Virus record (IMG/VR): IMGVR_UViG_2791355477_000007
DNA: 64,000 bases
Reading direction: 5' to 3' (one strand)
From: a virus
Lineage: Duplodnaviria; Heunggongvirae; Uroviricota; Caudoviricetes
Shown in pieces: positions 1 to 64,000 of the stretch (position 1 is its first letter; each line of letters starts with the position of its first letter). Below the pieces are notes generated by a model. That model was not told where the DNA came from and did no database searches. It saw only the letters and a program-made list of their open reading frames with translations. Both the position numbers and the translations under genes were made by a program.

Positions 1-448
1 GAAATCCTTCTAATTTCTTTTGATGTTTATCCATTTCTTTTAGCTGATATTTGAAATAAGCTCCTTCTGTTTTTGTTTGAAGTATATTTGCAGGTAATAC
101 TGTATATTGACTACAAAACGAATTATATATATGTAGTTCTGAACTTCCCAAATGCAGAAAGCCAATAACTTCATCCTCTACATACAAATAGATGACCACT
201 TCAAAACTACCATGCATACCAAAACGAAAAACACTATTTGAAGGAATTATATGTTTGTTTAAATAATCCTCAATATCTTTGGTAATAACCATTTTGTTCG
301 AATGACTTAATACTCTCCACAATTTTTCATTCTTTATAAATTCCAAACAATTTTCTATGCTTTTATCTTTTAATAGAAGAGTTGCTTCATTTATCAATGT
401 TCTTGAGCTTTCTACAAGTTCATCAAGTTCTTGTTTTTTACCTAACAT
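1..448 (-). CDS. hypothetical protein (partial, runs off window start)
   Basis: ATG at 448 with GGAGGTG RBS; open frame MLGKKQELDELVESSR... to position 1. Confidence 0.7.
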   Translation of the reverse strand, partial: MLGKKQELDELVESSRTLINEATLLLKDKSIENCLEFIKNEKLWRVLSHSNKMVITKDIEDYLNKHIIPSNSVFRFGMHGSFEVVIYLYVEDEVIGFLHLGSSELHIYNSFCSQYTVLPANILQTKTEGAYFKYQLKEMDKHQKKLEGF

Positions 449-966
449 GTTGTATCACCTCCATTATTTCCTTGCTTCTTATTCTTTTTATTCCAATGAA
501 ATAATTTATATATCCCACTTGCGAGTACAGAGAAGACATTGTAAGTGACTTGATATGGTGTATGAGCATCTAAAAACATAGGATATTCTCCTGCTTTATC
601 AGGGTAATTTTTCTTTACGAATTTTATGTATCCATCCATTCTTAAGTAATGTAATACAAATGTTGTCGTCAATAACTCTTCAAAAAAACCACTTAGCTCA
701 ATGTACAAACCCCTATCAACAATCTGAAATCCTGAACGCCTAAATCTATATGGTCTTTGATACATTTCACGTTTCTCTAACTTCTGTATCTTTGATTTAG
801 GAATAAGAATGACAATATACTCAGATTTTCGAATCACATTCCCTTCCCAATCCATCGCTCCATCATGTCTTTCTCTTATAACCTTTGATACATAGCACTC
901 GTTTTTCCCTTTAATGACAAATTTGTTTTTTCCAAATATAGAGCCCATTTCTGCCGATATCATCAT
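442..966 (-). CDS. hypothetical protein
   Basis: 174 aa ORF, GAGGTGA RBS, overlaps the next gene. Confidence 0.75.
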   Translation of the reverse strand: MMISAEMGSIFGKNKFVIKGKNECYVSKVIRERHDGAMDWEGNVIRKSEYIVILIPKSKIQKLEKREMYQRPYRFRRSGFQIVDRGLYIELSGFFEELLTTTFVLHYLRMDGYIKFVKKNYPDKAGEYPMFLDAHTPYQVTYNVFSVLASGIYKLFHWNKKNKKQGNNGGDTTC

Positions 967-1002
967 TCACTCACCTCAATCAAAATAGTTACCGAACTTC
1001 AT

Positions 1003-1044
1003 TTATCTATAGTTAATATTATTTCATTCATTTACTATAGTCAA
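1003..1044. promoter_or_regulatory. tandem pair of TTGACTATAGTCAA-type palindromes; minus-strand sigma-A promoter
   Basis: TTATCTATAGTTAA (1003) and TTTACTATAGTCAA (1031); minus strand reads TTGACT-N17-TAATAT. Confidence 0.7.
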
Positions 1045-1111
1045 TTATTTTATTTTGTGTATAATAATGATTATGACTTACTATTTTGAAGTAATGGAAA
1101 GGGGAAAGAAA

Positions 1112-1534
1112 ATGGCTTTACAAACAAACGCTGAAGAAACAGATTGGTTACATAGACAAAACAACATCCTTCTCGATATAGAAAGTAACCCCTCTTCTTA
1201 TTCTGATGCACAAATAAAGAATTTTTTTGATATATTTTACAATACGGTTTGCTCTTGGCAACTAAAATATCCAACGCAACATTTAATGATGTTTTGGGCG
1301 ATTGGTGCAGATTATGATGGGTTTATTGCAGGAAATAACCATTCTTTCATTGGTTTGTATCGAGAATTAATGGATATGGTTAAAGATGGTGATATGACAA
1401 AACCAATTAGAGCAGTTTCGAATAACCAATTAATTGAAATCCATGAAGATGGAACCAAAATTGTAGTTGACTCAAACTACGAGGAAAAAGAAAGAAAAAA
1501 CAAAAAAGAAAGGATGATGCAGAATGAAGCGTAA
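1112..1534 (+). CDS. hypothetical protein
   Basis: ORF; start moved to the ATG after GGAAAGGGG. Confidence 0.7.
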   Translation: MALQTNAEETDWLHRQNNILLDIESNPSSYSDAQIKNFFDIFYNTVCSWQLKYPTQHLMMFWAIGADYDGFIAGNNHSFIGLYRELMDMVKDGDMTKPIRAVSNNQLIEIHEDGTKIVVDSNYEEKERKNKKERMMQNEA

Positions 1535-1916
1535 AGATTCGATTAATAGATTAAAAGAAATTAAAAGTGAATTAGAAAAGAAACTATCCCAACTTGATAA
1601 GGATTCTTCCTCATATCAAATGCTTAAAAATAAAATTGGACATTTTTCAGAGGCAATTGATTTGCTAAATGTGTACTTCGATTCAAACGGTGTGTCAACC
1701 GCTACGATGATTCAAACAATACAAGTTGGGCAAATTGCACAGTGTATGAATAGCCCACGCACAAATGAATTAGACTTATGTCCTGCATATAACAATGCTT
1801 ATTGTGTGAAGAAATATGAGGATGGTTCTATTCGATGGTTATTTGGCAAAAAAAGAACACTAAGAATGACACCTTTTGTGGTAGATAATGCTTTGTGGGT
1901 TTTACAAAAACAATAA
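1524..1916 (+). CDS. hypothetical protein
   Basis: 130 aa ORF, AAGGA RBS, overlaps the upstream stop. Confidence 0.7.
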   Translation: MKRKDSINRLKEIKSELEKKLSQLDKDSSSYQMLKNKIGHFSEAIDLLNVYFDSNGVSTATMIQTIQVGQIAQCMNSPRTNELDLCPAYNNAYCVKKYEDGSIRWLFGKKRTLRMTPFVVDNALWVLQKQ

Positions 1917-1940
1917 AGTATCTAATAGGAGGACAAGCAT

Positions 1941-2357
1941 ATGGATTTACAGGTAGAAGATGCTATATTATTTGACGCTATTTTTAGGGAACTAACAAAT
2001 AATCCCTTTGTTAAAAAAAAAGTCATCTTAGAAATTTCTCAACCAATTATTTGGGAGTTGAATTATAAAAATGAAACGTATTTGGTTTATCTTTTACAAG
2101 ACAATTCAAAACAAAGTAGCTTTGGAGTAATAACCATTCGAGAATTATTATTCAGCGAAGTAAATGAGACTACTGTTTCTAAGTTAATGAACTCTGAGAT
2201 ACCCATATCTGATGCTTTCTTTAACTCGAATAATATATGGAGGATTGGGAAAATTGATAGTAAACTATATCCGAGAAAAACATTAAAAAGCTATAAGGAA
2301 ATAAAAGATAGATTCCCAAGGCAGGGAATATCTTTAAAAGATGTACAGAGCATATAA
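1941..2357 (+). CDS. hypothetical protein
   Basis: 138 aa ORF, AGGAGG RBS. Confidence 0.75.
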   Translation: MDLQVEDAILFDAIFRELTNNPFVKKKVILEISQPIIWELNYKNETYLVYLLQDNSKQSSFGVITIRELLFSEVNETTVSKLMNSEIPISDAFFNSNNIWRIGKIDSKLYPRKTLKSYKEIKDRFPRQGISLKDVQSI

Positions 2358-2388
2358 AAAAGATGACTATTTATAAGTCATCTTTTTT
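2357..2388. terminator. bidirectional intrinsic terminator
   Basis: AAAAAGATGACT-loop-AGTCATCTTTTT between convergent genes. Confidence 0.7.
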
Positions 2389-2389
2389 G

Positions 2390-2662
2390 TTATATTCCTT
2401 TCCTTTGTGCTTCGTAAAATCTTTCATAAAAATTATCTGGTGTTACAGGAATGAAGAATCTCTCGTAATATATAGGGGATAGCATATCCAAAGAAAATGA
2501 GTCTAAATTCCCTAACTCATTTCGAACATACATATATTTTTTCGTTACTTTTTCAATCGCATATTCCTTGTCATATTCAAACAAAAGGATTTCCGCATTC
2601 TCTCTCATTCTCATTGTTGTACGAACGTGCGTTATTTCAACGCCCCTGAAGTCTTTCATCAT
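2390..2662 (-). CDS. hypothetical protein
   Basis: 90 aa ORF, GAGGAG RBS. Confidence 0.7.
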   Translation of the reverse strand: MMKDFRGVEITHVRTTMRMRENAEILLFEYDKEYAIEKVTKKYMYVRNELGNLDSFSLDMLSPIYYERFFIPVTPDNFYERFYEAQRKGI

Positions 2663-2666
2663 ACAG

Positions 2667-2918
2667 CTAAATCTCCTCTTTCTTTACCTGCTTATCTTTC
2701 ATATTCTTAAGTTCTAAATCGCTGAAATATCCTCCGCAATCAGGACACCAAGACTTAGGTGGATTAGATGCATATCCATGCTCTAAACGTAGATGACTAC
2801 ATTTATCCTCTCGCTCTTTTCGGATTCTTCCTAACTCTCCATTTCTAAACTCTTTGCCACAATCCAAACATTGAGGGTATCCTTTTGCAAGCGAAATTGC
2901 GTTATGATAACATTCCAT
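2667..2918 (-). CDS. small Cys/His-rich putative zinc-binding protein
   Basis: two CxH...CxDCG units. Confidence 0.65.
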   Translation of the reverse strand: MECYHNAISLAKGYPQCLDCGKEFRNGELGRIRKEREDKCSHLRLEHGYASNPPKSWCPDCGGYFSDLELKNMKDKQVKKEEI

Positions 2919-2942
2919 GAATTCTATCTCTCCCTTTATTAT

Positions 2943-3269
2943 CTATTGTTGTTTTTCTATTAATTCCATTAAGCCCTCTTTCCGTAAGAAGACCTGCATG
3001 TAATCAATCGTATGTAATAGCTTATTAAGCAACTCTACATCTTTTGGTAAATCCATAATCATCCAATCTTCATATAAGGTGCTGTTTGATACCCTACACT
3101 TTTCTATGCATTCCTCATAATACTTTTCAACGTCTTTCTTATTACCTAATTGATGACGAGTAAAGAAGTTTCTATCAAACAGAATGGCAGGTTCTTTCAT
3201 TTCAAACAGAACCTCTCCCCTTTCATCAAACAAATATATACTTCCGTATTTCTCAGCATATTCATACAT
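2943..3269 (-). CDS. hypothetical protein
   Basis: ORF, AAAGGGG RBS. Confidence 0.65.
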   Translation of the reverse strand: MYEYAEKYGSIYLFDERGEVLFEMKEPAILFDRNFFTRHQLGNKKDVEKYYEECIEKCRVSNSTLYEDWMIMDLPKDVELLNKLLHTIDYMQVFLRKEGLMELIEKQQ

Positions 3270-3329
3270 AATTATCAAACCCCTTTCATTTTTTATTCAG
3301 TAATATGTATTAATAAACATACAAATCCA

Positions 3330-3803
3330 TTAAACAGTTTCACTTTTGAACATTTTTTCTGCACATTGTTTTGGAACTACATACCAACCAGTTTTTAAGT
3401 TTTCGAGAGAATCTGTGTCTATCTTTTCCCATTCATCTACATGAGTATTTTTTTCTTTATGCCAGTATTCATAAATCCCTCTTTCACTATTAAATCGGCA
3501 ATACTTGTTTGTTCCCTCCTGAATGCAACAGCAAATATATCCTGCTTCTAATTTTTCTATAGCACCAAAAATGTCCATGTATTCAACATCATAATCTTCT
3601 TCAACTGCGATAAACAATTTGACGGAGTTCCCCCCGATTTTCAACCAGGATTTTAATTCTTCATTGTCTTGAGATTCCTTGTAAACGTTATTCAAAACAT
3701 CCACAGTAGAAGTTACGCTTTGCTTCGCTTCTTGTATTTTAATAGCTACAAAGTAAGGTATTTTTATTTTCTTCATATGACGCTCTCCTTCTATGTAATA
3801 CAT
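3330..3803 (-). CDS. phage-like hypothetical protein (N-terminus resembles DUF1642)
   Basis: KIKIPYFVA..., WLK...KLFIAV..YDVE pattern. Confidence 0.55.
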   Translation of the reverse strand: MYYIEGERHMKKIKIPYFVAIKIQEAKQSVTSTVDVLNNVYKESQDNEELKSWLKIGGNSVKLFIAVEEDYDVEYMDIFGAIEKLEAGYICCCIQEGTNKYCRFNSERGIYEYWHKEKNTHVDEWEKIDTDSLENLKTGWYVVPKQCAEKMFKSETV

Positions 3804-3815
3804 GGAAACTTCTTT

Positions 3816-4166
3816 TTAAGCTCCAATTCTTTGTTTTTTACTTTTAACTTCATAAGCAAGTACTTGAAAAGAAAGAATTTGACTTCCATCTATACAGAAA
3901 TAACGATTCTCATCACAATCTTTTCTTGCATAAGTAATAGATAGTGGCATTTTTTGTTGTACTGCCTCTTTCATCATTTTTCTTATCACTTGCAATGTAT
4001 CATCTATAGTATCTACAGAAAGATAAACATCTTCTATTTGATACGTTATGCCATTCAAACATTCGATGATTATCCAAACATCTACATCATTCTTTTCATT
4101 ATTCGTATTATGTAGAATCACATCATATGTTTTTGTTTCATTCATCATAGGCAGTAATCTCACCAT
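3816..4166 (-). CDS. hypothetical protein
   Basis: 116 aa ORF within the operon. Confidence 0.65.
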   Translation of the reverse strand: MVRLLPMMNETKTYDVILHNTNNEKNDVDVWIIIECLNGITYQIEDVYLSVDTIDDTLQVIRKMMKEAVQQKMPLSITYARKDCDENRYFCIDGSQILSFQVLAYEVKSKKQRIGA

Positions 4167-4551
4167 CTACAGCCCGAGCAATTTCAGATGTAATAGTCAT
4201 ACCTACCCATGCCAGAACACCTAAACAAATTACAGCCATCATCTCTACATGTTCTTCTTCATGCCTAATGTTTTTTTCCTTGTCAAATATTTTGAAATTA
4301 TAGGCAGTTTGTTTTTCATTCACTCCTATTAAAAATTTCACATGTTGTTTCTTCAACTCATCTAAAATCATGAGAGCTTGCTCTTCTTTCTTCAAAGGAT
4401 TAAACTTGTGAACTGCCATGATTTCTCGTCCATCTTTATCTACATATACACGAATAGGATTCCAATTCTCCTCACTGAACGGTCTTTCTATCTCTTTCCA
4501 TCCCATGCATCTTTCTGCTATTACATCTGCTATAAAACTTAAGATATTCAT
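4138..4551 (-). CDS. phage ABA-sandwich-like protein
   Basis: IAERCMGW...FNPL....QA..IL...ICL..L pattern; paralog of 48090..48518. Confidence 0.55.
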   Translation of the reverse strand: MNILSFIADVIAERCMGWKEIERPFSEENWNPIRVYVDKDGREIMAVHKFNPLKKEEQALMILDELKKQHVKFLIGVNEKQTAYNFKIFDKEKNIRHEEEHVEMMAVICLGVLAWVGMTITSEIARAVDGEITAYDE

Positions 4552-5000
4552 TGCTTTTCCACCTCTTTCTCTTTTTCAATGAACCAATTTCCATAAACAA
4601 TATCTTCTAACATTAATTTAAAATCAGATTCATGAATCATAGTGCGATTTAATTCGCCACTACATACGACTTCCATTTCGATAAAATATCTCGACTTTTT
4701 GCGAAAACGCATCTTTTTAAAAACCACATTATTATTTTCATATTTTTTATTCGTAACCACTATCCACTCTTGCATTCCTTTTTTTCTTAAAACAGATACA
4801 AGGTTTTGAAACGGACAAAACTCAATCTTTTCTAATTCCATTTCATTTACACACTTCTTACAAAAATGTCCTGATACTTTAAACCCCATATCTATTACCT
4901 GCACATGCATTTCTGCTACCTCATTACAAAATAAACAGTTCTGTATATCTCTTGTGAATTGCGGTGAAACAATCATTTGTTTTTTACACATAATGCACAT
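4548..5000 (-). CDS. hypothetical Cys-rich protein
   Basis: three CxxC motifs. Confidence 0.65.
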   Translation of the reverse strand: MCIMCKKQMIVSPQFTRDIQNCLFCNEVAEMHVQVIDMGFKVSGHFCKKCVNEMELEKIEFCPFQNLVSVLRKKGMQEWIVVTNKKYENNNVVFKKMRFRKKSRYFIEMEVVCSGELNRTMIHESDFKLMLEDIVYGNWFIEKEKEVEKQ

Positions 5001-5007
5001 CTCCCTC

Positions 5008-5310
5008 TTAGTTAATTTTGTTGAATTTGTATAATAAATCTGGATACTTTTCTTTTAAATACATACGTTTTTCATAATCGTCAATCATAGGCGAAATCAC
5101 CTTATAACAATGAACAAACCCAATAATGAAACCAATACTTAAAATTGATATAAGCATTGTCATCATTACCCAATCCGTTGTGTTTGTATATATTTGTATG
5201 AGGAATATCGTTATAACGGCTCCAAATATGATTGATAATCCGATGCCCTTGTCTTTCATATAGAAGTTAAAAATGAATTTCAACTTGCTTATTCCGCTCA
5301 GTTTAACCAA
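5008..5310 (-). CDS. small membrane protein
   Basis: two hydrophobic segments; GAGGTG RBS. Confidence 0.65.
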   Translation of the reverse strand: MVKLSGISKLKFIFNFYMKDKGIGLSIIFGAVITIFLIQIYTNTTDWVMMTMLISILSIGFIIGFVHCYKVISPMIDDYEKRMYLKEKYPDLLYKFNKIN

Positions 5311-5330
5311 TCAGAAACACCTCTTTTTCA

Positions 5331-5344
5331 TTGACTATAGTATA
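5331..5344. promoter_or_regulatory. palindrome-family site (partial)
   Basis: TTGACTATAGTATA, intergenic. Confidence 0.5.
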
Positions 5345-5455
5345 TGAATAATGATAAACTAAATCCATAAAAAATGAAAGTTCAAATTCGATTAACGGTC
5401 AAAAATAGCGTAATCATAGCTCATTATTTTGAGTGTGTAATGCGTTTATTTAGGA

Positions 5456-5869
5456 GTGAAAAATAGAATGCAAATAAAAATTAGGTTCTTTGATGGATGC
5501 GGTAACTTCCATGATGAAAAAATCACATCTAAAAACATGTATGAATTAGAAACGTCCATTATTTCTATTCAACAGGAATTATCGGTTAAATGGGCATACC
5601 CTGACAATCAAAAAACGATTGTCAGATGGCGTAAAGTGAATGACCCTTCTCAAGAAGAAATTAATTTAAAAGTTGAGATTGATTTGCAGAAAGAAAAAGA
5701 ATTTGTTTCGTTTTTAAATGAGCAAAGTTGGTTCTTTAACAAAATTCAATACACCCAGTCTTTATATTTATGGCGAGTAGATATTGATAATCAAAAAGAT
5801 AAAGAAATGATTCAATCCCTACCCTATGTTATCCGTATCTCTGAAATGGCAAAGATAACAGTAGATTAA
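5456..5869 (+). CDS. hypothetical protein
   Basis: 137 aa ORF. Confidence 0.65.
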   Translation: MKNRMQIKIRFFDGCGNFHDEKITSKNMYELETSIISIQQELSVKWAYPDNQKTIVRWRKVNDPSQEEINLKVEIDLQKEKEFVSFLNEQSWFFNKIQYTQSLYLWRVDIDNQKDKEMIQSLPYVIRISEMAKITVD

Positions 5870-5961
5870 CAAAACGGATGGAACTATAGCGTAAAACGAT
5901 TACGAAATGCGTATAAGAAATAGAGACCAATTTACTAATAAAAAGAAAGAGGTGATAAAAT

Positions 5962-6153
5962 ATGGTCACAGAAAGAACAGTAGCAGTATACAAACAAGAT
6001 GGTAACAACTATATTCGTCAATATTCATTCCCTACTGAAAATCGTCCATTTGTAATTGGAGAAGTCATTCGTGGAGCAGATGGAGGAAATTATGTAATTT
6101 TTGAAATTGATGTTGAAGTGGCCGTTGTTCCTGAAATAAAACATTCCGATTAG
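5962..6153 (+). CDS. hypothetical protein
   Basis: GAGGTGA RBS, followed by a hairpin. Confidence 0.65.
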   Translation: MVTERTVAVYKQDGNNYIRQYSFPTENRPFVIGEVIRGADGGNYVIFEIDVEVAVVPEIKHSD

Positions 6154-6309
6154 AGAGCTCTTATGCTCTCTGTTTTTGTATTCAGTGTAGCTTTTATATC
6201 TTTGTTTGATTATCAATCAATATTAATATAAAGTAATAAACAGTCTATAATAAAAAGAGTTTACATATCTGGTATTTTTTTAAAATATAATTACAAGGAG
6301 TGTTTTATT

Positions 6310-6516
6310 ATGAAAAATTCTTACTCATTATGCTGGATTAATACACCAAAGTGGGGAGATGAGGGAACTTACAAAAAATCTATGCCATTTGATTCTATTG
6401 ATGAAATCATTGAAAATATGAAAAATTGTTACTATAGAGGCGAATGGGTTGAAGATGAAAATGGAAATAAAGTAGATATTGATTTATCGAAGTACACTTT
6501 AAAAGAAGAAGCATAG
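6310..6516 (+). CDS. hypothetical protein
   Basis: AAGGAG RBS. Confidence 0.7.
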   Translation: MKNSYSLCWINTPKWGDEGTYKKSMPFDSIDEIIENMKNCYYRGEWVEDENGNKVDIDLSKYTLKEEA

Positions 6517-6550
6517 GATAAGAGATTTATACAATGAAGGACTGAATAAA

Positions 6551-6979
6551 ATGAAAAAAGAATTGAATGTACCAGTAATTTTACCAGAACATGAGAAAGT
6601 TGTTGTGTGGGTACTGCATAAAATAAACAGAAATGAATTTGCAGAAGGTCAGTTTGCTGTAGACTACATGGACTGTGGAACACCAAACAAACGCAAACTG
6701 CATGATACAGAGTATGTAACGATGTGGGATATATATAATTCTTATACAAGAGAACAGAGAGATAATATTAATCGTGCAATATTAACAGAGATGTATAGGC
6801 TGACAACTGATATAAAAGAAGAGGAAATTGTTACAGATGGTAACCGTGTGGGATTTGCCTTCACATTCGATTACAATTGGAAAAAAAGATGCTTCAAATT
6901 GGCGACTTCCAAAAGTGCTAATTTAGATTGGTGTAGTGATTGTAGAATTGATGAATTTCAGAGAGTTATTCAATTTTAA
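6551..6979 (+). CDS. hypothetical protein
   Basis: 142 aa ORF, AAGGA RBS. Confidence 0.7.
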   Translation: MKKELNVPVILPEHEKVVVWVLHKINRNEFAEGQFAVDYMDCGTPNKRKLHDTEYVTMWDIYNSYTREQRDNINRAILTEMYRLTTDIKEEEIVTDGNRVGFAFTFDYNWKKRCFKLATSKSANLDWCSDCRIDEFQRVIQF

Positions 6980-7048
6980 AGAGTTAATTAAATGAATTTA
7001 AAAAAACATCAAGAGTTTTATTTAAACCATACAAAAGGAATTACTCAT

Positions 7049-8323
7049 TTATAGAGCAATTCCTTTTTCTAATTTCTCAAATTCCCTTTTGTATCGTTTC
7101 CAACGTTTGTCAATAAAAACATGGTCTTCCTTTGATAAAAGGCTTCCTTTACAAAATCTTTTTTCTACAAACCCTGGAACTTCATCATTGAAATGATAAA
7201 AGAAGAATTCACCATGCTCTAACAAATATAGTTTAGGAATTTCATTACCCATTACAAAATATTCTTTGAATACATTTATATCCTGAGGATTTAGACCTGG
7301 CATTAAAATGAAATTTTTAAAATTAGCAATTAAGTAATTCTCATAATCAGAAACATTCATTTTTAGTAATGACAGACTTTGGATATCGGCAATAATTGAA
7401 ACATCCATTGCATAATTAATTGAAAAGAAATCCTCAAAGCCATTCATCCAAGCATTTAAATCTTTAACGTACAAATTATTGTTATTCTTTCCATTATTTC
7501 GTTTGTTACAAATACATGCTTGTTTATATACACCAGATATTAATTGTGGGAGCATTCTCGCAATATCCCTATCTAATGAATACCCTTCCAAATTAAAGAT
7601 AACAACTTCTTTGTTTTTGATGTGTTTAACAAAATCAATTTCCTCAAACTCACCTTTTTCCTTCGTATTAAAAATGTGAGAAACTTTAGCGTTTGATGTT
7701 AAGCGAGACAACATCATTCTCAATCCACTATTATGCTCAAATGCTTTACTTCCTTCTTCAAAATATTTTCCAATATACAATACAGTAAGACTATCAGCAT
7801 CCTCTAATGAGCAATATAAATCAAATAACTCTTTTCCTTTTCTATTTGTATTGTTAACAAAATCACTTAATTCTTGTAATGTAATATGATTATCAAAAAT
7901 TTTGTTTAGAATTTTGATAGATGCTTCTAATATACGTTCATGTGTGTCTAAGAAAAATTTAGGGGTATCTCTCCCTTCCCATTTCACTATTTTTTTCATT
8001 AGATTAATAACGAATTCTTCTTCTCCCCTTAATGGGTTAAATTTCACATTTTTAAGATAGGGACTAAAATAAATCACGTTTCTTCGATTACTTTTTGCTA
8101 ATGTATAAGCAACCTTTGCTACATCCCCTTGGTTATCAAAGACTGTGACACCATGATTCTTTTGTTCTATATCTTGTTTTATCATTGGTATGTGAAACAT
8201 CCCTGATATTCCAGTACCTACACTGCCTACAATCAAGGTGTTAAGTCCTCTACTCGATTCTTTTAAAAAGACTTTCTTTTTCTTCTCCTTATCAGTTCCA
8301 ACAAACAAACTATTATTTTTCAT
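7049..8323 (-). CDS. VirD4/TraD-like coupling-protein paralog, soluble, with degenerate Walker motifs
   Basis: NTLIVGSVGTGIS (Walker A lacking K), VFDNQGD, FNPL, IQSLSLL, IANFKN motifs. Confidence 0.6.
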   Translation of the reverse strand: MKNNSLFVGTDKEKKKKVFLKESSRGLNTLIVGSVGTGISGMFHIPMIKQDIEQKNHGVTVFDNQGDVAKVAYTLAKSNRRNVIYFSPYLKNVKFNPLRGEEEFVINLMKKIVKWEGRDTPKFFLDTHERILEASIKILNKIFDNHITLQELSDFVNNTNRKGKELFDLYCSLEDADSLTVLYIGKYFEEGSKAFEHNSGLRMMLSRLTSNAKVSHIFNTKEKGEFEEIDFVKHIKNKEVVIFNLEGYSLDRDIARMLPQLISGVYKQACICNKRNNGKNNNNLYVKDLNAWMNGFEDFFSINYAMDVSIIADIQSLSLLKMNVSDYENYLIANFKNFILMPGLNPQDINVFKEYFVMGNEIPKLYLLEHGEFFFYHFNDEVPGFVEKRFCKGSLLSKEDHVFIDKRWKRYKREFEKLEKGIAL

Positions 8324-8345
8324 GTTAATTCCCCCTTCTTAATTA

Positions 8346-8359
8346 TTGACTTTAGTTAA
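8346..8359. promoter_or_regulatory. palindrome-family site
   Basis: TTGACTTTAGTTAA just upstream of the VirD4-like gene. Confidence 0.6.
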
Positions 8360-8522
8360 TAATATAAATAGAAGAGGAATGTTATAACTTTTTTCTGCTC
8401 TAACAACCCATGTAGTTGCTCTAATCATAAATAAAATGTCCTGGAATAAACGGTTTTTGCACTGAAACCATTAATTCATAGAAAATAAAAAGAGACCTAC
8501 TCAGGTCTCTTCTAATCTGTTG

Positions 8523-8912
8523 TTAATCATGATAAGCACGTTTCATACGAAAACCTGCAATTTCTTTTTCATATACTGATATATTTGAAATTAAATCTAA
8601 TAATTCTTGTCCAGTAAAAGAGAATTTCGAAGGACATTGGATTACCTTCCCTATTGCAATTTCATATAGTGCTAATGACCGTTCCATATCAGCGATGTCT
8701 TCGGCAACAAGAGGATATACTTCTTTATAACTTTGCAGTCTATTTTCAATCCCTTTTTTCTCCAATAACACATCATCATTGGTCTTAATTTTACTGTGAA
8801 TATTACTTCTTTGATAATAATCAAAATATTTCTCTGCATGTTTGCGAATGCTTTTCTCATATTGATATTTCTCTATAATCTTACTTAACTCTACATTCTC
8901 ATCTTTATTCAT
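8523..8912 (-). CDS. hypothetical protein
   Basis: AGGAGG RBS, 129 aa. Confidence 0.7.
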   Translation of the reverse strand: MNKDENVELSKIIEKYQYEKSIRKHAEKYFDYYQRSNIHSKIKTNDDVLLEKKGIENRLQSYKEVYPLVAEDIADMERSLALYEIAIGKVIQCPSKFSFTGQELLDLISNISVYEKEIAGFRMKRAYHD

Positions 8913-8990
8913 ATAGACCTCCTGAATTGTTAAATTTTACATTATTATATCATAATCAACAGAAAGAGCATTGTTTGTTTATTAACTTCT

Positions 8991-9242
8991 TCAATTAAGT
9001 ACGCATTCATAATCTGAAGATTTACCTATACAGTTTAAAGTACACTCCTTGCCAGAACCAACCAGTAAGTTTGTAGGAAACGGAAGAAATTGATTTATAT
9101 ATACACCTGTTTTATCTCGTATAATTATTTTGTTTTGTTGGCTCACAAAAATAGGTACATGCAATTTACTACTAATCGGAAAAAATTCCTCTCCAATTTC
9201 TTTTAATCTGTTTTTATTTTTGCTTGTTGTCATATTCAGCAC
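8991..9242 (-). CDS. hypothetical protein (possible gene remnant)
   Basis: 83 aa ORF, GAGGTG RBS. Confidence 0.4.
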   Translation of the reverse strand: MLNMTTSKNKNRLKEIGEEFFPISSKLHVPIFVSQQNKIIIRDKTGVYINQFLPFPTNLLVGSGKECTLNCIGKSSDYECVLN

Positions 9243-9295
9243 CTCTTAAACGTTTTATAAACTACCTTAAATAAAACTTCTTTCTGAAGTTATCT

Positions 9296-9898
9296 TCACA
9301 ACATGGTTTCATCCATTTTTTTATTAACCACATTTAATACATGTTGATTAGGAGAATATCTATTGTTGTCCATAATCCTTTTTGCCAAATCCGTATCCCC
9401 TAAATATCTTGCTACTCCAATTGCAATTGCAGGACTTCGACTCACTCCCGCTCCACAATGAATAACAAAAGAATCTGCTTTCTTATGGTTCTCAATAAAT
9501 GAAAATAGCTGAAATGCTTGTAAGTCCGTAAAAATAGGATACTTTTCTAATCCTCTATTTCTCCATTCATCTTCTGTTACTCGTAAATCATAGAAATATA
9601 GTTCTAATATTCCTTTGTATTGCTTCTGATTATCCAGTGGAGGTAAATCCCCATCTTTATCTGCAATGCGAATTAGAACAGGGTATTCCCATTCTGATTG
9701 ATGTTTTACCGCTTCATCTTCTGATAAAATTAGACACTTATCTTCTTCTAATTTCTTTAATTCAGGGAATATCTCTTTTACATCCACTTCTTTACCATTA
9801 CAGTAAATACCAGGCGTATCCGAATTCAACTTAACTGTAAGACCTAATTGTTCAGCTAATGCAATTGCTTTTTCTTTATCAAATGCAAACTCTTTCAT
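9296..9898 (-). CDS. protein-tyrosine/dual-specificity phosphatase
   Basis: P-loop HCGAGVSRS. Confidence 0.85.
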   Translation of the reverse strand: MKEFAFDKEKAIALAEQLGLTVKLNSDTPGIYCNGKEVDVKEIFPELKKLEEDKCLILSEDEAVKHQSEWEYPVLIRIADKDGDLPPLDNQKQYKGILELYFYDLRVTEDEWRNRGLEKYPIFTDLQAFQLFSFIENHKKADSFVIHCGAGVSRSPAIAIGVARYLGDTDLAKRIMDNNRYSPNQHVLNVVNKKMDETML

Positions 9899-9901
9899 CC
9901 C

Positions 9902-10237
9902 TCACGCCCCCTTTTTGACAAACTGATAAGAATCCGATTTTTCTAAAGCATCCTCTATTTCTTCATGTTCAAATCCACATAAATCACAATCATAGGGAAA
10001 TGAAATCTTTGATTTTTCACCTTCTACATACGAGTCCATTACTCGATAACATTCATAGCATAAAATATCATTCTTCTGAACTAATAATCCCTCAGATACA
10101 AGCTCCTCACATACTTCAGTGGCTTCTTGCGTGGATAGATTGAATCTTTTCACCAATATCGTATAGCAAAAAGATTTTACTAATCCTTTTGATAGCTTCT
10201 TAATATACTCTTTTGCTTTTGTCTGATTTTCATTCAT
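9902..10237 (-). CDS. hypothetical protein, winged-helix-like plus zinc ribbon
   Basis: EELVSEGLL, CYEC...CDLCG. Confidence 0.6.
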   Translation of the reverse strand: MNENQTKAKEYIKKLSKGLVKSFCYTILVKRFNLSTQEATEVCEELVSEGLLVQKNDILCYECYRVMDSYVEGEKSKISFPYDCDLCGFEHEEIEDALEKSDSYQFVKKGA

Positions 10238-10304
10238 AATGAATACCTCTCCATTCTATCTACTTATTTTAGTGATTTATTTTTTACTATTACACATAAA
10301 ATTA

Positions 10305-10333
10305 TTGACTATAGTTTTTAATGATTATATCAT
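10305..10333 (+). promoter_or_regulatory. palindrome-family site / sigma-A promoter
   Basis: TTGACTATAGTTTT; TTGACT-N17-TATCAT. Confidence 0.6.
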
Positions 10334-10552
10334 AAATATAAAGTGACAAACAGAACTATCGTTGATAATCACCTTAGATTTTACAGATAGATACAAGGAG
10401 ATAACATGTACGGAAAATATGTAAATATTATTTTTAAAAATGAGAAATATAAAGTTTTTGTTCCTTGCAACCCAGATACACCAGAAAAAGTTTTGGAGGT
10501 ATTTGCACTAAGGATACTACTTAGTTAATTAGTAAAGAAAAGAGTGATAAAC

Positions 10553-11353
10553 ATGCCAAGAAAAACTCGAAAAACAGAAGAAAGCAAACCATTAACAATT
10601 GAAGAAATAAGAGAAATAGAGCTACATAAGCTTAGAACAGGTCGGGCATTCACTCCCACTCCTACTTATCAACATAAAATTGGAGATACCGTAAATGTTA
10701 GTCATTTAAGAAATGCAAAAGTAGAAGCTGTTTACGATGATGGTCGTTTTTATGAAATTTCTTATCAGAAAAGTTTTAGAGTTGGAGGAGAACATAAATA
10801 TACAGAGAGAATCGCTTGGTTTGAGTGGATGAAGGTAAGAGCTATTCCTGATGAATCTGCAACGAATTTTGTTAAAGAAGATAATGTTCGTTTGGATTTT
10901 TTTCAAGTAACTATCAATTCTCTTCTTCACAAGTTATACCATTTAGGTATTGATACATCACCTTTTTATCAAAGAGATTATGTATGGTCTCAAGAAGACA
11001 AAGAATCTTTAATTGATAGCATTTTTAATCACATTGAAATTGGTAAATTCGTTCTTGTTTTTAAAGGATATGAAGGCGATATGTATGAAGTGTTAGATGG
11101 AAAACAACGGCTATCTGCATTACAAGAGTTTTTTGAAGATAGATTCACTTACAGAGGAAAGTACTTTAGCCAATTAACACAACGGGACCAGAATCATTTT
11201 GGGAACTACTCTATTTCATTAGCCGAAAGTCAAAATGAACTAACAGAAAAACAGAAATTAGAATATTTCATTCAACTGAATACAACTGGTCGTGTGATGG
11301 ATAAACAACATTTGAAAAAAGTAGAAACTCTTTATGCTACATTCACTGAATAG
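10553..11353 (+). CDS. DUF262 (GmrS-like, ParB/Srx fold) domain protein with N-terminal extension
   Basis: FYQRDYVWS, LIDSIF, VLDGKQRL, FIQLN motifs. Confidence 0.85.
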   Translation: MPRKTRKTEESKPLTIEEIREIELHKLRTGRAFTPTPTYQHKIGDTVNVSHLRNAKVEAVYDDGRFYEISYQKSFRVGGEHKYTERIAWFEWMKVRAIPDESATNFVKEDNVRLDFFQVTINSLLHKLYHLGIDTSPFYQRDYVWSQEDKESLIDSIFNHIEIGKFVLVFKGYEGDMYEVLDGKQRLSALQEFFEDRFTYRGKYFSQLTQRDQNHFGNYSISLAESQNELTEKQKLEYFIQLNTTGRVMDKQHLKKVETLYATFTE

Positions 11354-11363
11354 GAGAAAAAAC

Positions 11364-11702
11364 ATGGAATACAATTTATTTACAATGGATGAACATATTC
11401 CAACTCAATACATCCCTCCCACAGGCGAATATATTTCTTTTGGAACAAAAGAACATTACGTCGAAAAGTGTAAAGAATGGGGATTATTTAACACAAAACC
11501 AAAGAAAGATTTCCTATACAAAAGAGATAACAAACAGTTTGTTGTAACAATTGCAGGTTATCAAGAATCTGGCAAAGAAAAAAATGTAAATACACTGGTT
11601 ATTCAATTCGATGATGGGAATTTGAGTTGTATTTTACCTGCGTTTTTGAAAGAAATGCAATCATCAAATTTCAATACGAAAAAAGAAATAATTTCAGAAT
11701 AA
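11364..11702 (+). CDS. hypothetical protein
   Basis: AGGAG RBS. Confidence 0.7.
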   Translation: MEYNLFTMDEHIPTQYIPPTGEYISFGTKEHYVEKCKEWGLFNTKPKKDFLYKRDNKQFVVTIAGYQESGKEKNVNTLVIQFDDGNLSCILPAFLKEMQSSNFNTKKEIISE

Positions 11703-11952
11703 AGACACTTTATATATAAAGGAAATATTGTTGAATGTCACTCATTAAAAATGTTATAATTTGTATGAAAGTGTTCATAAAAGCGTATTAAAAACTTCTG
11801 GGCTACGAAAATACAATCTACCACAAGTTCGTAAGAAAAGACTCTTTAGAAAAAGAGTCTTTTCTTACTGAATAACATTTACCATAAATTATTCAATGAG
11901 TCTTTCACCTTTTTAAGTGAAGGACTTTTTTATTTCTATGACCTAAATTAAA

Positions 11953-11966
11953 TTGACAATAGTCAA
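11953..11966. promoter_or_regulatory. palindrome-family site
   Basis: TTGACAATAGTCAA. Confidence 0.7.
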
Positions 11967-12115
11967 TGAAAAATAGTAATCTATTTATAAGGATATTAAT
12001 TTATCCAGAAATAACAAAAAACGTTTTCTATTTATATTGTTTTTATGTAAATAGTTTCTTTATGTTTTATTTGAATAAATTCAATTTAAGAAAAAATATT
12101 TAAGTATATAGGTTT

Positions 12116-12556
12116 ATGTTTCGGAGGGGTTTTGTATTTAATGGAAAGGCGTTGGTTCTGATGTTTCGATTTTTAAAATCTATTTTAGGTAAAAAGAAAG
12201 TGAATGTCACAAATTCAGGGACAGATATACCCTCTTCCCCTATTATCTTGACTCCTAAACAATGGGCAGAGGTATTAAATATTTCGTATGAGGATGATTC
12301 TATTTTATTTAAAAAAATTAATCACCGTGAAGATTCTCGAATTACAAAAAGCGAGTTCTTATCTATTAACTCTCTTTATCATCGGTCTTATTTAGCAGAA
12401 GAAATATCCGATTTATTGAGAGATAATGAATCTATTAAAAACGTGACATATGCGGGAACAAGAGTCTATATTGTTTCGAAAGACCCACTCTTAGGAACGT
12501 TTTATATGGATATTAAACGAGTACGTGAAAGTGTAGAGGATAGATATGACAAATAA
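12116..12556 (+). CDS. hypothetical protein
   Basis: ORF; true start possibly 12161. Confidence 0.6.
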   Translation: MFRRGFVFNGKALVLMFRFLKSILGKKKVNVTNSGTDIPSSPIILTPKQWAEVLNISYEDDSILFKKINHREDSRITKSEFLSINSLYHRSYLAEEISDLLRDNESIKNVTYAGTRVYIVSKDPLLGTFYMDIKRVRESVEDRYDK

Positions 12557-12707
12557 GGTTTACGTATCAATTGAAGAAATAAAATCATTAGAACGTAATC
12601 TACATATAATAAATAATATTAATATCCTTATTGCACAGAGAAGACTGGCGAAAATGAGATTTGACATGATTTTTGAAAAAGCTAAACGAAGAATAGAAAG
12701 TAGGTGA
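12546..12707 (+). CDS. small hypothetical protein (53 aa)
   Basis: GAGGA RBS; overlaps both neighbours. Confidence 0.5.
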   Translation: MTNKVYVSIEEIKSLERNLHIINNINILIAQRRLAKMRFDMIFEKAKRRIESR

Positions 12708-12937
12708 TGTATATGGATACATTCTTTTTCATTGCAAAAACTTATCTATTAATTGGATGTCTAACTCCATTAGTAGGTATTATCCTTAATTCCATTAGTC
12801 ATAGAGAAAAACCAGATTTTACATTTGGCGAAACAAAACTCGTGGATATTATACAAGTCTATTGCATTTCCATTTTTGCATGGCCTATCGCCATTGCTTG
12901 TGCCATTATTGCACATAGTCGTGGTAGATGGCTTTAA
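12704..12937 (+). CDS. small membrane protein (paralog 1 of 3)
   Basis: YLLIG...EKPDF..GE...AWP...RG.W. Confidence 0.7.
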   Translation: MMYMDTFFFIAKTYLLIGCLTPLVGIILNSISHREKPDFTFGETKLVDIIQVYCISIFAWPIAIACAIIAHSRGRWL

Positions 12938-12953
12938 AAAAATATGAAAGCAG

Positions 12954-13187
12954 GTGATTGGAATGGAATTATTTAAACTAATTTGCATCATATATATATC
13001 CTTAGGAATTATTTTTACATTTGGAATGATATTTACAAAGGCTATTAGAGATAAGGAAAAACCTGATTTTAAAATCGGAGAAGACACTTACCTGGATGCA
13101 ATAAAATGTTATGCACTCGCTATTTTCTTATGGTGGCTTTGTTTATTTGTATTCATCTGCATGTCTAAACGTGGTGGATGGGTTTAA
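12954..13187 (+). CDS. small membrane protein (paralog 2 of 3)
   Basis: EKPDFKIGE, DAIKCYALAIFLWWLC. Confidence 0.7.
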   Translation: MIGMELFKLICIIYISLGIIFTFGMIFTKAIRDKEKPDFKIGEDTYLDAIKCYALAIFLWWLCLFVFICMSKRGGWV

Positions 13188-13208
13188 TAGGAAAGGAGAT
13201 GGATATTT

Positions 13209-13448
13209 ATGTTGGTGTTTATCGGGAAATTATATTTACTGGCAGGGTTTTTATTTTTATTATCTATGATTTTTGCACGAACTATGAAAGAAAAATCAGG
13301 TATCAATCTTATGCTTGGAGCTTCTAACTTCAAAGATGCTGTAAAGAGTTATGCAGTTGCTATATTCCTATGGTGGCTTTGCATTCTTGCATTTTTCTTT
13401 GTATATAAAAATAAGGATTCTGAAAAAAAGGAGAATAAAAATGGTTGA
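13209..13448 (+). CDS. small membrane protein (paralog 3 of 3)
   Basis: DAVKSYAVAIFLWWLC; AAAGGAG RBS. Confidence 0.7.
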   Translation: MLVFIGKLYLLAGFLFLLSMIFARTMKEKSGINLMLGASNFKDAVKSYAVAIFLWWLCILAFFFVYKNKDSEKKENKNG

Positions 13449-13742
13449 TTTGATTCATTTACTCAGTAAATCAGAACATGCTTCCGTTTACAAAATGCAT
13501 TCAGAGATTTCGAATTGGGATGGTGTACACGTTATTGTAAGGAAAGATAATGGATATATACAACTGTCCATATAGAAGGCACAGTACTACCGAAAACGTC
13601 TAATATCAAGAGCAAGGAAAAATACAAAGGTGGCAATACCCTTTCCTTAATCGGTGCAGTTACCAACGCTCGATATGAATATCTTTACACGAAAAAAGAA
13701 TATGCCGTCATATACTCTTCTTCCAGCCAAATAACGGCATGA
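13441..13742 (+). pseudogene. probable frameshifted gene
   Basis: removing one TA from GGATATATACA (~13555) joins MVDLIH...NGY to TTVHIEGT...QITA*, which is followed by a terminator. Confidence 0.45.
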
Positions 13743-13855
13743 ATTTTTGTTAAAAAACCCTTTCTATATTCATAGAAAAGGTCTTTTTTATTAGAAAACG
13801 CATCTTTGAAACAATTATTAATATCAAAAATACCTTACTTGATTAAGTTTATTAA

Positions 13856-13885
13856 TTGACTATAGTAAATAATTATGTTTATAAT
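13856..13885 (+). promoter_or_regulatory. palindrome-family site / sigma-A promoter
   Basis: TTGACTATAGTAAA; TTGACT-N18-TATAAT. Confidence 0.65.
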
Positions 13886-13921
13886 TTTAATAGATTAGAT
13901 ATATCAGAGAGGATGAATAAC

Positions 13922-14077
13922 ATGACAGAACCAAAAAAATATGGGATTCTCATGCAAGACAAATCAGGAAAAGTTGTACAATTAGAAAAAGGTTTAACGT
14001 TCAAGGAAGCCTATTCTAAAGTATGGGATTTAAGGGCAAAGCGTGATGGAAACTATTATCGGTTAGGGAATCTATAA
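13922..14077 (+). CDS. small hypothetical protein
   Basis: GAGGA RBS; MTEPKKYGIL... Confidence 0.6.
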   Translation: MTEPKKYGILMQDKSGKVVQLEKGLTFKEAYSKVWDLRAKRDGNYYRLGNL

Positions 14078-14079
14078 AA

Positions 14080-14295
14080 ATGAAAGACAAAATAGATTTA
14101 CAAAAAATCAAGGGCTTCCCCTCTTCTATTAAACTTCTGTTTTTTATCTATTTCATTTTAGTTCTCTGCTCTTCTATGAGAATTTGTAGAGAAAATCTAT
14201 ATTTTGACATCTCCTATTTCTCAAGTGCCAGTATTTTAATATTTTTTTTATTTGTAGCAACCATAAAAGACCAGATTAAAGAGCCCAAATGGTAG
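14080..14295 (+). CDS. small membrane protein
   Basis: two hydrophobic segments. Confidence 0.55.
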   Translation: MKDKIDLQKIKGFPSSIKLLFFIYFILVLCSSMRICRENLYFDISYFSSASILIFFLFVATIKDQIKEPKW

Positions 14296-14419
14296 TACCA
14301 AGGGTTCTTTTTTATTTAATTTGAAAGAACATTTCCTTTGATTTATAAATATGTGATAGAGAAATGCATGAGGAATATTCACTTATCTTTATCAATAACA
14401 TATAAAAACTAAAATTGAG

Positions 14420-15472
14420 GTGATGATAATGGATAAAGAAATGCTTGAATTAATTAAAGAATTCAATATGAAATATAGCCAGTTAGAAGAGTCGTCTTTT
14501 TTCTCTGTTCATGAAATAGCAAAAGAAACGATATTAAAAGGGATTGATATATCATTAGATTCCTTTTCTGAGGAATCCTATAAGCAAATTTTACAACGGT
14601 ACATACAAGCAAGTAATTATTTTCAACAAGAAGATGATAACAAAGCAAGATGCATCAGAGAAAACCTTCATGCTATATACTCCTACTACAGAGGACTAAA
14701 CCCTGTCATGAAAACAGTGAATGGAAAAAGATTATATGGAAATAAGTTTAAAATATTTACAATTCATCAAACTGAACCTAAAATGAAAAAGGTCTTTGTT
14801 ACAAAAATGACTGGAGAAAAATTAGAACATATTTTGATGTTTATTGAAGCAGTTGTTGGAAAGGAACTTGATTTATCTCAACTCGCTTTTTACGCAGGTT
14901 TATTCTTTGATATATACGAGTTGCAAAACGATGAATTGCGTGTTTTTGGTGAAGAAAATTTAATTGATTTTGATTTTGATAATTTAGGGACTGGTTATGG
15001 CTCACATATAAAATCAATTCGAAATCGTCATGCAAATCACAAGCCACTTCTATTGCAATCAAATTTATTATGGAAGGAAATGTACTTAGGAGATAGGCTA
15101 CCTCGACTCATTCATTTTTATGAAGATAACTTTGATTTAATTACAGAAGCAGAATATCAAGACAATGGTCATTCCGTTCATGAACAGTTATATCAATGTT
15201 TAGATGCATACTTACATAACAGTCAGTTATTACTGACTCTATCAATATTTGTAAAGCATATCCAAACAGATAACGGTAGCTATATCGGCAGTGATTGTGC
15301 CGTAAGTATCATGACAGCACCATATACATTTGAATTACGTTTAGAAAGACCATCTGAAACACCATTCGAACTGTTTTTCAATAGAGATAAAAATGAAGAA
15401 TTTACAATTGAAGATATATTGAGACCCTATTACGCAGAAGATTTAGTTGCAAAACAAAAACAAGGAGCCTAA
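14420..15472 (+). CDS. hypothetical protein
   Basis: 350 aa ORF, GAGGTG RBS, downstream terminator. Confidence 0.8.
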   Translation: MMIMDKEMLELIKEFNMKYSQLEESSFFSVHEIAKETILKGIDISLDSFSEESYKQILQRYIQASNYFQQEDDNKARCIRENLHAIYSYYRGLNPVMKTVNGKRLYGNKFKIFTIHQTEPKMKKVFVTKMTGEKLEHILMFIEAVVGKELDLSQLAFYAGLFFDIYELQNDELRVFGEENLIDFDFDNLGTGYGSHIKSIRNRHANHKPLLLQSNLLWKEMYLGDRLPRLIHFYEDNFDLITEAEYQDNGHSVHEQLYQCLDAYLHNSQLLLTLSIFVKHIQTDNGSYIGSDCAVSIMTAPYTFELRLERPSETPFELFFNRDKNEEFTIEDILRPYYAEDLVAKQKQGA

Positions 15473-15807
15473 TTAGCCCCTTGTTTTTGTACAACTATTA
15501 TTTGTACGATTGTGGTTGTTGTAAGCTTGCAACAAATTTATAAATTTTATTATAAATATATAAAAATTAATCATTGTTATAAATTGTTTTTATGATTATA
15601 ATGGATAAATAGTCTAATTCTACGCATAAGTATATCAAGCGCACCGATATCACTTTAAATTGCCAGAGTATTAGGTTAATAATCACATTACAAGAAGTAT
15701 AACATATTCTCCTTGAAAATCACTTTCCTATAATTGAGGAAGTGATTTTTTTGTTTAAGGATACTGGTTACTGTACTAAGTTTATTTACAAACAACTTCT
15801 ATTCAAC

Positions 15808-16344
15808 TCAATTTTCTGCTTTTTCATTTTTAACTTCATAACCGAAGTACATCGCTTTTATAAAATTATCTGTCCCTAATTCAGTAAGAACTTTAAGTCC
15901 ATCACCTTGCTCCTCCCATTCAAAACGCATATCAAAATATTCATTTACTGCACAAACTATATCAGTTCTGCACATATTTAATAGTTCAGATAATGCATCA
16001 GCAATTTCTTTCGTAACTTTTATTTTGTCATTCTTCATGAGTAGGTCAGCGTTACTTTCGTTTTCTATCTTATTAATAACTTTTACAGTATTAATATCAA
16101 CTGGATACCATTTTTCAAACCCTAAATCATTCGTTTCAAACTTGTCCTTTCCTATCTTTCTTAGGTATTCTCTATCACTCTTTGAAACAGGATATGAAGT
16201 ATTTCCTTGTGTATACATACCATTATTTTCAGTAGGAATAATAATAGCTTGATGCTCTTTCTCGCAATCGGTTGTGTATACTAAATTACCTCGCACCCAT
16301 TTCCCTTCTTTTGTAAGTCCTTTATATAATAGTGGTTTAATCAT
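15808..16344 (-). CDS. YopX-like phage protein
   Basis: N-terminal LYKG...GKWVRGNLV and VDINTV motifs. Confidence 0.55.
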   Translation of the reverse strand: MIKPLLYKGLTKEGKWVRGNLVYTTDCEKEHQAIIIPTENNGMYTQGNTSYPVSKSDREYLRKIGKDKFETNDLGFEKWYPVDINTVKVINKIENESNADLLMKNDKIKVTKEIADALSELLNMCRTDIVCAVNEYFDMRFEWEEQGDGLKVLTELGTDNFIKAMYFGYEVKNEKAEN

Positions 16345-16859
16345 ATTATTTCTCTTCCTTCTGGATAAAAATTATAATCCTTATATCTTTTCAACTCCCT
16401 TTTAACTTCCTCGCTCTTCTCTTCTCCACTTTTCTTTTTACCAAAATGAAAGATTCGCTCCTCCGACTTATTCTCAATTTCAGACTTTATCATGTGACAC
16501 CATAATTCTTTAGAACAATAAATTCGTTTAAATTCATGGTCTACAAAGGGTTTATTTGTTTTTTCATCCCAGAAACAATTAATTTTCCCGATTTCAAAAT
16601 ACTCATATCGCTTAAAGCGGTTATAAATGGTTGGAACAACTGGCCCATTTACCCATGCGTGAATATCATCTGTAAACATCGGCTCTCCATGAATCCCTAA
16701 ATTCCATCCTTGTGCATAGTACAGCAATTTTTGCAATTTTAGATGTGTGATAGACTCGTTCGTATTTGGTTTACTTTTATTAATTAATTCTTGTGCAATA
16801 TGCATGGCTGTTATCTCAGTCTTGTTTTCACCTTTTAGATATATAAGTTCTTTCAGCAT
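16341..16859 (-). CDS. Panacea (DUF4065/SocA/GepA) domain protein, C-terminal half atypical
   Basis: ITHLKLQKLLYYAQG and AWVNGPVVP motifs. Confidence 0.7.
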   Translation of the reverse strand: MLKELIYLKGENKTEITAMHIAQELINKSKPNTNESITHLKLQKLLYYAQGWNLGIHGEPMFTDDIHAWVNGPVVPTIYNRFKRYEYFEIGKINCFWDEKTNKPFVDHEFKRIYCSKELWCHMIKSEIENKSEERIFHFGKKKSGEEKSEEVKRELKRYKDYNFYPEGREII

Positions 16860-16901
16860 CCTCGCCTCGTAAAATATTATTTACTTAAGTATAACATATC
16901 A

Positions 16902-16930
16902 TTGACTATAGTTAAATATAATATTATAAT
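16902..16930 (+). promoter_or_regulatory. palindrome-family site / sigma-A promoter
   Basis: TTGACTATAGTTAA; TTGACT-N17-TATAAT. Confidence 0.75.
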
Positions 16931-16966
16931 GTTACTTACAATAAATAGATTGTGAGGATATGAAAA

Positions 16967-17218
16967 ATGAGATTAATTTCACTATTCAAAGATAATGAAA
17001 AAGCTTATATTAACCTCCCATTTAAGAGAGAGTTTTTCTTAAAAAGCCCTTTAGTTGAATGGATTTTAATTTTTTTATTTATTTTTACTGTTTTAATTGC
17101 AGTTTGCGGTTCGCATTTTCATATTAATAGTCCATACTACCAATGCTTTTCATTCTCTTTAAATATCATCTGTTTTTTCTTTCTCAATATTTATATTGGT
17201 GTTAAATGGAATAAGTAG
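16967..17218 (+). CDS. small membrane protein
   Basis: two hydrophobic segments, GAGGA RBS. Confidence 0.6.
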   Translation: MRLISLFKDNEKAYINLPFKREFFLKSPLVEWILIFLFIFTVLIAVCGSHFHINSPYYQCFSFSLNIICFFFLNIYIGVKWNK

Positions 17219-17244
17219 AGTAATTAAAAACAGGAGGGTATAGA

Positions 17245-17640
17245 ATGACTCAAAAAATAACCGTAACTTTAGAGAATAAAAGCAAACATATATATGATTA
17301 TCACTACCTTGTAACAGTGATTCATTACTTAGAAAGTGAGAATATTGAACTCGTATTTCAAAGCGAAAATGATTCTGAAGTAGACGGTCATTCTGAACGT
17401 GAAGTTTGCATTCAATCAGATTTATTACAACGCATGTTATTTCTTGCAAAAACTACAAATAACAAAGTAAGTGTTACTGTAAAATCTGATTCATTTAACA
17501 CACCCTATCCTACAGAACCATTACATATTTCTTATAATAAAGAAGAAGATTTTTTCGAATTAGGCATGGGGAATTCATCTGAAGAACTTGTTTTTGAAGC
17601 AGATATTTTATTAGGAGTAGTGAATTCTTTGCTTTTCTAA
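17245..17640 (+). CDS. hypothetical protein
   Basis: AGGAGG RBS. Confidence 0.7.
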   Translation: MTQKITVTLENKSKHIYDYHYLVTVIHYLESENIELVFQSENDSEVDGHSEREVCIQSDLLQRMLFLAKTTNNKVSVTVKSDSFNTPYPTEPLHISYNKEEDFFELGMGNSSEELVFEADILLGVVNSLLF

Positions 17641-17675
17641 ATAGATATTGTATGGATACGAGAAAGGAAGGAAGT

Positions 17676-18356
17676 ATGATTAAAAGAGTATTTTATAAAG
17701 GTAATGAACGTTTTTTTACAAGTGAAGGAAAAGAAATCTTATTATTCGATATGGATGATACGATTGCTAATTTCGTAGATGAATGGTTGTCTGTATATAA
17801 CAATCATTATCAAGATAATTTAAAAAAAGAACAATTGTTAAGTTGGGATGTTCAGCATTACACGAAAGATTATTGCGGGGCACAAATATATGACTTATTA
17901 AAACATCCAGGATTATACTTACACTATCCTAAGCCATTCCCTGGAGCCGTTGACGTATTGCAAGAGCTATCTGATACCTATGAAATCGTATTAGTCTCAG
18001 CAAGCCCAAGAGGACACGCTAATGGTGAGGCACACTGCCACAAGTATTGCAAAACTTCTAACCCTGCTGACGATAAAAGAAAATGGGTGGAGAAAAACTT
18101 GCCCTTTGTTCAGCAAAAGAACATTGTTTTTACTTCTTCAAAATATTTAGTAACAGGTTCATTACTATTTGATGATGCTCCTCATAATTTAGAAGAGTTT
18201 CATTCATTAGGGCGTGTTACTGTATGTATGAATCAACCATGGAACCAAGAGGTATCAGCGGATATTACGAGAGTGAACAATTGGCAGGAGTTTAAAGAAA
18301 AACTACCTGTATTGCTCCCTCCTATCCCTGAACTGATTAAAAGAATAACTCAATAA
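17676..18356 (+). CDS. 5'(3')-deoxyribonucleotidase (NT5C, HAD family)
   Basis: FDMDDTIANF, KPFPGA, KRKWV, LFDDAPHNL, PWN motifs. Confidence 0.85.
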   Translation: MIKRVFYKGNERFFTSEGKEILLFDMDDTIANFVDEWLSVYNNHYQDNLKKEQLLSWDVQHYTKDYCGAQIYDLLKHPGLYLHYPKPFPGAVDVLQELSDTYEIVLVSASPRGHANGEAHCHKYCKTSNPADDKRKWVEKNLPFVQQKNIVFTSSKYLVTGSLLFDDAPHNLEEFHSLGRVTVCMNQPWNQEVSADITRVNNWQEFKEKLPVLLPPIPELIKRITQ

Positions 18357-18430
18357 CTAAAAAGAAGGCATTCCAGTTCATCCAAATGCCTTTTTGTAAA
18401 TTTATTAAAAACAATAAGGAAGTGAATAGA

Positions 18431-18790
18431 ATGGGTACATTAGATGCACCTCTTATGATACTTAATAAACATTTGGAGTGTATAAAAGAAGATATCGAGA
18501 ATTACAAGAAACAAGCACGGGAAAATCCTACAAGTACGGAAATTATTCAAAATTTATTAATTCCTAAAAACGAATTAAATAGCAAAAAAGTTGAATTCGC
18601 CATCCGTATTTTAGAAACTTTTGAACCTAAAGAAGATAATTCTGATAAATATCCGTTTTTTAAAGGGGATTCAGTTCTTAACAAAAGAAGTGGCAAAACA
18701 CATGTCATTGAAAGTTATGTAGGCAACGGGCAATTCAAAAGCAAGAATGGTTCTACTTTACATATGAAAAACTTAGAGAAAATCTCATAA
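18431..18790 (+). CDS. hypothetical protein
   Basis: AAGGAAGTG RBS. Confidence 0.65.
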   Translation: MGTLDAPLMILNKHLECIKEDIENYKKQARENPTSTEIIQNLLIPKNELNSKKVEFAIRILETFEPKEDNSDKYPFFKGDSVLNKRSGKTHVIESYVGNGQFKSKNGSTLHMKNLEKIS

Positions 18791-18904
18791 ATCTAATACA
18801 TCTATACAATAAATTAGTTGACGAAAAAGTTTCTTCTCGATATGCTGAAAAAAGAAAGTGTATACATTGTTCAGCTTGTATACATTGAAAGGATGTTTTA
18901 GCAT

Positions 18905-19201
18905 ATGAACAAGAGAATTAAGAAAAAACAAATAAAACAAAATGTATGTATGGTTTGTGGTTCTACATTAGTAGAGAAATCTTCTAATTATAGTAGTGTG
19001 TTAATCTCAGTTAAAGAAGAATGTCCAAATTGCCATAATTACATAGTTGAAACAACGTTAACAGGAATTAACAAAACAATTTCAGGTTCTCAATTTAACT
19101 ATAATTTTGATATGAATAACTCCGAAAAACAGGTTCTTGAAAGAAAAGAAAGAAAATTACTACGTTTCTTAAAGAAAAACGGAAAAATCAAGGTTAACTA
19201 A
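18905..19201 (+). CDS. zinc-ribbon hypothetical protein
   Basis: MNKRIKKK, CMVCG...CPNC. Confidence 0.65.
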   Translation: MNKRIKKKQIKQNVCMVCGSTLVEKSSNYSSVLISVKEECPNCHNYIVETTLTGINKTISGSQFNYNFDMNNSEKQVLERKERKLLRFLKKNGKIKVN

Positions 19202-19416
19202 CATTTGTTTTTCTCTTTGCAGTAAGATATAATATTGATTAATTGGTAAACATCCGATATGGAGATAGGAGTATAAACTTATATACTTCTTACAAAAACA
19301 CCGTACTGTAATACGGTGTTTTTTATTTTATATAATCTCAAAAAACAATAATAATTGTCTATTTAAGTAATATATTTTTTACTTATTTTATATATTTTAT
19401 TTACAATAGTTTAATT

Positions 19417-19713
19417 GTGTTTTACAATAGCTATATACGAGTAACACTGATAAAGGACGTGACTTCTATAAATGATAGAATTCAATTAATAAAGTTATAC
19501 TTTTGCAGTAAAAATGCATATCTTACTTTATTACAGACAACATTGGCTGTACTATTCAGCTCCCTTTTTCTTTTGTTAATGAATGATAAAGAACTTGAAT
19601 CTTTTTTGTTTCATAAAAGATTTTTATATTATGCACTGGCAATGAATGTTTTTGTCTGTTTTATTACTATGCCCTTATTAATATTCTTTGTACCAAATAA
19701 AAAATCCCACTAA
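19417..19713 (+). CDS. putative small membrane protein
   Basis: two hydrophobic segments; start uncertain. Confidence 0.45.
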   Translation: MFYNSYIRVTLIKDVTSINDRIQLIKLYFCSKNAYLTLLQTTLAVLFSSLFLLLMNDKELESFLFHKRFLYYALAMNVFVCFITMPLLIFFVPNKKSH

Positions 19714-19734
19714 AGAAAGGATTGTCTTTTACAC

Positions 19735-20313
19735 ATGGCTCGTTTATCAAAAACAAAAGCAAATAAACTCGGTGGATTCCTTTGTAAAATCCTTCGTCAT
19801 TCCCCTTCTCAATTCCATGTTTCTTTAGATGAATATGGTTATGCACCAATTGATGAACTATTAAATGCCATTTCTTCGAATGAAAAATGGGTTAATCTTG
19901 TGACTGTTGAGATGATTTTAGAGGTTGTTAAAACAGACGAAAAACAACGTTACAAACTCGACTCTACAGGAACAAAAATAAAAGCTCGATACGGTCATAG
20001 TATTGCGGTGAAAAGTGATGAAGAGCAAAATCGAGTGTTACCAGATATTCTTTATCATGGTACTGGTATGGAACATTTGGACTCTATTCAAAAATTGGGG
20101 TTACTGCCAATGAAACGAGTAAATGTTCATTTATCAGAAACAACCTTTTTTGCAAATAAATCTGCGAAACGTAATCAGTTTCCCGTTTTATTAAAAGTAG
20201 ATACCATTATGGCCAAGAATCTTGGCGTAACTGTTGAATATGCAGGTGACGAGGTGTGGTTGAGCTCCCCTATTCCATCTGATTGCTTAACAGATGTAAA
20301 TAAAGAGATGTAA
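19735..20313 (+). CDS. kptA: RNA 2'-phosphotransferase (Tpt1/KptA)
   Basis: ILRH, KQRY, IKARYGHS, LYHGT, PMKRVNVHLS motifs. Confidence 0.9.
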   Translation: MARLSKTKANKLGGFLCKILRHSPSQFHVSLDEYGYAPIDELLNAISSNEKWVNLVTVEMILEVVKTDEKQRYKLDSTGTKIKARYGHSIAVKSDEEQNRVLPDILYHGTGMEHLDSIQKLGLLPMKRVNVHLSETTFFANKSAKRNQFPVLLKVDTIMAKNLGVTVEYAGDEVWLSSPIPSDCLTDVNKEM

Positions 20314-20476
20314 ATAAAGGAAGTAGTTATTAATGAGAACCATTACATGTAAATGCGGAGAGAAGAAAACCATTGACAGCGGTATCGCATCTGTTGGAGA
20401 TATCTTCTTACCGAAGTGAGCTTCATTCCTCCCACTTCTTTAGTGGTGGGAGGAATGAAGTTCTTTTTCCTTTATA

Positions 20477-20500
20477 GAACATACGTTTACATTATATAAT
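20477..20500 (+). promoter_or_regulatory. LexA (Cheo) box adjacent to the -10 of the tnpB promoter
   Basis: GAAC-ATAC-GTTT at 20477-20488, TATAAT at 20495. Confidence 0.55.
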
Positions 20501-20533
20501 ATGCATAAACAAAAAAGAAAGGAGTGAAGGGCA

Positions 20534-22030
20534 ATGACAAAACCAAAGAAAGATTGTTTTATTGTAGAACTAAAATTAATGTTGGATACATGGCAAACGG
20601 ATATTCTATGTAAACGTTTTGAAATTGCCCGTAAACTCTATAACACCACATTATCTTACGCAACGAAACAATATAGGCTCATGAAAGAATCAAAAGCTTA
20701 TAGAAAACAAATACGTTGCTATCAAAAGGCAAAAAAAGCAAATCACCCAAAAGAATGGAAAGAAATATCAAAAGAATTAGATAGTATTCGTCAATCTTTT
20801 GGATTAAGTGAATATCAACTTCACGCTTATATAAAAAAACACCAACATAATTATAAAAAACACATAGATAGCTATACCTCTCAAAAAATTGCTTCTACCG
20901 TTTGGAAAGCGATGGAAGATGTGATATTTAAAGGGGCAAAAGCACACTTTAAATCATACGGAATGCTTCATTCGGTAGAAGGGAAATCGAATAAAACGGG
21001 TATTCGATTTAAAGAAAACAGGGTCTATTGGAATGGATTACTCCTTCCTGTTCATTTTCGCAAGAATGATTTATTTATAAAAGAATCTCTCGCCCTTCAT
21101 ACGATAAAATATTGTCGTTTTGTCAAAAAAGTAATTCGTGGAAAAGTTACGTTTTATGTACAGCTTGTTATGGGTGGCATTCCCCCTGCAAAGAGAATCA
21201 ATAAAACAGGAGCATTTCGACATTCCTACCAAAAGAAAAAGCGAGTAGGTATAGATATTGGTCCTTCTACCATTGCCATTGTTTCGGAAGAAACCGTTTC
21301 TATCCAAAAAATTGCTCCTGATGTTCCTTTATTTGAGAATCAAAAAAGACGTTTATTACGCAAGTTAGATAGAAGCCGTAGACGTACAAATCCAAATAAC
21401 TTTAACACAAATGGCACAATAAAACGTGGCATCAAGCTTCATTGGATATGTAGTAAAAACTATCAAAAAACAAAAAAATTATTAAATGAGTTGTACAGAA
21501 AAAAAGCTTCTTATATCAAAGAAAAACATGGTGCATTAGCAAATCACATTTTATCTTTAGGTGATGAAGTGTATATTGAAACCATGCATTTTAAAGGATT
21601 AGCAAAACGTACAAAAGAGACAAAAACAAATCAACAAGGCAGATTCCAATCCAAAAAGCGTTTTGGGAAAAGTATTGGGAATCATGCCCCTGCCATGTTA
21701 GTGAACATCATCAATCAAAAATTGAAGTATGGTAAACAAGAGATACAAAAAGTAAATACGATAACTTTTAGAGCCAGTCAATATAATCATGTAACAAATA
21801 GCTATGAAAAGAAAAAACTCCATCAACGATGGAGTCAAATCGGAAATCATCTCGTACAACGAGATTTATATAGTGCTTTTTTATTAATGAATAGTGATGC
21901 AAATTTAAAACAAACCAATCAAGAACGCTGTATCGAAACATTCGATACCTTTGTACATCTACATAATCAACACATAGAAGCATTACAACAAACAAAGAAA
22001 AAATACCCACTCAGCATGGGTATCCTATAA
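20534..22030 (+). CDS. tnpB: TnpB RNA-guided endonuclease (long clade lacking the C-terminal Cys zinc finger)
   Basis: ARKLYN; RuvC-I VGIDIG, RuvC-II YIETM, RuvC-III QRDLYSA; lies between IS605-type ends. Confidence 0.85.
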   Translation: MTKPKKDCFIVELKLMLDTWQTDILCKRFEIARKLYNTTLSYATKQYRLMKESKAYRKQIRCYQKAKKANHPKEWKEISKELDSIRQSFGLSEYQLHAYIKKHQHNYKKHIDSYTSQKIASTVWKAMEDVIFKGAKAHFKSYGMLHSVEGKSNKTGIRFKENRVYWNGLLLPVHFRKNDLFIKESLALHTIKYCRFVKKVIRGKVTFYVQLVMGGIPPAKRINKTGAFRHSYQKKKRVGIDIGPSTIAIVSEETVSIQKIAPDVPLFENQKRRLLRKLDRSRRRTNPNNFNTNGTIKRGIKLHWICSKNYQKTKKLLNELYRKKASYIKEKHGALANHILSLGDEVYIETMHFKGLAKRTKETKTNQQGRFQSKKRFGKSIGNHAPAMLVNIINQKLKYGKQEIQKVNTITFRASQYNHVTNSYEKKKLHQRWSQIGNHLVQRDLYSAFLLMNSDANLKQTNQERCIETFDTFVHLHNQHIEALQQTKKKYPLSMGIL

Positions 22031-22264
22031 AATAAGGAACCATTCCTTCGTAGGTAGAGCTACCTGCCTTCGTTAAAACTTATTGCCAACACAACATCGG
22101 TTGTGTAAATAAGAAAGTCTTATGGAACAGAAGATAAATCAAAGATGTTGTACACAGAATATCGTAACACCATCTGTGGAGAGCTTTGTAACGATTCTCT
22201 TAAGTACATAAGAACCCCACTGCTTTAGCCGAGGGAGTAGTCAGATACAGGATTTCAAACTATA
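22031..22264 (+). ncRNA. predicted omega/reRNA scaffold plus flank-derived guide
   Basis: about 214 nt non-coding between the tnpB stop and the right end; position matches TnpB guide RNAs; boundaries inferred. Confidence 0.5.
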
Positions 22265-22398
22265 TTTACTTTTGATGCAGAGTGCATTCATTTATGCCCT
22301 ACATGTTGGACTAAAGCAAAAGAACATGCTGTAGCCATACATCAACTTCTTGAAAAGCCTTATATATCTATAGACCAATTCTTAGAAGATGAGATTAA

Positions 22399-22653
22399 AT
22401 GATGCATAAAGTAACTTGTACATGTGGACAGCATAGTATAGAGGCAAATAAAAACTCTCTAAATAAAGAACTAATAGATGCAGGATGGGGTGTAATCCCT
22501 TCTAATCGAGGTACATTTATTTATATTTGCCCTTCTTGCTATCAAAGAGCAAGACAGTTAATCAAAGAGTTTCATCAAATAACACAAGATACATACATTA
22601 GTATCTCCTCTATCATTCGCAAAATAGAGGAAGAAAATGAAACCAAGCAGTAA
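22399..22653 (+). CDS. small CxC/CxxC zinc-binding protein
   Basis: VTCTCG...ICPSC; paralog of the interrupted gene. Confidence 0.75.
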   Translation: MMHKVTCTCGQHSIEANKNSLNKELIDAGWGVIPSNRGTFIYICPSCYQRARQLIKEFHQITQDTYISISSIIRKIEEENETKQ

Positions 22654-22672
22654 TTAGAAAGGATGAATAGAA

Positions 22673-23476
22673 ATGGGTTGGCGTTTTGAAGTATTATTAC
22701 TACCAAAAACAATTAAAAATGAAGACTTAATTCAATCAACGCATCAAATACTTAAGGATGAACCAAAGATAATAATGGACAGCCATGTTTTAATGGTAGC
22801 CCCACCCTCACCTGATTTTTATTTCAAAAAAATCTCATTAGATTCTATTGGAAATTATGAATCTCCTGTTTTTACACCCAGGGAATTCGCACTGAAATTA
22901 TCAAACGTAATTAGAAATGAGGATTTTATCATTGCCAATTATTGCGACGGAACTGCCCAAGGGTTAATCTCGCATTTTAGAAATGGATGCCTTGTGCAAA
23001 AAATTGAAAGTCCAGAACTCGATAAATTAGAAATAGGACGACAGTTATTAACTGATACCTTACACTTCCCTGTTTCTGAATCTATCCTATCATCAATTGA
23101 TTCTTATTTTTCTTTTCTGCATGAGAGAAATCCCTATTCTCTTATCTCTTATGCTCACCTGCATTTCTCTTCTGTATCCGAAAAAAGACCGATGCGTAGA
23201 GCATTGTATGAACAAGTACAAGCGTTGATTCAAAATCCTAATGTAACGGATGAAGAATTAGGTACATTGAAAGGTTCCCACAGTTTCCCTCCTTCTATCG
23301 TTCGACCTTATTATCAACGTTACATAATGGAGTCAAATAAAAATATAGCGTTAGAAAAAATGTATCTGTTTACGAATGGATTCGAGGGTGACGCAACATT
23401 AAAAGATGCTCCCACCTATCTATCACCTAATAATTATTTCCAATTAACATCGGATTATAGAAATCTTACAATTTAA
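22673..23476 (+). CDS. hypothetical protein (paralog of 24139..24906)
   Basis: shared ERNPY..SYAHL.F and TNGF...ATL.D.P motifs. Confidence 0.8.
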   Translation: MGWRFEVLLLPKTIKNEDLIQSTHQILKDEPKIIMDSHVLMVAPPSPDFYFKKISLDSIGNYESPVFTPREFALKLSNVIRNEDFIIANYCDGTAQGLISHFRNGCLVQKIESPELDKLEIGRQLLTDTLHFPVSESILSSIDSYFSFLHERNPYSLISYAHLHFSSVSEKRPMRRALYEQVQALIQNPNVTDEELGTLKGSHSFPPSIVRPYYQRYIMESNKNIALEKMYLFTNGFEGDATLKDAPTYLSPNNYFQLTSDYRNLTI

Positions 23477-23505
23477 TACACACGAGCAAACCTCCTTTAA
23501 TTTTA

Positions 23506-23534
23506 TTGACTATAGTTAATAATTTATTTATAAT
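23506..23534 (+). promoter_or_regulatory. palindrome-family site / sigma-A promoter
   Basis: TTGACTATAGTTAA; TTGACT-N17-TATAAT. Confidence 0.75.
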
Positions 23535-23567
23535 ATAACTTATAAATACACATCGAAGGTTTTTCTT

Positions 23568-24119
23568 GTGTTCAGAGTACATATCTTAAATCAAAACTTA
23601 CTGGTTACAGGCGGTATCGCAGTGGGAAAGACTTTTTTCTTAAATGAATCACTTATGGATTTATTAACAAAATGCGAAAACACCCTACTATTAACACCTA
23701 ATATAAATGAATTTAAAACACCTATTACAACATTTAATGGAAGAACAATTTCTTCTACTAAAATAAATAATGATATTGATGGTTCTTTATTTCAAATCGT
23801 TGAAATTAATCCATTTTCACAATCATTAGATGAAGTCAAACATTCATTCATGGAATTTGTAAGCAGTTTTGAAACTATAATTCAAAGTGGAATAAAAACG
23901 GTAATGATTGATGAAGGAATGCAACTACTAAATGAAGTACCTTTCCCCTCATTTATAAAGTTTGTTGAACGATTAAATGAAAAAGGTGTACGAGTAATTT
24001 TCACCTCTCAATTAGAGCTTCATCGACTTCCTATCGACCAGTTCATGCAAGTAGATAAATTGTTTCCTTGTGTATTAAAACTGAATCATCAATATAAACC
24101 ATTAGAAACCGCATCATAA
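23568..24119 (+). CDS. small P-loop NTPase (VirB4/HerA-like fragment)
   Basis: LVTGGIAVGKT, VMIDEG, IFTSQ. Confidence 0.65.
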   Translation: MFRVHILNQNLLVTGGIAVGKTFFLNESLMDLLTKCENTLLLTPNINEFKTPITTFNGRTISSTKINNDIDGSLFQIVEINPFSQSLDEVKHSFMEFVSSFETIIQSGIKTVMIDEGMQLLNEVPFPSFIKFVERLNEKGVRVIFTSQLELHRLPIDQFMQVDKLFPCVLKLNHQYKPLETAS

Positions 24120-24138
24120 AATGAAGGAGGATGAATAT

Positions 24139-24906
24139 ATGAGTAGACAATATTACGGAATCATGGTTCATGGTTCTATCTCAAACAAAGTATTAGCAGA
24201 AAAAACATTAGAAATTTTAAAGGATAACGAATTAAAAGTTAACTACGGAAGTCAGTGCTTAGTCACGCTACCTGTAGATGAAAAATATAATTTCAAGGTT
24301 ATCAATTACGGAAGCATTTTGAATCACGAGATTACACCATTTGCTGATGAGACATTAGCAAAGGAATTATCAGAAAGAATTCCTTTTCAGGATTTCATAG
24401 TCTTCCATTTCCATAGCGTAACGGATACAGGCTATTTTAGACACTATATGAATGGTGTTCTGATTGAAGAAAAAGCTGATAAAATCGAAGGAGATAATTT
24501 TATCTGTGCTCAAAATCTATTCAAGCAGGTTTTTGGTATCCCAAGATATAAAAATCTGATGCAAATCATTGAGAAGTATTTCAAAGTGGCATTAGAACGT
24601 AACCCGTATTTACAAGGTGCCTCTTATGCTCATCTGTTATTCGCACAAGAGGATGCATTTTGGGGAAATAAAGAATTATGTGATGCAATTCAAGAACAAT
24701 TAAAGCATCCAACGAAGCAAAAGGAAAATCACTCTTCACTTCAATATTATTTAAATAGATATGAAAATGAGAAAGTAGATAATAGAGTAATGTATTACTT
24801 ATTAACTAACGGTTTTTATCGAAGTGCTACCTTATTAGATTCTCCACATCAGTTAAAACCTGAAGAATACTTTGAATTTCATCAAAGTGTTAAAAAAATA
24901 GCATAA
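24139..24906 (+). CDS. hypothetical protein (paralog of 22673..23476)
   Basis: AAGGAGG RBS; shared motifs. Confidence 0.8.
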   Translation: MSRQYYGIMVHGSISNKVLAEKTLEILKDNELKVNYGSQCLVTLPVDEKYNFKVINYGSILNHEITPFADETLAKELSERIPFQDFIVFHFHSVTDTGYFRHYMNGVLIEEKADKIEGDNFICAQNLFKQVFGIPRYKNLMQIIEKYFKVALERNPYLQGASYAHLLFAQEDAFWGNKELCDAIQEQLKHPTKQKENHSSLQYYLNRYENEKVDNRVMYYLLTNGFYRSATLLDSPHQLKPEEYFEFHQSVKKIA

Positions 24907-24945
24907 CAGAATGAAAGCAATACCTAATAGGTGTTGCTTTTTTCA

Positions 24946-24974
24946 TTGACTATAGTTAATTAAATTGTTACTAT
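24946..24974 (+). promoter_or_regulatory. palindrome-family site / sigma-A promoter
   Basis: TTGACTATAGTTAA; TTGACT-N17-TACTAT. Confidence 0.75.
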
Positions 24975-25008
24975 AATATTATCAACAAAAGGACGGTGAA
25001 AGAAGGTT

Positions 25009-25803
25009 ATGAAAGGACTTGTAATTAAGAAACATTGGATAAATCTTATATTAAGCGGTCAAAAAGATTGGGAAATTCGAGGAAAAAATGCAAAAATCCG
25101 AGGAACAATTGCGTTGATTCAAAGTGGTTCAGGCATGGTATTTGGAACTGTCGATTTAGTAGATTGCATTCCCTTAACGAAAGAAGCCTTTAATAGCAAT
25201 CATGAACATCACAAAATCCCTGTGACTGGAGATACAGAACCACCTTATAAAAAAACTCACGCATGGGTCTTTAGAAATCCTGTTATCTTTCCAAAACCGA
25301 TTCCTTACTCTCACCCTCTCGGTGCAGTGATATGGATAAATATTAAAGAGAATATAGAAGTAAAAGATGATGATATTAGGGATTGGTTCAACATCTCAAC
25401 ATCATCTAACTTATTACATTCAGGCGATGTTTCATTCAATAATCTTTTACGCTTATATAAATCAGCACTCATGAAGTATTACAACATTCATACATCTACA
25501 AATATAACGAACTTTTTTGAACAGGTGAAAAAATTAGAGATGCCTCGTTCAGCAGAATTATGTACGGAATGGATGTTAGACAAGGGGCTTTCTCACTTAG
25601 AGACTATCAAATCAAAACTACCTATTTCTAAAGAGGATATCCCTTATTTAGATTATGATGCTTGGGCTCTTCAAGAGACATTAAAGCATGAAGACTCCCC
25701 ATATGCAGATGATTTATGCTCTACATTAATAGACATCCTTAGTACCCTTTCTACAAGTACATTAAATAGAAAGTTCCGAAACGAAAAAGAGTGGAGTGAA
25801 TGA
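25009..25803 (+). CDS. ASCH-domain protein with extra C-terminal domain
   Basis: W..LILSGQKDWEIR (GxKxxExR), GTVDLVDC, HAWVF, HPLGAVIW. Confidence 0.8.
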   Translation: MKGLVIKKHWINLILSGQKDWEIRGKNAKIRGTIALIQSGSGMVFGTVDLVDCIPLTKEAFNSNHEHHKIPVTGDTEPPYKKTHAWVFRNPVIFPKPIPYSHPLGAVIWINIKENIEVKDDDIRDWFNISTSSNLLHSGDVSFNNLLRLYKSALMKYYNIHTSTNITNFFEQVKKLEMPRSAELCTEWMLDKGLSHLETIKSKLPISKEDIPYLDYDAWALQETLKHEDSPYADDLCSTLIDILSTLSTSTLNRKFRNEKEWSE

Positions 25804-26200
25804 AATGACAAAAGAATATCAGATAAAAGAAGGCATGATTATTTACGCAATTATACCTTCATGCAGAGGTGAAAAAGTTGAACCCTGTAAAGTAAGGAAG
25901 TCACTGAATAACTCTATAGAATGGAACTTAAAATGCTTATCTGAGGAAGAGAAGTATTTTAGCATCGGGTTTGATACGAATTATATTGGAAAAATCTACT
26001 CCTTTGACAAAATAGAAGCAGAAACACACTTGAAAGAAATGAAGGAGAAAAGCAATAAAGCTTTCCAAAATGCCCTCTCCTCAAAAGAAGAGATTTTAAA
26101 AAGATTATTTTCAGGATGGGCATATGATATGACGGAAGGTGAAGAAGTTCAGATTATGGAAAGACGAATTGAAGAAGAGTTTGGAGTAAAAGTGCGATGA
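25796..26200 (+). CDS. hypothetical protein
   Basis: coupled ORF. Confidence 0.7.
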   Translation: MNEMTKEYQIKEGMIIYAIIPSCRGEKVEPCKVRKSLNNSIEWNLKCLSEEEKYFSIGFDTNYIGKIYSFDKIEAETHLKEMKEKSNKAFQNALSSKEEILKRLFSGWAYDMTEGEEVQIMERRIEEEFGVKVR

Positions 26201-26709
26201 ACTACTCTCTTAATTCGAAGACTACATTAGGTTTTAAATGGTCAGAAAAAGAGAATGATTGGATGATTTATTTTCCAAGGTCAGGAAGTGGTTCTTATCT
26301 ACATTCTCAACTGCTTGAAAGACGTTTCTTTCTCTCTTTATTACAGGAATTGTTAAATAGAGATTATGACCTCTCTACTTTTTTGTTCCGAGTTCATACA
26401 AACGAATTTTCTGAATCACATCCGAGAAAACGAACAAGCCATTTTAGAAAGGAAAATGTTCTGGCCGTTTACTGGAACTACCAGACAAACGATTGGATGA
26501 TTCGCTATCCTGATAAGTCAGATGGCTCTCTCATTGCATTTGACTTAATCGGTAATGATTACTTCAAGAATGTTTTAAAAGAGCTTGAAAACCGAAAATA
26601 TGACGTTAAAACACTATGTATTTACGTTGAAAGAAGAGAAATGGATTCAACGACCCAAAACAATATAAGCACTTGGATAAAAAGACGTTTATCAACCGCT
26701 TATAAATAA
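26197..26709 (+). CDS. hypothetical protein with internal duplication
   Basis: NDWMIYFP...ELLNRDYDLSTF and NDWMIRYP...ELENRKYDVKTL. Confidence 0.7.
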   Translation: MNYSLNSKTTLGFKWSEKENDWMIYFPRSGSGSYLHSQLLERRFFLSLLQELLNRDYDLSTFLFRVHTNEFSESHPRKRTSHFRKENVLAVYWNYQTNDWMIRYPDKSDGSLIAFDLIGNDYFKNVLKELENRKYDVKTLCIYVERREMDSTTQNNISTWIKRRLSTAYK

Positions 26710-26723
26710 AAGGAGGATACAAC

Positions 26724-26918
26724 ATGTTACTGGTAGAGTTCTTTCAAAATACACATGACCTAAGACGTGAAGTTCAGAAACAGTTCAAAGAACGTGGTTT
26801 TACACTTCCTGAAAAATATTTCGTTATGAATGAAGCATTAGGATATGCTCCTAATATAAAAGAACTAACAAATGATGAGATACATAGAGTTTTAACATTA
26901 CTGAAGGAAAAGTATTAG
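26724..26918 (+). CDS. hypothetical protein
   Basis: AGGAGG RBS. Confidence 0.7.
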   Translation: MLLVEFFQNTHDLRREVQKQFKERGFTLPEKYFVMNEALGYAPNIKELTNDEIHRVLTLLKEKY

Positions 26919-26937
26919 ACAGTTTACGGAGAAATTT

Positions 26938-27081
26938 ATGTCAAAAAAACGTGAAATATTTAGATTATTAGAAGAAGATTGTGTAAACCCTACAAGTGAA
27001 GAAATCATAAAGAAGTATATTAATAATTTGATAAGAGAAAATGAAGAATTAAAAAAGAAAAAACGAAAGGTTGTGTCATAA
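26938..27081 (+). CDS. small hypothetical protein (47 aa)
   Basis: GGAG RBS; fills an operon gap. Confidence 0.5.
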   Translation: MSKKREIFRLLEEDCVNPTSEEIIKKYINNLIRENEELKKKKRKVVS

Positions 27082-27288
27082 ATGAACGAAGCAATTGACG
27101 GAAAGAAAATGTATGAGAATTTAATAAAGATAGGATATAAAAGTGTTGGTGTACACGATGATAATGAAATTCTTTCTAAAGAATTTTCTGAAGGAACTTT
27201 CATTCTTTTCGCATTTAAGAACGATGAGTGTATTGGAACAATGATTCTATCACAAGAGCAGTTACATGCGATGCAGAATCTTAAATAA
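27082..27288 (+). CDS. hypothetical protein
   Basis: AAAGG RBS. Confidence 0.65.
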   Translation: MNEAIDGKKMYENLIKIGYKSVGVHDDNEILSKEFSEGTFILFAFKNDECIGTMILSQEQLHAMQNLK

Positions 27289-27291
27289 GAA

Positions 27292-27567
27292 ATGAATAAT
27301 AAAATCAAGTTTATTCATTTCTTAGTAACCATGATTTTAGGTGGGGGCGTGGGGATATCAGGAATTTTTGCTCTTGTAATTCCTTTTGCGGAGAATAAAT
27401 CCATGTTTAGTTTATTCGTATTAGCATTCCCTGTTCTCTCTCTTATTTATTTTATTTACTTAATACGTTCCAATACAAAAAATATAGGCAGTTTATTCAC
27501 TCATGTAGGAGTATTTATTGCATCTGTTATATTGATACCTTGGCTTGTACTCTATCTTACAAGTTAG
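27292..27567 (+). CDS. small membrane protein
   Basis: three hydrophobic segments. Confidence 0.65.
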   Translation: MNNKIKFIHFLVTMILGGGVGISGIFALVIPFAENKSMFSLFVLAFPVLSLIYFIYLIRSNTKNIGSLFTHVGVFIASVILIPWLVLYLTS

Positions 27568-27687
27568 CGAAGAAAAGCACCTATTGGTGCTTTTTTCTTT
27601 TTATGTGGTAACTATTTCAAAAAAACAATCTATCTTTCGTTGATTCCCCATATAATAAGTATAACTGTACAGAATGGAGTTGATAGT

Positions 27688-27969
27688 ATGGATGGATTTT
27701 TCGAGCTAATTCTTCTTGGTCTTATTTTATTTATATTGATTCTTTCTTTCTCTGCTTTTATCGAACAAAAATATCCTGAAAAACAAGGTCTAAAATTTGT
27801 GCTACCTACAATTCTTATTGCTATGTCCTGCTTAACCTTTTATATCTCTGCATTCCTTTTTGACGGTTGGTTTATCATAGGAGTAAGTGTTTTATGTACA
27901 ACTGTTTTTATAAGCTCCACTATTGGTTTTATTGCATCTGTATTTATACATAATAAAAAAGAGCAGTAA
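27688..27969 (+). CDS. small membrane protein (YesK-like)
   Basis: three TM segments, F..GW...G motif; GGAG RBS. Confidence 0.55.
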   Translation: MDGFFELILLGLILFILILSFSAFIEQKYPEKQGLKFVLPTILIAMSCLTFYISAFLFDGWFIIGVSVLCTTVFISSTIGFIASVFIHNKKEQ

Positions 27970-27981
27970 TTTACTGTTCTT

Positions 27982-28326
27982 TTAATCAAATCTATCATTT
28001 TCTCCTAATACCCATTTCAAAGCTGAAATTTGCGAGCTATTTTGTAGCAGTTGGGAACGAAAGGCTTCCCTATCTATTTCCCTTTTCTTGTAAGAATCTC
28101 GTATAATATCTTCGGTGGTATCCAAATCCTTAATCTTATCTCTTATCCACTGCTCTGTTTTCATTTTTAAAACGGAATTAAATGATATTATCATAGATTC
28201 ATTTTCCATAACGACAGTCTGGAAAACATCTTTAGGAATTCGTTTTTCATAAAAAGCATTTTTATAGTTTTCAATCGTTTTAAAACAAGCTCTCATTTCG
28301 TCCTGTATTTCGTGAACTGTTTTCAT
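27982..28326 (-). CDS. hypothetical protein with internal duplication
   Basis: MKT...I...F and MKT...I...ALKWVL halves. Confidence 0.7.
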   Translation of the reverse strand: MKTVHEIQDEMRACFKTIENYKNAFYEKRIPKDVFQTVVMENESMIISFNSVLKMKTEQWIRDKIKDLDTTEDIIRDSYKKREIDREAFRSQLLQNSSQISALKWVLGENDRFD

Positions 28327-28338
28327 GTATTAGCTCCT

Positions 28339-28629
28339 TTATTTTCTTTTGTATCGTTTGTACCAATCCTTATATGAATAATCATCACAATAAGACCATT
28401 TTTGCCCACTATTTAATAATGATTTTTCTTCAGCTCCTTTATCTTTAACATATGTATTGTAATAATAGGTAACTTTCCATTCACAAATGTCATATTGGTC
28501 ATATAGTTTTTTATATGCACTTCCGTTTGCAATCTCACCTTTAAACTTTCTAACCTTTCGATTGGCAAATTTTCTTTCTGCTTTTTGATTATCTTTTACA
28601 CATGGTACTTTTTTATAACTTCTGCTCAT
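28339..28629 (-). CDS. small basic protein (MSRSYKK-type)
   Basis: MSRSYKK...ANRKVR...YKK.Y...DI...RK. Confidence 0.7.
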   Translation of the reverse strand: MSRSYKKVPCVKDNQKAERKFANRKVRKFKGEIANGSAYKKLYDQYDICEWKVTYYYNTYVKDKGAEEKSLLNSGQKWSYCDDYSYKDWYKRYKRK

Positions 28630-28670
28630 ACATATCACATCCCTTTCTTAGGGACCATTATTTGGTCCAC

Positions 28671-28724
28671 CTAATGGACTGTGAAATGAGGAATTCTCAC
28701 TCTTTGTTGATGCATCTTTCTCAT
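28671..28724 (-). promoter_or_regulatory. putative 17-aa leader peptide with a hairpin over its stop codon
   Basis: AAGGATGTGGTG RBS, MRKMHQQRVRIPHFTVH*, TTAGG..GGACCA/TGGTCC.CCTAA stem. Confidence 0.4.
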
Positions 28725-28756
28725 ATACACCACATCCTTTCAGTCTCTCCATACGC

Positions 28757-29437
28757 CTATTCAATCGTAACAAAGTGTTTAAATACCCTTTGTCTTTCTA
28801 CATTATCTAATCCATAGGCATATTTATCCGTAAACTCTTTCCAGTTTGTACTTTCATTCAAAGTATCCATTTTTACTTTCAGAACTTTTTCTAATTCTTT
28901 TTTATTGATAGAAGCCTCATATGTTTTCCCTTCAAACGGAAGGATAACTTCTAAGTTTTCTAATACTGGATTCTTTTTGAATAGTCTTGTTGTTTCAATC
29001 ACAAATAATTTATCAATCTTGTCTCCTGTACTCCAATACTCTTTATATGTTTCTTCTTTTAAATCTTTCATTGAAGAGTTTTCAGAAATGACCGCTTGAT
29101 ATGAATCATAATAGGTTAAGGTAGCATGAGTATCAGCAATATCAATTTTTTTAATGTATTCCCCACCCATCATTAAATTCACTTCATTTGTAAACTTATC
29201 TTTTTCCAACTTTGGCTTTTCTTTCTGCTTATTTTCGTCAGATGCATTACCATCTTTATTTTCTTCAGTTTTATCTTTTTTCTTATTCTGAGAATCTAAA
29301 ACTTTTTGCAATTGCTCTTGTGTTAATTTTGTAGTTTGTGTTTTTTGTTCTTCTTCATTGTTTTCACAACCTACAGAAATCGCTAACACACCTATACTTA
29401 GAATCCCTAATAGACACCTTTTTGCAGTTTTATTCAC
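28757..29437 (-). CDS. lipoprotein
   Basis: lipobox ISVGC after a hydrophobic signal. Confidence 0.8.
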   Translation of the reverse strand: MNKTAKRCLLGILSIGVLAISVGCENNEEEQKTQTTKLTQEQLQKVLDSQNKKKDKTEENKDGNASDENKQKEKPKLEKDKFTNEVNLMMGGEYIKKIDIADTHATLTYYDSYQAVISENSSMKDLKEETYKEYWSTGDKIDKLFVIETTRLFKKNPVLENLEVILPFEGKTYEASINKKELEKVLKVKMDTLNESTNWKEFTDKYAYGLDNVERQRVFKHFVTIE

Positions 29438-29472
29438 GATATCAACTCCCTTATTTAATTTTATTTATTTTA

Positions 29473-29486
29473 TCAACTAAAGTCAA
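29473..29486 (-). promoter_or_regulatory. palindrome-family site / sigma-A promoter
   Basis: minus strand TTGACTTTAGTTGA; TTGACT-N17-TAAAAT. Confidence 0.65.
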
Positions 29487-29606
29487 TAAAAAGAAGTTTT
29501 ATAGAATATATGCCTTTTTGTTATCCTCTATTAACAAAATCATCTTTATAGAGGATTATTTAACAATAAATCAAATAAAAACACAGATTCTATACAGAAC
29601 CTGCGT

Positions 29607-30533
29607 TCAATTTATTCTCTCCCTCAAATAAGGAGATATTTTATTCTTTATCACTTTTTCTGACAACTCATCTAAGTATGTTACATACACTAAATCCAGA
29701 TTATAATACTTACATAAATCTATTTTTTCCTTATCTCTTTCCTGCCTTCTCTTCAGTCCTTCTTCACCACCCATGAACGGAATAGGTTTGTAATGTTGTT
29801 CCCCCTGATATTCAATGACAAGCTGTAATTCTTCAATATAGATATCCGCTTTTAGATGGTCTAACTCATATTGATGAATAACCGTGTATCCAGGAAACAT
29901 TTCTTTAATTAATTCTAAAAGTTTAATTTCAGATGTCCACTTTTTCCCTATTGCAAAGTACCCCATTCGAGTTCTTATAACATTTTCACAGTATCGTTTA
30001 AAATCTTTAGAGGATTGCTCGTCCAGAACCAGTCGTCCCCCATATTGCTCTTCTGCAATTAGAAGCGGGACAATATCCCCAGGAATATGCTTTGGGTAGC
30101 AAATATCTCTAAATCTATTATCTAATCCATAAGAATAGGACAATGCCTTTATATAATATCCATAAATAGAATAAAACTTTGTTTCATTCATTGTTTTTCC
30201 ATGTCCATACTTCGGACAAACTTTATTACAGATATGGCATAAGTTATCTTCGAATTTAATGTTTTGAATAAAGATTTCCATTAATTCCAACTGTGATGCT
30301 TTCGGAAGACCACTAAACGATAAACGTTCTTTTACTTTTAAATAATTTTCAACACCTTGCTTTTGACACGAACAATAAAATAAGGGGCCATATTTCTCTT
30401 GTTGAAAGGCATGAAATACTCCCATTCTTGTAGGATAGTGAACAAATGGATATGGCAACTCTGGTTCATATTCGACAAATACTCCTCTTGTAATCTCAGG
30501 TATCATTTCTTTCGGCACAATTTTAGAACGCAT
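29607..30533 (-). CDS. Zn-binding plus Vsr/DUF559-like endonuclease domain protein
   Basis: CSC, CHIC; KADIY..LVIEYQGEQHY...RDKEK..LC. Confidence 0.75.
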   Translation of the reverse strand: MRSKIVPKEMIPEITRGVFVEYEPELPYPFVHYPTRMGVFHAFQQEKYGPLFYCSCQKQGVENYLKVKERLSFSGLPKASQLELMEIFIQNIKFEDNLCHICNKVCPKYGHGKTMNETKFYSIYGYYIKALSYSYGLDNRFRDICYPKHIPGDIVPLLIAEEQYGGRLVLDEQSSKDFKRYCENVIRTRMGYFAIGKKWTSEIKLLELIKEMFPGYTVIHQYELDHLKADIYIEELQLVIEYQGEQHYKPIPFMGGEEGLKRRQERDKEKIDLCKYYNLDLVYVTYLDELSEKVIKNKISPYLRERIN

Positions 30534-30554
30534 GGGTTCACCTTCTCATCTTTG

Positions 30555-31001
30555 TTATTGATAGATTACTTGATAACCATCTTCTTCTAATAAACGCCCT
30601 ACAATCCCCCTATGACACTTATCTTTATTCTCGCAATAACAAACCAATACTGCATTTTCTCCTGCCTCTAAACGCTCTTTAAGACGCTTATACGCTTTTT
30701 GAAAGTCCTTTCTTTCTGTTGCTTCTTTAATAAACGATTCTTCATACAAATCATACCATGTCCCTGTATTTCCTTTTTTTAATTTCTCTTTCTCTTCCTC
30801 TGTAAATTTTAACTTTTTCCATTTATCTTTTGTTTGAAAAAAGAGATGTAAGGATGGAGATAGATGTGGTACATGAACAAATCCTTTTCCAACCATAATC
30901 CCTTGTTTTATGCTTCGGGTAATATGCAGACGCACAGCATATGGGTGTGGGTCAAAGTCGTGTAAATTCTCAAATGATGTAATACAAACAAACCCTTTCA
31001 C
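30555..31001 (-). CDS. DUF488/YeaO-like protein
   Basis: LSPS..L, Y...F, LVCYCENKDKCHR. Confidence 0.65.
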   Translation of the reverse strand: MKGFVCITSFENLHDFDPHPYAVRLHITRSIKQGIMVGKGFVHVPHLSPSLHLFFQTKDKWKKLKFTEEEKEKLKKGNTGTWYDLYEESFIKEATERKDFQKAYKRLKERLEAGENAVLVCYCENKDKCHRGIVGRLLEEDGYQVIYQ

Positions 31002-31211
31002 TTTTGTTTCCCCCTTATTTTTTATAATCAAATTAATAGAAATATTTATATATCTTTCCCTTTGCAAACGAAATCCTCATTCACTCTCTTATTTTTCAGC
31101 ACCTTCGAATATATAATATAAAGTACACATTAAATAAGGCGTTTCTATGGAAAACTTTATTAAAAAGAGATGCAGAAAATATGTAACCTTATACAATCAG
31201 GAGGGATTTCT

Positions 31212-31469
31212 ATGTTAACTATGAACGATGTATATTATGGGAAAATTTTCATTGAAGAAAAGTTTGATAGCATGTTAGCTGAATATGGTGTTATAGTTCT
31301 TGGTGCTTATAATAAAGACTTAGGTTGCTTTGAAAATTGTCTAATGTCAGGTGTTGTTAACGATAAATTGAAAAAATTAGCACAAGATAACATCTTAGGT
31401 TTTGATGGTGTTGTGGTTAATCAATTAGATGGACTAACCACACTTTTAAAACGACAAGCTACTATGTAA
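31212..31469 (+). CDS. hypothetical protein
   Basis: AGGAGG RBS. Confidence 0.65.
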   Translation: MLTMNDVYYGKIFIEEKFDSMLAEYGVIVLGAYNKDLGCFENCLMSGVVNDKLKKLAQDNILGFDGVVVNQLDGLTTLLKRQATM

Positions 31470-31537
31470 ATCTAATTATTACAAACAAAGGTCTTATACA
31501 ATACATGTAAGACCTTTGTGATAAGAAAAATTCTTGT

Positions 31538-32188
31538 TTATTCTTGTTCTTCAATCAATATAATTGAATGACCAATTCGATTTAGTTCCTTAGCATTTTT
31601 CAATGTTATTGAACTTTCTTGATTCTGCAAAGTAGCATCTACAACAATTAATTTAGAGCGAGATAGTAACATAATCACTCCTTTACTAAGCGAATTCTGA
31701 AAAATTTCTTTATCAAAAAAGTGAACATTCGATTTACATCCATCAGGGAAAAACTTATCTTCATCCCCAAAAATTGTTACCTCATCATAACAAAGACATT
31801 CTTCAATAAAACCACCTATATCACTCTTTTCTTTCTTATACGTTTTGAGTTGACACTCGTTAAGTACGTCTAATAAAGGATGAGGAGTTATTGTTTTTAC
31901 TAAACCAGTTTTCAGCATTTTTTCGATATCAAACGGAACGTCATGATTCACTTGAATAAAAGACAAAATATCTGCATCTGCTTGAGAATATGAATCAAAC
32001 GGAATAGCGTTCCAAGAATTCCCCCAAAAACCATGCATGTTTTTTGTAGGAATACCTCCTACATAAGACCTTAACTCTCCATCATCATCCATCGCCAAAT
32101 ACTTAGGAGAACCTACCAAGAGGTCTTTATTGCTATGTATCTTTACTAATAAATTCATTTGCTGTTCATTTAATTTCATAAACTCCAC
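31538..32188 (-). CDS. hypothetical protein
   Basis: 216 aa ORF. Confidence 0.75.
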   Translation of the reverse strand: MEFMKLNEQQMNLLVKIHSNKDLLVGSPKYLAMDDDGELRSYVGGIPTKNMHGFWGNSWNAIPFDSYSQADADILSFIQVNHDVPFDIEKMLKTGLVKTITPHPLLDVLNECQLKTYKKEKSDIGGFIEECLCYDEVTIFGDEDKFFPDGCKSNVHFFDKEIFQNSLSKGVIMLLSRSKLIVVDATLQNQESSITLKNAKELNRIGHSIILIEEQE

Positions 32189-32296
32189 TCTCCCATTCTA
32201 ATTATCTACAAAATTTATTCACACTATAAAACTTTTATCATGTAAAAAAGACCACAAAACAATATTTGCAGTCTCTTGTACGGATACTATCAGTGC

Positions 32297-33019
32297 TTAT
32301 TTTTTCTGGAGAATTTCTTCGTATACAACTTTAGACCAATTTTCTAACTTGTCTTTAATAGATGGTAGGCCTTCTTTATCTACCCAAAGCCCTTTAATCA
32401 CGCCTTCTTCTTGGCTTTGAATATCATCTGTACGTAATTCTACCATATAAACAAATCCTAAATGGTCATCTTCTACACCGCCAGATAGTTTGATTAACCC
32501 TTCTAAATGAATAGATTCAATCATTTCTGAAGTAATTCCCGCTTCTTCCGTTAACTCTCGATACAAACCATTCTCAATCGTTTTAAACAGGTCTACATCC
32601 TTATTGCTTACGTGGATATCTTCTTCACCTACATGACCACCAAGCATCCCCATTTTTCCAATCAATCGAATTTCACCACTATTACCTTCTCGAATAATAA
32701 AGAAGTATTTGTTTTGATGTTTTACAATTACATACGGAATGGGATGTCTTTGCACCGCATTGTATTCAAGGATACTTCTTCGGTCCACTAATACAGGAAC
32801 GGTTTGCATAGCATCAATAATTGCTTCCATATTTGTAAATCCAGTTGGAACAAATGCTACTTCCGATTCCTCAAAGCAAATAATACGTTCTTTTGTGGAA
32901 GGCTTTAATTCCTCTAAAATAGATGCTTTTTCTTCATGTAAAGCTTTTAACTTCCATTTATTTGTTTCTACTTTGATTTCTTCAAGAATTTTGTTTAATT
33001 TTTGTTGCATCCTATTCAC
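32297..33019 (-). CDS. Nudix hydrolase
   Basis: IPYV, GGHV...RELTEEAG, HLGFVY, LENWS. Confidence 0.85.
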   Translation of the reverse strand: MNRMQQKLNKILEEIKVETNKWKLKALHEEKASILEELKPSTKERIICFEESEVAFVPTGFTNMEAIIDAMQTVPVLVDRRSILEYNAVQRHPIPYVIVKHQNKYFFIIREGNSGEIRLIGKMGMLGGHVGEEDIHVSNKDVDLFKTIENGLYRELTEEAGITSEMIESIHLEGLIKLSGGVEDDHLGFVYMVELRTDDIQSQEEGVIKGLWVDKEGLPSIKDKLENWSKVVYEEILQKK

Positions 33020-33058
33020 TCTCCATCTATTTAATCTATATTAAGAGTAAATCATAAA

Positions 33059-33072
33059 TTAACTATAGTCAA
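33059..33072 (-). promoter_or_regulatory. palindrome-family site / sigma-A promoter
   Basis: TTAACTATAGTCAA; minus strand TTGACT-N17-TACTCT. Confidence 0.7.
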
Positions 33073-33078
33073 TATATT

Positions 33079-33255
33079 TTAATTCATTTGAGCCTCTTTA
33101 ATTAAGAAGTATACTGCAAACAATACATGAACAATACTAACTGAAAGAAATACAAATTGCGTAAATATAGATGCACAATTCATTGAAGAATAAATATAAC
33201 CACTATAAGCCAATGCAGAAATCGTTGAAAAAAGCACACAATGATTCATGCCCAT
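33079..33255 (-). CDS. small hydrophobic protein (58 aa)
   Basis: GAGGTG near the start; two hydrophobic stretches. Confidence 0.4.
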   Translation of the reverse strand: MGMNHCVLFSTISALAYSGYIYSSMNCASIFTQFVFLSVSIVHVLFAVYFLIKEAQMN

Positions 33256-33378
33256 CACCTCTTTTCCAATCTGAAAATTTATTTAATTCATTATAGAAAA
33301 ATTGAGTGATTTTATTCGTTTAATCAGCGACAACAAAAAAAGACCTTGACAAATGTCAAAGTCTTTTTCGCTATATTC

Positions 33379-34434
33379 TTACATGCTCATTGCTTCTTTT
33401 GTTTGTTGACTAAATGTACTACATAAAATCTCCAATTCCTCTTCAGATAAGATACTCTTCTTCAGGTCTATTTCATTTGTAACACCAATTTCATAAGCAT
33501 ACCCATAAATTTTAGCTAACAAAATCTCCCCTGCTTCCGAAAGGTCTGATTGAGGTGTACCAGATAAAGTGTACATATCATTCGCAATCTCATCTACAAA
33601 AGCATTTTTAAATAAATTCTTTTTCTTAATTTGATATGAATTATTTTTAATACTGTTTAATGTTGTTTTTGTTACACGATGATTCTCTTCGTAAACACAT
33701 AATGAACGATTTACAACTTGGAATGCATCATTTAATACATTACCCATAATTTCATATACACTTCTTACACTTTCTTGACGAAGACTTTCTCTTACTTCTT
33801 CTGCCACATCATCATCAAATAAATTTACATTCGCCATAACAGGAAATGCTTTTAAGCTTGTTCGCAAATAAAAGCTTTCAGCGTATTTATCCTCTGATGG
33901 AATGCGACTCATAATACTTCTTTTAATGCCTTCTTTATTTAAAGCTCCCATTTGTTCCAAACTGCTCTCTAATGATTCTTCAAAGATTTTAATCAATTGA
34001 ATCCAGTTGGCTAAGATATTGTCTCTCACTTCAAAATACTCAACTCTTGCTTCTTTGACGTATTTTGAAAAATCTTTATAGATTTCAATTGGTAAATATT
34101 CATTATCATAACCAATTGCCATACTTGCTTTCATTTTTCTCACTTTTGCTTCAATGCTTCTTAGCTTTTTCTCATAATCGTTTGGAATGAAATTCAATCT
34201 TCCATTTCGAATATAATTCTTAAAGAAAGAACCCAACTCTTCAGATTGACTTACATCTACCCCAAATAATCCAGGTGTAACTTCTACATAGTTACGTAAA
34301 CGTCCCACATGAACTTTTACTAAAACACCTTGTTTCTGTAAATATTCATCCACATTTTCTACGGTTACATTTACTCCATCATCTTGTAATCCTTGTAAAA
34401 TCTCTTCTGTTTGTACTGTGTTAACTGTTTTCAT
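33379..34434 (-). CDS. hypothetical protein (possibly DUF3150-like)
   Basis: long ORF, AAGGAG RBS; GVLVKVHVG...Y.P motifs; family call tentative. Confidence 0.7.
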   Translation of the reverse strand: MKTVNTVQTEEILQGLQDDGVNVTVENVDEYLQKQGVLVKVHVGRLRNYVEVTPGLFGVDVSQSEELGSFFKNYIRNGRLNFIPNDYEKKLRSIEAKVRKMKASMAIGYDNEYLPIEIYKDFSKYVKEARVEYFEVRDNILANWIQLIKIFEESLESSLEQMGALNKEGIKRSIMSRIPSEDKYAESFYLRTSLKAFPVMANVNLFDDDVAEEVRESLRQESVRSVYEIMGNVLNDAFQVVNRSLCVYEENHRVTKTTLNSIKNNSYQIKKKNLFKNAFVDEIANDMYTLSGTPQSDLSEAGEILLAKIYGYAYEIGVTNEIDLKKSILSEEELEILCSTFSQQTKEAMSM

Positions 34435-34687
34435 TGTGTACACTCCTTTTTAATTTTCAATACCTGTTTGATGATTAAACCAAAGTTATGAAGACAACTT
34501 CATTCTAACTCTCAAAAATAAAAATGTCAAATTTTAACATTTAAGTATTGATTCAAGTTATTAAAGTACCTGTTTTTTATATTCCCTTTATATTAATTAA
34601 ATTTCATAGGAGATATTCAATGAATTATTGTTTTTGGCAAATAAAAAAAGCCCGCATTTTCGCTGACTTTACTTTCGTCTTATATAA

Positions 34688-34903
34688 TTAAGTGCTGTTC
34701 ATCTTCGTGTTATTTTTCATGCGTTTTTCTTTAAATGTCAGATACTCCATTCTGAAAACAAATAAAAAAAATGCTAATCCATAACATTCTATGACTACGT
34801 TTTCTCGTTTTGTAAATAAATCAAATGTAATAATTGTAATTCCTGTTAGGGGATACAACATAGGAACTACTTCTGAAAATTTTATCGTTCTTTTTCTTTT
34901 CAT
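34688..34903 (-). CDS. small membrane protein with a structured 5' leader
   Basis: AAAGGGGGAG RBS; two hydrophobic segments. Confidence 0.6.
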   Translation of the reverse strand: MKRKRTIKFSEVVPMLYPLTGITIITFDLFTKRENVVIECYGLAFFLFVFRMEYLTFKEKRMKNNTKMNST

Positions 34904-35048
34904 GAAGTCTCCCCCTTTCGGTTGTTATAACAATACATTGAGCAGGAGCGTCAGAACCATTTTGACGTTCCGTTCATTCGCTCCTGGCACCTTGTTTGTC
35001 ATGACCCTATATCATATACATTTCATTATATTTATATTCAAATTTTTA

Positions 35049-35390
35049 TTAATGGAGCAGTTCTACCACTTTATCTTTTGCTTTTGTCATTACATTTTCA
35101 CCAGTTTCATTTGCTTTATCTGCAATGTGTTGTGTATCAACAATTTTATTTTCTTCTCGTTTCTTATCAAATTCCGTTGCGAATGTATTTACTTCTCGCG
35201 ATGAGTCTTCTGTTAAAAGCTCAGATAATCCTAATTTTTCATTCAAGTCTTTTGGTCCCCAAACAAACCCCGCTCCAAATAAAATCACAATCGCCATAGC
35301 GACTAAAGCTAATTTCGCAAATTCTTTCACGATAAACCCAATTATAACAAGAACGGCAATTATAATGATGAATACAATAATCATGTTCAT
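35049..35390 (-). CDS. membrane protein
   Basis: two N-terminal TM segments; AGGAGGTG RBS. Confidence 0.75.
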   Translation of the reverse strand: MNMIIVFIIIIAVLVIIGFIVKEFAKLALVAMAIVILFGAGFVWGPKDLNEKLGLSELLTEDSSREVNTFATEFDKKREENKIVDTQHIADKANETGENVMTKAKDKVVELLH

Positions 35391-35402
35391 AGTATCACCT
35401 CC

Positions 35403-35891
35403 TTACTTGCTTTCTGTGTACATTTCGTCTTTTTGATATAAAGATAAGAAGCCCTTAATATCCTGCATGATTTCATCATGTCTCTCAGCATATTTTTTTG
35501 GAGGTTTTAATTCGCAAATCCTTTCATAACTCACTTCGACTTTTCTTATGTTTAAATCAAATTCCCTTTTCTTTTCCTCTGTTGATAAATTATTTTGACG
35601 TACTTGTCCCATTCCACTTAATGCACAGTGAGAAATCGATACTAAATTATTCAAATACTCCTCGTTGCTTTCTTTTTCATATTCATCTGAAAAGAATCGT
35701 ATAATAGCAAAATATGTTGGTGGTTTTTTATCAAAAAATAAATTAAATAAAACCACTAAATAAAATACGATGCCAAATCGGAATAACTTCTCGTACAAAG
35801 GAATTGACCCTTGAAAGGCTAAGAACATAAAAAAGAATGATAATACATAAATAGTGTGTTTAAAGCATTGCATAATAAACTGTTTTTTCAT
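35403..35891 (-). CDS. membrane protein
   Basis: two N-terminal TM segments. Confidence 0.7.
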   Translation of the reverse strand: MKKQFIMQCFKHTIYVLSFFFMFLAFQGSIPLYEKLFRFGIVFYLVVLFNLFFDKKPPTYFAIIRFFSDEYEKESNEEYLNNLVSISHCALSGMGQVRQNNLSTEEKKREFDLNIRKVEVSYERICELKPPKKYAERHDEIMQDIKGFLSLYQKDEMYTESK

Positions 35892-35977
35892 GAAGTCACC
35901 CCAATCTTTATTTTTTATACATATTAATGTACTGCATTTTAGCCCAAAACATTCCGCATAGTAGAACCCACTTTACA

Positions 35978-36006
35978 TTGACTATTGTCAATGAAATACA
36001 TATCCT
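35978..36006. promoter_or_regulatory. palindrome-family site between divergent genes
   Basis: TTGACTATTGTCAA. Confidence 0.7.
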
Positions 36007-36047
36007 TAAAGTATGGATTTTTAATTCATAGAAAGGAGATGGTAATA

Positions 36048-37016
36048 ATGAAATTACAAAAAAGATGGTTATTATGTGGTCTATTTTCACTATGTACACT
36101 CCCTCATATCGTTCATGCAGAATCAAAAGAACCAATTAATCATGAATCTGTAAAAAAAGAACCCATAAATAATGTAGAGAAAACATTTACACAAAAACAT
36201 ACTTCTATAGAAGGTTGCGAGATTAGTGATGAAGGTAAAAATATTATCGAGGATTATATGGTTAAAAAATATATGCCTATCGAGGGTTGTGAGGTGGTAA
36301 AGCCTCTTCCTGTTGAATGTGATATTAATCATGAAAAAACCGAACCACCACCTGAACCTGCTCCAGAAGTACAACAAACTGAACCACAACCAGTACAACA
36401 ACCAGAAGATACCACTCAAGAAACCGAAAATGTAGAGGTTCAAAAGCCTGAACAACATATTGAAGAGAAAAAAGAAAATCAAAATGTTAAAAAAGTTGAT
36501 AAAAAAGTAGTTCAAGAGAAAAAACAAGTTCAAAAGACACAAGCTGTAGAGCAAGAACCAAACTCTGAAACTCAACCAAAAGAAAAAGAAGTTTCGAAGA
36601 CTACTATTATTAATAAAGGAGCTTCTATCGAGATGACGGAAGATGAACGTTATTGGTTAGAAAAGTTGGTAGAGGCTGAAGCGGCCGATGAGCCATATGA
36701 AGGAAAAGTAGCTGTTGCAACAACAATTGCATATCGAGTAGACGATAAAACAGAGTTTCCTGATACAGTGATGGAAGTCATTAAAGCTCCTAAACAGTAT
36801 TCTCCTTGGATGGATGGTGCTATTTACAAACGAACGCCAAGTGAAGAAACAAAACGTGCAGTAGCAGAAGTATTCGACAAAGGTGTAAGGAATTTACCTG
36901 AAGGTACTGTGTACTTCTATGACCCACGATACGCTCCTCATAACTGGATGGAACGTACAAGAGCATATGTAACTACAATTGGCAATCATGTCTTTTGTTC
37001 TATACACGCTAAATAA
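36048..37016 (+). CDS. secreted cell-wall hydrolase, SleB/CwlJ (Hydrolase_2) family
   Basis: signal peptide; LVEAEAADEPYEGKVAVA, FPDTVMEVI, QYSP, YFYDP, IGNHVF. Confidence 0.85.
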   Translation: MKLQKRWLLCGLFSLCTLPHIVHAESKEPINHESVKKEPINNVEKTFTQKHTSIEGCEISDEGKNIIEDYMVKKYMPIEGCEVVKPLPVECDINHEKTEPPPEPAPEVQQTEPQPVQQPEDTTQETENVEVQKPEQHIEEKKENQNVKKVDKKVVQEKKQVQKTQAVEQEPNSETQPKEKEVSKTTIINKGASIEMTEDERYWLEKLVEAEAADEPYEGKVAVATTIAYRVDDKTEFPDTVMEVIKAPKQYSPWMDGAIYKRTPSEETKRAVAEVFDKGVRNLPEGTVYFYDPRYAPHNWMERTRAYVTTIGNHVFCSIHAK

Positions 37017-37103
37017 GGGATAGAAAAACTGAACGAAAAATAAAAAGGCTCGCAATAAGCGAATGCCTTTTTTTATTTATATATAAAATTTATCCCCGAT
37101 TTA

Positions 37104-37661
37104 TTAAGCAACAAACTTTTTCTCCTGCACATTAACAATTTCTAAAACCTCTGGATTTTTGTGGCAAATATACACTTCTCCCAAAGATTTATCATTGTAC
37201 TTAATTACACTATTAAGATTCTTTATTACAACATCCTCAATTTGTCGCTGTATACAATCTGATTCGTATGTAATTTTGTCTTCAAAATCAAAATAGAAAG
37301 ATTCATTGCTGTCTAATTGTAGATTTATCTCTTTATATATCTTCGTTATAGACGTCTCGCCTTCTAAGACATACATAATTAAATCTTCAATATTGATATA
37401 ATCAGAAAAATCTATACCTATCTCATTTCCTACTTTTCCTAAGAAATCATATAATTCTCTCTCTGATGTACAATCAATAATATCTTCTTCTTTAATACCA
37501 ACAGAATAAACAACATTTCCATAAGAACTTGCTACAGAATAGTTTTTTGTCATATAAATGCCATATCCTTCTACTAAAATATGTTCCTTATGAACCGCTA
37601 ATTCCTTACTGATTTTAAACTCATCAAATACACGATTTGAACAATGAAATAAAGTTACCAT
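37104..37661 (-). CDS. ADP-ribosyltransferase-like (polyvalent-protein ART type) protein
   Basis: LFHCS..FDEF...GYGIYMT....ASSYG motif. Confidence 0.55.
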   Translation of the reverse strand: MVTLFHCSNRVFDEFKISKELAVHKEHILVEGYGIYMTKNYSVASSYGNVVYSVGIKEEDIIDCTSERELYDFLGKVGNEIGIDFSDYINIEDLIMYVLEGETSITKIYKEINLQLDSNESFYFDFEDKITYESDCIQRQIEDVVIKNLNSVIKYNDKSLGEVYICHKNPEVLEIVNVQEKKFVA

Positions 37662-37840
37662 ACTATAAACATCTCCTGTTTTATCAAATTTTTAAAATAC
37701 CTGTTTTGTATAATCAATGTATTCTATGTATTTGAATTAGAAGTTATAATGCATTATGATTAATCTCAGATAACGTGATGATTTTATTGTGTAGTTATAT
37801 GAATAAAGTTAATTAGTGATGTATATCAGGAGTTGAAAGT

Positions 37841-38857
37841 ATGACAAAAAAGGATATAACGGAAGAATTAATTCATATATGGAAGGCAGAATATGAAGAA
37901 GGAGCATCCCTTCGAAAAATCGGCGAAAAACACGGTGTGTCGAAAGCAACTGTAGGAAAGCATCTGACTGGTGTCGTTACCTTTAGAGAAAAGGCTCCTC
38001 ATAAGAAATATGCAGATGAATGGTATGAACTTTATTTATCAGGATGGAGCAAATCTGCTATTGCGAAAAAATACAACGTTTCGGCTGTATCTGTTGGCAA
38101 AATCCTACGTACTGAAAAAGGAGTAGAGATGCAAGGTCGCAAAAAAGAGTTGATGCATTTACTACCAACTTTCAAATCTTTATATGAAGAAGGATATGAC
38201 TTGACTTATATTAGCGATAAGACAAGTGTATCCAGACAATGTATCTTAGATTATTTAAATGATGCAGGAGTTGAAATCCGTTCCTATAGTGAATCCTCTC
38301 GAAAATATGAAGTCGATGAAGAGTTTTTTGAGAAAATTGACTCAGATTATAAAGCTTATATATTAGGATTGGTATTTAGTTCTGGAAACTTACTGGAGCA
38401 CTACAAATCTTATTCCTTATCCATGGTTGTAAAAAAAGATAGAGTCTCGATATTAGAAGAAATATTTCAGGCTTTGACAAACAAAAAGACAGAAGAATTA
38501 CTTTATGTCTCAGTAGATAATTGCTATAAAGACCGCATCTGTTCTTTAAAAATATATAATTCTCTTAATCGCCTGGGATTAGATTTTAGAAGTAAGATGA
38601 CATTCCCTACTCTTGAAGACGAATATTTAGAACATTTTCTAAAAGGTTACCTAAAAGGTTCTTCGAGCTTTGCATCCAAACGGGGATATTTGACTATTAA
38701 TTCTGAGCCCCTTTTTTATGAATCGTTAGTGAATTCCATTTCATCTATAATAGATATAGATAAGAAATATCTTCGAAAACACAAATACTCAACTGCCAGT
38801 ATTACCGTTTATCAGAAAGAGTCCGTAGAGAAAATTAAGAATTTCATTAATAGCTAA
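37841..38857 (+). CDS. triple-HTH plus degenerate LAGLIDADG domain protein
   Basis: three YxxGxS..I...xVS...V HTH units; FFEKIDSDYKAYILGLVFSSG and HFLKGYLKGSS. Confidence 0.75.
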   Translation: MTKKDITEELIHIWKAEYEEGASLRKIGEKHGVSKATVGKHLTGVVTFREKAPHKKYADEWYELYLSGWSKSAIAKKYNVSAVSVGKILRTEKGVEMQGRKKELMHLLPTFKSLYEEGYDLTYISDKTSVSRQCILDYLNDAGVEIRSYSESSRKYEVDEEFFEKIDSDYKAYILGLVFSSGNLLEHYKSYSLSMVVKKDRVSILEEIFQALTNKKTEELLYVSVDNCYKDRICSLKIYNSLNRLGLDFRSKMTFPTLEDEYLEHFLKGYLKGSSSFASKRGYLTINSEPLFYESLVNSISSIIDIDKKYLRKHKYSTASITVYQKESVEKIKNFINS

Positions 38858-38910
38858 TTGTTCAATATAAAAAAGACTTCTTCTCCTAAAAAGAGAATGA
38901 AGTCTTTTTC

Positions 38911-39288
38911 TTAAACCGCTTCTTGTAAAATGGTATGAGATACTTCCCTTACTTTTGTTTTAAACAGTTCTACGTCATTGTTTGTACCTGACATTTCAAA
39001 CTTCATCAATACAGGAATTCCATATTGTTTTGAAATCTTATTTGCACTCGCTCCAAACATATCTCCCCAATTTCGATTACCACTCGCTACTACCCCTACT
39101 ACATTCTTATTGTTCTTCTTCATAAATGCTGACACCTCTTCTGGAACTGCACCAAATCCAGTCGTGTAAGTAATAAGCACACATTTTTCATTAACCATTA
39201 ATTCCTCACTAATTTGCACAGTTTCTAATCCTGTCTTTCCCACAAATCTTTTTACATTACCCGTTTTTGAAGCATACACTACTAACAT
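38911..39288 (-). CDS. nrdI: class Ib ribonucleotide reductase flavodoxin NrdI
   Basis: YASKTGNVKRF, TYTTGFGAVP, ASGNRNWG, KFEMSGT. Confidence 0.95.
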   Translation of the reverse strand: MLVVYASKTGNVKRFVGKTGLETVQISEELMVNEKCVLITYTTGFGAVPEEVSAFMKKNNKNVVGVVASGNRNWGDMFGASANKISKQYGIPVLMKFEMSGTNNDVELFKTKVREVSHTILQEAV

Positions 39289-39476
39289 TCCAATCTCCCC
39301 TTTATCATTTTATACGTTCATATATACCTAATTTATAAATTCTTCTTATTCTACTTTTCTTTTTCTCTTTTTATAAAAATGATTGTAATCCTTATAAAGA
39401 AAACTCATTTGCATAAAATAAATAGACTATAAAAACCAGGTATTTATTTAAATTATTTTTAAAGGAGCGTTTTATA

Positions 39477-39800
39477 ATGGAAAATTTATTCGTAAAAATG
39501 GAAGCTATCGTAAAAAAGGTAATGAAGTCTCATATGGATGATTTTGAGGTTCATGACAAAGAACGATTAACCAAGGCTTTTAAAGAAGAAGAACATGAAT
39601 TTTATTGGATGTGTTCAATGTGTGCAACACATATCATTGCAGATGAAGATGTTAGTTGGTTAGAAGCAGTTATGTATCAATATCGTGATAAGCTTAAAGC
39701 AAACAAAGGTTTCTTATTCAAGATTGATACAAAAGAAGGTACAATTAAAAAAATAAACTGGCGTAAAAAACCAGAGTTGTTAAGAATGATGGAAATGTAG
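39477..39800 (+). CDS. hypothetical protein
   Basis: AAAGGAG RBS. Confidence 0.75.
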   Translation: MENLFVKMEAIVKKVMKSHMDDFEVHDKERLTKAFKEEEHEFYWMCSMCATHIIADEDVSWLEAVMYQYRDKLKANKGFLFKIDTKEGTIKKINWRKKPELLRMMEM

Positions 39801-39860
39801 TTTTATCATTCACTACGAAAAGCAGGTTATGAAATAATTCACAACCTGCTTTTTTATGCC

Positions 39861-40166
39861 TTATTCTGATTTAGACATTTTAATACCTTCAAGTAATAGT
39901 ACAATTGCAGTAACTAAATGTAATAACCATCCTAAGAATGGAATAGCTCCTAAAACAGAGGCGATAATACCTACCACATTACCTCCAATCGAACATTCCT
40001 CCTTTTTACACATAACAATTGTTGCAATATGTAAAAGCAAAGCAATAAATAGTGGTATCCATAAGAAGCTCAAGATAAACGTTCCACCTACAATCGGAAT
40101 AGCAAAAAAGGCTTCTACTCCAAATGTAACCCACTTCAATGTTGTTGCAACAGGTGATTTCCTCAT
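39861..40166 (-). CDS. small membrane protein
   Basis: LKWVT.G.E...AIP.GG...AIPFLGW.LH. Confidence 0.75.
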   Translation of the reverse strand: MRKSPVATTLKWVTFGVEAFFAIPIVGGTFILSFLWIPLFIALLLHIATIVMCKKEECSIGGNVVGIIASVLGAIPFLGWLLHLVTAIVLLLEGIKMSKSE

Positions 40167-40429
40167 AGTATCCCTTCCCTTCTATAATGTTTTCTTTTTA
40201 TTATAGAAATAACATAAGAGTTTATAATGAAACCTATATCTTATACCCTCGAATACAAGAGTTGTAGCCACCATATAGCTATAACGTTTCAAGTTTTCAA
40301 TAGTACCTGTCACAATTTAGCTATAGGGTTTCATAAAAGTAGAGGTATCTTTGCCGAAGTAAGAAATAACATTAATGTTTGTTAAGTAGAAATCAACAGT
40401 TTATCGGTATTATATCAATAGAATTATAT

Positions 40430-40996
40430 TCATTCTTTAACCCCATTCAATAAACTTGCTTCATACATCTTGATATTTCGCTTGTGAAACTCCGCTTTAT
40501 CTAAACAAGCTTGATATAACGCTTGTTCTTTCTCTAATTTCATGCGAACAACACTTGCATTGGCTTGGTTATGCATTGCAACATTATCAATCTGCAAAAT
40601 CTCATATTCTTTTATACTTCCCGTTTCTTTTTCATAAGAAAATTTTAGTGCTTTAAAGAAGTGCAGTAAATTTACAAATCTATTTGGTGTTGGTTTTTCA
40701 TCTAACCTTTTTAATAGTCTCATAAATGTTTTCTTTTTATTTTTAGAAGTAATCACATACGAAAGCAATTCAATAAACGGCTGTTCAGCGACTCCTACCT
40801 CCATCCAATTATTATCTATTGAATCCTCTGCTCCCACTAATACATACAGTGTAGAGGGAGCAATAAATGGGAATTTATTTGGGCTTCTCTTATATTCTGC
40901 ATTTGCTCTATAAGCTGTTGTCGTATATCCACGTTTACATAGTTCAAAGACTGACTTTCTAAATACCTGATAAAAATATCGTCCTAATTCTTTCAT
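40430..40996 (-). CDS. hypothetical protein
   Basis: 188 aa ORF. Confidence 0.7.
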   Translation of the reverse strand: MKELGRYFYQVFRKSVFELCKRGYTTTAYRANAEYKRSPNKFPFIAPSTLYVLVGAEDSIDNNWMEVGVAEQPFIELLSYVITSKNKKKTFMRLLKRLDEKPTPNRFVNLLHFFKALKFSYEKETGSIKEYEILQIDNVAMHNQANASVVRMKLEKEQALYQACLDKAEFHKRNIKMYEASLLNGVKE

Positions 40997-41069
40997 CGTA
41001 TTTTCCTACCTTTTATCTTCTGTTTTTTAAAACCCATTATGTATTCCATCTGAATTATATGATATTATA

Positions 41070-41083
41070 TTAACTATAGTCAA
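41070..41083. promoter_or_regulatory. palindrome-family site between divergent genes
   Basis: TTAACTATAGTCAA; minus strand TTGACT-N18-TATAAT. Confidence 0.7.
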
Positions 41084-41105
41084 CGCAAAATAAAGGAGAG
41101 TTATA

Positions 41106-41666
41106 ATGAATCTAAAAAAAGTGATGGTATACGCTTGTTCAATTGGTACCTTACTTGCTCTGAACGGATGTGATTCTATCTCCACCGAGATAGATAACAA
41201 ACCACCCGTTGAAGAGAAAAAGGATATTACATATCAAAAATTTGAAAACATTTCAGCGACTATGACAAAAGCTATTTTGAATAGTATTGCTATAGGAGAT
41301 ACCAAAGAAATTCCTGACGTGAGAAATGCCTCAGTAATTGTAAACTCAGATGGCACAAAAACATACGCATTCTTAGTTCCTTATGATTTTACGGGAGAAG
41401 CAAAAGAAACAGACAATGCAAAAGGCAAGCATTACACAGAGTTAACTGTAAATGATTACAATGCATTTATTGATATTCTTGTTTCAAAAGAGATAACTAC
41501 AAAAAAACTTGTAATTAAGAGGATAGAAGAATCTCGCTATTTTGTTCAATACCTGGTTCCTGAAAAAGATGAGAAGCTACTCACTTCTACGCAAACACTT
41601 AAATATACAGTTTCAAATGGGAAAATATCAACTACTCATGCTATTAACACGTATCCATTAATCTAA
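41106..41666 (+). CDS. lipoprotein (paralog of 41685..42218)
   Basis: lipobox LNGC; shared TY.FLVPY motif. Confidence 0.8.
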   Translation: MNLKKVMVYACSIGTLLALNGCDSISTEIDNKPPVEEKKDITYQKFENISATMTKAILNSIAIGDTKEIPDVRNASVIVNSDGTKTYAFLVPYDFTGEAKETDNAKGKHYTELTVNDYNAFIDILVSKEITTKKLVIKRIEESRYFVQYLVPEKDEKLLTSTQTLKYTVSNGKISTTHAINTYPLI

Positions 41667-41684
41667 TAAAGGAGATTTAAAACA

Positions 41685-42218
41685 ATGAAAAGAAAATCCT
41701 TATTTTTAGCCATTTCAACCCTATCCCTCTTACTTATTAGTGGATGCGGAGATGACCTATCTAACGATGCAGAAAAAGAAATAAACAATTATACAAAGTA
41801 CGATAAAATGACTCGTGAGTTAACTCGCAAAGTTTTAGACACAATTCCTAAAGGGAAAGAGCGAACTTATACAGACATTCAGCATTCTTATATCATTTCG
41901 GATAATCAAGACAAAAGAACTTATCAATTTTTAGTTCCATACGAATTAACCAATGACACAAAATTTACAGATAATGACAAAATAAAACATTACGGATATC
42001 TTACTTTTTCTGAATCTAACTATTATATCGACATTTGCAGTTCACCAGATGTAAAAGAAAAACAACTCATTATTAAACACTTAGAGAATGGCGATTTTTC
42101 TATCCGATATATTCTCCCAGAAAACAGTCAACCACAGGTAGCATTTAGTGAAAGTAATACTACCGAATATAGAAGCGGAAAAAACTCAACAGGGACCATC
42201 ACTCATGCAGAACTATAA
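41685..42218 (+). CDS. lipoprotein (paralog of 41106..41666)
   Basis: lipobox ISGC; TYQFLVPY. Confidence 0.8.
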   Translation: MKRKSLFLAISTLSLLLISGCGDDLSNDAEKEINNYTKYDKMTRELTRKVLDTIPKGKERTYTDIQHSYIISDNQDKRTYQFLVPYELTNDTKFTDNDKIKHYGYLTFSESNYYIDICSSPDVKEKQLIIKHLENGDFSIRYILPENSQPQVAFSESNTTEYRSGKNSTGTITHAEL

Positions 42219-42347
42219 GAAAAACAACCAACAGACAGACTCTTCTTTTCGGGGTCTGTTTTTTATATTTCTTTTTATAAATACATATGATTTATAGAAC
42301 TTATAAAACAGGTAATCATTTAGATTCTATAAAAAGGAGACACTATC

Positions 42348-42848
42348 ATGACTTATGTATTCAACCATAATTTTCATTCATTTACAAAAGGAAGACTCTC
42401 ATTAAAACCTTTAAATTTAGATTTGGAATTTGATAAAGAGGTTTTTCAGTTTATACAAAGAAGGATTATGGAAGATATTTCATCTAAAAATATTTCAGTG
42501 ATTTATTTAAACGGAAAATTCATTGGCTTTCTTCAGTTAAAACCATACAATTCTATGCTATTTCAAAAGAATTATGGAGAAGATGACATGCCGTTTGATT
42601 TATCGTTCTTTCATGATGAAGAAAACACTGTAGTCATCGAAAATTTATTTTTGGCAAACAAACATCAAGGAAAAGGTATAGGAAATATTATCGTTCAGTT
42701 TTTAAAAGGTGTATTTGCAAGCAAAACACTATTACTCTACTCTTTATCTGAAGCAGAATCATTCTGGATGAGAATGGGATTTAAAGAGAATGATGATGAC
42801 TATGTATATTCATGGAACCACTCTCATGAATTAAAACAAATTGCATAA
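42348..42848 (+). CDS. GNAT-family acetyltransferase
   Basis: HQGKGIG and AESFWMRMGF motifs. Confidence 0.8.
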   Translation: MTYVFNHNFHSFTKGRLSLKPLNLDLEFDKEVFQFIQRRIMEDISSKNISVIYLNGKFIGFLQLKPYNSMLFQKNYGEDDMPFDLSFFHDEENTVVIENLFLANKHQGKGIGNIIVQFLKGVFASKTLLLYSLSEAESFWMRMGFKENDDDYVYSWNHSHELKQIA

Positions 42849-42900
42849 ACACAAGAAAGAGCAGACATTTTATCTGCTCTTTTATATATAATCAAAGATA

Positions 42901-43152
42901 CTATTTATAGATTACATCCTTACCCTTTCGAGTTAAAATCGCCCCAAAATAAGGAAGACGTTCTGCCCCATTATATGTAATTCCTGTTATCTTACTCAGT
43001 TCATTCATATTGTCTACAATCGTTAACAATTCACTATCTACCTTTTGTACTTCTCTTAGGTCTTTAGCAAGGAAAAAATCAAATATTGTTGCTCCACCAT
43101 CTATTTCTCTTAATGCTTGTACATGATTCGCCTGTAGTTCCATATAGTCCAA
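42901..43152 (-). CDS. hypothetical protein
   Basis: 83 aa ORF. Confidence 0.6.
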   Translation of the reverse strand: MDYMELQANHVQALREIDGGATIFDFFLAKDLREVQKVDSELLTIVDNMNELSKITGITYNGAERLPYFGAILTRKGKDVIYK

Positions 43153-43215
43153 CCTCTTTCCATTTTTATTTATAAAAAAATTGCGAAACTAATATTCACA
43201 CTTTTTACTATCCTA

Positions 43216-43797
43216 TTAGTTAGTTTTTAATACAGGAATCCCATCAAGATTAGATTCTTTTAATCTATTCCACACTTCAATAAATTCCGGTTCATAAACA
43301 AAACCATCTCGACTATTTCTAACTACAACATTCTGTAGTTTAAATTCATCTAACACTCCATTTTCATCATAAATACAATCATCACCAGGCTCCATCGAAC
43401 CAAAATTATAAGATGATGCTTCATGGATTGTTAAAACTCCTTCGTTGAACTCAAAAGAACTTTCTTTTACATCGCTAAATGCCATCGCTTCAGGGTCTTC
43501 TTTTGATAACCATAAAGTTTTTAACTCTCTTTCTTTACCTATACCACCTAATGTCACAGGATGAACCAATTGTATCTTTACAAGGAAAACTCGTTTATTT
43601 TCTGTTTTTATTTGAAACCATTTTCCGTCAATCACACTTCGCAGAAACTCCTGTTTATCCGCCTGTTCTATCATACCCTTAATTTGCTTATATCCTGATT
43701 TAACTTCTTCTCTTGTTTCATCAGTAATATCCGCATCAATATAATGCTCAAACACATAGTCTAATATATGTAATAATTCTTGGTTACTTTTTTTCAT
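43216..43797 (-). CDS. hypothetical protein
   Basis: AAGGAG RBS. Confidence 0.75.
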   Translation of the reverse strand: MKKSNQELLHILDYVFEHYIDADITDETREEVKSGYKQIKGMIEQADKQEFLRSVIDGKWFQIKTENKRVFLVKIQLVHPVTLGGIGKERELKTLWLSKEDPEAMAFSDVKESSFEFNEGVLTIHEASSYNFGSMEPGDDCIYDENGVLDEFKLQNVVVRNSRDGFVYEPEFIEVWNRLKESNLDGIPVLKTN

Positions 43798-43876
43798 AGA
43801 ATAAAACTCCTTTTTATTTATCTTCTCTTATTATATCAATAATAAAATAATATTACATATCTATTACTTTCCGTTC

Positions 43877-44383
43877 TTATTCCTCTTCACCTTCCATCCC
43901 CTCTAATATTTTTTGCTCTTCCCAATAACATTCTTCGCATAAGTTATCTTCATAACCTATACATGCTCTACTATACAATCTTTCGCATGTACAACATTCT
44001 TTTAGTTCAAAGATATCTAATATCCATTTCATTAATTTCTTTCCTATTTCATCAAACTGTTCGAACTCTTCAAACTTATCATTTTTGTAATTTGCACATA
44101 TATAAATTTTCCCTTGCTCCTTATACTTTACAAATCTAAAATAAGATGGCTCTTGTAAGGTGATAGGACCAAATAATTCTAACGCCTTATCATCTTCTTT
44201 TAGTTCTTTTAATTTTTGCAATAGATTTATACCCATCAAAACATCTTCATAAGAAACAATTCGCACCTCACCATTTTTTAACGTGAAATAAAATCCATGA
44301 TTATCCAAATTCAATTCTACATCCATGCCTATTTCTTTAGCTATTGTATTGATTTTTTTTACATCAAACATTTTGTTATTCAT
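43877..44383 (-). CDS. hypothetical protein with C-terminal CxxC/CxxC
   Basis: AAGGGGAG RBS; N-terminus resembles the phosphatase N-terminus (FD..K...AxxxG). Confidence 0.7.
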   Translation of the reverse strand: MNNKMFDVKKINTIAKEIGMDVELNLDNHGFYFTLKNGEVRIVSYEDVLMGINLLQKLKELKEDDKALELFGPITLQEPSYFRFVKYKEQGKIYICANYKNDKFEEFEQFDEIGKKLMKWILDIFELKECCTCERLYSRACIGYEDNLCEECYWEEQKILEGMEGEEE

Positions 44384-44569
44384 TTTATAAACTCCCCTTT
44401 TTAAATAATTGATTTTCAATACCTCTTTTATAATCTGTCTCTTTATTTTAGATTGCTAACCAATAAGCTATAACTACTCAGCATAAATAAAAACCCACTA
44501 TCATTCAGTGAGTTTTTTAATTTATATTTGTTTCTTTTTTCATGCTTAGTATAAATATAAAGTTAATTT

Positions 44570-44730
44570 AGTGAGGATAACATGAAGTTTTTATATAAGT
44601 ATGTACCTTAGCTTGTTGCAATGCCATCGGATTGCTTTTCTAATAACACTTAGTTCCCTTTATACTTTCATATCTCAATAGCATAGTTAATTAGAACGGT
44701 TTTTCTAATAACACTTAGTTCCCTTTATAC
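44570..44730 (-). CRISPR. orphan mini-CRISPR array: 2 identical 30-bp repeats, 1 degenerate terminal repeat, 2 spacers
   Basis: GTATAAAGGGAACTAAGTGTTATTAGAAAA at 44701-44730 and 44636-44665; 35-bp spacer; degenerate copy 44570-44599 at a 66-bp period. Confidence 0.75.
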
Positions 44731-44885
44731 CCCTTATACAAAAGCCAATGATAATAAGCTTTTGCAGAACACTTTTGCAGTGAATCCTTAGTTATGTTTT
44801 TATAAAAACACGAAAAATACTCAAGAATCCTTATATCTAAAGAGTTCTTTTATTTTTAATCTATTTTTAGATTTACTGCATTTTT
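44731..44885 (-). promoter_or_regulatory. CRISPR leader
   Basis: AT-rich; TGCAGTAAATC...GATTCACTGCA inverted repeat, ends GGG next to repeat 1, as in Firmicutes I-B leaders. Confidence 0.6.
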
Positions 44886-44887
44886 AC

Positions 44888-45967
44888 TTATTCCGATAAA
44901 GGATAATTCTCTCTTTTTTGCGTCTCTCCAAATAGCATATCAATAAATGTATTTACCAAGTATCTATCAATTGGAGAACCTGCTGATTGTGGATGTCCAC
45001 CTCCACGGAATACATAAGCAATATCATTTCCAATATGGATATCATCTCTTACACCTCGATAACTAATTGTTCGAGATGGATTAATAATAATGATAAAATC
45101 CAAATCAGGTCTTCTTTCAGCTAAAACATTTCCTAATTCAGAATGATACTGTTCCGCAAAAATAACTCCTGCTGAATGTCCCAAAATATTCTTTTCAATG
45201 ATTGTTTGTTCTTTACCATTAATATAATTTTCAATTCGTTTTTCTTCGATTTGAATAATTGTTAATTCTAATTGATTAAACTTATATTCTGTTTGTAGTT
45301 TCTCCAATACTAATCCCTCAAATTTCTTACGACCATATAAATATAGCAATGCATTCCATCTATTGGGCTCAATATCATCATACACTTTATGCCATTCCCA
45401 AGTATCATATCTTCGAACAGATTCAACAAATTTCTTAACAGCCTTTAGATTAGCATTGAACTTTACATTTTGAGACATGAAGTATTCAAACAATAATGAT
45501 GTAGCAGATGTTTTAGCGTCCATTCTTTCATCTACAGGTTTAGAAAAGCTCGTTTTAGAGGTCGCTGATTCAATCAAAGCCCATTCGTATTCAAGAATCC
45601 ATGGTCGCTTCTCTGTTGAATGATGGTCAATATAAATGACAATGATTTCCTTATTCTTGTGTAACTTATCTAACGCCTTACAGTTCTCCTCACTAATAAA
45701 AATATCTGTGATAAAAACAACATCATATTTCTTGTAAGAGCCATTGGTAATAAACGTCTGAACTTCCTCATCTACTCGCTTATAATCTAAATAACGAACG
45801 TTCCTGTTCTTAAATGCTAATTTTGTTAAAATGCCACAACCAACCCCATCATAGTCATTATGAGAAAAGTGTTTTACTCGTAGTTCTTTTAATAAATGAA
45901 ATGGTAAATCTGCTAACACATTAAATGGTAAATTTGCTGTCACATTAACTGGTAATTTTACTAACAT
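44888..45967 (-). CDS. nrnB: DHH-family phosphoesterase, NrnB-like oligoribonuclease
   Basis: HNDYDG, ITD, IDHH, YDTWEW, GGGHPQSAG. Confidence 0.85.
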   Translation of the reverse strand: MLVKLPVNVTANLPFNVLADLPFHLLKELRVKHFSHNDYDGVGCGILTKLAFKNRNVRYLDYKRVDEEVQTFITNGSYKKYDVVFITDIFISEENCKALDKLHKNKEIIVIYIDHHSTEKRPWILEYEWALIESATSKTSFSKPVDERMDAKTSATSLLFEYFMSQNVKFNANLKAVKKFVESVRRYDTWEWHKVYDDIEPNRWNALLYLYGRKKFEGLVLEKLQTEYKFNQLELTIIQIEEKRIENYINGKEQTIIEKNILGHSAGVIFAEQYHSELGNVLAERRPDLDFIIIINPSRTISYRGVRDDIHIGNDIAYVFRGGGHPQSAGSPIDRYLVNTFIDMLFGETQKRENYPLSE

Positions 45968-46027
45968 ATGAAATCTCTCCTAAAATTATTATTTATTTTA
46001 TGACAAGTATCTTAGCAACATCTTCTC

Positions 46028-46055
46028 ATTTACATTGACTATAGTCAATGTAAAT
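46028..46055. promoter_or_regulatory. perfect 28-bp palindrome containing the consensus site
   Basis: ATTTACATTGACTA/TAGTCAATGTAAAT. Confidence 0.8.
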
Positions 46056-46064
46056 ATATAACCA

Positions 46065-47399
46065 TTATGCTATTTGTTCCGTTTCTCTGATAAAAGGTAT
46101 AAATAGGTCAAATAAAATTTTATTAATATCCTCTATATCCCAAAATGGTATTCTAAACATTCTAATCCCATTTACCTTACAATAATTATTTTTTATCTCA
46201 TCTCGTTTTTGCAAAGTTTCAAAAGCTTTTTTCCCACCAAAAATAGAGACTGGCGTAATATGTTGTTGCCCATCATATTCAATTACGGCCACAAGATTAT
46301 TATTACTGAAAATACCAAAGTCAAATCTCAAGTCTCTTTTGTATCTACATCCTTCTGCAATATATTGGGATTCATAAACGATATTATGCTCTTGTAAGAA
46401 TTTTTCTATCTCTTTTTCCCCTTTGCTTGCTCTACATTTCGGGCATCTTCTACCTGCAAAAAAATTATGAGGTGTACTGTCCCATATATGACCGCATTCA
46501 TTATGTTTTAAAGACACATGAGTTTTAACATCAATATATTTACCTATAACACTGTATTTGTCGCCTTCTAACCGATAAATATCAGATACAAACTCTGCGT
46601 GTGTTTTCCGTTTTTTGATATTAGCCTTTTTAGATGAACATTTAGAACAACGACAACCTTTTGAAAAATTATTAGGTGCAATTTCAACTATTTCACCACA
46701 TTTTCTGTGCAACATTCTTATTTTTATCTTATTGTTTATATACTCACCAACAACTATATATTCATCACCAACTATTTGATTTACTTTCTTTTTAAAATCT
46801 TTTATCCCTTTTTGTTTAGAATTGCATTCTGGACATCTGCTATTATTTGTTAAAAAGTTCTTAGGTGTGACTAACCACTCATTACCACATGTAGTGTGTT
46901 GCATTAATATCTTTTCTCTATTATTTTTATAAGTTCCTAAAACTTTATATTCATTTTTAACATTTTCATAGACTTCTTTTATGAAATCCGCATGTGTTTT
47001 TTTATATCTTTTGATTTGTTTACTATTACAAGTTGTACATCCCTTGCATTTTTTTAAATTCAAAGGTGTAAATGCCCACTCCCTGCCACAAACCAAGTGT
47101 TTCATTTTTACTTTTGTGCGATTATTAATATATTCTCCGATAACAACATACTCATCGCCCCACTGATTTAAAACATCTTTTTGGAATTGCTCTTTTGTCT
47201 TTCTACCTTTTCCACAGTGAGAACATTTACTCCTATGCAAAAATTGATACGGAAATACATCCCATTCATGATTACAAAGTAAGTGTTTTATTCTTATTTT
47301 TTCTTTACTTCCCTTATAAGTTCCTATAACAACATAATCATTTCCTACAAAGGTTTTAACCTCTTTAACAAATTCTTCATGTGTCTTTTTCTTTGTCAT
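46065..47399 (-). CDS. free-standing putative homing endonuclease: 5 zinc-binding repeats plus Vsr/DUF559-like nuclease domain
   Basis: repeated Y.V.G.Y......H..CG..W...P..F...CxxC; SKGE, LRFDF, IEYDGQQH, RDEIKN.YC. Confidence 0.8.
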   Translation of the reverse strand: MTKKKTHEEFVKEVKTFVGNDYVVIGTYKGSKEKIRIKHLLCNHEWDVFPYQFLHRSKCSHCGKGRKTKEQFQKDVLNQWGDEYVVIGEYINNRTKVKMKHLVCGREWAFTPLNLKKCKGCTTCNSKQIKRYKKTHADFIKEVYENVKNEYKVLGTYKNNREKILMQHTTCGNEWLVTPKNFLTNNSRCPECNSKQKGIKDFKKKVNQIVGDEYIVVGEYINNKIKIRMLHRKCGEIVEIAPNNFSKGCRCSKCSSKKANIKKRKTHAEFVSDIYRLEGDKYSVIGKYIDVKTHVSLKHNECGHIWDSTPHNFFAGRRCPKCRASKGEKEIEKFLQEHNIVYESQYIAEGCRYKRDLRFDFGIFSNNNLVAVIEYDGQQHITPVSIFGGKKAFETLQKRDEIKNNYCKVNGIRMFRIPFWDIEDINKILFDLFIPFIRETEQIA

Positions 47400-47406
47400 A
47401 CGTAAC

Positions 47407-47646
47407 TCATTCTTTCTTACACCATGTTTTTTCTTTATCTACTGGAACCACTTCTGAATAATCAACATCCATTTGTAGAGATTGATGATTCCCCCGTAAG
47501 TCTATAGCACCTGAAGCAACTAATCTCTCTTCGTAACAGTGAGAGCAGAATGGGTTGATTCTATATGTTCTATCATTGACATTCACTTCTCTATCACAAA
47601 ACTTACAATTGAATCGTTTCTCCTTGAATGTTGTTGTTATCTTCAT
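47407..47646 (-). CDS. small zinc-finger protein
   Basis: CKFC...CSHC; GAGGTGG RBS. Confidence 0.6.
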   Translation of the reverse strand: MKITTTFKEKRFNCKFCDREVNVNDRTYRINPFCSHCYEERLVASGAIDLRGNHQSLQMDVDYSEVVPVDKEKTWCKKE

Positions 47647-47659
47647 AACTTCCACCTCT

Positions 47660-47977
47660 TTAATTCTCTTCTTCTTGCTTCCACGGAAACCCAACTATAT
47701 CTTCTGGAACCCCCCATTTTTTATAATGCGAATGAAGTTTCCTTAGATGCAAACTTACTTTTTTTTGAATTCTCTCTGTAAATATTTGAGAAGAAAATGG
47801 ATTTCGTAGTAAGTAAAAATGATGTGATTTATCTTCTTTATTGAAGACATTACATGTTTTTAAAAGAACCCTATAGATAAGTCCATATGGTTCAAAGCTA
47901 ACTTCTACTCCATACTCTTCTTTTTTATCAAAATAAAAAACAGAGTGATAAATTGTATTTTTCTTATTCCCTCTCAT
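47660..47977 (-). CDS. hypothetical protein
   Basis: AAGGAG RBS. Confidence 0.6.
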   Translation of the reverse strand: MRGNKKNTIYHSVFYFDKKEEYGVEVSFEPYGLIYRVLLKTCNVFNKEDKSHHFYLLRNPFSSQIFTERIQKKVSLHLRKLHSHYKKWGVPEDIVGFPWKQEEEN

Positions 47978-48089
47978 GATTCTTTGCTCCTTTTATATAC
48001 ATAAAGAAAGCTACTGTTCTTATTATTCATCTCGCAGAAGTTTCTATTTTATTGCATCTTAGGAAAAGTACCTTTCTTCTTTTAATACA

Positions 48090-48518
48090 TTACTGACAAA
48101 ACCCAATCCCATATTCAATGCCTTTCTTTTCTTTATCTTCCCATGCGGAGACATCTACATTTTTCGTTTTTAGTGCACATAAACACAAAGCTAATTGCCA
48201 AACAGTTGCTTCTGCTGTCCACTTCCGTCCACCTTCCCTATCCTCAACTATTTCAACAATGGTATGATGTTCCCTAATCCTGTATGTATTTACCATGTAT
48301 CCCATACCTAATAGCATGGATGCGAATTTTATACCATCACCTTCATTAGAGGCAGGACCCCAGAAGTTTGTAGGCTCCATCTTGTCACCTTTTTCATCTA
48401 CCCAAAACTCTGCATAATAAGGAAGTCCTTGGTCATTGTTAGGAACTGTTCTTTTTGTCCAATTTAAACAACGTTCCACAACCAATGCATTTACATGTTT
48501 ATATTGTCCTTGTTCCAT
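48090..48518 (-). CDS. phage ABA-sandwich-like protein
   Basis: VVERCLNW...FWGP...ALCLCAL; paralog of 4138..4551. Confidence 0.6.
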   Translation of the reverse strand: MEQGQYKHVNALVVERCLNWTKRTVPNNDQGLPYYAEFWVDEKGDKMEPTNFWGPASNEGDGIKFASMLLGMGYMVNTYRIREHHTIVEIVEDREGGRKWTAEATVWQLALCLCALKTKNVDVSAWEDKEKKGIEYGIGFCQ

Positions 48519-48535
48519 GAATTCTCACTCCATTT

Positions 48536-48961
48536 TTATAATGTTTCCGTTCGATTTCTAAAGACTAATTCACATGTATCAGCATCAATTACTTCGAGTC
48601 TTAATTGCGGTGTGCTCCATGCATTTGTATAATCTGTAAAATACTCTGTTACACACTCTAATCGAGAAAGTGTTGTCCCTGAATTCAACCAAAACTTCCC
48701 GTTTTTCTTTTTTCGAACATCACGAACATGTTCAATCAATGCGTCTTCATTATGCTCAAGAGAATTTACAAATTTCAGCATTTGTTCAATATCACGTAAA
48801 GATTCTTCTTTCGTTGCATATTCATCAACTTCATGTAATTTCATAAATAGTTCTTCTGCCTCTTGTACTTCTGCCTTCTTTAATTCCAGGTCTTTTTTTA
48901 TACCTTCAAAATCAGCAACAACTGTAAGAGGTACCTCATTAATAACCACTTCAATATTCAT
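48536..48961 (-). CDS. hypothetical protein
   Basis: 141 aa ORF; KKKNGKF motif. Confidence 0.7.
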   Translation of the reverse strand: MNIEVVINEVPLTVVADFEGIKKDLELKKAEVQEAEELFMKLHEVDEYATKEESLRDIEQMLKFVNSLEHNEDALIEHVRDVRKKKNGKFWLNSGTTLSRLECVTEYFTDYTNAWSTPQLRLEVIDADTCELVFRNRTETL

Positions 48962-48986
48962 ATCGTTACAACCACCTTTTCTATTT

Positions 48987-49205
48987 TTATAAATGATATT
49001 CTTCCTTTAATTCTCTTAAGGATTGAAGCATCATGGAGAATGTTTCGTTCATTCGAGAAGGCTCATTTTTTAGTAATCTACTAAGCTCCTCTTTAATCTC
49101 CTGTGATTTCCCCTCATATCTCTTTTGATTATTTAGAACATCCTTTTCAAGTTTTTCGGGATGATATTCATATTTACTCGAACCCATATTTGACGATTTT
49201 TTCAT
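48987..49205 (-). CDS. hypothetical protein
   Basis: 72 aa ORF within the operon. Confidence 0.6.
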   Translation of the reverse strand: MKKSSNMGSSKYEYHPEKLEKDVLNNQKRYEGKSQEIKEELSRLLKNEPSRMNETFSMMLQSLRELKEEYHL

Positions 49206-49218
49206 ATATACAAACCTT

Positions 49219-49470
49219 CTATTTATTTAATTGTTTAATTGTTTCTTTTACTTTCTCCCAAAGAGCATGAATATCATCTGACTCTTCAAACAAAACTACA
49301 CCTTGTCTTTCCAAGAATTCTTTCATTTTCTTCGGTGTACATGCCTTAGAAACTTGTTTATCCATAGATTCTGGATTTCTATAATTCCTATGACCCATGA
49401 ATTTAATAGCAAACCATGCATAATCATAAGCATTTAATTCATGTAGTTGTTCAATCGTAATGTTTTTCAT
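49219..49470 (-). CDS. hypothetical protein
   Basis: GAGGATG RBS. Confidence 0.65.
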   Translation of the reverse strand: MKNITIEQLHELNAYDYAWFAIKFMGHRNYRNPESMDKQVSKACTPKKMKEFLERQGVVLFEESDDIHALWEKVKETIKQLNK

Positions 49471-49486
49471 AATACATCCTCTTCCT

Positions 49487-50029
49487 TTATGCAATTCTTT
49501 TGATTTGTTCCCATTTGTTTTTGTCATTCTCTATATTGGAGATTAATTTCTCAATGATTTCTTTCTGCATTTTTACAGAAACAAAGTCCGTTGCATTCAT
49601 TAAATTTCCTTTATCAAACAGAATTTTCATCTCTGCTAATTTGTTTTTTAATTCTTTTAATGTCATAGCGTCCAATTCTGATTCATCAGAAATATGAGGA
49701 CGAATCAGCTCCCTTGAAGAAAAGAGAGATTCAATTTTATCTTCTTGTTCATCAGTCAAATCCTCTTTTGGCTCTATATACCAAAGTCCATCTGCTTGCC
49801 ACACGGACAACAAACTAACTTCCCAAGCACCAAATTCATTTTGTTTATTTAGACAACCATTCAAAACGGTATATTTCATACCATCTTTTTCAGAAATACA
49901 AACGAAACCATCCTTCATTAATTCAAATGCAACCATAAAAGGAAATCGTTTAAAATCAGGACTATTTATCAATTTCTTTTTAACTTCTACAAATTTCTTA
50001 CAAATTAATGAGTCGTATAACATTTCCAT
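49487..50029 (-). CDS. hypothetical protein
   Basis: 180 aa ORF. Confidence 0.7.
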   Translation of the reverse strand: MEMLYDSLICKKFVEVKKKLINSPDFKRFPFMVAFELMKDGFVCISEKDGMKYTVLNGCLNKQNEFGAWEVSLLSVWQADGLWYIEPKEDLTDEQEDKIESLFSSRELIRPHISDESELDAMTLKELKNKLAEMKILFDKGNLMNATDFVSVKMQKEIIEKLISNIENDKNKWEQIKRIA

Positions 50030-50043
50030 CCCTCACATTCTCA

Positions 50044-50086
50044 TTTACTATAGTCAATTATACAACTTAATATAAACTATAGTCAA
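50044..50086 (-). promoter_or_regulatory. tandem pair of palindrome-family sites / sigma-A promoter
   Basis: TTTACTATAGTCAA (50044) and TAAACTATAGTCAA (50073); minus strand TTGACT-N18-TATAAT. Confidence 0.75.
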
Positions 50087-50186
50087 TTTTATTTACATTA
50101 AAAAATAGACCATGTGAAAACAATGGTCTATTTTTATACACAACTATAAGGTTTTTGATTTTGAACGTGCAGGGAAATTATTCTCA

Positions 50187-50399
50187 TTAGAAATGTATTA
50201 TGCTCTTAATCCATTCAATAAGATGAATAGCTCCATAAACAACAATGCAGGGCACTATGAATGTAAAAAAGAAAATAACCAGGAATTGAATTGACCCTTC
50301 ATACTTATTCCAAAACCTGTTCGGATTTTCTTTTCGTCGCTTTCTTTTTTTATGTACTTTATGTATCTTCTTTAGCGTTTTTTTTAGTTTTCCATCCAC
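50187..50399 (-). CDS. small membrane protein
   Basis: basic N-terminus, one TM; AAGGAGG RBS. Confidence 0.6.
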   Translation of the reverse strand: MDGKLKKTLKKIHKVHKKRKRRKENPNRFWNKYEGSIQFLVIFFFTFIVPCIVVYGAIHLIEWIKSIIHF

Positions 50400-50400
50400 T

Positions 50401-50808
50401 TTATCCCTCCTTCACTATCTTTTTTATTTTCACTGGTTTGTACATCTCCACATCTTCTTTTTTTATCTGCTCTGTGTCAAAATACACGATGTATTTATTA
50501 TCATCTGTTTTTACATTTGCAGACAAATCTTTATTTATCCAAGAACTTGAATAAGACTCACCTAAAACCTCTCCCCCTCTATCAGAAAGTATAAACTTTT
50601 TCTTTTCTGTATTTAGTTCTTTCGCTATTAAATCCTCTGATATTTCAGCGTTCTTATGGGATTGCTCATGCTTATATTCAATCTTCTTATTCTCTTCGTC
50701 TAACACTTTCGTTAAAAAAAGATACCCAACTATAACTGAAGCAAAAACTATCATACACGCGAAAAATATCATTCCTGCTTCCACTGTATCATTTGAGTTC
50801 CTCACCAT
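50401..50808 (-). CDS. membrane-anchored protein
   Basis: N-terminal TM; GGAGG RBS. Confidence 0.7.
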   Translation of the reverse strand: MVRNSNDTVEAGMIFFACMIVFASVIVGYLFLTKVLDEENKKIEYKHEQSHKNAEISEDLIAKELNTEKKKFILSDRGGEVLGESYSSSWINKDLSANVKTDDNKYIVYFDTEQIKKEDVEMYKPVKIKKIVKEG

Positions 50809-50833
50809 TTATCCATTCCTCCATATAAAAATT

Positions 50834-51025
50834 CTATTCCGTTAACTCTTTCATCTCTCTAACAACATCTACTGACAATGTTGCCAATTCCTCTAACAAT
50901 GCAGACAGCTCTTCTGGAGACATATCCTTTCGAATTCCATATAGTTCTAATTGGTATTGAATTCGCCTCACTAAATCTAAATCTCTTTTTTGATTAATAG
51001 ACATTTGTTTATTCATCTCTAACAC
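50834..51025 (-). CDS. hypothetical protein
   Basis: GAGGTG RBS. Confidence 0.55.
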   Translation of the reverse strand: MLEMNKQMSINQKRDLDLVRRIQYQLELYGIRKDMSPEELSALLEELATLSVDVVREMKELTE

Positions 51026-51061
51026 CTCTCTTTACAAAAAATGACTACAACTGTAGCCACT

Positions 51062-51400
51062 CTATTTTTGATTTTGTTGTGATAACTTTTCATATACGAA
51101 ATTTTGCGATTTTAACTCTGTTAATTCTTTCTCATATCTATTCATTTCACTTTCCATGTCTTTCATTTTTTCAATTTGGTTAGCAATCTTCGCTTCAGCT
51201 TCAAGCTTCAATTTCTTTAATTGTTCCACTTCAGCAATTTGTTTATCTCTTTCAATCTTCGCTAATCGTTGTTCTTCCTCTAATTCATCTTTTAAATCGC
51301 TTGCTTTAAATCCCCATATTAAATAGCCAAAAATAAGCCCCATTAATAACGAACCAATACAGCAACCAATCATAACAAAAATAGCAACATTCGGATTCAT
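51062..51400 (-). CDS. membrane-anchored coiled-coil protein
   Basis: N-terminal TM, E/K-rich tail; AAGGAGG RBS. Confidence 0.75.
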   Translation of the reverse strand: MNPNVAIFVMIGCCIGSLLMGLIFGYLIWGFKASDLKDELEEEQRLAKIERDKQIAEVEQLKKLKLEAEAKIANQIEKMKDMESEMNRYEKELTELKSQNFVYEKLSQQNQK

Positions 51401-51450
51401 CTATACCGCCTCCTTTCTTTCAACAGTATACTATTATAGTATTAAATTTA

Positions 51451-51464
51451 TTAACTATAGTCAA
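51451..51464 (-). promoter_or_regulatory. palindrome-family site / sigma-A promoter
   Basis: TTAACTATAGTCAA; minus strand TTGACT-N17-TACTAT. Confidence 0.75.
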
Positions 51465-51576
51465 TTAAATGTGTGTTTAGTAAGCTACTAATGATAGAAA
51501 TATATTCATCCTAAATCCCTGTTTTTTCCGATTAAATTGCATATAATACATAAACAATAAAAGGAGTGGTGATAAA

Positions 51577-51762
51577 ATGAATCCATTAAAAAATAAAAAA
51601 GGTTATGTTTCAATCGAATCTATGATTATCAGTTCTCTAATCATTGCATTCTCTATGTTTTTAGTCATTAATTATTCAAATCATACAAATAACATCACAG
51701 ATAAAACTGCAAAGAATATTGATACTTCTATACATGAATACAAAGTTGTTAGTCCTCAGTAG
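51577..51762 (+). CDS. Flp/type IV pilin-like small protein
   Basis: class III signal KNKKG/YVSIE (E at +5) followed by a hydrophobic helix. Confidence 0.55.
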   Translation: MNPLKNKKGYVSIESMIISSLIIAFSMFLVINYSNHTNNITDKTAKNIDTSIHEYKVVSPQ

Positions 51763-51824
51763 CTAACAGCTTTGTATTTGGTTTGACGAACCTTTCAGTT
51801 CTTCATACAATGAGGTTATGACTA

Positions 51825-53408
51825 ATGCCTGGAGATGATTATATGCACATCAATTTAAACGATGGAACCAATCCCTTACTAAATAATTATTATTATATGC
51901 AACGAAATAAACTGGATATTGACTTCATTATGTTCATTGCTTTAGCCTCTGCTCCAAACGCTCATTCTTTGATTCATTCCAAATATAAAGAAAATGAATG
52001 GGAATACTATCAGGCTTATAAGGAAAGTCCGTATTCAAAAGAACCATTATTAAAGATATATCTAATTGAAACAGAAACTGTATTACGAAAACTTATTGGA
52101 ATATATGCCTACTGCAAAAATGACAGTCGAAATATACCTGTAGAAAGAAAAATGGAGCCTCTATTAACAATTATTAAGAAGGGGTATAGTAGGGCTTATC
52201 GCTTTGTGAATGAAAGGTCTGAATTCAATCTTATTGAATATACAGATTACCTAAAGAAGAAAAGTGGAGGGAAAAATCCACATACTGTTGAATTTATTTA
52301 TTCCGTTGCTATTTGCATTTACTTAGCATCAGTGTGGAAAAAACGAGCGTTGATACCTGAAGAATTCTTAAACACATATGATGAAATGTTAAACAGCCCT
52401 CATTCTTACCAATCAAAAAAATTCTTTTTAGAAAAGAATAAATCGGGTGTAAAAGAGTGTATGAATCAATTCGGAACGACAAAGATAGATGCTAATCAAT
52501 CTCTATTCCACTGGTTGACGGTAAACTACCTGCAAAGGATAAGTGAAAAAGAAGGAAAAGTATTGCCTAAAAAGGAAGAAGAAATGAATTCTTACCTTAT
52601 GTTACTTGGCAACTGGATAGAAACCTTAGATTTAGATCCTGTAGAAATACAAAATAAAGTTTTTCTATCAAGAGAAGAAATGGAATTAGTATTCCAAGAA
52701 GTGTTAATTGCAGATATTGAAAATGATACAATTTCCGATAAATTCGAATTATTAATCCCTACATACCTATTCATGATGGCTATGGCCAAAATGTATAAGG
52801 ACTTAAAAAAGATGTATTTAGAGGACAAGCAAGAGGAGACGTACCTTGCTAATAGAATTAAAGAGAAAAAGCTAAAAGAAAAAGAAGAATCTTTACAGAA
52901 GCTGAAGAAAACAACGGAATTTAAATTAAAAGAGGCGAAAGAGCAACATTTAGCACTGGAAAAACAAGTAAAAGAATTAGAGAAACAAAACGCTCGACTG
53001 GAGTCAGAGGTTGAAACGTTGTCTAAAGAAAAGAAAGAACTCTCTTCTTTAAGAAGCTTTATTTATGGCATGAATAGTGACATCCCTCAAGACACTATAA
53101 AACTTGATGACGTTATCCATTCATTAAAGAAAGTTAAAATAGCTGTATTTGGTGGTCATCCGAATTGGCAACTAAAAATAAAAGAGTCTTTACCTCACGT
53201 TCGAGTAATAGATGTTGATAGTTTAAACAAGAGTATTTCATTTATTAAAAACATGGACTATGTGTTTGTAAATACACATTACTTTAATCATACATTTTAC
53301 GAGAAAATTATGAAGGAAGTTAACAGGACAAATGCAGAACTTGTCTATTTAAATCGAACAACGAATACAGAAATGACATTGATGGAAATGCACTCTTATA
53401 TTAAATAA
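51825..53408 (+). CDS. coiled-coil protein with C-terminal DUF2325-like domain
   Basis: IAVFGGHPNW...DYVFVNTHYFNH. Confidence 0.7.
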   Translation: MPGDDYMHINLNDGTNPLLNNYYYMQRNKLDIDFIMFIALASAPNAHSLIHSKYKENEWEYYQAYKESPYSKEPLLKIYLIETETVLRKLIGIYAYCKNDSRNIPVERKMEPLLTIIKKGYSRAYRFVNERSEFNLIEYTDYLKKKSGGKNPHTVEFIYSVAICIYLASVWKKRALIPEEFLNTYDEMLNSPHSYQSKKFFLEKNKSGVKECMNQFGTTKIDANQSLFHWLTVNYLQRISEKEGKVLPKKEEEMNSYLMLLGNWIETLDLDPVEIQNKVFLSREEMELVFQEVLIADIENDTISDKFELLIPTYLFMMAMAKMYKDLKKMYLEDKQEETYLANRIKEKKLKEKEESLQKLKKTTEFKLKEAKEQHLALEKQVKELEKQNARLESEVETLSKEKKELSSLRSFIYGMNSDIPQDTIKLDDVIHSLKKVKIAVFGGHPNWQLKIKESLPHVRVIDVDSLNKSISFIKNMDYVFVNTHYFNHTFYEKIMKEVNRTNAELVYLNRTTNTEMTLMEMHSYIK

Positions 53409-53519
53409 ACAAAAGAGACCGTAGTTTGCTACAGTCTCTTTTTTCTGTCGATTCTTGATGTAAGGTTGACATGGATTGCATATCAACCATAAAGTCAGTA
53501 TTCTCTACTACTTCCAATT

Positions 53520-53894
53520 TTATTCCGAATCGCATTCAATTTCTATAATTTTATATGGTGTATTCCCTGACTCTTTCAAATCATACATATCTAAAACTTC
53601 ATTAATTGTATCAGTTCTTGAAACCAAGACTTTCTTTTGCAAGGAAACACATTCTCCCATAAAGCGATACACACAGTAATCCTTACCACATGTCTTCATG
53701 ACTCCTCCATCTTCATAGAACTCATCATCTGCAACATACACATACACTCTACTTTTCGTGAAATGAATTAGGAAAGACAATGTTTCTTTATCATCATCTT
53801 CTTCTTCTTCATACTCATCTACTTCATCGTCTTTAATATTAACTCGTTCTTTCCATTGAACTTGAGAATTTTCTTGTTTTCTAAAAGGCCACAT
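53520..53894 (-). CDS. hypothetical protein
   Basis: MWPFRK, acidic stretch. Confidence 0.65.
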   Translation of the reverse strand: MWPFRKQENSQVQWKERVNIKDDEVDEYEEEEDDDKETLSFLIHFTKSRVYVYVADDEFYEDGGVMKTCGKDYCVYRFMGECVSLQKKVLVSRTDTINEVLDMYDLKESGNTPYKIIEIECDSE

Positions 53895-53927
53895 TTAATT
53901 CCACCACTCTCAATCACTATTTTTTCA

Positions 53928-53941
53928 TTGACTTTAGTCAA
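53928..53941. promoter_or_regulatory. palindrome-family site
   Basis: TTGACTTTAGTCAA. Confidence 0.7.
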
Positions 53942-54017
53942 AAATAACACATCCCCCCTCTCCCTTCAATATCATTTTTGTTCGAGGACATAAAAAAAGA
54001 GAGATGAAATATCTCTC

Positions 54018-55472
54018 TTAACTAATACCTGTTAATAACTGATGGGCTAATGCAACTCTTTCTTTTGATTCTTCTTTCCTTAAATAACTCACATCTAAAT
54101 CTCCAAGTCTAACTCTATCTAAAGCATCACAATCTTTAAAACATTCATAAAGATTCCAAGTCATTTCTTTCGTACCCTTTGAAATAGCTTTAGATTTCTC
54201 TAAATGCTTTTTCGCTGATTCATCATCTTTACAATGATACTCTATAATGAATTTAATAATTTCTATATTTTCGTCTGTTAGAAACTCCAAATCATAATCA
54301 AAACGACCTTTTGTTCGAGGTGTAACATAATTTACGCCAACAAACGGAATAGCAACTAATTCTTCATGTTTTTCTATACTCCATTCACCATGCTTCGTAC
54401 AATAGCCATCGTGCTCCCTACCAATATCATGAAAAATAGCTACATTTGCCAATATTGCTCTTTCCACACTTGATAACTTCAAAGTTCGAGATAAAGATAA
54501 TACGAGAAGCAACACTCTTTTCACATGTAATGGACCATGAACACTTGTTGGGTTATGATAATATTCATCCAAAATGAATGTGTCTCTATATGTAGCAAAT
54601 TCATCAACGTACCCTTCGTCTTGCAATAGATTTAATTCTTTCATTACATCAAGCTCTTTTTTCTTTGTGATTTCAGTTATGTTCATAACATTAGATGGGT
54701 AAACAAGTATTTCAGATTCATTCCTATCTTCTATATAATCAATTACATTTTCCTTTAATACTTCCCCTTTATAAACACTACCTTTTACTGCAAACTTTCT
54801 GGCCACTTGAATATTTGTAGTCCAACTCATTGCAGTTTCATGAGAAACAGAGAATGTACCTTCTCCTCTATATACAACAACGAAATCATTATTGCTTAAC
54901 GAATTTAATTTCAGCATTAATTCTTTTTTAAATTCTTCTGTTTGACAAGAAATAGCCTCATCTATTACTTCTTTTTTTATGACCTTATGACTATAATTTA
55001 TATAAGTATATATTTCACGAAACAATTTATATCTCTCTTCACAAGGGATTTCTCTATAAATCTTATTTAGTATGTATGGCTTTAAAAAGTCTTCTGTAAA
55101 GCTAAAAACCTTATAAAAGTCCTTTGTCTTATATGCCTCTTTTACCAAATTTTCTTTCGCTTTAACTCTCTTTTCCATATCCATCATTATAAATGCCTGT
55201 TCGCTTATTTGAACTACAGAAACAAATACAATACCATCCCAATACCAAAAGGGTTCTGCAATATTCTTGCAAACATACATGTTTTCAGGGTTAATTCCGA
55301 ATTCATCACAAACTTCAATAACCTCATCAAACAAAGGAACTTCCAATTTCACAATTTCTTGTACTCTATTTTTTTCTTCTATAGAACAAATTGTTTTTAA
55401 TGGAATAAAGTCTTTTTCAACAATTGTAGAATTACTGTTTTTTTCGAACCAAGCATGACCAAGATTACTCAT
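54018..55472 (-). CDS. ART-like (R-S-E) domain fused to an HD phosphohydrolase domain
   Basis: VVYRG, SWTT, ESEILV; HGPLHVKRV, FHDIGR, DCDALDR. Confidence 0.75.
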   Translation of the reverse strand: MSNLGHAWFEKNSNSTIVEKDFIPLKTICSIEEKNRVQEIVKLEVPLFDEVIEVCDEFGINPENMYVCKNIAEPFWYWDGIVFVSVVQISEQAFIMMDMEKRVKAKENLVKEAYKTKDFYKVFSFTEDFLKPYILNKIYREIPCEERYKLFREIYTYINYSHKVIKKEVIDEAISCQTEEFKKELMLKLNSLSNNDFVVVYRGEGTFSVSHETAMSWTTNIQVARKFAVKGSVYKGEVLKENVIDYIEDRNESEILVYPSNVMNITEITKKKELDVMKELNLLQDEGYVDEFATYRDTFILDEYYHNPTSVHGPLHVKRVLLLVLSLSRTLKLSSVERAILANVAIFHDIGREHDGYCTKHGEWSIEKHEELVAIPFVGVNYVTPRTKGRFDYDLEFLTDENIEIIKFIIEYHCKDDESAKKHLEKSKAISKGTKEMTWNLYECFKDCDALDRVRLGDLDVSYLRKEESKERVALAHQLLTGIS

Positions 55473-55573
55473 AATAACTGACTCCTTTATACCTGCTGAT
55501 TTTATTATTATACACTATAAATATCTTTCTAAAGAAACAAGACTATAATAAATTTATAGTCTTGCACATCACT

Positions 55574-55768
55574 TTAATTCATATGAATATGTGTGTTAAT
55601 GAAGTAATTAATCCCATTTAATACACAAGGATTAACTGCAACTATTTTACGTAATACGTGAGAACTAATAGTATGACTATATCCTTTCACTCTATCTAAA
55701 ATCATATCTTTTTCTTCCTTTAGAGTAATTACAATTAGTTCTTTTACTTTCGTATTTACATTAATCAA
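55574..55768 (-). CDS. hypothetical protein
   Basis: TTG start, AAGGGA RBS. Confidence 0.4.
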   Translation of the reverse strand: MINVNTKVKELIVITLKEEKDMILDRVKGYSHTISSHVLRKIVAVNPCVLNGINYFINTHIHMN

Positions 55769-56063
55769 AATAAAATTCCCCTTTTTAATTGTTTAAATTC
55801 TCTTGAAATTGATGGATTTTCAAGAATTGATTGAATACCTGTTGTTTAATACAACCTGCTAAGAAAACTAACCTCCTAAGTTAAAATTCATCATTTACCT
55901 GTTTTATATATTCCTCTTATTTTATTAAAATAATGTTATCTATATAACATTTCACAAATCTATAATTTTATATTTAATATGAAAAACAATATAAAATGAA
56001 AAGTATTTTCATTTTATAAACATAATATTTTAAATAAAAAAAAGACCGCATTATATTAGCGGT

Positions 56064-57512
56064 CTACACAATATCTTTGTATTTGTTGAATTTAGGTAGG
56101 ACTTCTCTATCAAAGTAGGCTTTTAATAATGGCTTGGGTTTTTCCTTAAAAGCCTTCTTCCCTTCTTTGTCAGTTACCATCTTCACATATTGAGCATAGT
56201 AACTGTCAAATTGAGTTTTTTCCATTTTATCAATCATATTCCCTTTATCATTCTCAAGAATATCATCAATCCCTTTTCCTAATTCAGTTGCCCACATACA
56301 AACATATATGTTTTTATCAAACTCTTCTTTTAATTTATCTGTCATTTTTTTGAATTGATTATAGACGTTTATGTTATATGACATGTCAGCATCATAAGCA
56401 ATGCAAATATGTTTAATATCATATCCCGTTCTTTCCTCAATATCTTTGATTTCTTTTTCGATATTTCTCCAGTTACCAATACCTTGAACAGAAATAGCAA
56501 TACATCCATATGTACTTGCTATCTTTCTTGCTTTGAAGCGTCCTTCTGTAATAAATAATGTTGTATGCTTTATCTTTTCTGGATAAACAACATCTAAAGG
56601 AGCCCCTGCACCTGTTCCATTGATGTACATGTTACTTCTATCTTCTGCATCTGCAAATGTAGATGAGAACCAAATATAACGTCTGGAACTATCTTTCACT
56701 TCATCTAAACGAATTTGAATTCCTGCAATTTGACCTTTTGCATTCTTCATTGGGATACAGATACCTTCTTGTCTTCTATATGCATATATCGGAACTGTAA
56801 TTTCTCCATCCTTCGTTTGAAAGTCCATCTTACAGTTTTCTGTACAGAAGAAACCTGGGATATCCTTCAAAATTTCTGGCGTATAACCAAACTCTTCATA
56901 CATTGTATTATAAAAGTTTGTCAAGAAAGCAGAATGTCTTCCAGGGAATGAAAAGTAACCATCTTCTTCAATATCCTTATCCGATAAGCCTCTTCCTTTC
57001 AAATAAGCTTTATGTTCTTCCGTTAACTTATCATGTCCTTCACATAAAGAAATCCCTTTGCTAAATACAGAAAATACATTATGAAGAACTTCAATATCCG
57101 CTCTTTCTTCTTCATAATCCACTTTATCCATAGATGCAATGTAAGTTTTTCTTACTGTTTCAGCAACATCTACCTCTGCTTTATCACCAAACGCTTCTTT
57201 ATATTCTTCATTTGTAATCAAACCAAATTCCAGTGCAATTTTAATTGCTGATGCACCAAATGAAATCTTATCATACTTCGCAATGAATTTTACCGCATCT
57301 CCTCCTTCATCACAGGAGAAGCATTTGAATATTCCTTTTTTATTACTAATTGAAAAGGAACCTAATTTATTGTCATTATGAAATGGACATTTGGCTTGAA
57401 ATGAATGTCCACGTCTCACTACATCAATGCGAGTTTCCATCACACTTGAAATAGGAAGTTGTTTCACCTTCGCAATAACTTCTTCAATAAATTCTTCTCT
57501 ATTCATTTTCAT
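56064..57512 (-). CDS. DNA primase (CHC2 zinc finger plus TOPRIM/DUF3854-like)
   Basis: CPFHND...FKCFSC; ITEGRFKA; AYDAD; KGIDD. Confidence 0.85.
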   Translation of the reverse strand: MKMNREEFIEEVIAKVKQLPISSVMETRIDVVRRGHSFQAKCPFHNDNKLGSFSISNKKGIFKCFSCDEGGDAVKFIAKYDKISFGASAIKIALEFGLITNEEYKEAFGDKAEVDVAETVRKTYIASMDKVDYEEERADIEVLHNVFSVFSKGISLCEGHDKLTEEHKAYLKGRGLSDKDIEEDGYFSFPGRHSAFLTNFYNTMYEEFGYTPEILKDIPGFFCTENCKMDFQTKDGEITVPIYAYRRQEGICIPMKNAKGQIAGIQIRLDEVKDSSRRYIWFSSTFADAEDRSNMYINGTGAGAPLDVVYPEKIKHTTLFITEGRFKARKIASTYGCIAISVQGIGNWRNIEKEIKDIEERTGYDIKHICIAYDADMSYNINVYNQFKKMTDKLKEEFDKNIYVCMWATELGKGIDDILENDKGNMIDKMEKTQFDSYYAQYVKMVTDKEGKKAFKEKPKPLLKAYFDREVLPKFNKYKDIV

Positions 57513-57609
57513 AATAATTACCTCTCCTTAACGTTTCCTGTTTAAATTATGCAAAAGAAAAGAGCAAGGGACTTGTCCTTACTCTCTTTCCTTTGTACAT
57601 CCCTTTTAC

Positions 57610-58071
57610 TTAGAATGGTAAGTCGTCATCAGCAATATCAATCGGCTGACCAATATTATTATCCGATGGCTCTTCATTAGAACTTTGATTTCCGTTACCT
57701 TTACGTTTAATCGTGAAATCCCAAGCTGTTAAATCGAAATATTTGTTGCCATTATATTCTCGACTTTTTAAATCACCAGTAAAGATTACAGTGTCACCTT
57801 TTTGAACTGCTTTAGACATACGTTCACCTAATTGTTCCCAACCTGTAATGTTGATAAATTCGCTGTCTTTTTCTTGTACTTCGACTTTTAAAGCTTTACC
57901 AATTTTCTTCGTTACATTTTGAGAAACCATTGAAACTTTAGCTACCTTCTTGCCATTAGTAGTATCCTCTAATTCCACAGGTTTTGTAATGTAACCTTCA
58001 ATTGCACCAAACGCTTTGTTTTCCTCAGTATTTCGAAATGATACGAATGAATAATATTTTCTCTCTGCCAT
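57610..58071 (-). CDS. ssb: single-stranded DNA-binding protein
   Basis: OB-fold pattern (FINITGW, KGDTV, GDLKSREY) and DDDLPF tail. Confidence 0.9.
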   Translation of the reverse strand: MAERKYYSFVSFRNTEENKAFGAIEGYITKPVELEDTTNGKKVAKVSMVSQNVTKKIGKALKVEVQEKDSEFINITGWEQLGERMSKAVQKGDTVIFTGDLKSREYNGNKYFDLTAWDFTIKRKGNGNQSSNEEPSDNNIGQPIDIADDDLPF

Positions 58072-58161
58072 AATAAATAACACTCCTCAGATTTTATTTG
58101 ATTTTATAAAAATACCTAATTTATATACTTATATGTATTGTATTTTATCTATAAGTTTTTT

Positions 58162-58203
58162 ATAACTAAAGTTAATGATAAATCACTTTTTGACTAAAGT
58201 CAA
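58162..58203 (-). promoter_or_regulatory. tandem pair of palindrome-family sites upstream of ssb-primase
   Basis: ATAACTAAAGTTAA (58162) and TTGACTAAAGTCAA (58190); minus strand TTGACT-N17-TATCAT. Confidence 0.7.
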
Positions 58204-58244
58204 TAAAAAAGACAAGCGATATATTCTACTTGTCTTCCTTGTTA

Positions 58245-59333
58245 CTATTGAATGATAGGCATTGCAAATTCTTTTGGAACATCTAATGTATATGCAATTT
58301 TCTCGCCACGAATATCTGTAATTTCTAAACGAGTTCCTTTTTTAGAATACACATATCCCTTTGAAGCAACACTGTTACTTTTTTCATAATCAACAATCTT
58401 ACGATTATTAGGAGTCTGGAATGGTCGTACATCTTTCTTAAACTTATCCTTATTATTTAAAACTTGGATGAGTTGTTTTGGATGTGTTTTCTCATTTACT
58501 TTTTGCGAATAAATAAGTGTTTCATCATCTCCATCTGGGACTAATGGTTCTACACGATTAGACTCAAATTTATGCATCTCTTTTACATATAAGTCATCTG
58601 CTCGTAAACGTAACACAATGGAGTCTTCTTTTCCATTTCCGAATTTGTTATAGGCAATAATCTCGTTTTTAACTGCAAATAAACCTGTTGTACTATCACC
58701 AATTTCAATTTTCTTTTCTTTCTCATCTTTTAAATCAACACTATGAATGAAACTATTTGTAGCAAATACCAACTGTCCTTTATCAACTAAAAAGTCACTT
58801 ACTTCTTCAGTAGATGCATATTTTTTATACGTTGATTTATCTTTGACATGCGTTAATTCTTTTTTATCTTTTGACAAGAATACAATATTCTTTCCATCTG
58901 ATTGGAATGAATCAAAATCCACTAAAGCATCTGAAACAGATACAATCTCTTTATTATGTAACTGCTTTTCATTTACTGTGATTTCATAGAACGTGTGATT
59001 TTTCTGATTGTATGCATACACAGATTCTAAATTTTTACTTCTTGCAAATTTAAATTCATTCCCTTTCCCATCTCCTAAAGAAACATTGTCTAATTCATCT
59101 CCACTCTTTGTATCCAATAAAGACACCTTCCCATTTTTGTCTCCTGTGACAATTGTATCTGCCAGTTTAATATGTTTATCAAAGAGTGTTTCATTTTTAC
59201 TTTTAGTTTCATTGTCATGAAAGAAAACAAAATACACACCAGTTCCAATCCCAATCGTTACAGCTATACTTAATCCTACAAGTAATTTATCTTTATGCTT
59301 TTGAAATAAATATTTCATTTTTGTTCTATCCAT
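58245..59333 (-). CDS. membrane-anchored extracellular protein, possibly beta-propeller
   Basis: N-terminal TM; beta-rich repeats. Confidence 0.7.
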   Translation of the reverse strand: MDRTKMKYLFQKHKDKLLVGLSIAVTIGIGTGVYFVFFHDNETKSKNETLFDKHIKLADTIVTGDKNGKVSLLDTKSGDELDNVSLGDGKGNEFKFARSKNLESVYAYNQKNHTFYEITVNEKQLHNKEIVSVSDALVDFDSFQSDGKNIVFLSKDKKELTHVKDKSTYKKYASTEEVSDFLVDKGQLVFATNSFIHSVDLKDEKEKKIEIGDSTTGLFAVKNEIIAYNKFGNGKEDSIVLRLRADDLYVKEMHKFESNRVEPLVPDGDDETLIYSQKVNEKTHPKQLIQVLNNKDKFKKDVRPFQTPNNRKIVDYEKSNSVASKGYVYSKKGTRLEITDIRGEKIAYTLDVPKEFAMPIIQ

Positions 59334-59337
59334 ACTT

Positions 59338-59874
59338 TCACGCTCCTTTTTTTACAAATTCTTCGATATATGCTTTAATGGCTGTTAAAGCTATACCAAT
59401 CGCATCCGTTTCATGATTTGTTTTGGCTTTTATCCCATGTTGTTCACAAAAATCTTCTATCGCTTTTTGCAGGTCTTCTTTTGTTGCTCGCCCATACCCT
59501 GCAACGTGTTTTTTCACTGTACCTGGAACAAAATCTTTAATCCATAAACCTAATTCTCCTGCTACAAGAAATACAACACCAGTAACCATATTTGTCGTCA
59601 TAATTGATGCAGATTTATTTCTATTGTCATTTTTTTGTTTGGGATTATAAAATAGCTTTTCACAAGCTATGATATCTGTATTATATTTAAGATTGTAAGT
59701 TTTTATCATTTCATAGATGGTAAGTAGTCTATCTTCTAACAATTCACTGGATTTTGTTTTTAGCGTTCCTGTATCAAGTTTCATGTATTGATTTGTATCT
59801 ATATCATATTCAATAAATGCATATCCCAAGTTCGCCAAACCTTGGTCTATTCCACATGCAATAATTTTAGTCAT
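59338..59874 (-). CDS. ruvC: Holliday junction resolvase RuvC
   Basis: GIDQG, ACEKLF, VKKHVAGYGRATK, HETDA. Confidence 0.9.
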   Translation of the reverse strand: MTKIIACGIDQGLANLGYAFIEYDIDTNQYMKLDTGTLKTKSSELLEDRLLTIYEMIKTYNLKYNTDIIACEKLFYNPKQKNDNRNKSASIMTTNMVTGVVFLVAGELGLWIKDFVPGTVKKHVAGYGRATKEDLQKAIEDFCEQHGIKAKTNHETDAIGIALTAIKAYIEEFVKKGA

Positions 59875-60676
59875 TAACCTGCACTTCTATTGTTATTCCA
59901 AATTCATCAAATGATGTCTTTAATAATTCTAAAAACTCTGGGTTTGCATAAGAAATAGTAATTGATTCTGTCTCCATTAATAATGCAAGTGCCGTAACAA
60001 AACTCAAATCATGAATTAGCGAATTCATTTTCACTCTGGTATCATACAACTCTATCCCAAAACATTCCTTCATTGTATCAGCCGTATAAACATCACCATC
60101 TGAATCTTTTATTTCCACTCGTTCATTTACAAGTAATAATTCTAAACGTTCAAATGCACATAACGACTTTCCTTTGCTTATTAAAGTTTGAAAACAAATC
60201 AAGGAAACATCTTGCTCTTCTTCTGCATCTTGTTCAAAACTTGTTAAAGCATTCTCCATACTATTTACAAACAAAACAGCACTTCTTTTCAAATCAGAAG
60301 TATTAAATAGAATAAACGTCTCAATATCCAGTTGTTTTTGTGATTCAAAAAATTCCTGCAACCTATCACTTATCATTTGAACAAGAATAGACATTCCCTC
60401 TACTTGTTGAAGTAATTCCTTACTTAGGCAAGCTGAAATATAAACATCCTCAAATCCTTTTTCTTGCATTTCCATCTTGCTGTATTTTTTAAATGCCTGT
60501 TTTGTAATGTGTCGTGATAAAACATCCAAAATACGATTATATCCATCTTGATTATTCCAATTTAATTCTAATTGGTTCCCACTATGTAATGCAGAGTAAA
60601 TCATTAATGGAGTTAACAGCATTTCCGCATATAAACTTTTAATATCTTCTGTATTTTTTACTGTAATTTTATTCAT
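59867..60676 (-). CDS. YtxC-like protein
   Basis: LDIETFILF and D..F.TAL..L.....I.I resemble YtxC; tentative. Confidence 0.5.
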   Translation of the reverse strand: MNKITVKNTEDIKSLYAEMLLTPLMIYSALHSGNQLELNWNNQDGYNRILDVLSRHITKQAFKKYSKMEMQEKGFEDVYISACLSKELLQQVEGMSILVQMISDRLQEFFESQKQLDIETFILFNTSDLKRSAVLFVNSMENALTSFEQDAEEEQDVSLICFQTLISKGKSLCAFERLELLLVNERVEIKDSDGDVYTADTMKECFGIELYDTRVKMNSLIHDLSFVTALALLMETESITISYANPEFLELLKTSFDEFGITIEVQVND

Positions 60677-60725
60677 TATTGCACCTCTAATTTCATATTT
60701 ATTTACTTAAATTATCCTATTTACA

Positions 60726-60739
60726 CAAACTATAGTCAA
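60726..60739 (-). promoter_or_regulatory. palindrome-family site / promoter of the ruvC operon
   Basis: CAAACTATAGTCAA; minus strand TTGACT-N17-GATAAT. Confidence 0.6.
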
Positions 60740-60796
60740 CGCAAAAAGGGTTCGTCTCTTTTCTACCTTCTAAGAGACAAACCCTTTTATTATGCA

Positions 60797-63028
60797 CTAA
60801 AAATTAATACCTTTTTTACCCCTCGTCTTTCGTTCTACCTTCGATAGTTCTATCTGTTTTCCATTTAGTTGTTTCACATCTTTATTGTTTTCATTTAAAA
60901 TGTAAACCCCTTCAATTACATCCTCTTCCATAAGCGATACAGCTTTAACACCTTTTGCATTTTTCCTCAGAACAGGGATTTCATTAATGCTAAATCGTAA
61001 GATATAACCTTTTTTCGAAAACACAAGAACATCTTCATCTACTTCATTAATTGGAGTTATTTGAATAACTTCATCATCTTCTTCTAATTTAGTCGCTACT
61101 ACAACTGAACGACTTGAAATTAATTCACTGCATAACGTTTGTTTAATCAAACCTGTCTTTGTTAACATGATTACTCTTTCTGTTTCTAATTCAGTATTTG
61201 TTGTAATGTATAATGGATACTCATTCTTTTTCATTTTTCCTAATCGCTGAATTGGTACACCTTTGTCTTTTATTTTTACCTTAGGGATATCCGCTAATTT
61301 AATTTGATATAGTCGTCCCTGATTTGTAAAAACTGAAAGCTTAGATGTATTTTTTGTTAGAATCTCTTGTTTATACTCAGACAACGTTTCTTCTGAACTT
61401 CTTTCAACAGAAATTGTATCTACTGACTTTGTGTATCCAAACTTATCAATCAATACCCATACATCTTCTTCTTTTATTTCTTCTACATATTCAATTGTTT
61501 TCTTTTCTTGAATTTCAGTTCGTCTCTCTCTTCCGAAATCCTTTTTAAAACCCCTTAAATACTTCTTGATAACTTTTAACATCTCTTTTTCACTACCTAA
61601 AACCAATTCGTACTCTTCCATTTCAGCAAGTACCTCTTTATATTCCTGATTTAATTGCTCAACTTCTAATCCGATTAGTTTTTGCAGACGCATATCTAAA
61701 ATTGCTTGTGCTTGCTTTTCTGTGAAAGCGAATTTCTTAGCAATATTCTCATGCTTCTTTGTTTTAAACGAGATTGATTCAGTATTCCCTTCCATTAAAC
61801 ACACTTTTGCTTCTTTCGATTTCTTAGCCCCTCTTAACATTTCAATGATGGTATCCATCATTTCCTCGGCTTTGACTAACCCTTCTAAAATCTCTTTTCG
61901 AACTTGTGCTTTGCTAAGAAGATATTCATATCGCTTTCTTGTTATCTCTTTTTGGAAATCAAAATAATGCTTACAGTAATCCTTTAAATTAATTGTAGTT
62001 GGAACTCCATTTACTAAAACTAAATATTGATAAGATTCACTTGATTGTAAAGGTGTTTTGCTATACAGCTTATTTAATAAATTATCTATATCTACACCTT
62101 TTTTTACTTCCAATACAATCCGAATACCATCTTTATCGCTTTCATCTGTAACATTCACAATTTCCTCTAATTTCTTCTCAATTACCATTGTTATTAACTT
62201 GTATGTTAAATTCGTTTTAGATCCTGAATATGGATAAGGAATTTCTTTTACCACTAAATTCTTCCTACCATATCCTGCATCTTCTATATCTATCTTGGCT
62301 CTTATTACCGCCTTACCAATACCCGTTCTATATAAGTCTCTCAGTTCATTCTTATTTGTAATAATACCTCCAGACGGATAATCAGGTGCTTCTATTATAT
62401 CAATTAATGACTCTATATCGATATCTTGTTTATCTGCATATGCAATCAATGTATCAACAACACTATTTACACCATGAGGTGGTGTTTTGTAAGCCATACC
62501 AACCGCAATACCTACCCCACCATTTACTAATAGATTTGGAACTTTCGCAGGTAATACAACTGGCTCTCTTTCAGATGCATCAAAGTTGTCTCTAAAATCA
62601 ACTACACCTTTCGACAAATCCTGTATCATTTCCATTGCTACAGGAGATAACCTCGCTTCTGTGTAACGCATTGCGGCCGCAGAGTCTCCATCTACTGAAC
62701 CGAAGTTACCATGCCCATCAATAAGCGGAGCATTTTTCACAAAATCCTGTGCTTGCTTTACCATTGATTCATATACTGCCGAGTCTCCATGTGGATGATA
62801 TTTACCAATTACTTCCCCAACAATACGTGCTGATTTTTTATAAGCCTTATCAGGATACATTCCTAAATCACCCATCGCATACAAAATCCTACGATGTACA
62901 GGTTTTAGTCCATCACGAACATCTGGCAATGCTCTATCTGTAACTACAGTCAAAGCATAATCTATAAATGAACTCTTCATTTCTTTTGAATATGATATAG
63001 TTTCAATTTTTCCTCCCAATTGTATCAA
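60797..63028 (-). CDS. gyrA: type IIA topoisomerase subunit A (GyrA/ParC family)
   Basis: [33 protein letters not shown] (catalytic Tyr); shortened CTD, no clear GyrA-box. Confidence 0.85.
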
Positions 63029-63177
63029 CTCCTTTTATTTTTACAACAAGTTACTCCATATAACTTGCTATCTATCAACACATTTTATTACATATATTTT
63101 TTATTCATAATTCTATAGAACTCTTATAAAACCAAATTAATATGCCCGAAAGATAGAACAATTATAACATATTTTTA

Positions 63178-63191
63178 TTTACTATTGTCAA
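63178..63191 (-). promoter_or_regulatory. palindrome-family site upstream of the topoisomerase gene
   Basis: TTTACTATTGTCAA. Confidence 0.6.
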
Positions 63192-63304
63192 TAAAACTTG
63201 TAACTATAAAACCTCCCCTATTAAAATACATAATCCATTCTTAAATCAATTAAACACAAAAAAGGTAGCCCATTTACTGGACTACCTTCATCTATTTTAC
63301 CGAA

Positions 63305-64000
63305 TTAGTTTTGTTTTTTTGATTTACGTCTCATAACCACACTTGCAAGTATTGCTAATCCACCTGCAATTAAACTTCCCATAGTTGTAGATTGGTCACC
63401 GCCTGTTTCTGGTAATTTTTTATCTTTAGCTTCTGCTTTCGTTTCCTTCGCAGTTTCTTTAGATGTCGCTTTTGTATCTTTTTCTACTTTTTTATCAGTA
63501 GGTTTATTAATCTCATCTTTAACAGTTTCTTTTTTATCCACTTGTTTTTCAGCAACTTTTTCATTACCTTCATTGTTAGTAGATGTTACTGTTTCTTTGT
63601 TTTCTTTTTCAGCAGTTACTTTGTCTTCAATTTTATTATCTTTATTTCCCGTTACAGAACCACCATCTGTTTGTGTACCTTTGTCTTCTGTTACAGTGCC
63701 TTTATCGTCTTTGTTGCCTTTGTCCTCGTTCGTACCTTTATCTTCTGTTACAGTGCCTTTATCGTCTTTGTTGACTTTGTCCTCGTTCGTACCTTTATCT
63801 TCTGTTACTGTACCATTATCTTCTTTGTTGCCTTTGTCCTCGTTCGTACCTTTATCTTCTGTTACTGTACCATTATCTTCTTTGTTGCCTTTGTCCTCGT
63901 TCGTACCTTTATCTTCTGTTACTGTACCATTATCTTCTTTGTTGCCTTTGTCCTCGTTCGTACCTTTATCTTCTGTTACTGTACCATTATCTTCTTTGTT
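63305..64000 (-). CDS. LPXTG cell-wall-anchored repeat protein (partial)
   Basis: LPETG + TM + RRKSKK tail; frame open to the window end. Confidence 0.85.
   Translation of the reverse strand, partial: NKEDNGTVTEDKGTNEDKGNKEDNGTVTEDKGTNEDKGNKEDNGTVTEDKGTNEDKGNKEDNGTVTEDKGTNEDKVNKDDKGTVTEDKGTNEDKGNKDDKGTVTEDKGTQTDGGSVTGNKDNKIEDKVTAEKENKETVTSTNNEGNEKVAEKQVDKKETVKDEINKPTDKKVEKDTKATSKETAKETKAEAKDKKLPETGGDQSTTMGSLIAGGLAILASVVMRRKSKKQN
63675..64000. repeat. 57-bp coding tandem repeat (about 5.7 copies visible)
   Basis: encodes TVTEDKGTNEDKGNKEDNG. Confidence 0.9.

Follow-up and report, generated by a model that had tools for sequence, protein, structure and literature searches.

The 64,000-base stretch of DNA analyzed here, which we refer to as the window, carries a two-spacer CRISPR array on its minus strand, raising the question of which Cas proteins, if any, use its guides and against which DNA these guides are directed. 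The window corresponds to positions 6425-70424 of NC_018878.1 (BTB_502p), with 1 mismatch in 64,000 bases. BTB_502p is a 501,911-bp plasmid of the Bacillus cereus group, described as novel in its announcement paper, which makes no mention of CRISPR (PMC3569317), and a 99.99% identical plasmid copy in another strain is reported in PMC3795215. Protein clusters contained 36 members for Cas8 and 31 for a DHH-family protein, and among the 15 matches listed per cluster, many lie on 490-505-kb contigs from several B. cereus-group species, indicating that BTB_502p therefore belongs to a plasmid family. The plasmid has conjugation genes, and the window also contains phage-like replication genes at 38911-63028 (primase, SSB, RuvC, topoisomerase, and NrdI) and three free-standing homing-endonuclease-like genes (29607-30533, 37841-38857, and 46065-47399).

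Two identical 30-mers occur at 44636-44665 and 44701-44730 with a period of 65 bp; identical 20-mers spaced 50 to 90 bp apart occurred in none of 200 block-shuffled windows. With identical direct repeats separated by unique spacers of even length, as in type I arrays, and with a leader, the locus (44489-44887) is a genuine type I-like CRISPR array. The initial annotation had given 30-bp repeats with spacers of 35 and 36 bp. The identical pair was confirmed, but 29 bp is the better reading of the repeat length, because the target site on other plasmids also has the A of the 30th position and because related cas-linked arrays carry 29-bp repeats in the same register. The A common to both 30-mers is then the first base of each spacer, correcting the spacer lengths to 36 and 37 nt.

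Read along the minus strand, the array begins with a 157-bp leader (44731-44887) that carries the noted pair of inverted hexamers, at 44880 and 44781, followed by repeat 1 (44702-44730), spacer 1 (44666-44701, 36 nt), an identical repeat 2 (44637-44665), and spacer 2 (44600-44636, 37 nt). The decayed third repeat noted at the expected spacing was also found, 66 bp further on (44571-44599); it is 13/29 identical and retains the 10-base core AACT-NNN-TGTTAT in register. An intrinsic-terminator-like hairpin on the same strand (44489-44517; one found in the scan versus 0.2 expected) closes the array. Directly upstream, also on the minus strand, lies a gene annotated as a DHH-family phosphoesterase (44888-45967; Pfam DHH, E = 9e-7), the stop codon of which abuts the leader. 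We found no sigma-70-like site in a scan of 44400-45000, leader included. Rfam returned nothing at gathering level in the window and no CRISPR-DR family on the repeats. A 32-bp stretch at 44402-44433 recurs on another contig in three sequencing runs. Identical spacers were present in two other DNA runs, which may represent the same lineage.

The description of the array as an orphan with no cas genes nearby holds for the 64-kb window, in which we found none, but not for the replicon, which encodes a cas3/6/8/7/5 set at NC_018878.1 434,060-445,039, with 82.6-93.5 kb between it and the array around the circular plasmid. First comes cas3 (442,949-445,039); after a few intervening genes follow cas6, a 460-amino-acid (aa) gene, cas7, a 120-aa open reading frame (ORF), and a 237-aa gene. 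By sequence profiles, on which all of these assignments rest, the 460-aa protein is Cas8a-like (E = 8e-132; PADLOC PDLC01586 was the best profile) and the 237-aa protein is Cas5a-like (E = 1.5e-9), with further matches to Cas7 (E = 2e-33; DevR/Csa2-like), Cas6 (E = 1e-15), and Cas3 (E = 3e-57). All five cas ORFs are open, although the 120-aa ORF separates cas7 from cas5 and other genes separate cas3 from cas6. Cas3 is one fused protein with the helicase first (residues 20-440) and the HD domain last (residues 517-680), and it has the Walker A and DExQ motifs and HD residues H514, H548, D549, H586, H609, H610, and D680 in common with an intact relative. Genes for cas1, cas2, and cas4 were not found on the plasmid.

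The composition of this set is mixed with respect to known subtypes. Canonical subtype I-B has a Cas3 with an N-terminal HD domain. In BTB_502p the HD domain is C-terminal, cas1-cas2-cas4 is absent, and no plasmid protein matched a Cas8b profile. The Cas8a, Cas5a, and Csa2-like Cas7 labels are those of subtype I-A, in which cas3' and cas3'' are split and a separate gene encodes the small subunit; here, Cas3 is single and fused, and a weak Cas11a match (E = 0.005) falls inside Cas8. The array itself, with its 29-bp AT-rich repeat and 36- to 37-nt spacers, resembles those of type I-B systems in Bacillota. The further likeness to V-F repeats suggested by the initial annotation found no support, as the Cas12f/TnpB domain PF07282 had no match on the plasmid (0 of 1 record). 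Thus, of the partners proposed for the repeat, a cas6 gene is present on the replicon along with a Cas8a-like gene, and a related repeat occurs in cas-linked arrays, whereas neither a Cas8b profile match nor a Cas12f domain was detected. A 498-aa TnpB-like ORF does occur in the window (20534-22030, plus strand), below the family cutoff and lacking a zinc-ribbon domain match; it matches no Cas12 profile, has hairpin-like ends on its flanks, and seems to interrupt another reading frame. The strength of the Cas8a profile match implies that this predicted protein family is already within published profile sets. Searches of viral contigs for Cas7, DHH protein, and Cas8 relatives gave none or one weak match. 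We found no description of this array or cas set in the literature, although subscription papers and bioRxiv supplements might list it, and the system table of a B. cereus-group survey (PMC7242445) did not contain any of the six protein or accession stems tried.

Relatives of the array connect its repeat and leader to this Cas family. When metagenomes were scanned for the 10-base core in three spaced copies, 87 stretches were retrieved; of the 86 loci summarized, most proved to be tandem repeats or to belong to a single unrelated CRISPR family. On two contigs (L113 and L137/L138), however, three loci were arrays with a 29-bp repeat that is 21/29 identical to that of the plasmid array, situated directly behind a cas6-cas8-cas7-cas5 set; in L113, the HD end of cas3 comes before this set. 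Their Cas proteins are 39-54% identical to the BTB_502p counterparts, and none of 500 shuffles aligned to the plasmid leader as well as the L113 leader does. The arrays of L113 (5850-6315) and L137 (5780-6160) are divided in two by a second copy of the 3' portion of cas5 together with the leader. A Clostridiaceae genome (L035) has the same five cas genes and an array of 29-bp repeats, with no cas1 found; its leader alignment to the plasmid leader was not significant (162 of 500 shuffles), but the two inverted motifs can be recognized in it. In pJFP838A, the closest relative among plasmids, the cas set is at 104.7-110.6 kb and a remote array of about ten repeats lies about 40 kb away at 148.5-149.1 kb, again with no cas1. 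Because the same type of repeat and leader sits beside the same Cas family elsewhere, the array likely belongs with the cas genes of its own plasmid, judging from these comparisons. The proposal that it borrows Cas effectors in trans is therefore unneeded, since the replicon encodes Cas3/6/8/7/5 and relatives of these flank a related repeat and leader; spacer acquisition alone would be borrowed.

No exact copy of the repeat turned up in viral, genome, or metagenome contigs, and a 22-nt repeat piece had no exact match in 185,579 species genomes (one per species) or in metagenome contigs. Pieces of 13 to 14 nt were absent from the supplements of the B. cereus-group survey (PMC7242445). The three-core pattern in viral contigs gave two matches, both unrelated tandem repeats.

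Spacer 1 matched 153 plasmid records, mostly of the pXO2/pAW63 family and 131 of them typed as conjugative, with full identity in 36 records that presumably include the megaplasmid itself. We read eight targets: the match is 36/36 in pBT9727 and pCh4_83, has 1-3 mismatches in pYWC2-8-4, pXO2, pAW63, pFORC47_2, and p107, and in pBMB165 is exact over the first 25 nt of the spacer. Several targets, including pAW63, carry seed-region mismatches at positions 2 and/or 11. A 5' CCA flanks all eight, but as these sites are homologous, they count as one conserved protospacer-adjacent motif (PAM) observation resting on one protospacer family. The target occupies the interval between parA and repS, inside one arm of a predicted long hairpin, and in pBT9727 the rep gene starts about 196 bp downstream of it; Rfam returned nothing on this rep-leader target. 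Target plasmids are described as a pXO2-like family with pAM-beta-1 replicons (PMC9673590). The co-resident 78-kb plasmid BTB_78p has no spacer 1 target. These matches suggest that the array carries a guide against competing plasmids, as anticipated. The same check yielded nothing for spacer 2, which had no credible match in plasmids, phages, or viral contigs (at best 21-24/37 in eight plasmids scanned). In related systems, one weak match lacking a PAM was found for the L113 spacers among phages, and one pJFP838A spacer resembles small plasmids, with a match that fits badly toward the 5' end and yielded no PAM.

In our view, the two-spacer array probably supplies guides, from a distance, to a type I system that is encoded on the same plasmid, lacks adaptation genes, and is directed against incoming pXO2/pAW63-family conjugative plasmids. 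In the mechanism that we propose, transcription would read through from the DHH gene across the array to the terminator. Contigs from four RNA runs (two studies) cover the DHH gene and all or most of the array, although contigs cannot give strand, ends, or level; two raw RNA runs contained no reads. The plasmid Cas6 would then cleave 8 nt before the repeat end to yield crRNAs of about 65 nt, and the plasmid Cascade would bind the CCA-flanked site, allowing Cas3, through its helicase and C-terminal HD nuclease, to degrade the target DNA. Cascade positioned on the rep leader would be expected to hinder rep expression as well. The spacers were probably inserted in trans by a type I-B-like Cas1-Cas2 of an earlier host. 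CCN is a working PAM for both interference and adaptation in the Clostridioides difficile I-B system (PMC8406132), whereas the B. cereus I-C PAM is TTN (PMC7242445); CCA fits the former, which makes an I-B-like integrase the likelier spacer donor.

Alternatively, the array and cas genes may be an inactive relic, with spacer 1 recording a past encounter and nothing being cleared now. The cas genes are scattered, adaptation genes are missing, only two spacers are present, and the leader has no promoter-like site. CRISPR systems of the B. cereus group are reported to be mostly defective (PMC7242445), and the pJFP838A relative, in which cas3, cas6, and cas8 are split, demonstrates that this Cas family does decay. 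Against this, the five ORFs of BTB_502p are open with catalytic residues kept, Cas8 is at least 90% identical across its 36 cluster members, and the identical repeats, the perfect PAM-flanked spacer, and the terminator have all been retained. We therefore regard a relic as unlikely.

The array might instead act by binding only, repressing transcription of a rival rep gene, or as a decoy, without Cas3 cutting. In favor of this, the spacer 1 target sits in a hairpin arm 196 bp ahead of repS, repression is described as the means by which type IV-A and V-M systems of plasmids remove rivals (PMC11656645), and many degenerate units of regulatory look occur elsewhere on the plasmid. Spacer 1 is a poor fit to such a role, which the initial annotation had also raised, being of full length and matching perfectly beside a PAM, whereas regulatory guides are described as partial matches (10.1101/2023.03.03.530964). 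As Cas3 also keeps its helicase and HD motifs, we judge action by binding or decoy without cutting to be very unlikely for the array, although a regulatory or decoy role may suit the degenerate clusters described below. Finally, that the array is functionally a true orphan, read by a host chromosomal Cascade in the manner of viral mini-arrays, is hardly credible even with more than 80 kb between array and plasmid cas genes, a CCA PAM that suits a host-type I-B system, and complete I-B systems reported in 27 B. cereus-group strains (PMC7242445), because the element encodes its own cas effectors, the repeat and leader type travel with that Cas family, and neither the 22-nt nor the 13- to 14-nt repeat pieces were found in the species genomes, metagenome contigs, and survey supplements searched above.

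In the system that we favor, a plasmid-encoded Cascade guided by the remote array, the same Cas6 might also act on further repeats. The repeat core occurs 35 times on BTB_502p versus 4.7 expected, and besides the array we found 30 degenerate repeat copies in six clusters on NC_018878.1: 5 units at 194.3 kb (194,345-194,686), 11 at 207.9-208.5 kb (207,915-208,506), 5 at 210.5 kb (210,515-210,760), 3 at 212.7 kb and 4 at 213.1 kb (together 212,628-213,260), and 2 at 442.9 kb (442,857-442,945). All clusters are intergenic and in the sense of the upstream gene, with a period of mostly 47-66 and short inserts, most of 18-37 nt. Cluster C is immediately adjacent to a tyrosine recombinase, the 442.9-kb cluster comes right after cas3, and a SpoIISA toxin-antitoxin gene and small ORFs are neighbors of others. 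Terminator-like hairpins end two clusters, a third cluster has a hairpin that scored on the other strand, and a short upstream motif is common to three. Near these clusters, a SAVED-domain gene lies beside a cGAS/DncV-like nucleotidyltransferase gene as a CBASS-like pair (215,501-217,960).

The decay of these repeats is uneven, the 3' core having remained intact. In a scan with the L113 repeat, which was not fully independent since the regions had been picked by the core, core identity was 98% in 20 units versus 67% in 70 background matches, whereas identity of the 5' third was 48% versus 65%. CreA-type repeats are described as decaying similarly (PMC9458426), and degenerate repeats with a 3' handle and short spacers are what characterize crRNA-like RNAs. 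A reading of the clusters as integron or recombinase sites, to which the recombinase next to cluster C might point, was provisionally set aside, as their units align in register with repeats of this CRISPR family.

Searches for what the cluster inserts might recognize gave a single candidate. Among 24 inserts, none had a seed match beside a CCN on BTB_502p, and one (F2) had such a match on other plasmids. F2 matches a hairpin element of the co-resident conjugative plasmid BTB_78p at 17/20 positions, with a CCT PAM and mismatches at 6, 12, and 20, which none of 500 shuffles reached. On two of five further plasmids, copies of that element give shorter F2 matches, a total of 2 versus a shuffle mean of 2.1, and when no PAM was demanded, 48 of 300 shuffles reached the same length. 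The F2 target in BTB_78p (about 60,290-60,400) is short, combines a promoter with a hairpin, and is possibly a small RNA gene; three of five other B. cereus-group plasmids carry related copies. Against Rfam it gave no family and only subthreshold noise. No near-perfect match was found for clusters C and D to F among plasmids or for cluster C among phages, and insert structure was not above that of shuffles (mean z of -0.16).

The clusters may be short regulatory or decoy guides, for which the F2 match offers no more than a lead; they may also represent remnants of old arrays, decoys, or sites bound by proteins. A broader idea is that a single Cascade would serve a two-tier RNA arsenal in which the mini-array kills pXO2-family rivals via Cas3, while the at least 30 degenerate repeats are cut by the same Cas6 into 18- to 37-nt guides that silence, without cutting, co-resident plasmid or host genes. 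We offer this idea tentatively and consider it doubtful. If processed, the clusters would be far larger than the crRNA-like arrays reported in the sources that we compared (PMC9458426; 10.1101/2024.10.29.618823; 10.1101/2023.03.03.530964).

If our preferred reading is correct, BTB_502p would offer a concrete example of plasmid families fighting one another with CRISPR in the B. cereus group, most of whose CRISPR systems are regarded as inactivated, and pXO2/pAW63-type plasmids may be held back by a widespread family of 500-kb plasmids. An array that looks like an orphan within one stretch of sequence can be linked in function to cas genes about 90 kb away. The set further points to a little-studied type I variant that combines a Cas8a-like protein with an I-B-like repeat and PAM and a Cas3 with a C-terminal HD domain.

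Comparison with known systems places the BTB_502p array among several of them. Like the plasmid CRISPRs described for inter-plasmid competition (type IV-A, V-M, and others; PMC11656645), it resides on a large plasmid, lacks an adaptation module, and has a spacer against conjugative plasmids, with acquisition presumably borrowed from a host system. In contrast to those systems, the set is type I with a predicted active Cas3, its cas genes are scattered, and its two-spacer array lies 83-94 kb off. Mini-arrays of mobile elements that use host Cas proteins (PMC11656645) likewise combine two spacers and a leader, target a rival element, and have no cas genes nearby, but BTB_502p encodes its own cognate effector, and its repeat was in no genome scanned. 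With the C. difficile type I-B system (PMC8406132), the array has in common a CCN-type PAM and a leader with inverted-repeat motifs, whereas the plasmid set has a Cas8a-scoring large subunit, Cas5a- and DevR/Csa2-like subunits, a C-terminal HD domain, and no cas1/2/4. The degenerate clusters are similar to CreA, CreR, Cracr, and Racr decoys (PMC9458426; 10.1101/2024.10.29.618823; 10.1101/2023.03.03.530964) in having short inserts, several units per run, and repeats that have decayed but preserve the Cas5-binding 3' portion. They differ from these crRNA-like regulatory RNAs in that none of the plasmid's cas or toxin promoters is matched by a cluster insert, and from the Cracr arrays reported there, which have two to three spacers and use host Cas proteins, in comprising up to 11 units on a replicon with its own Cas proteins. 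Competition between plasmids by plasmid-borne CRISPR is thus already known; what sets BTB_502p apart is the hybrid type I makeup, the remote two-spacer array, and the degenerate clusters.
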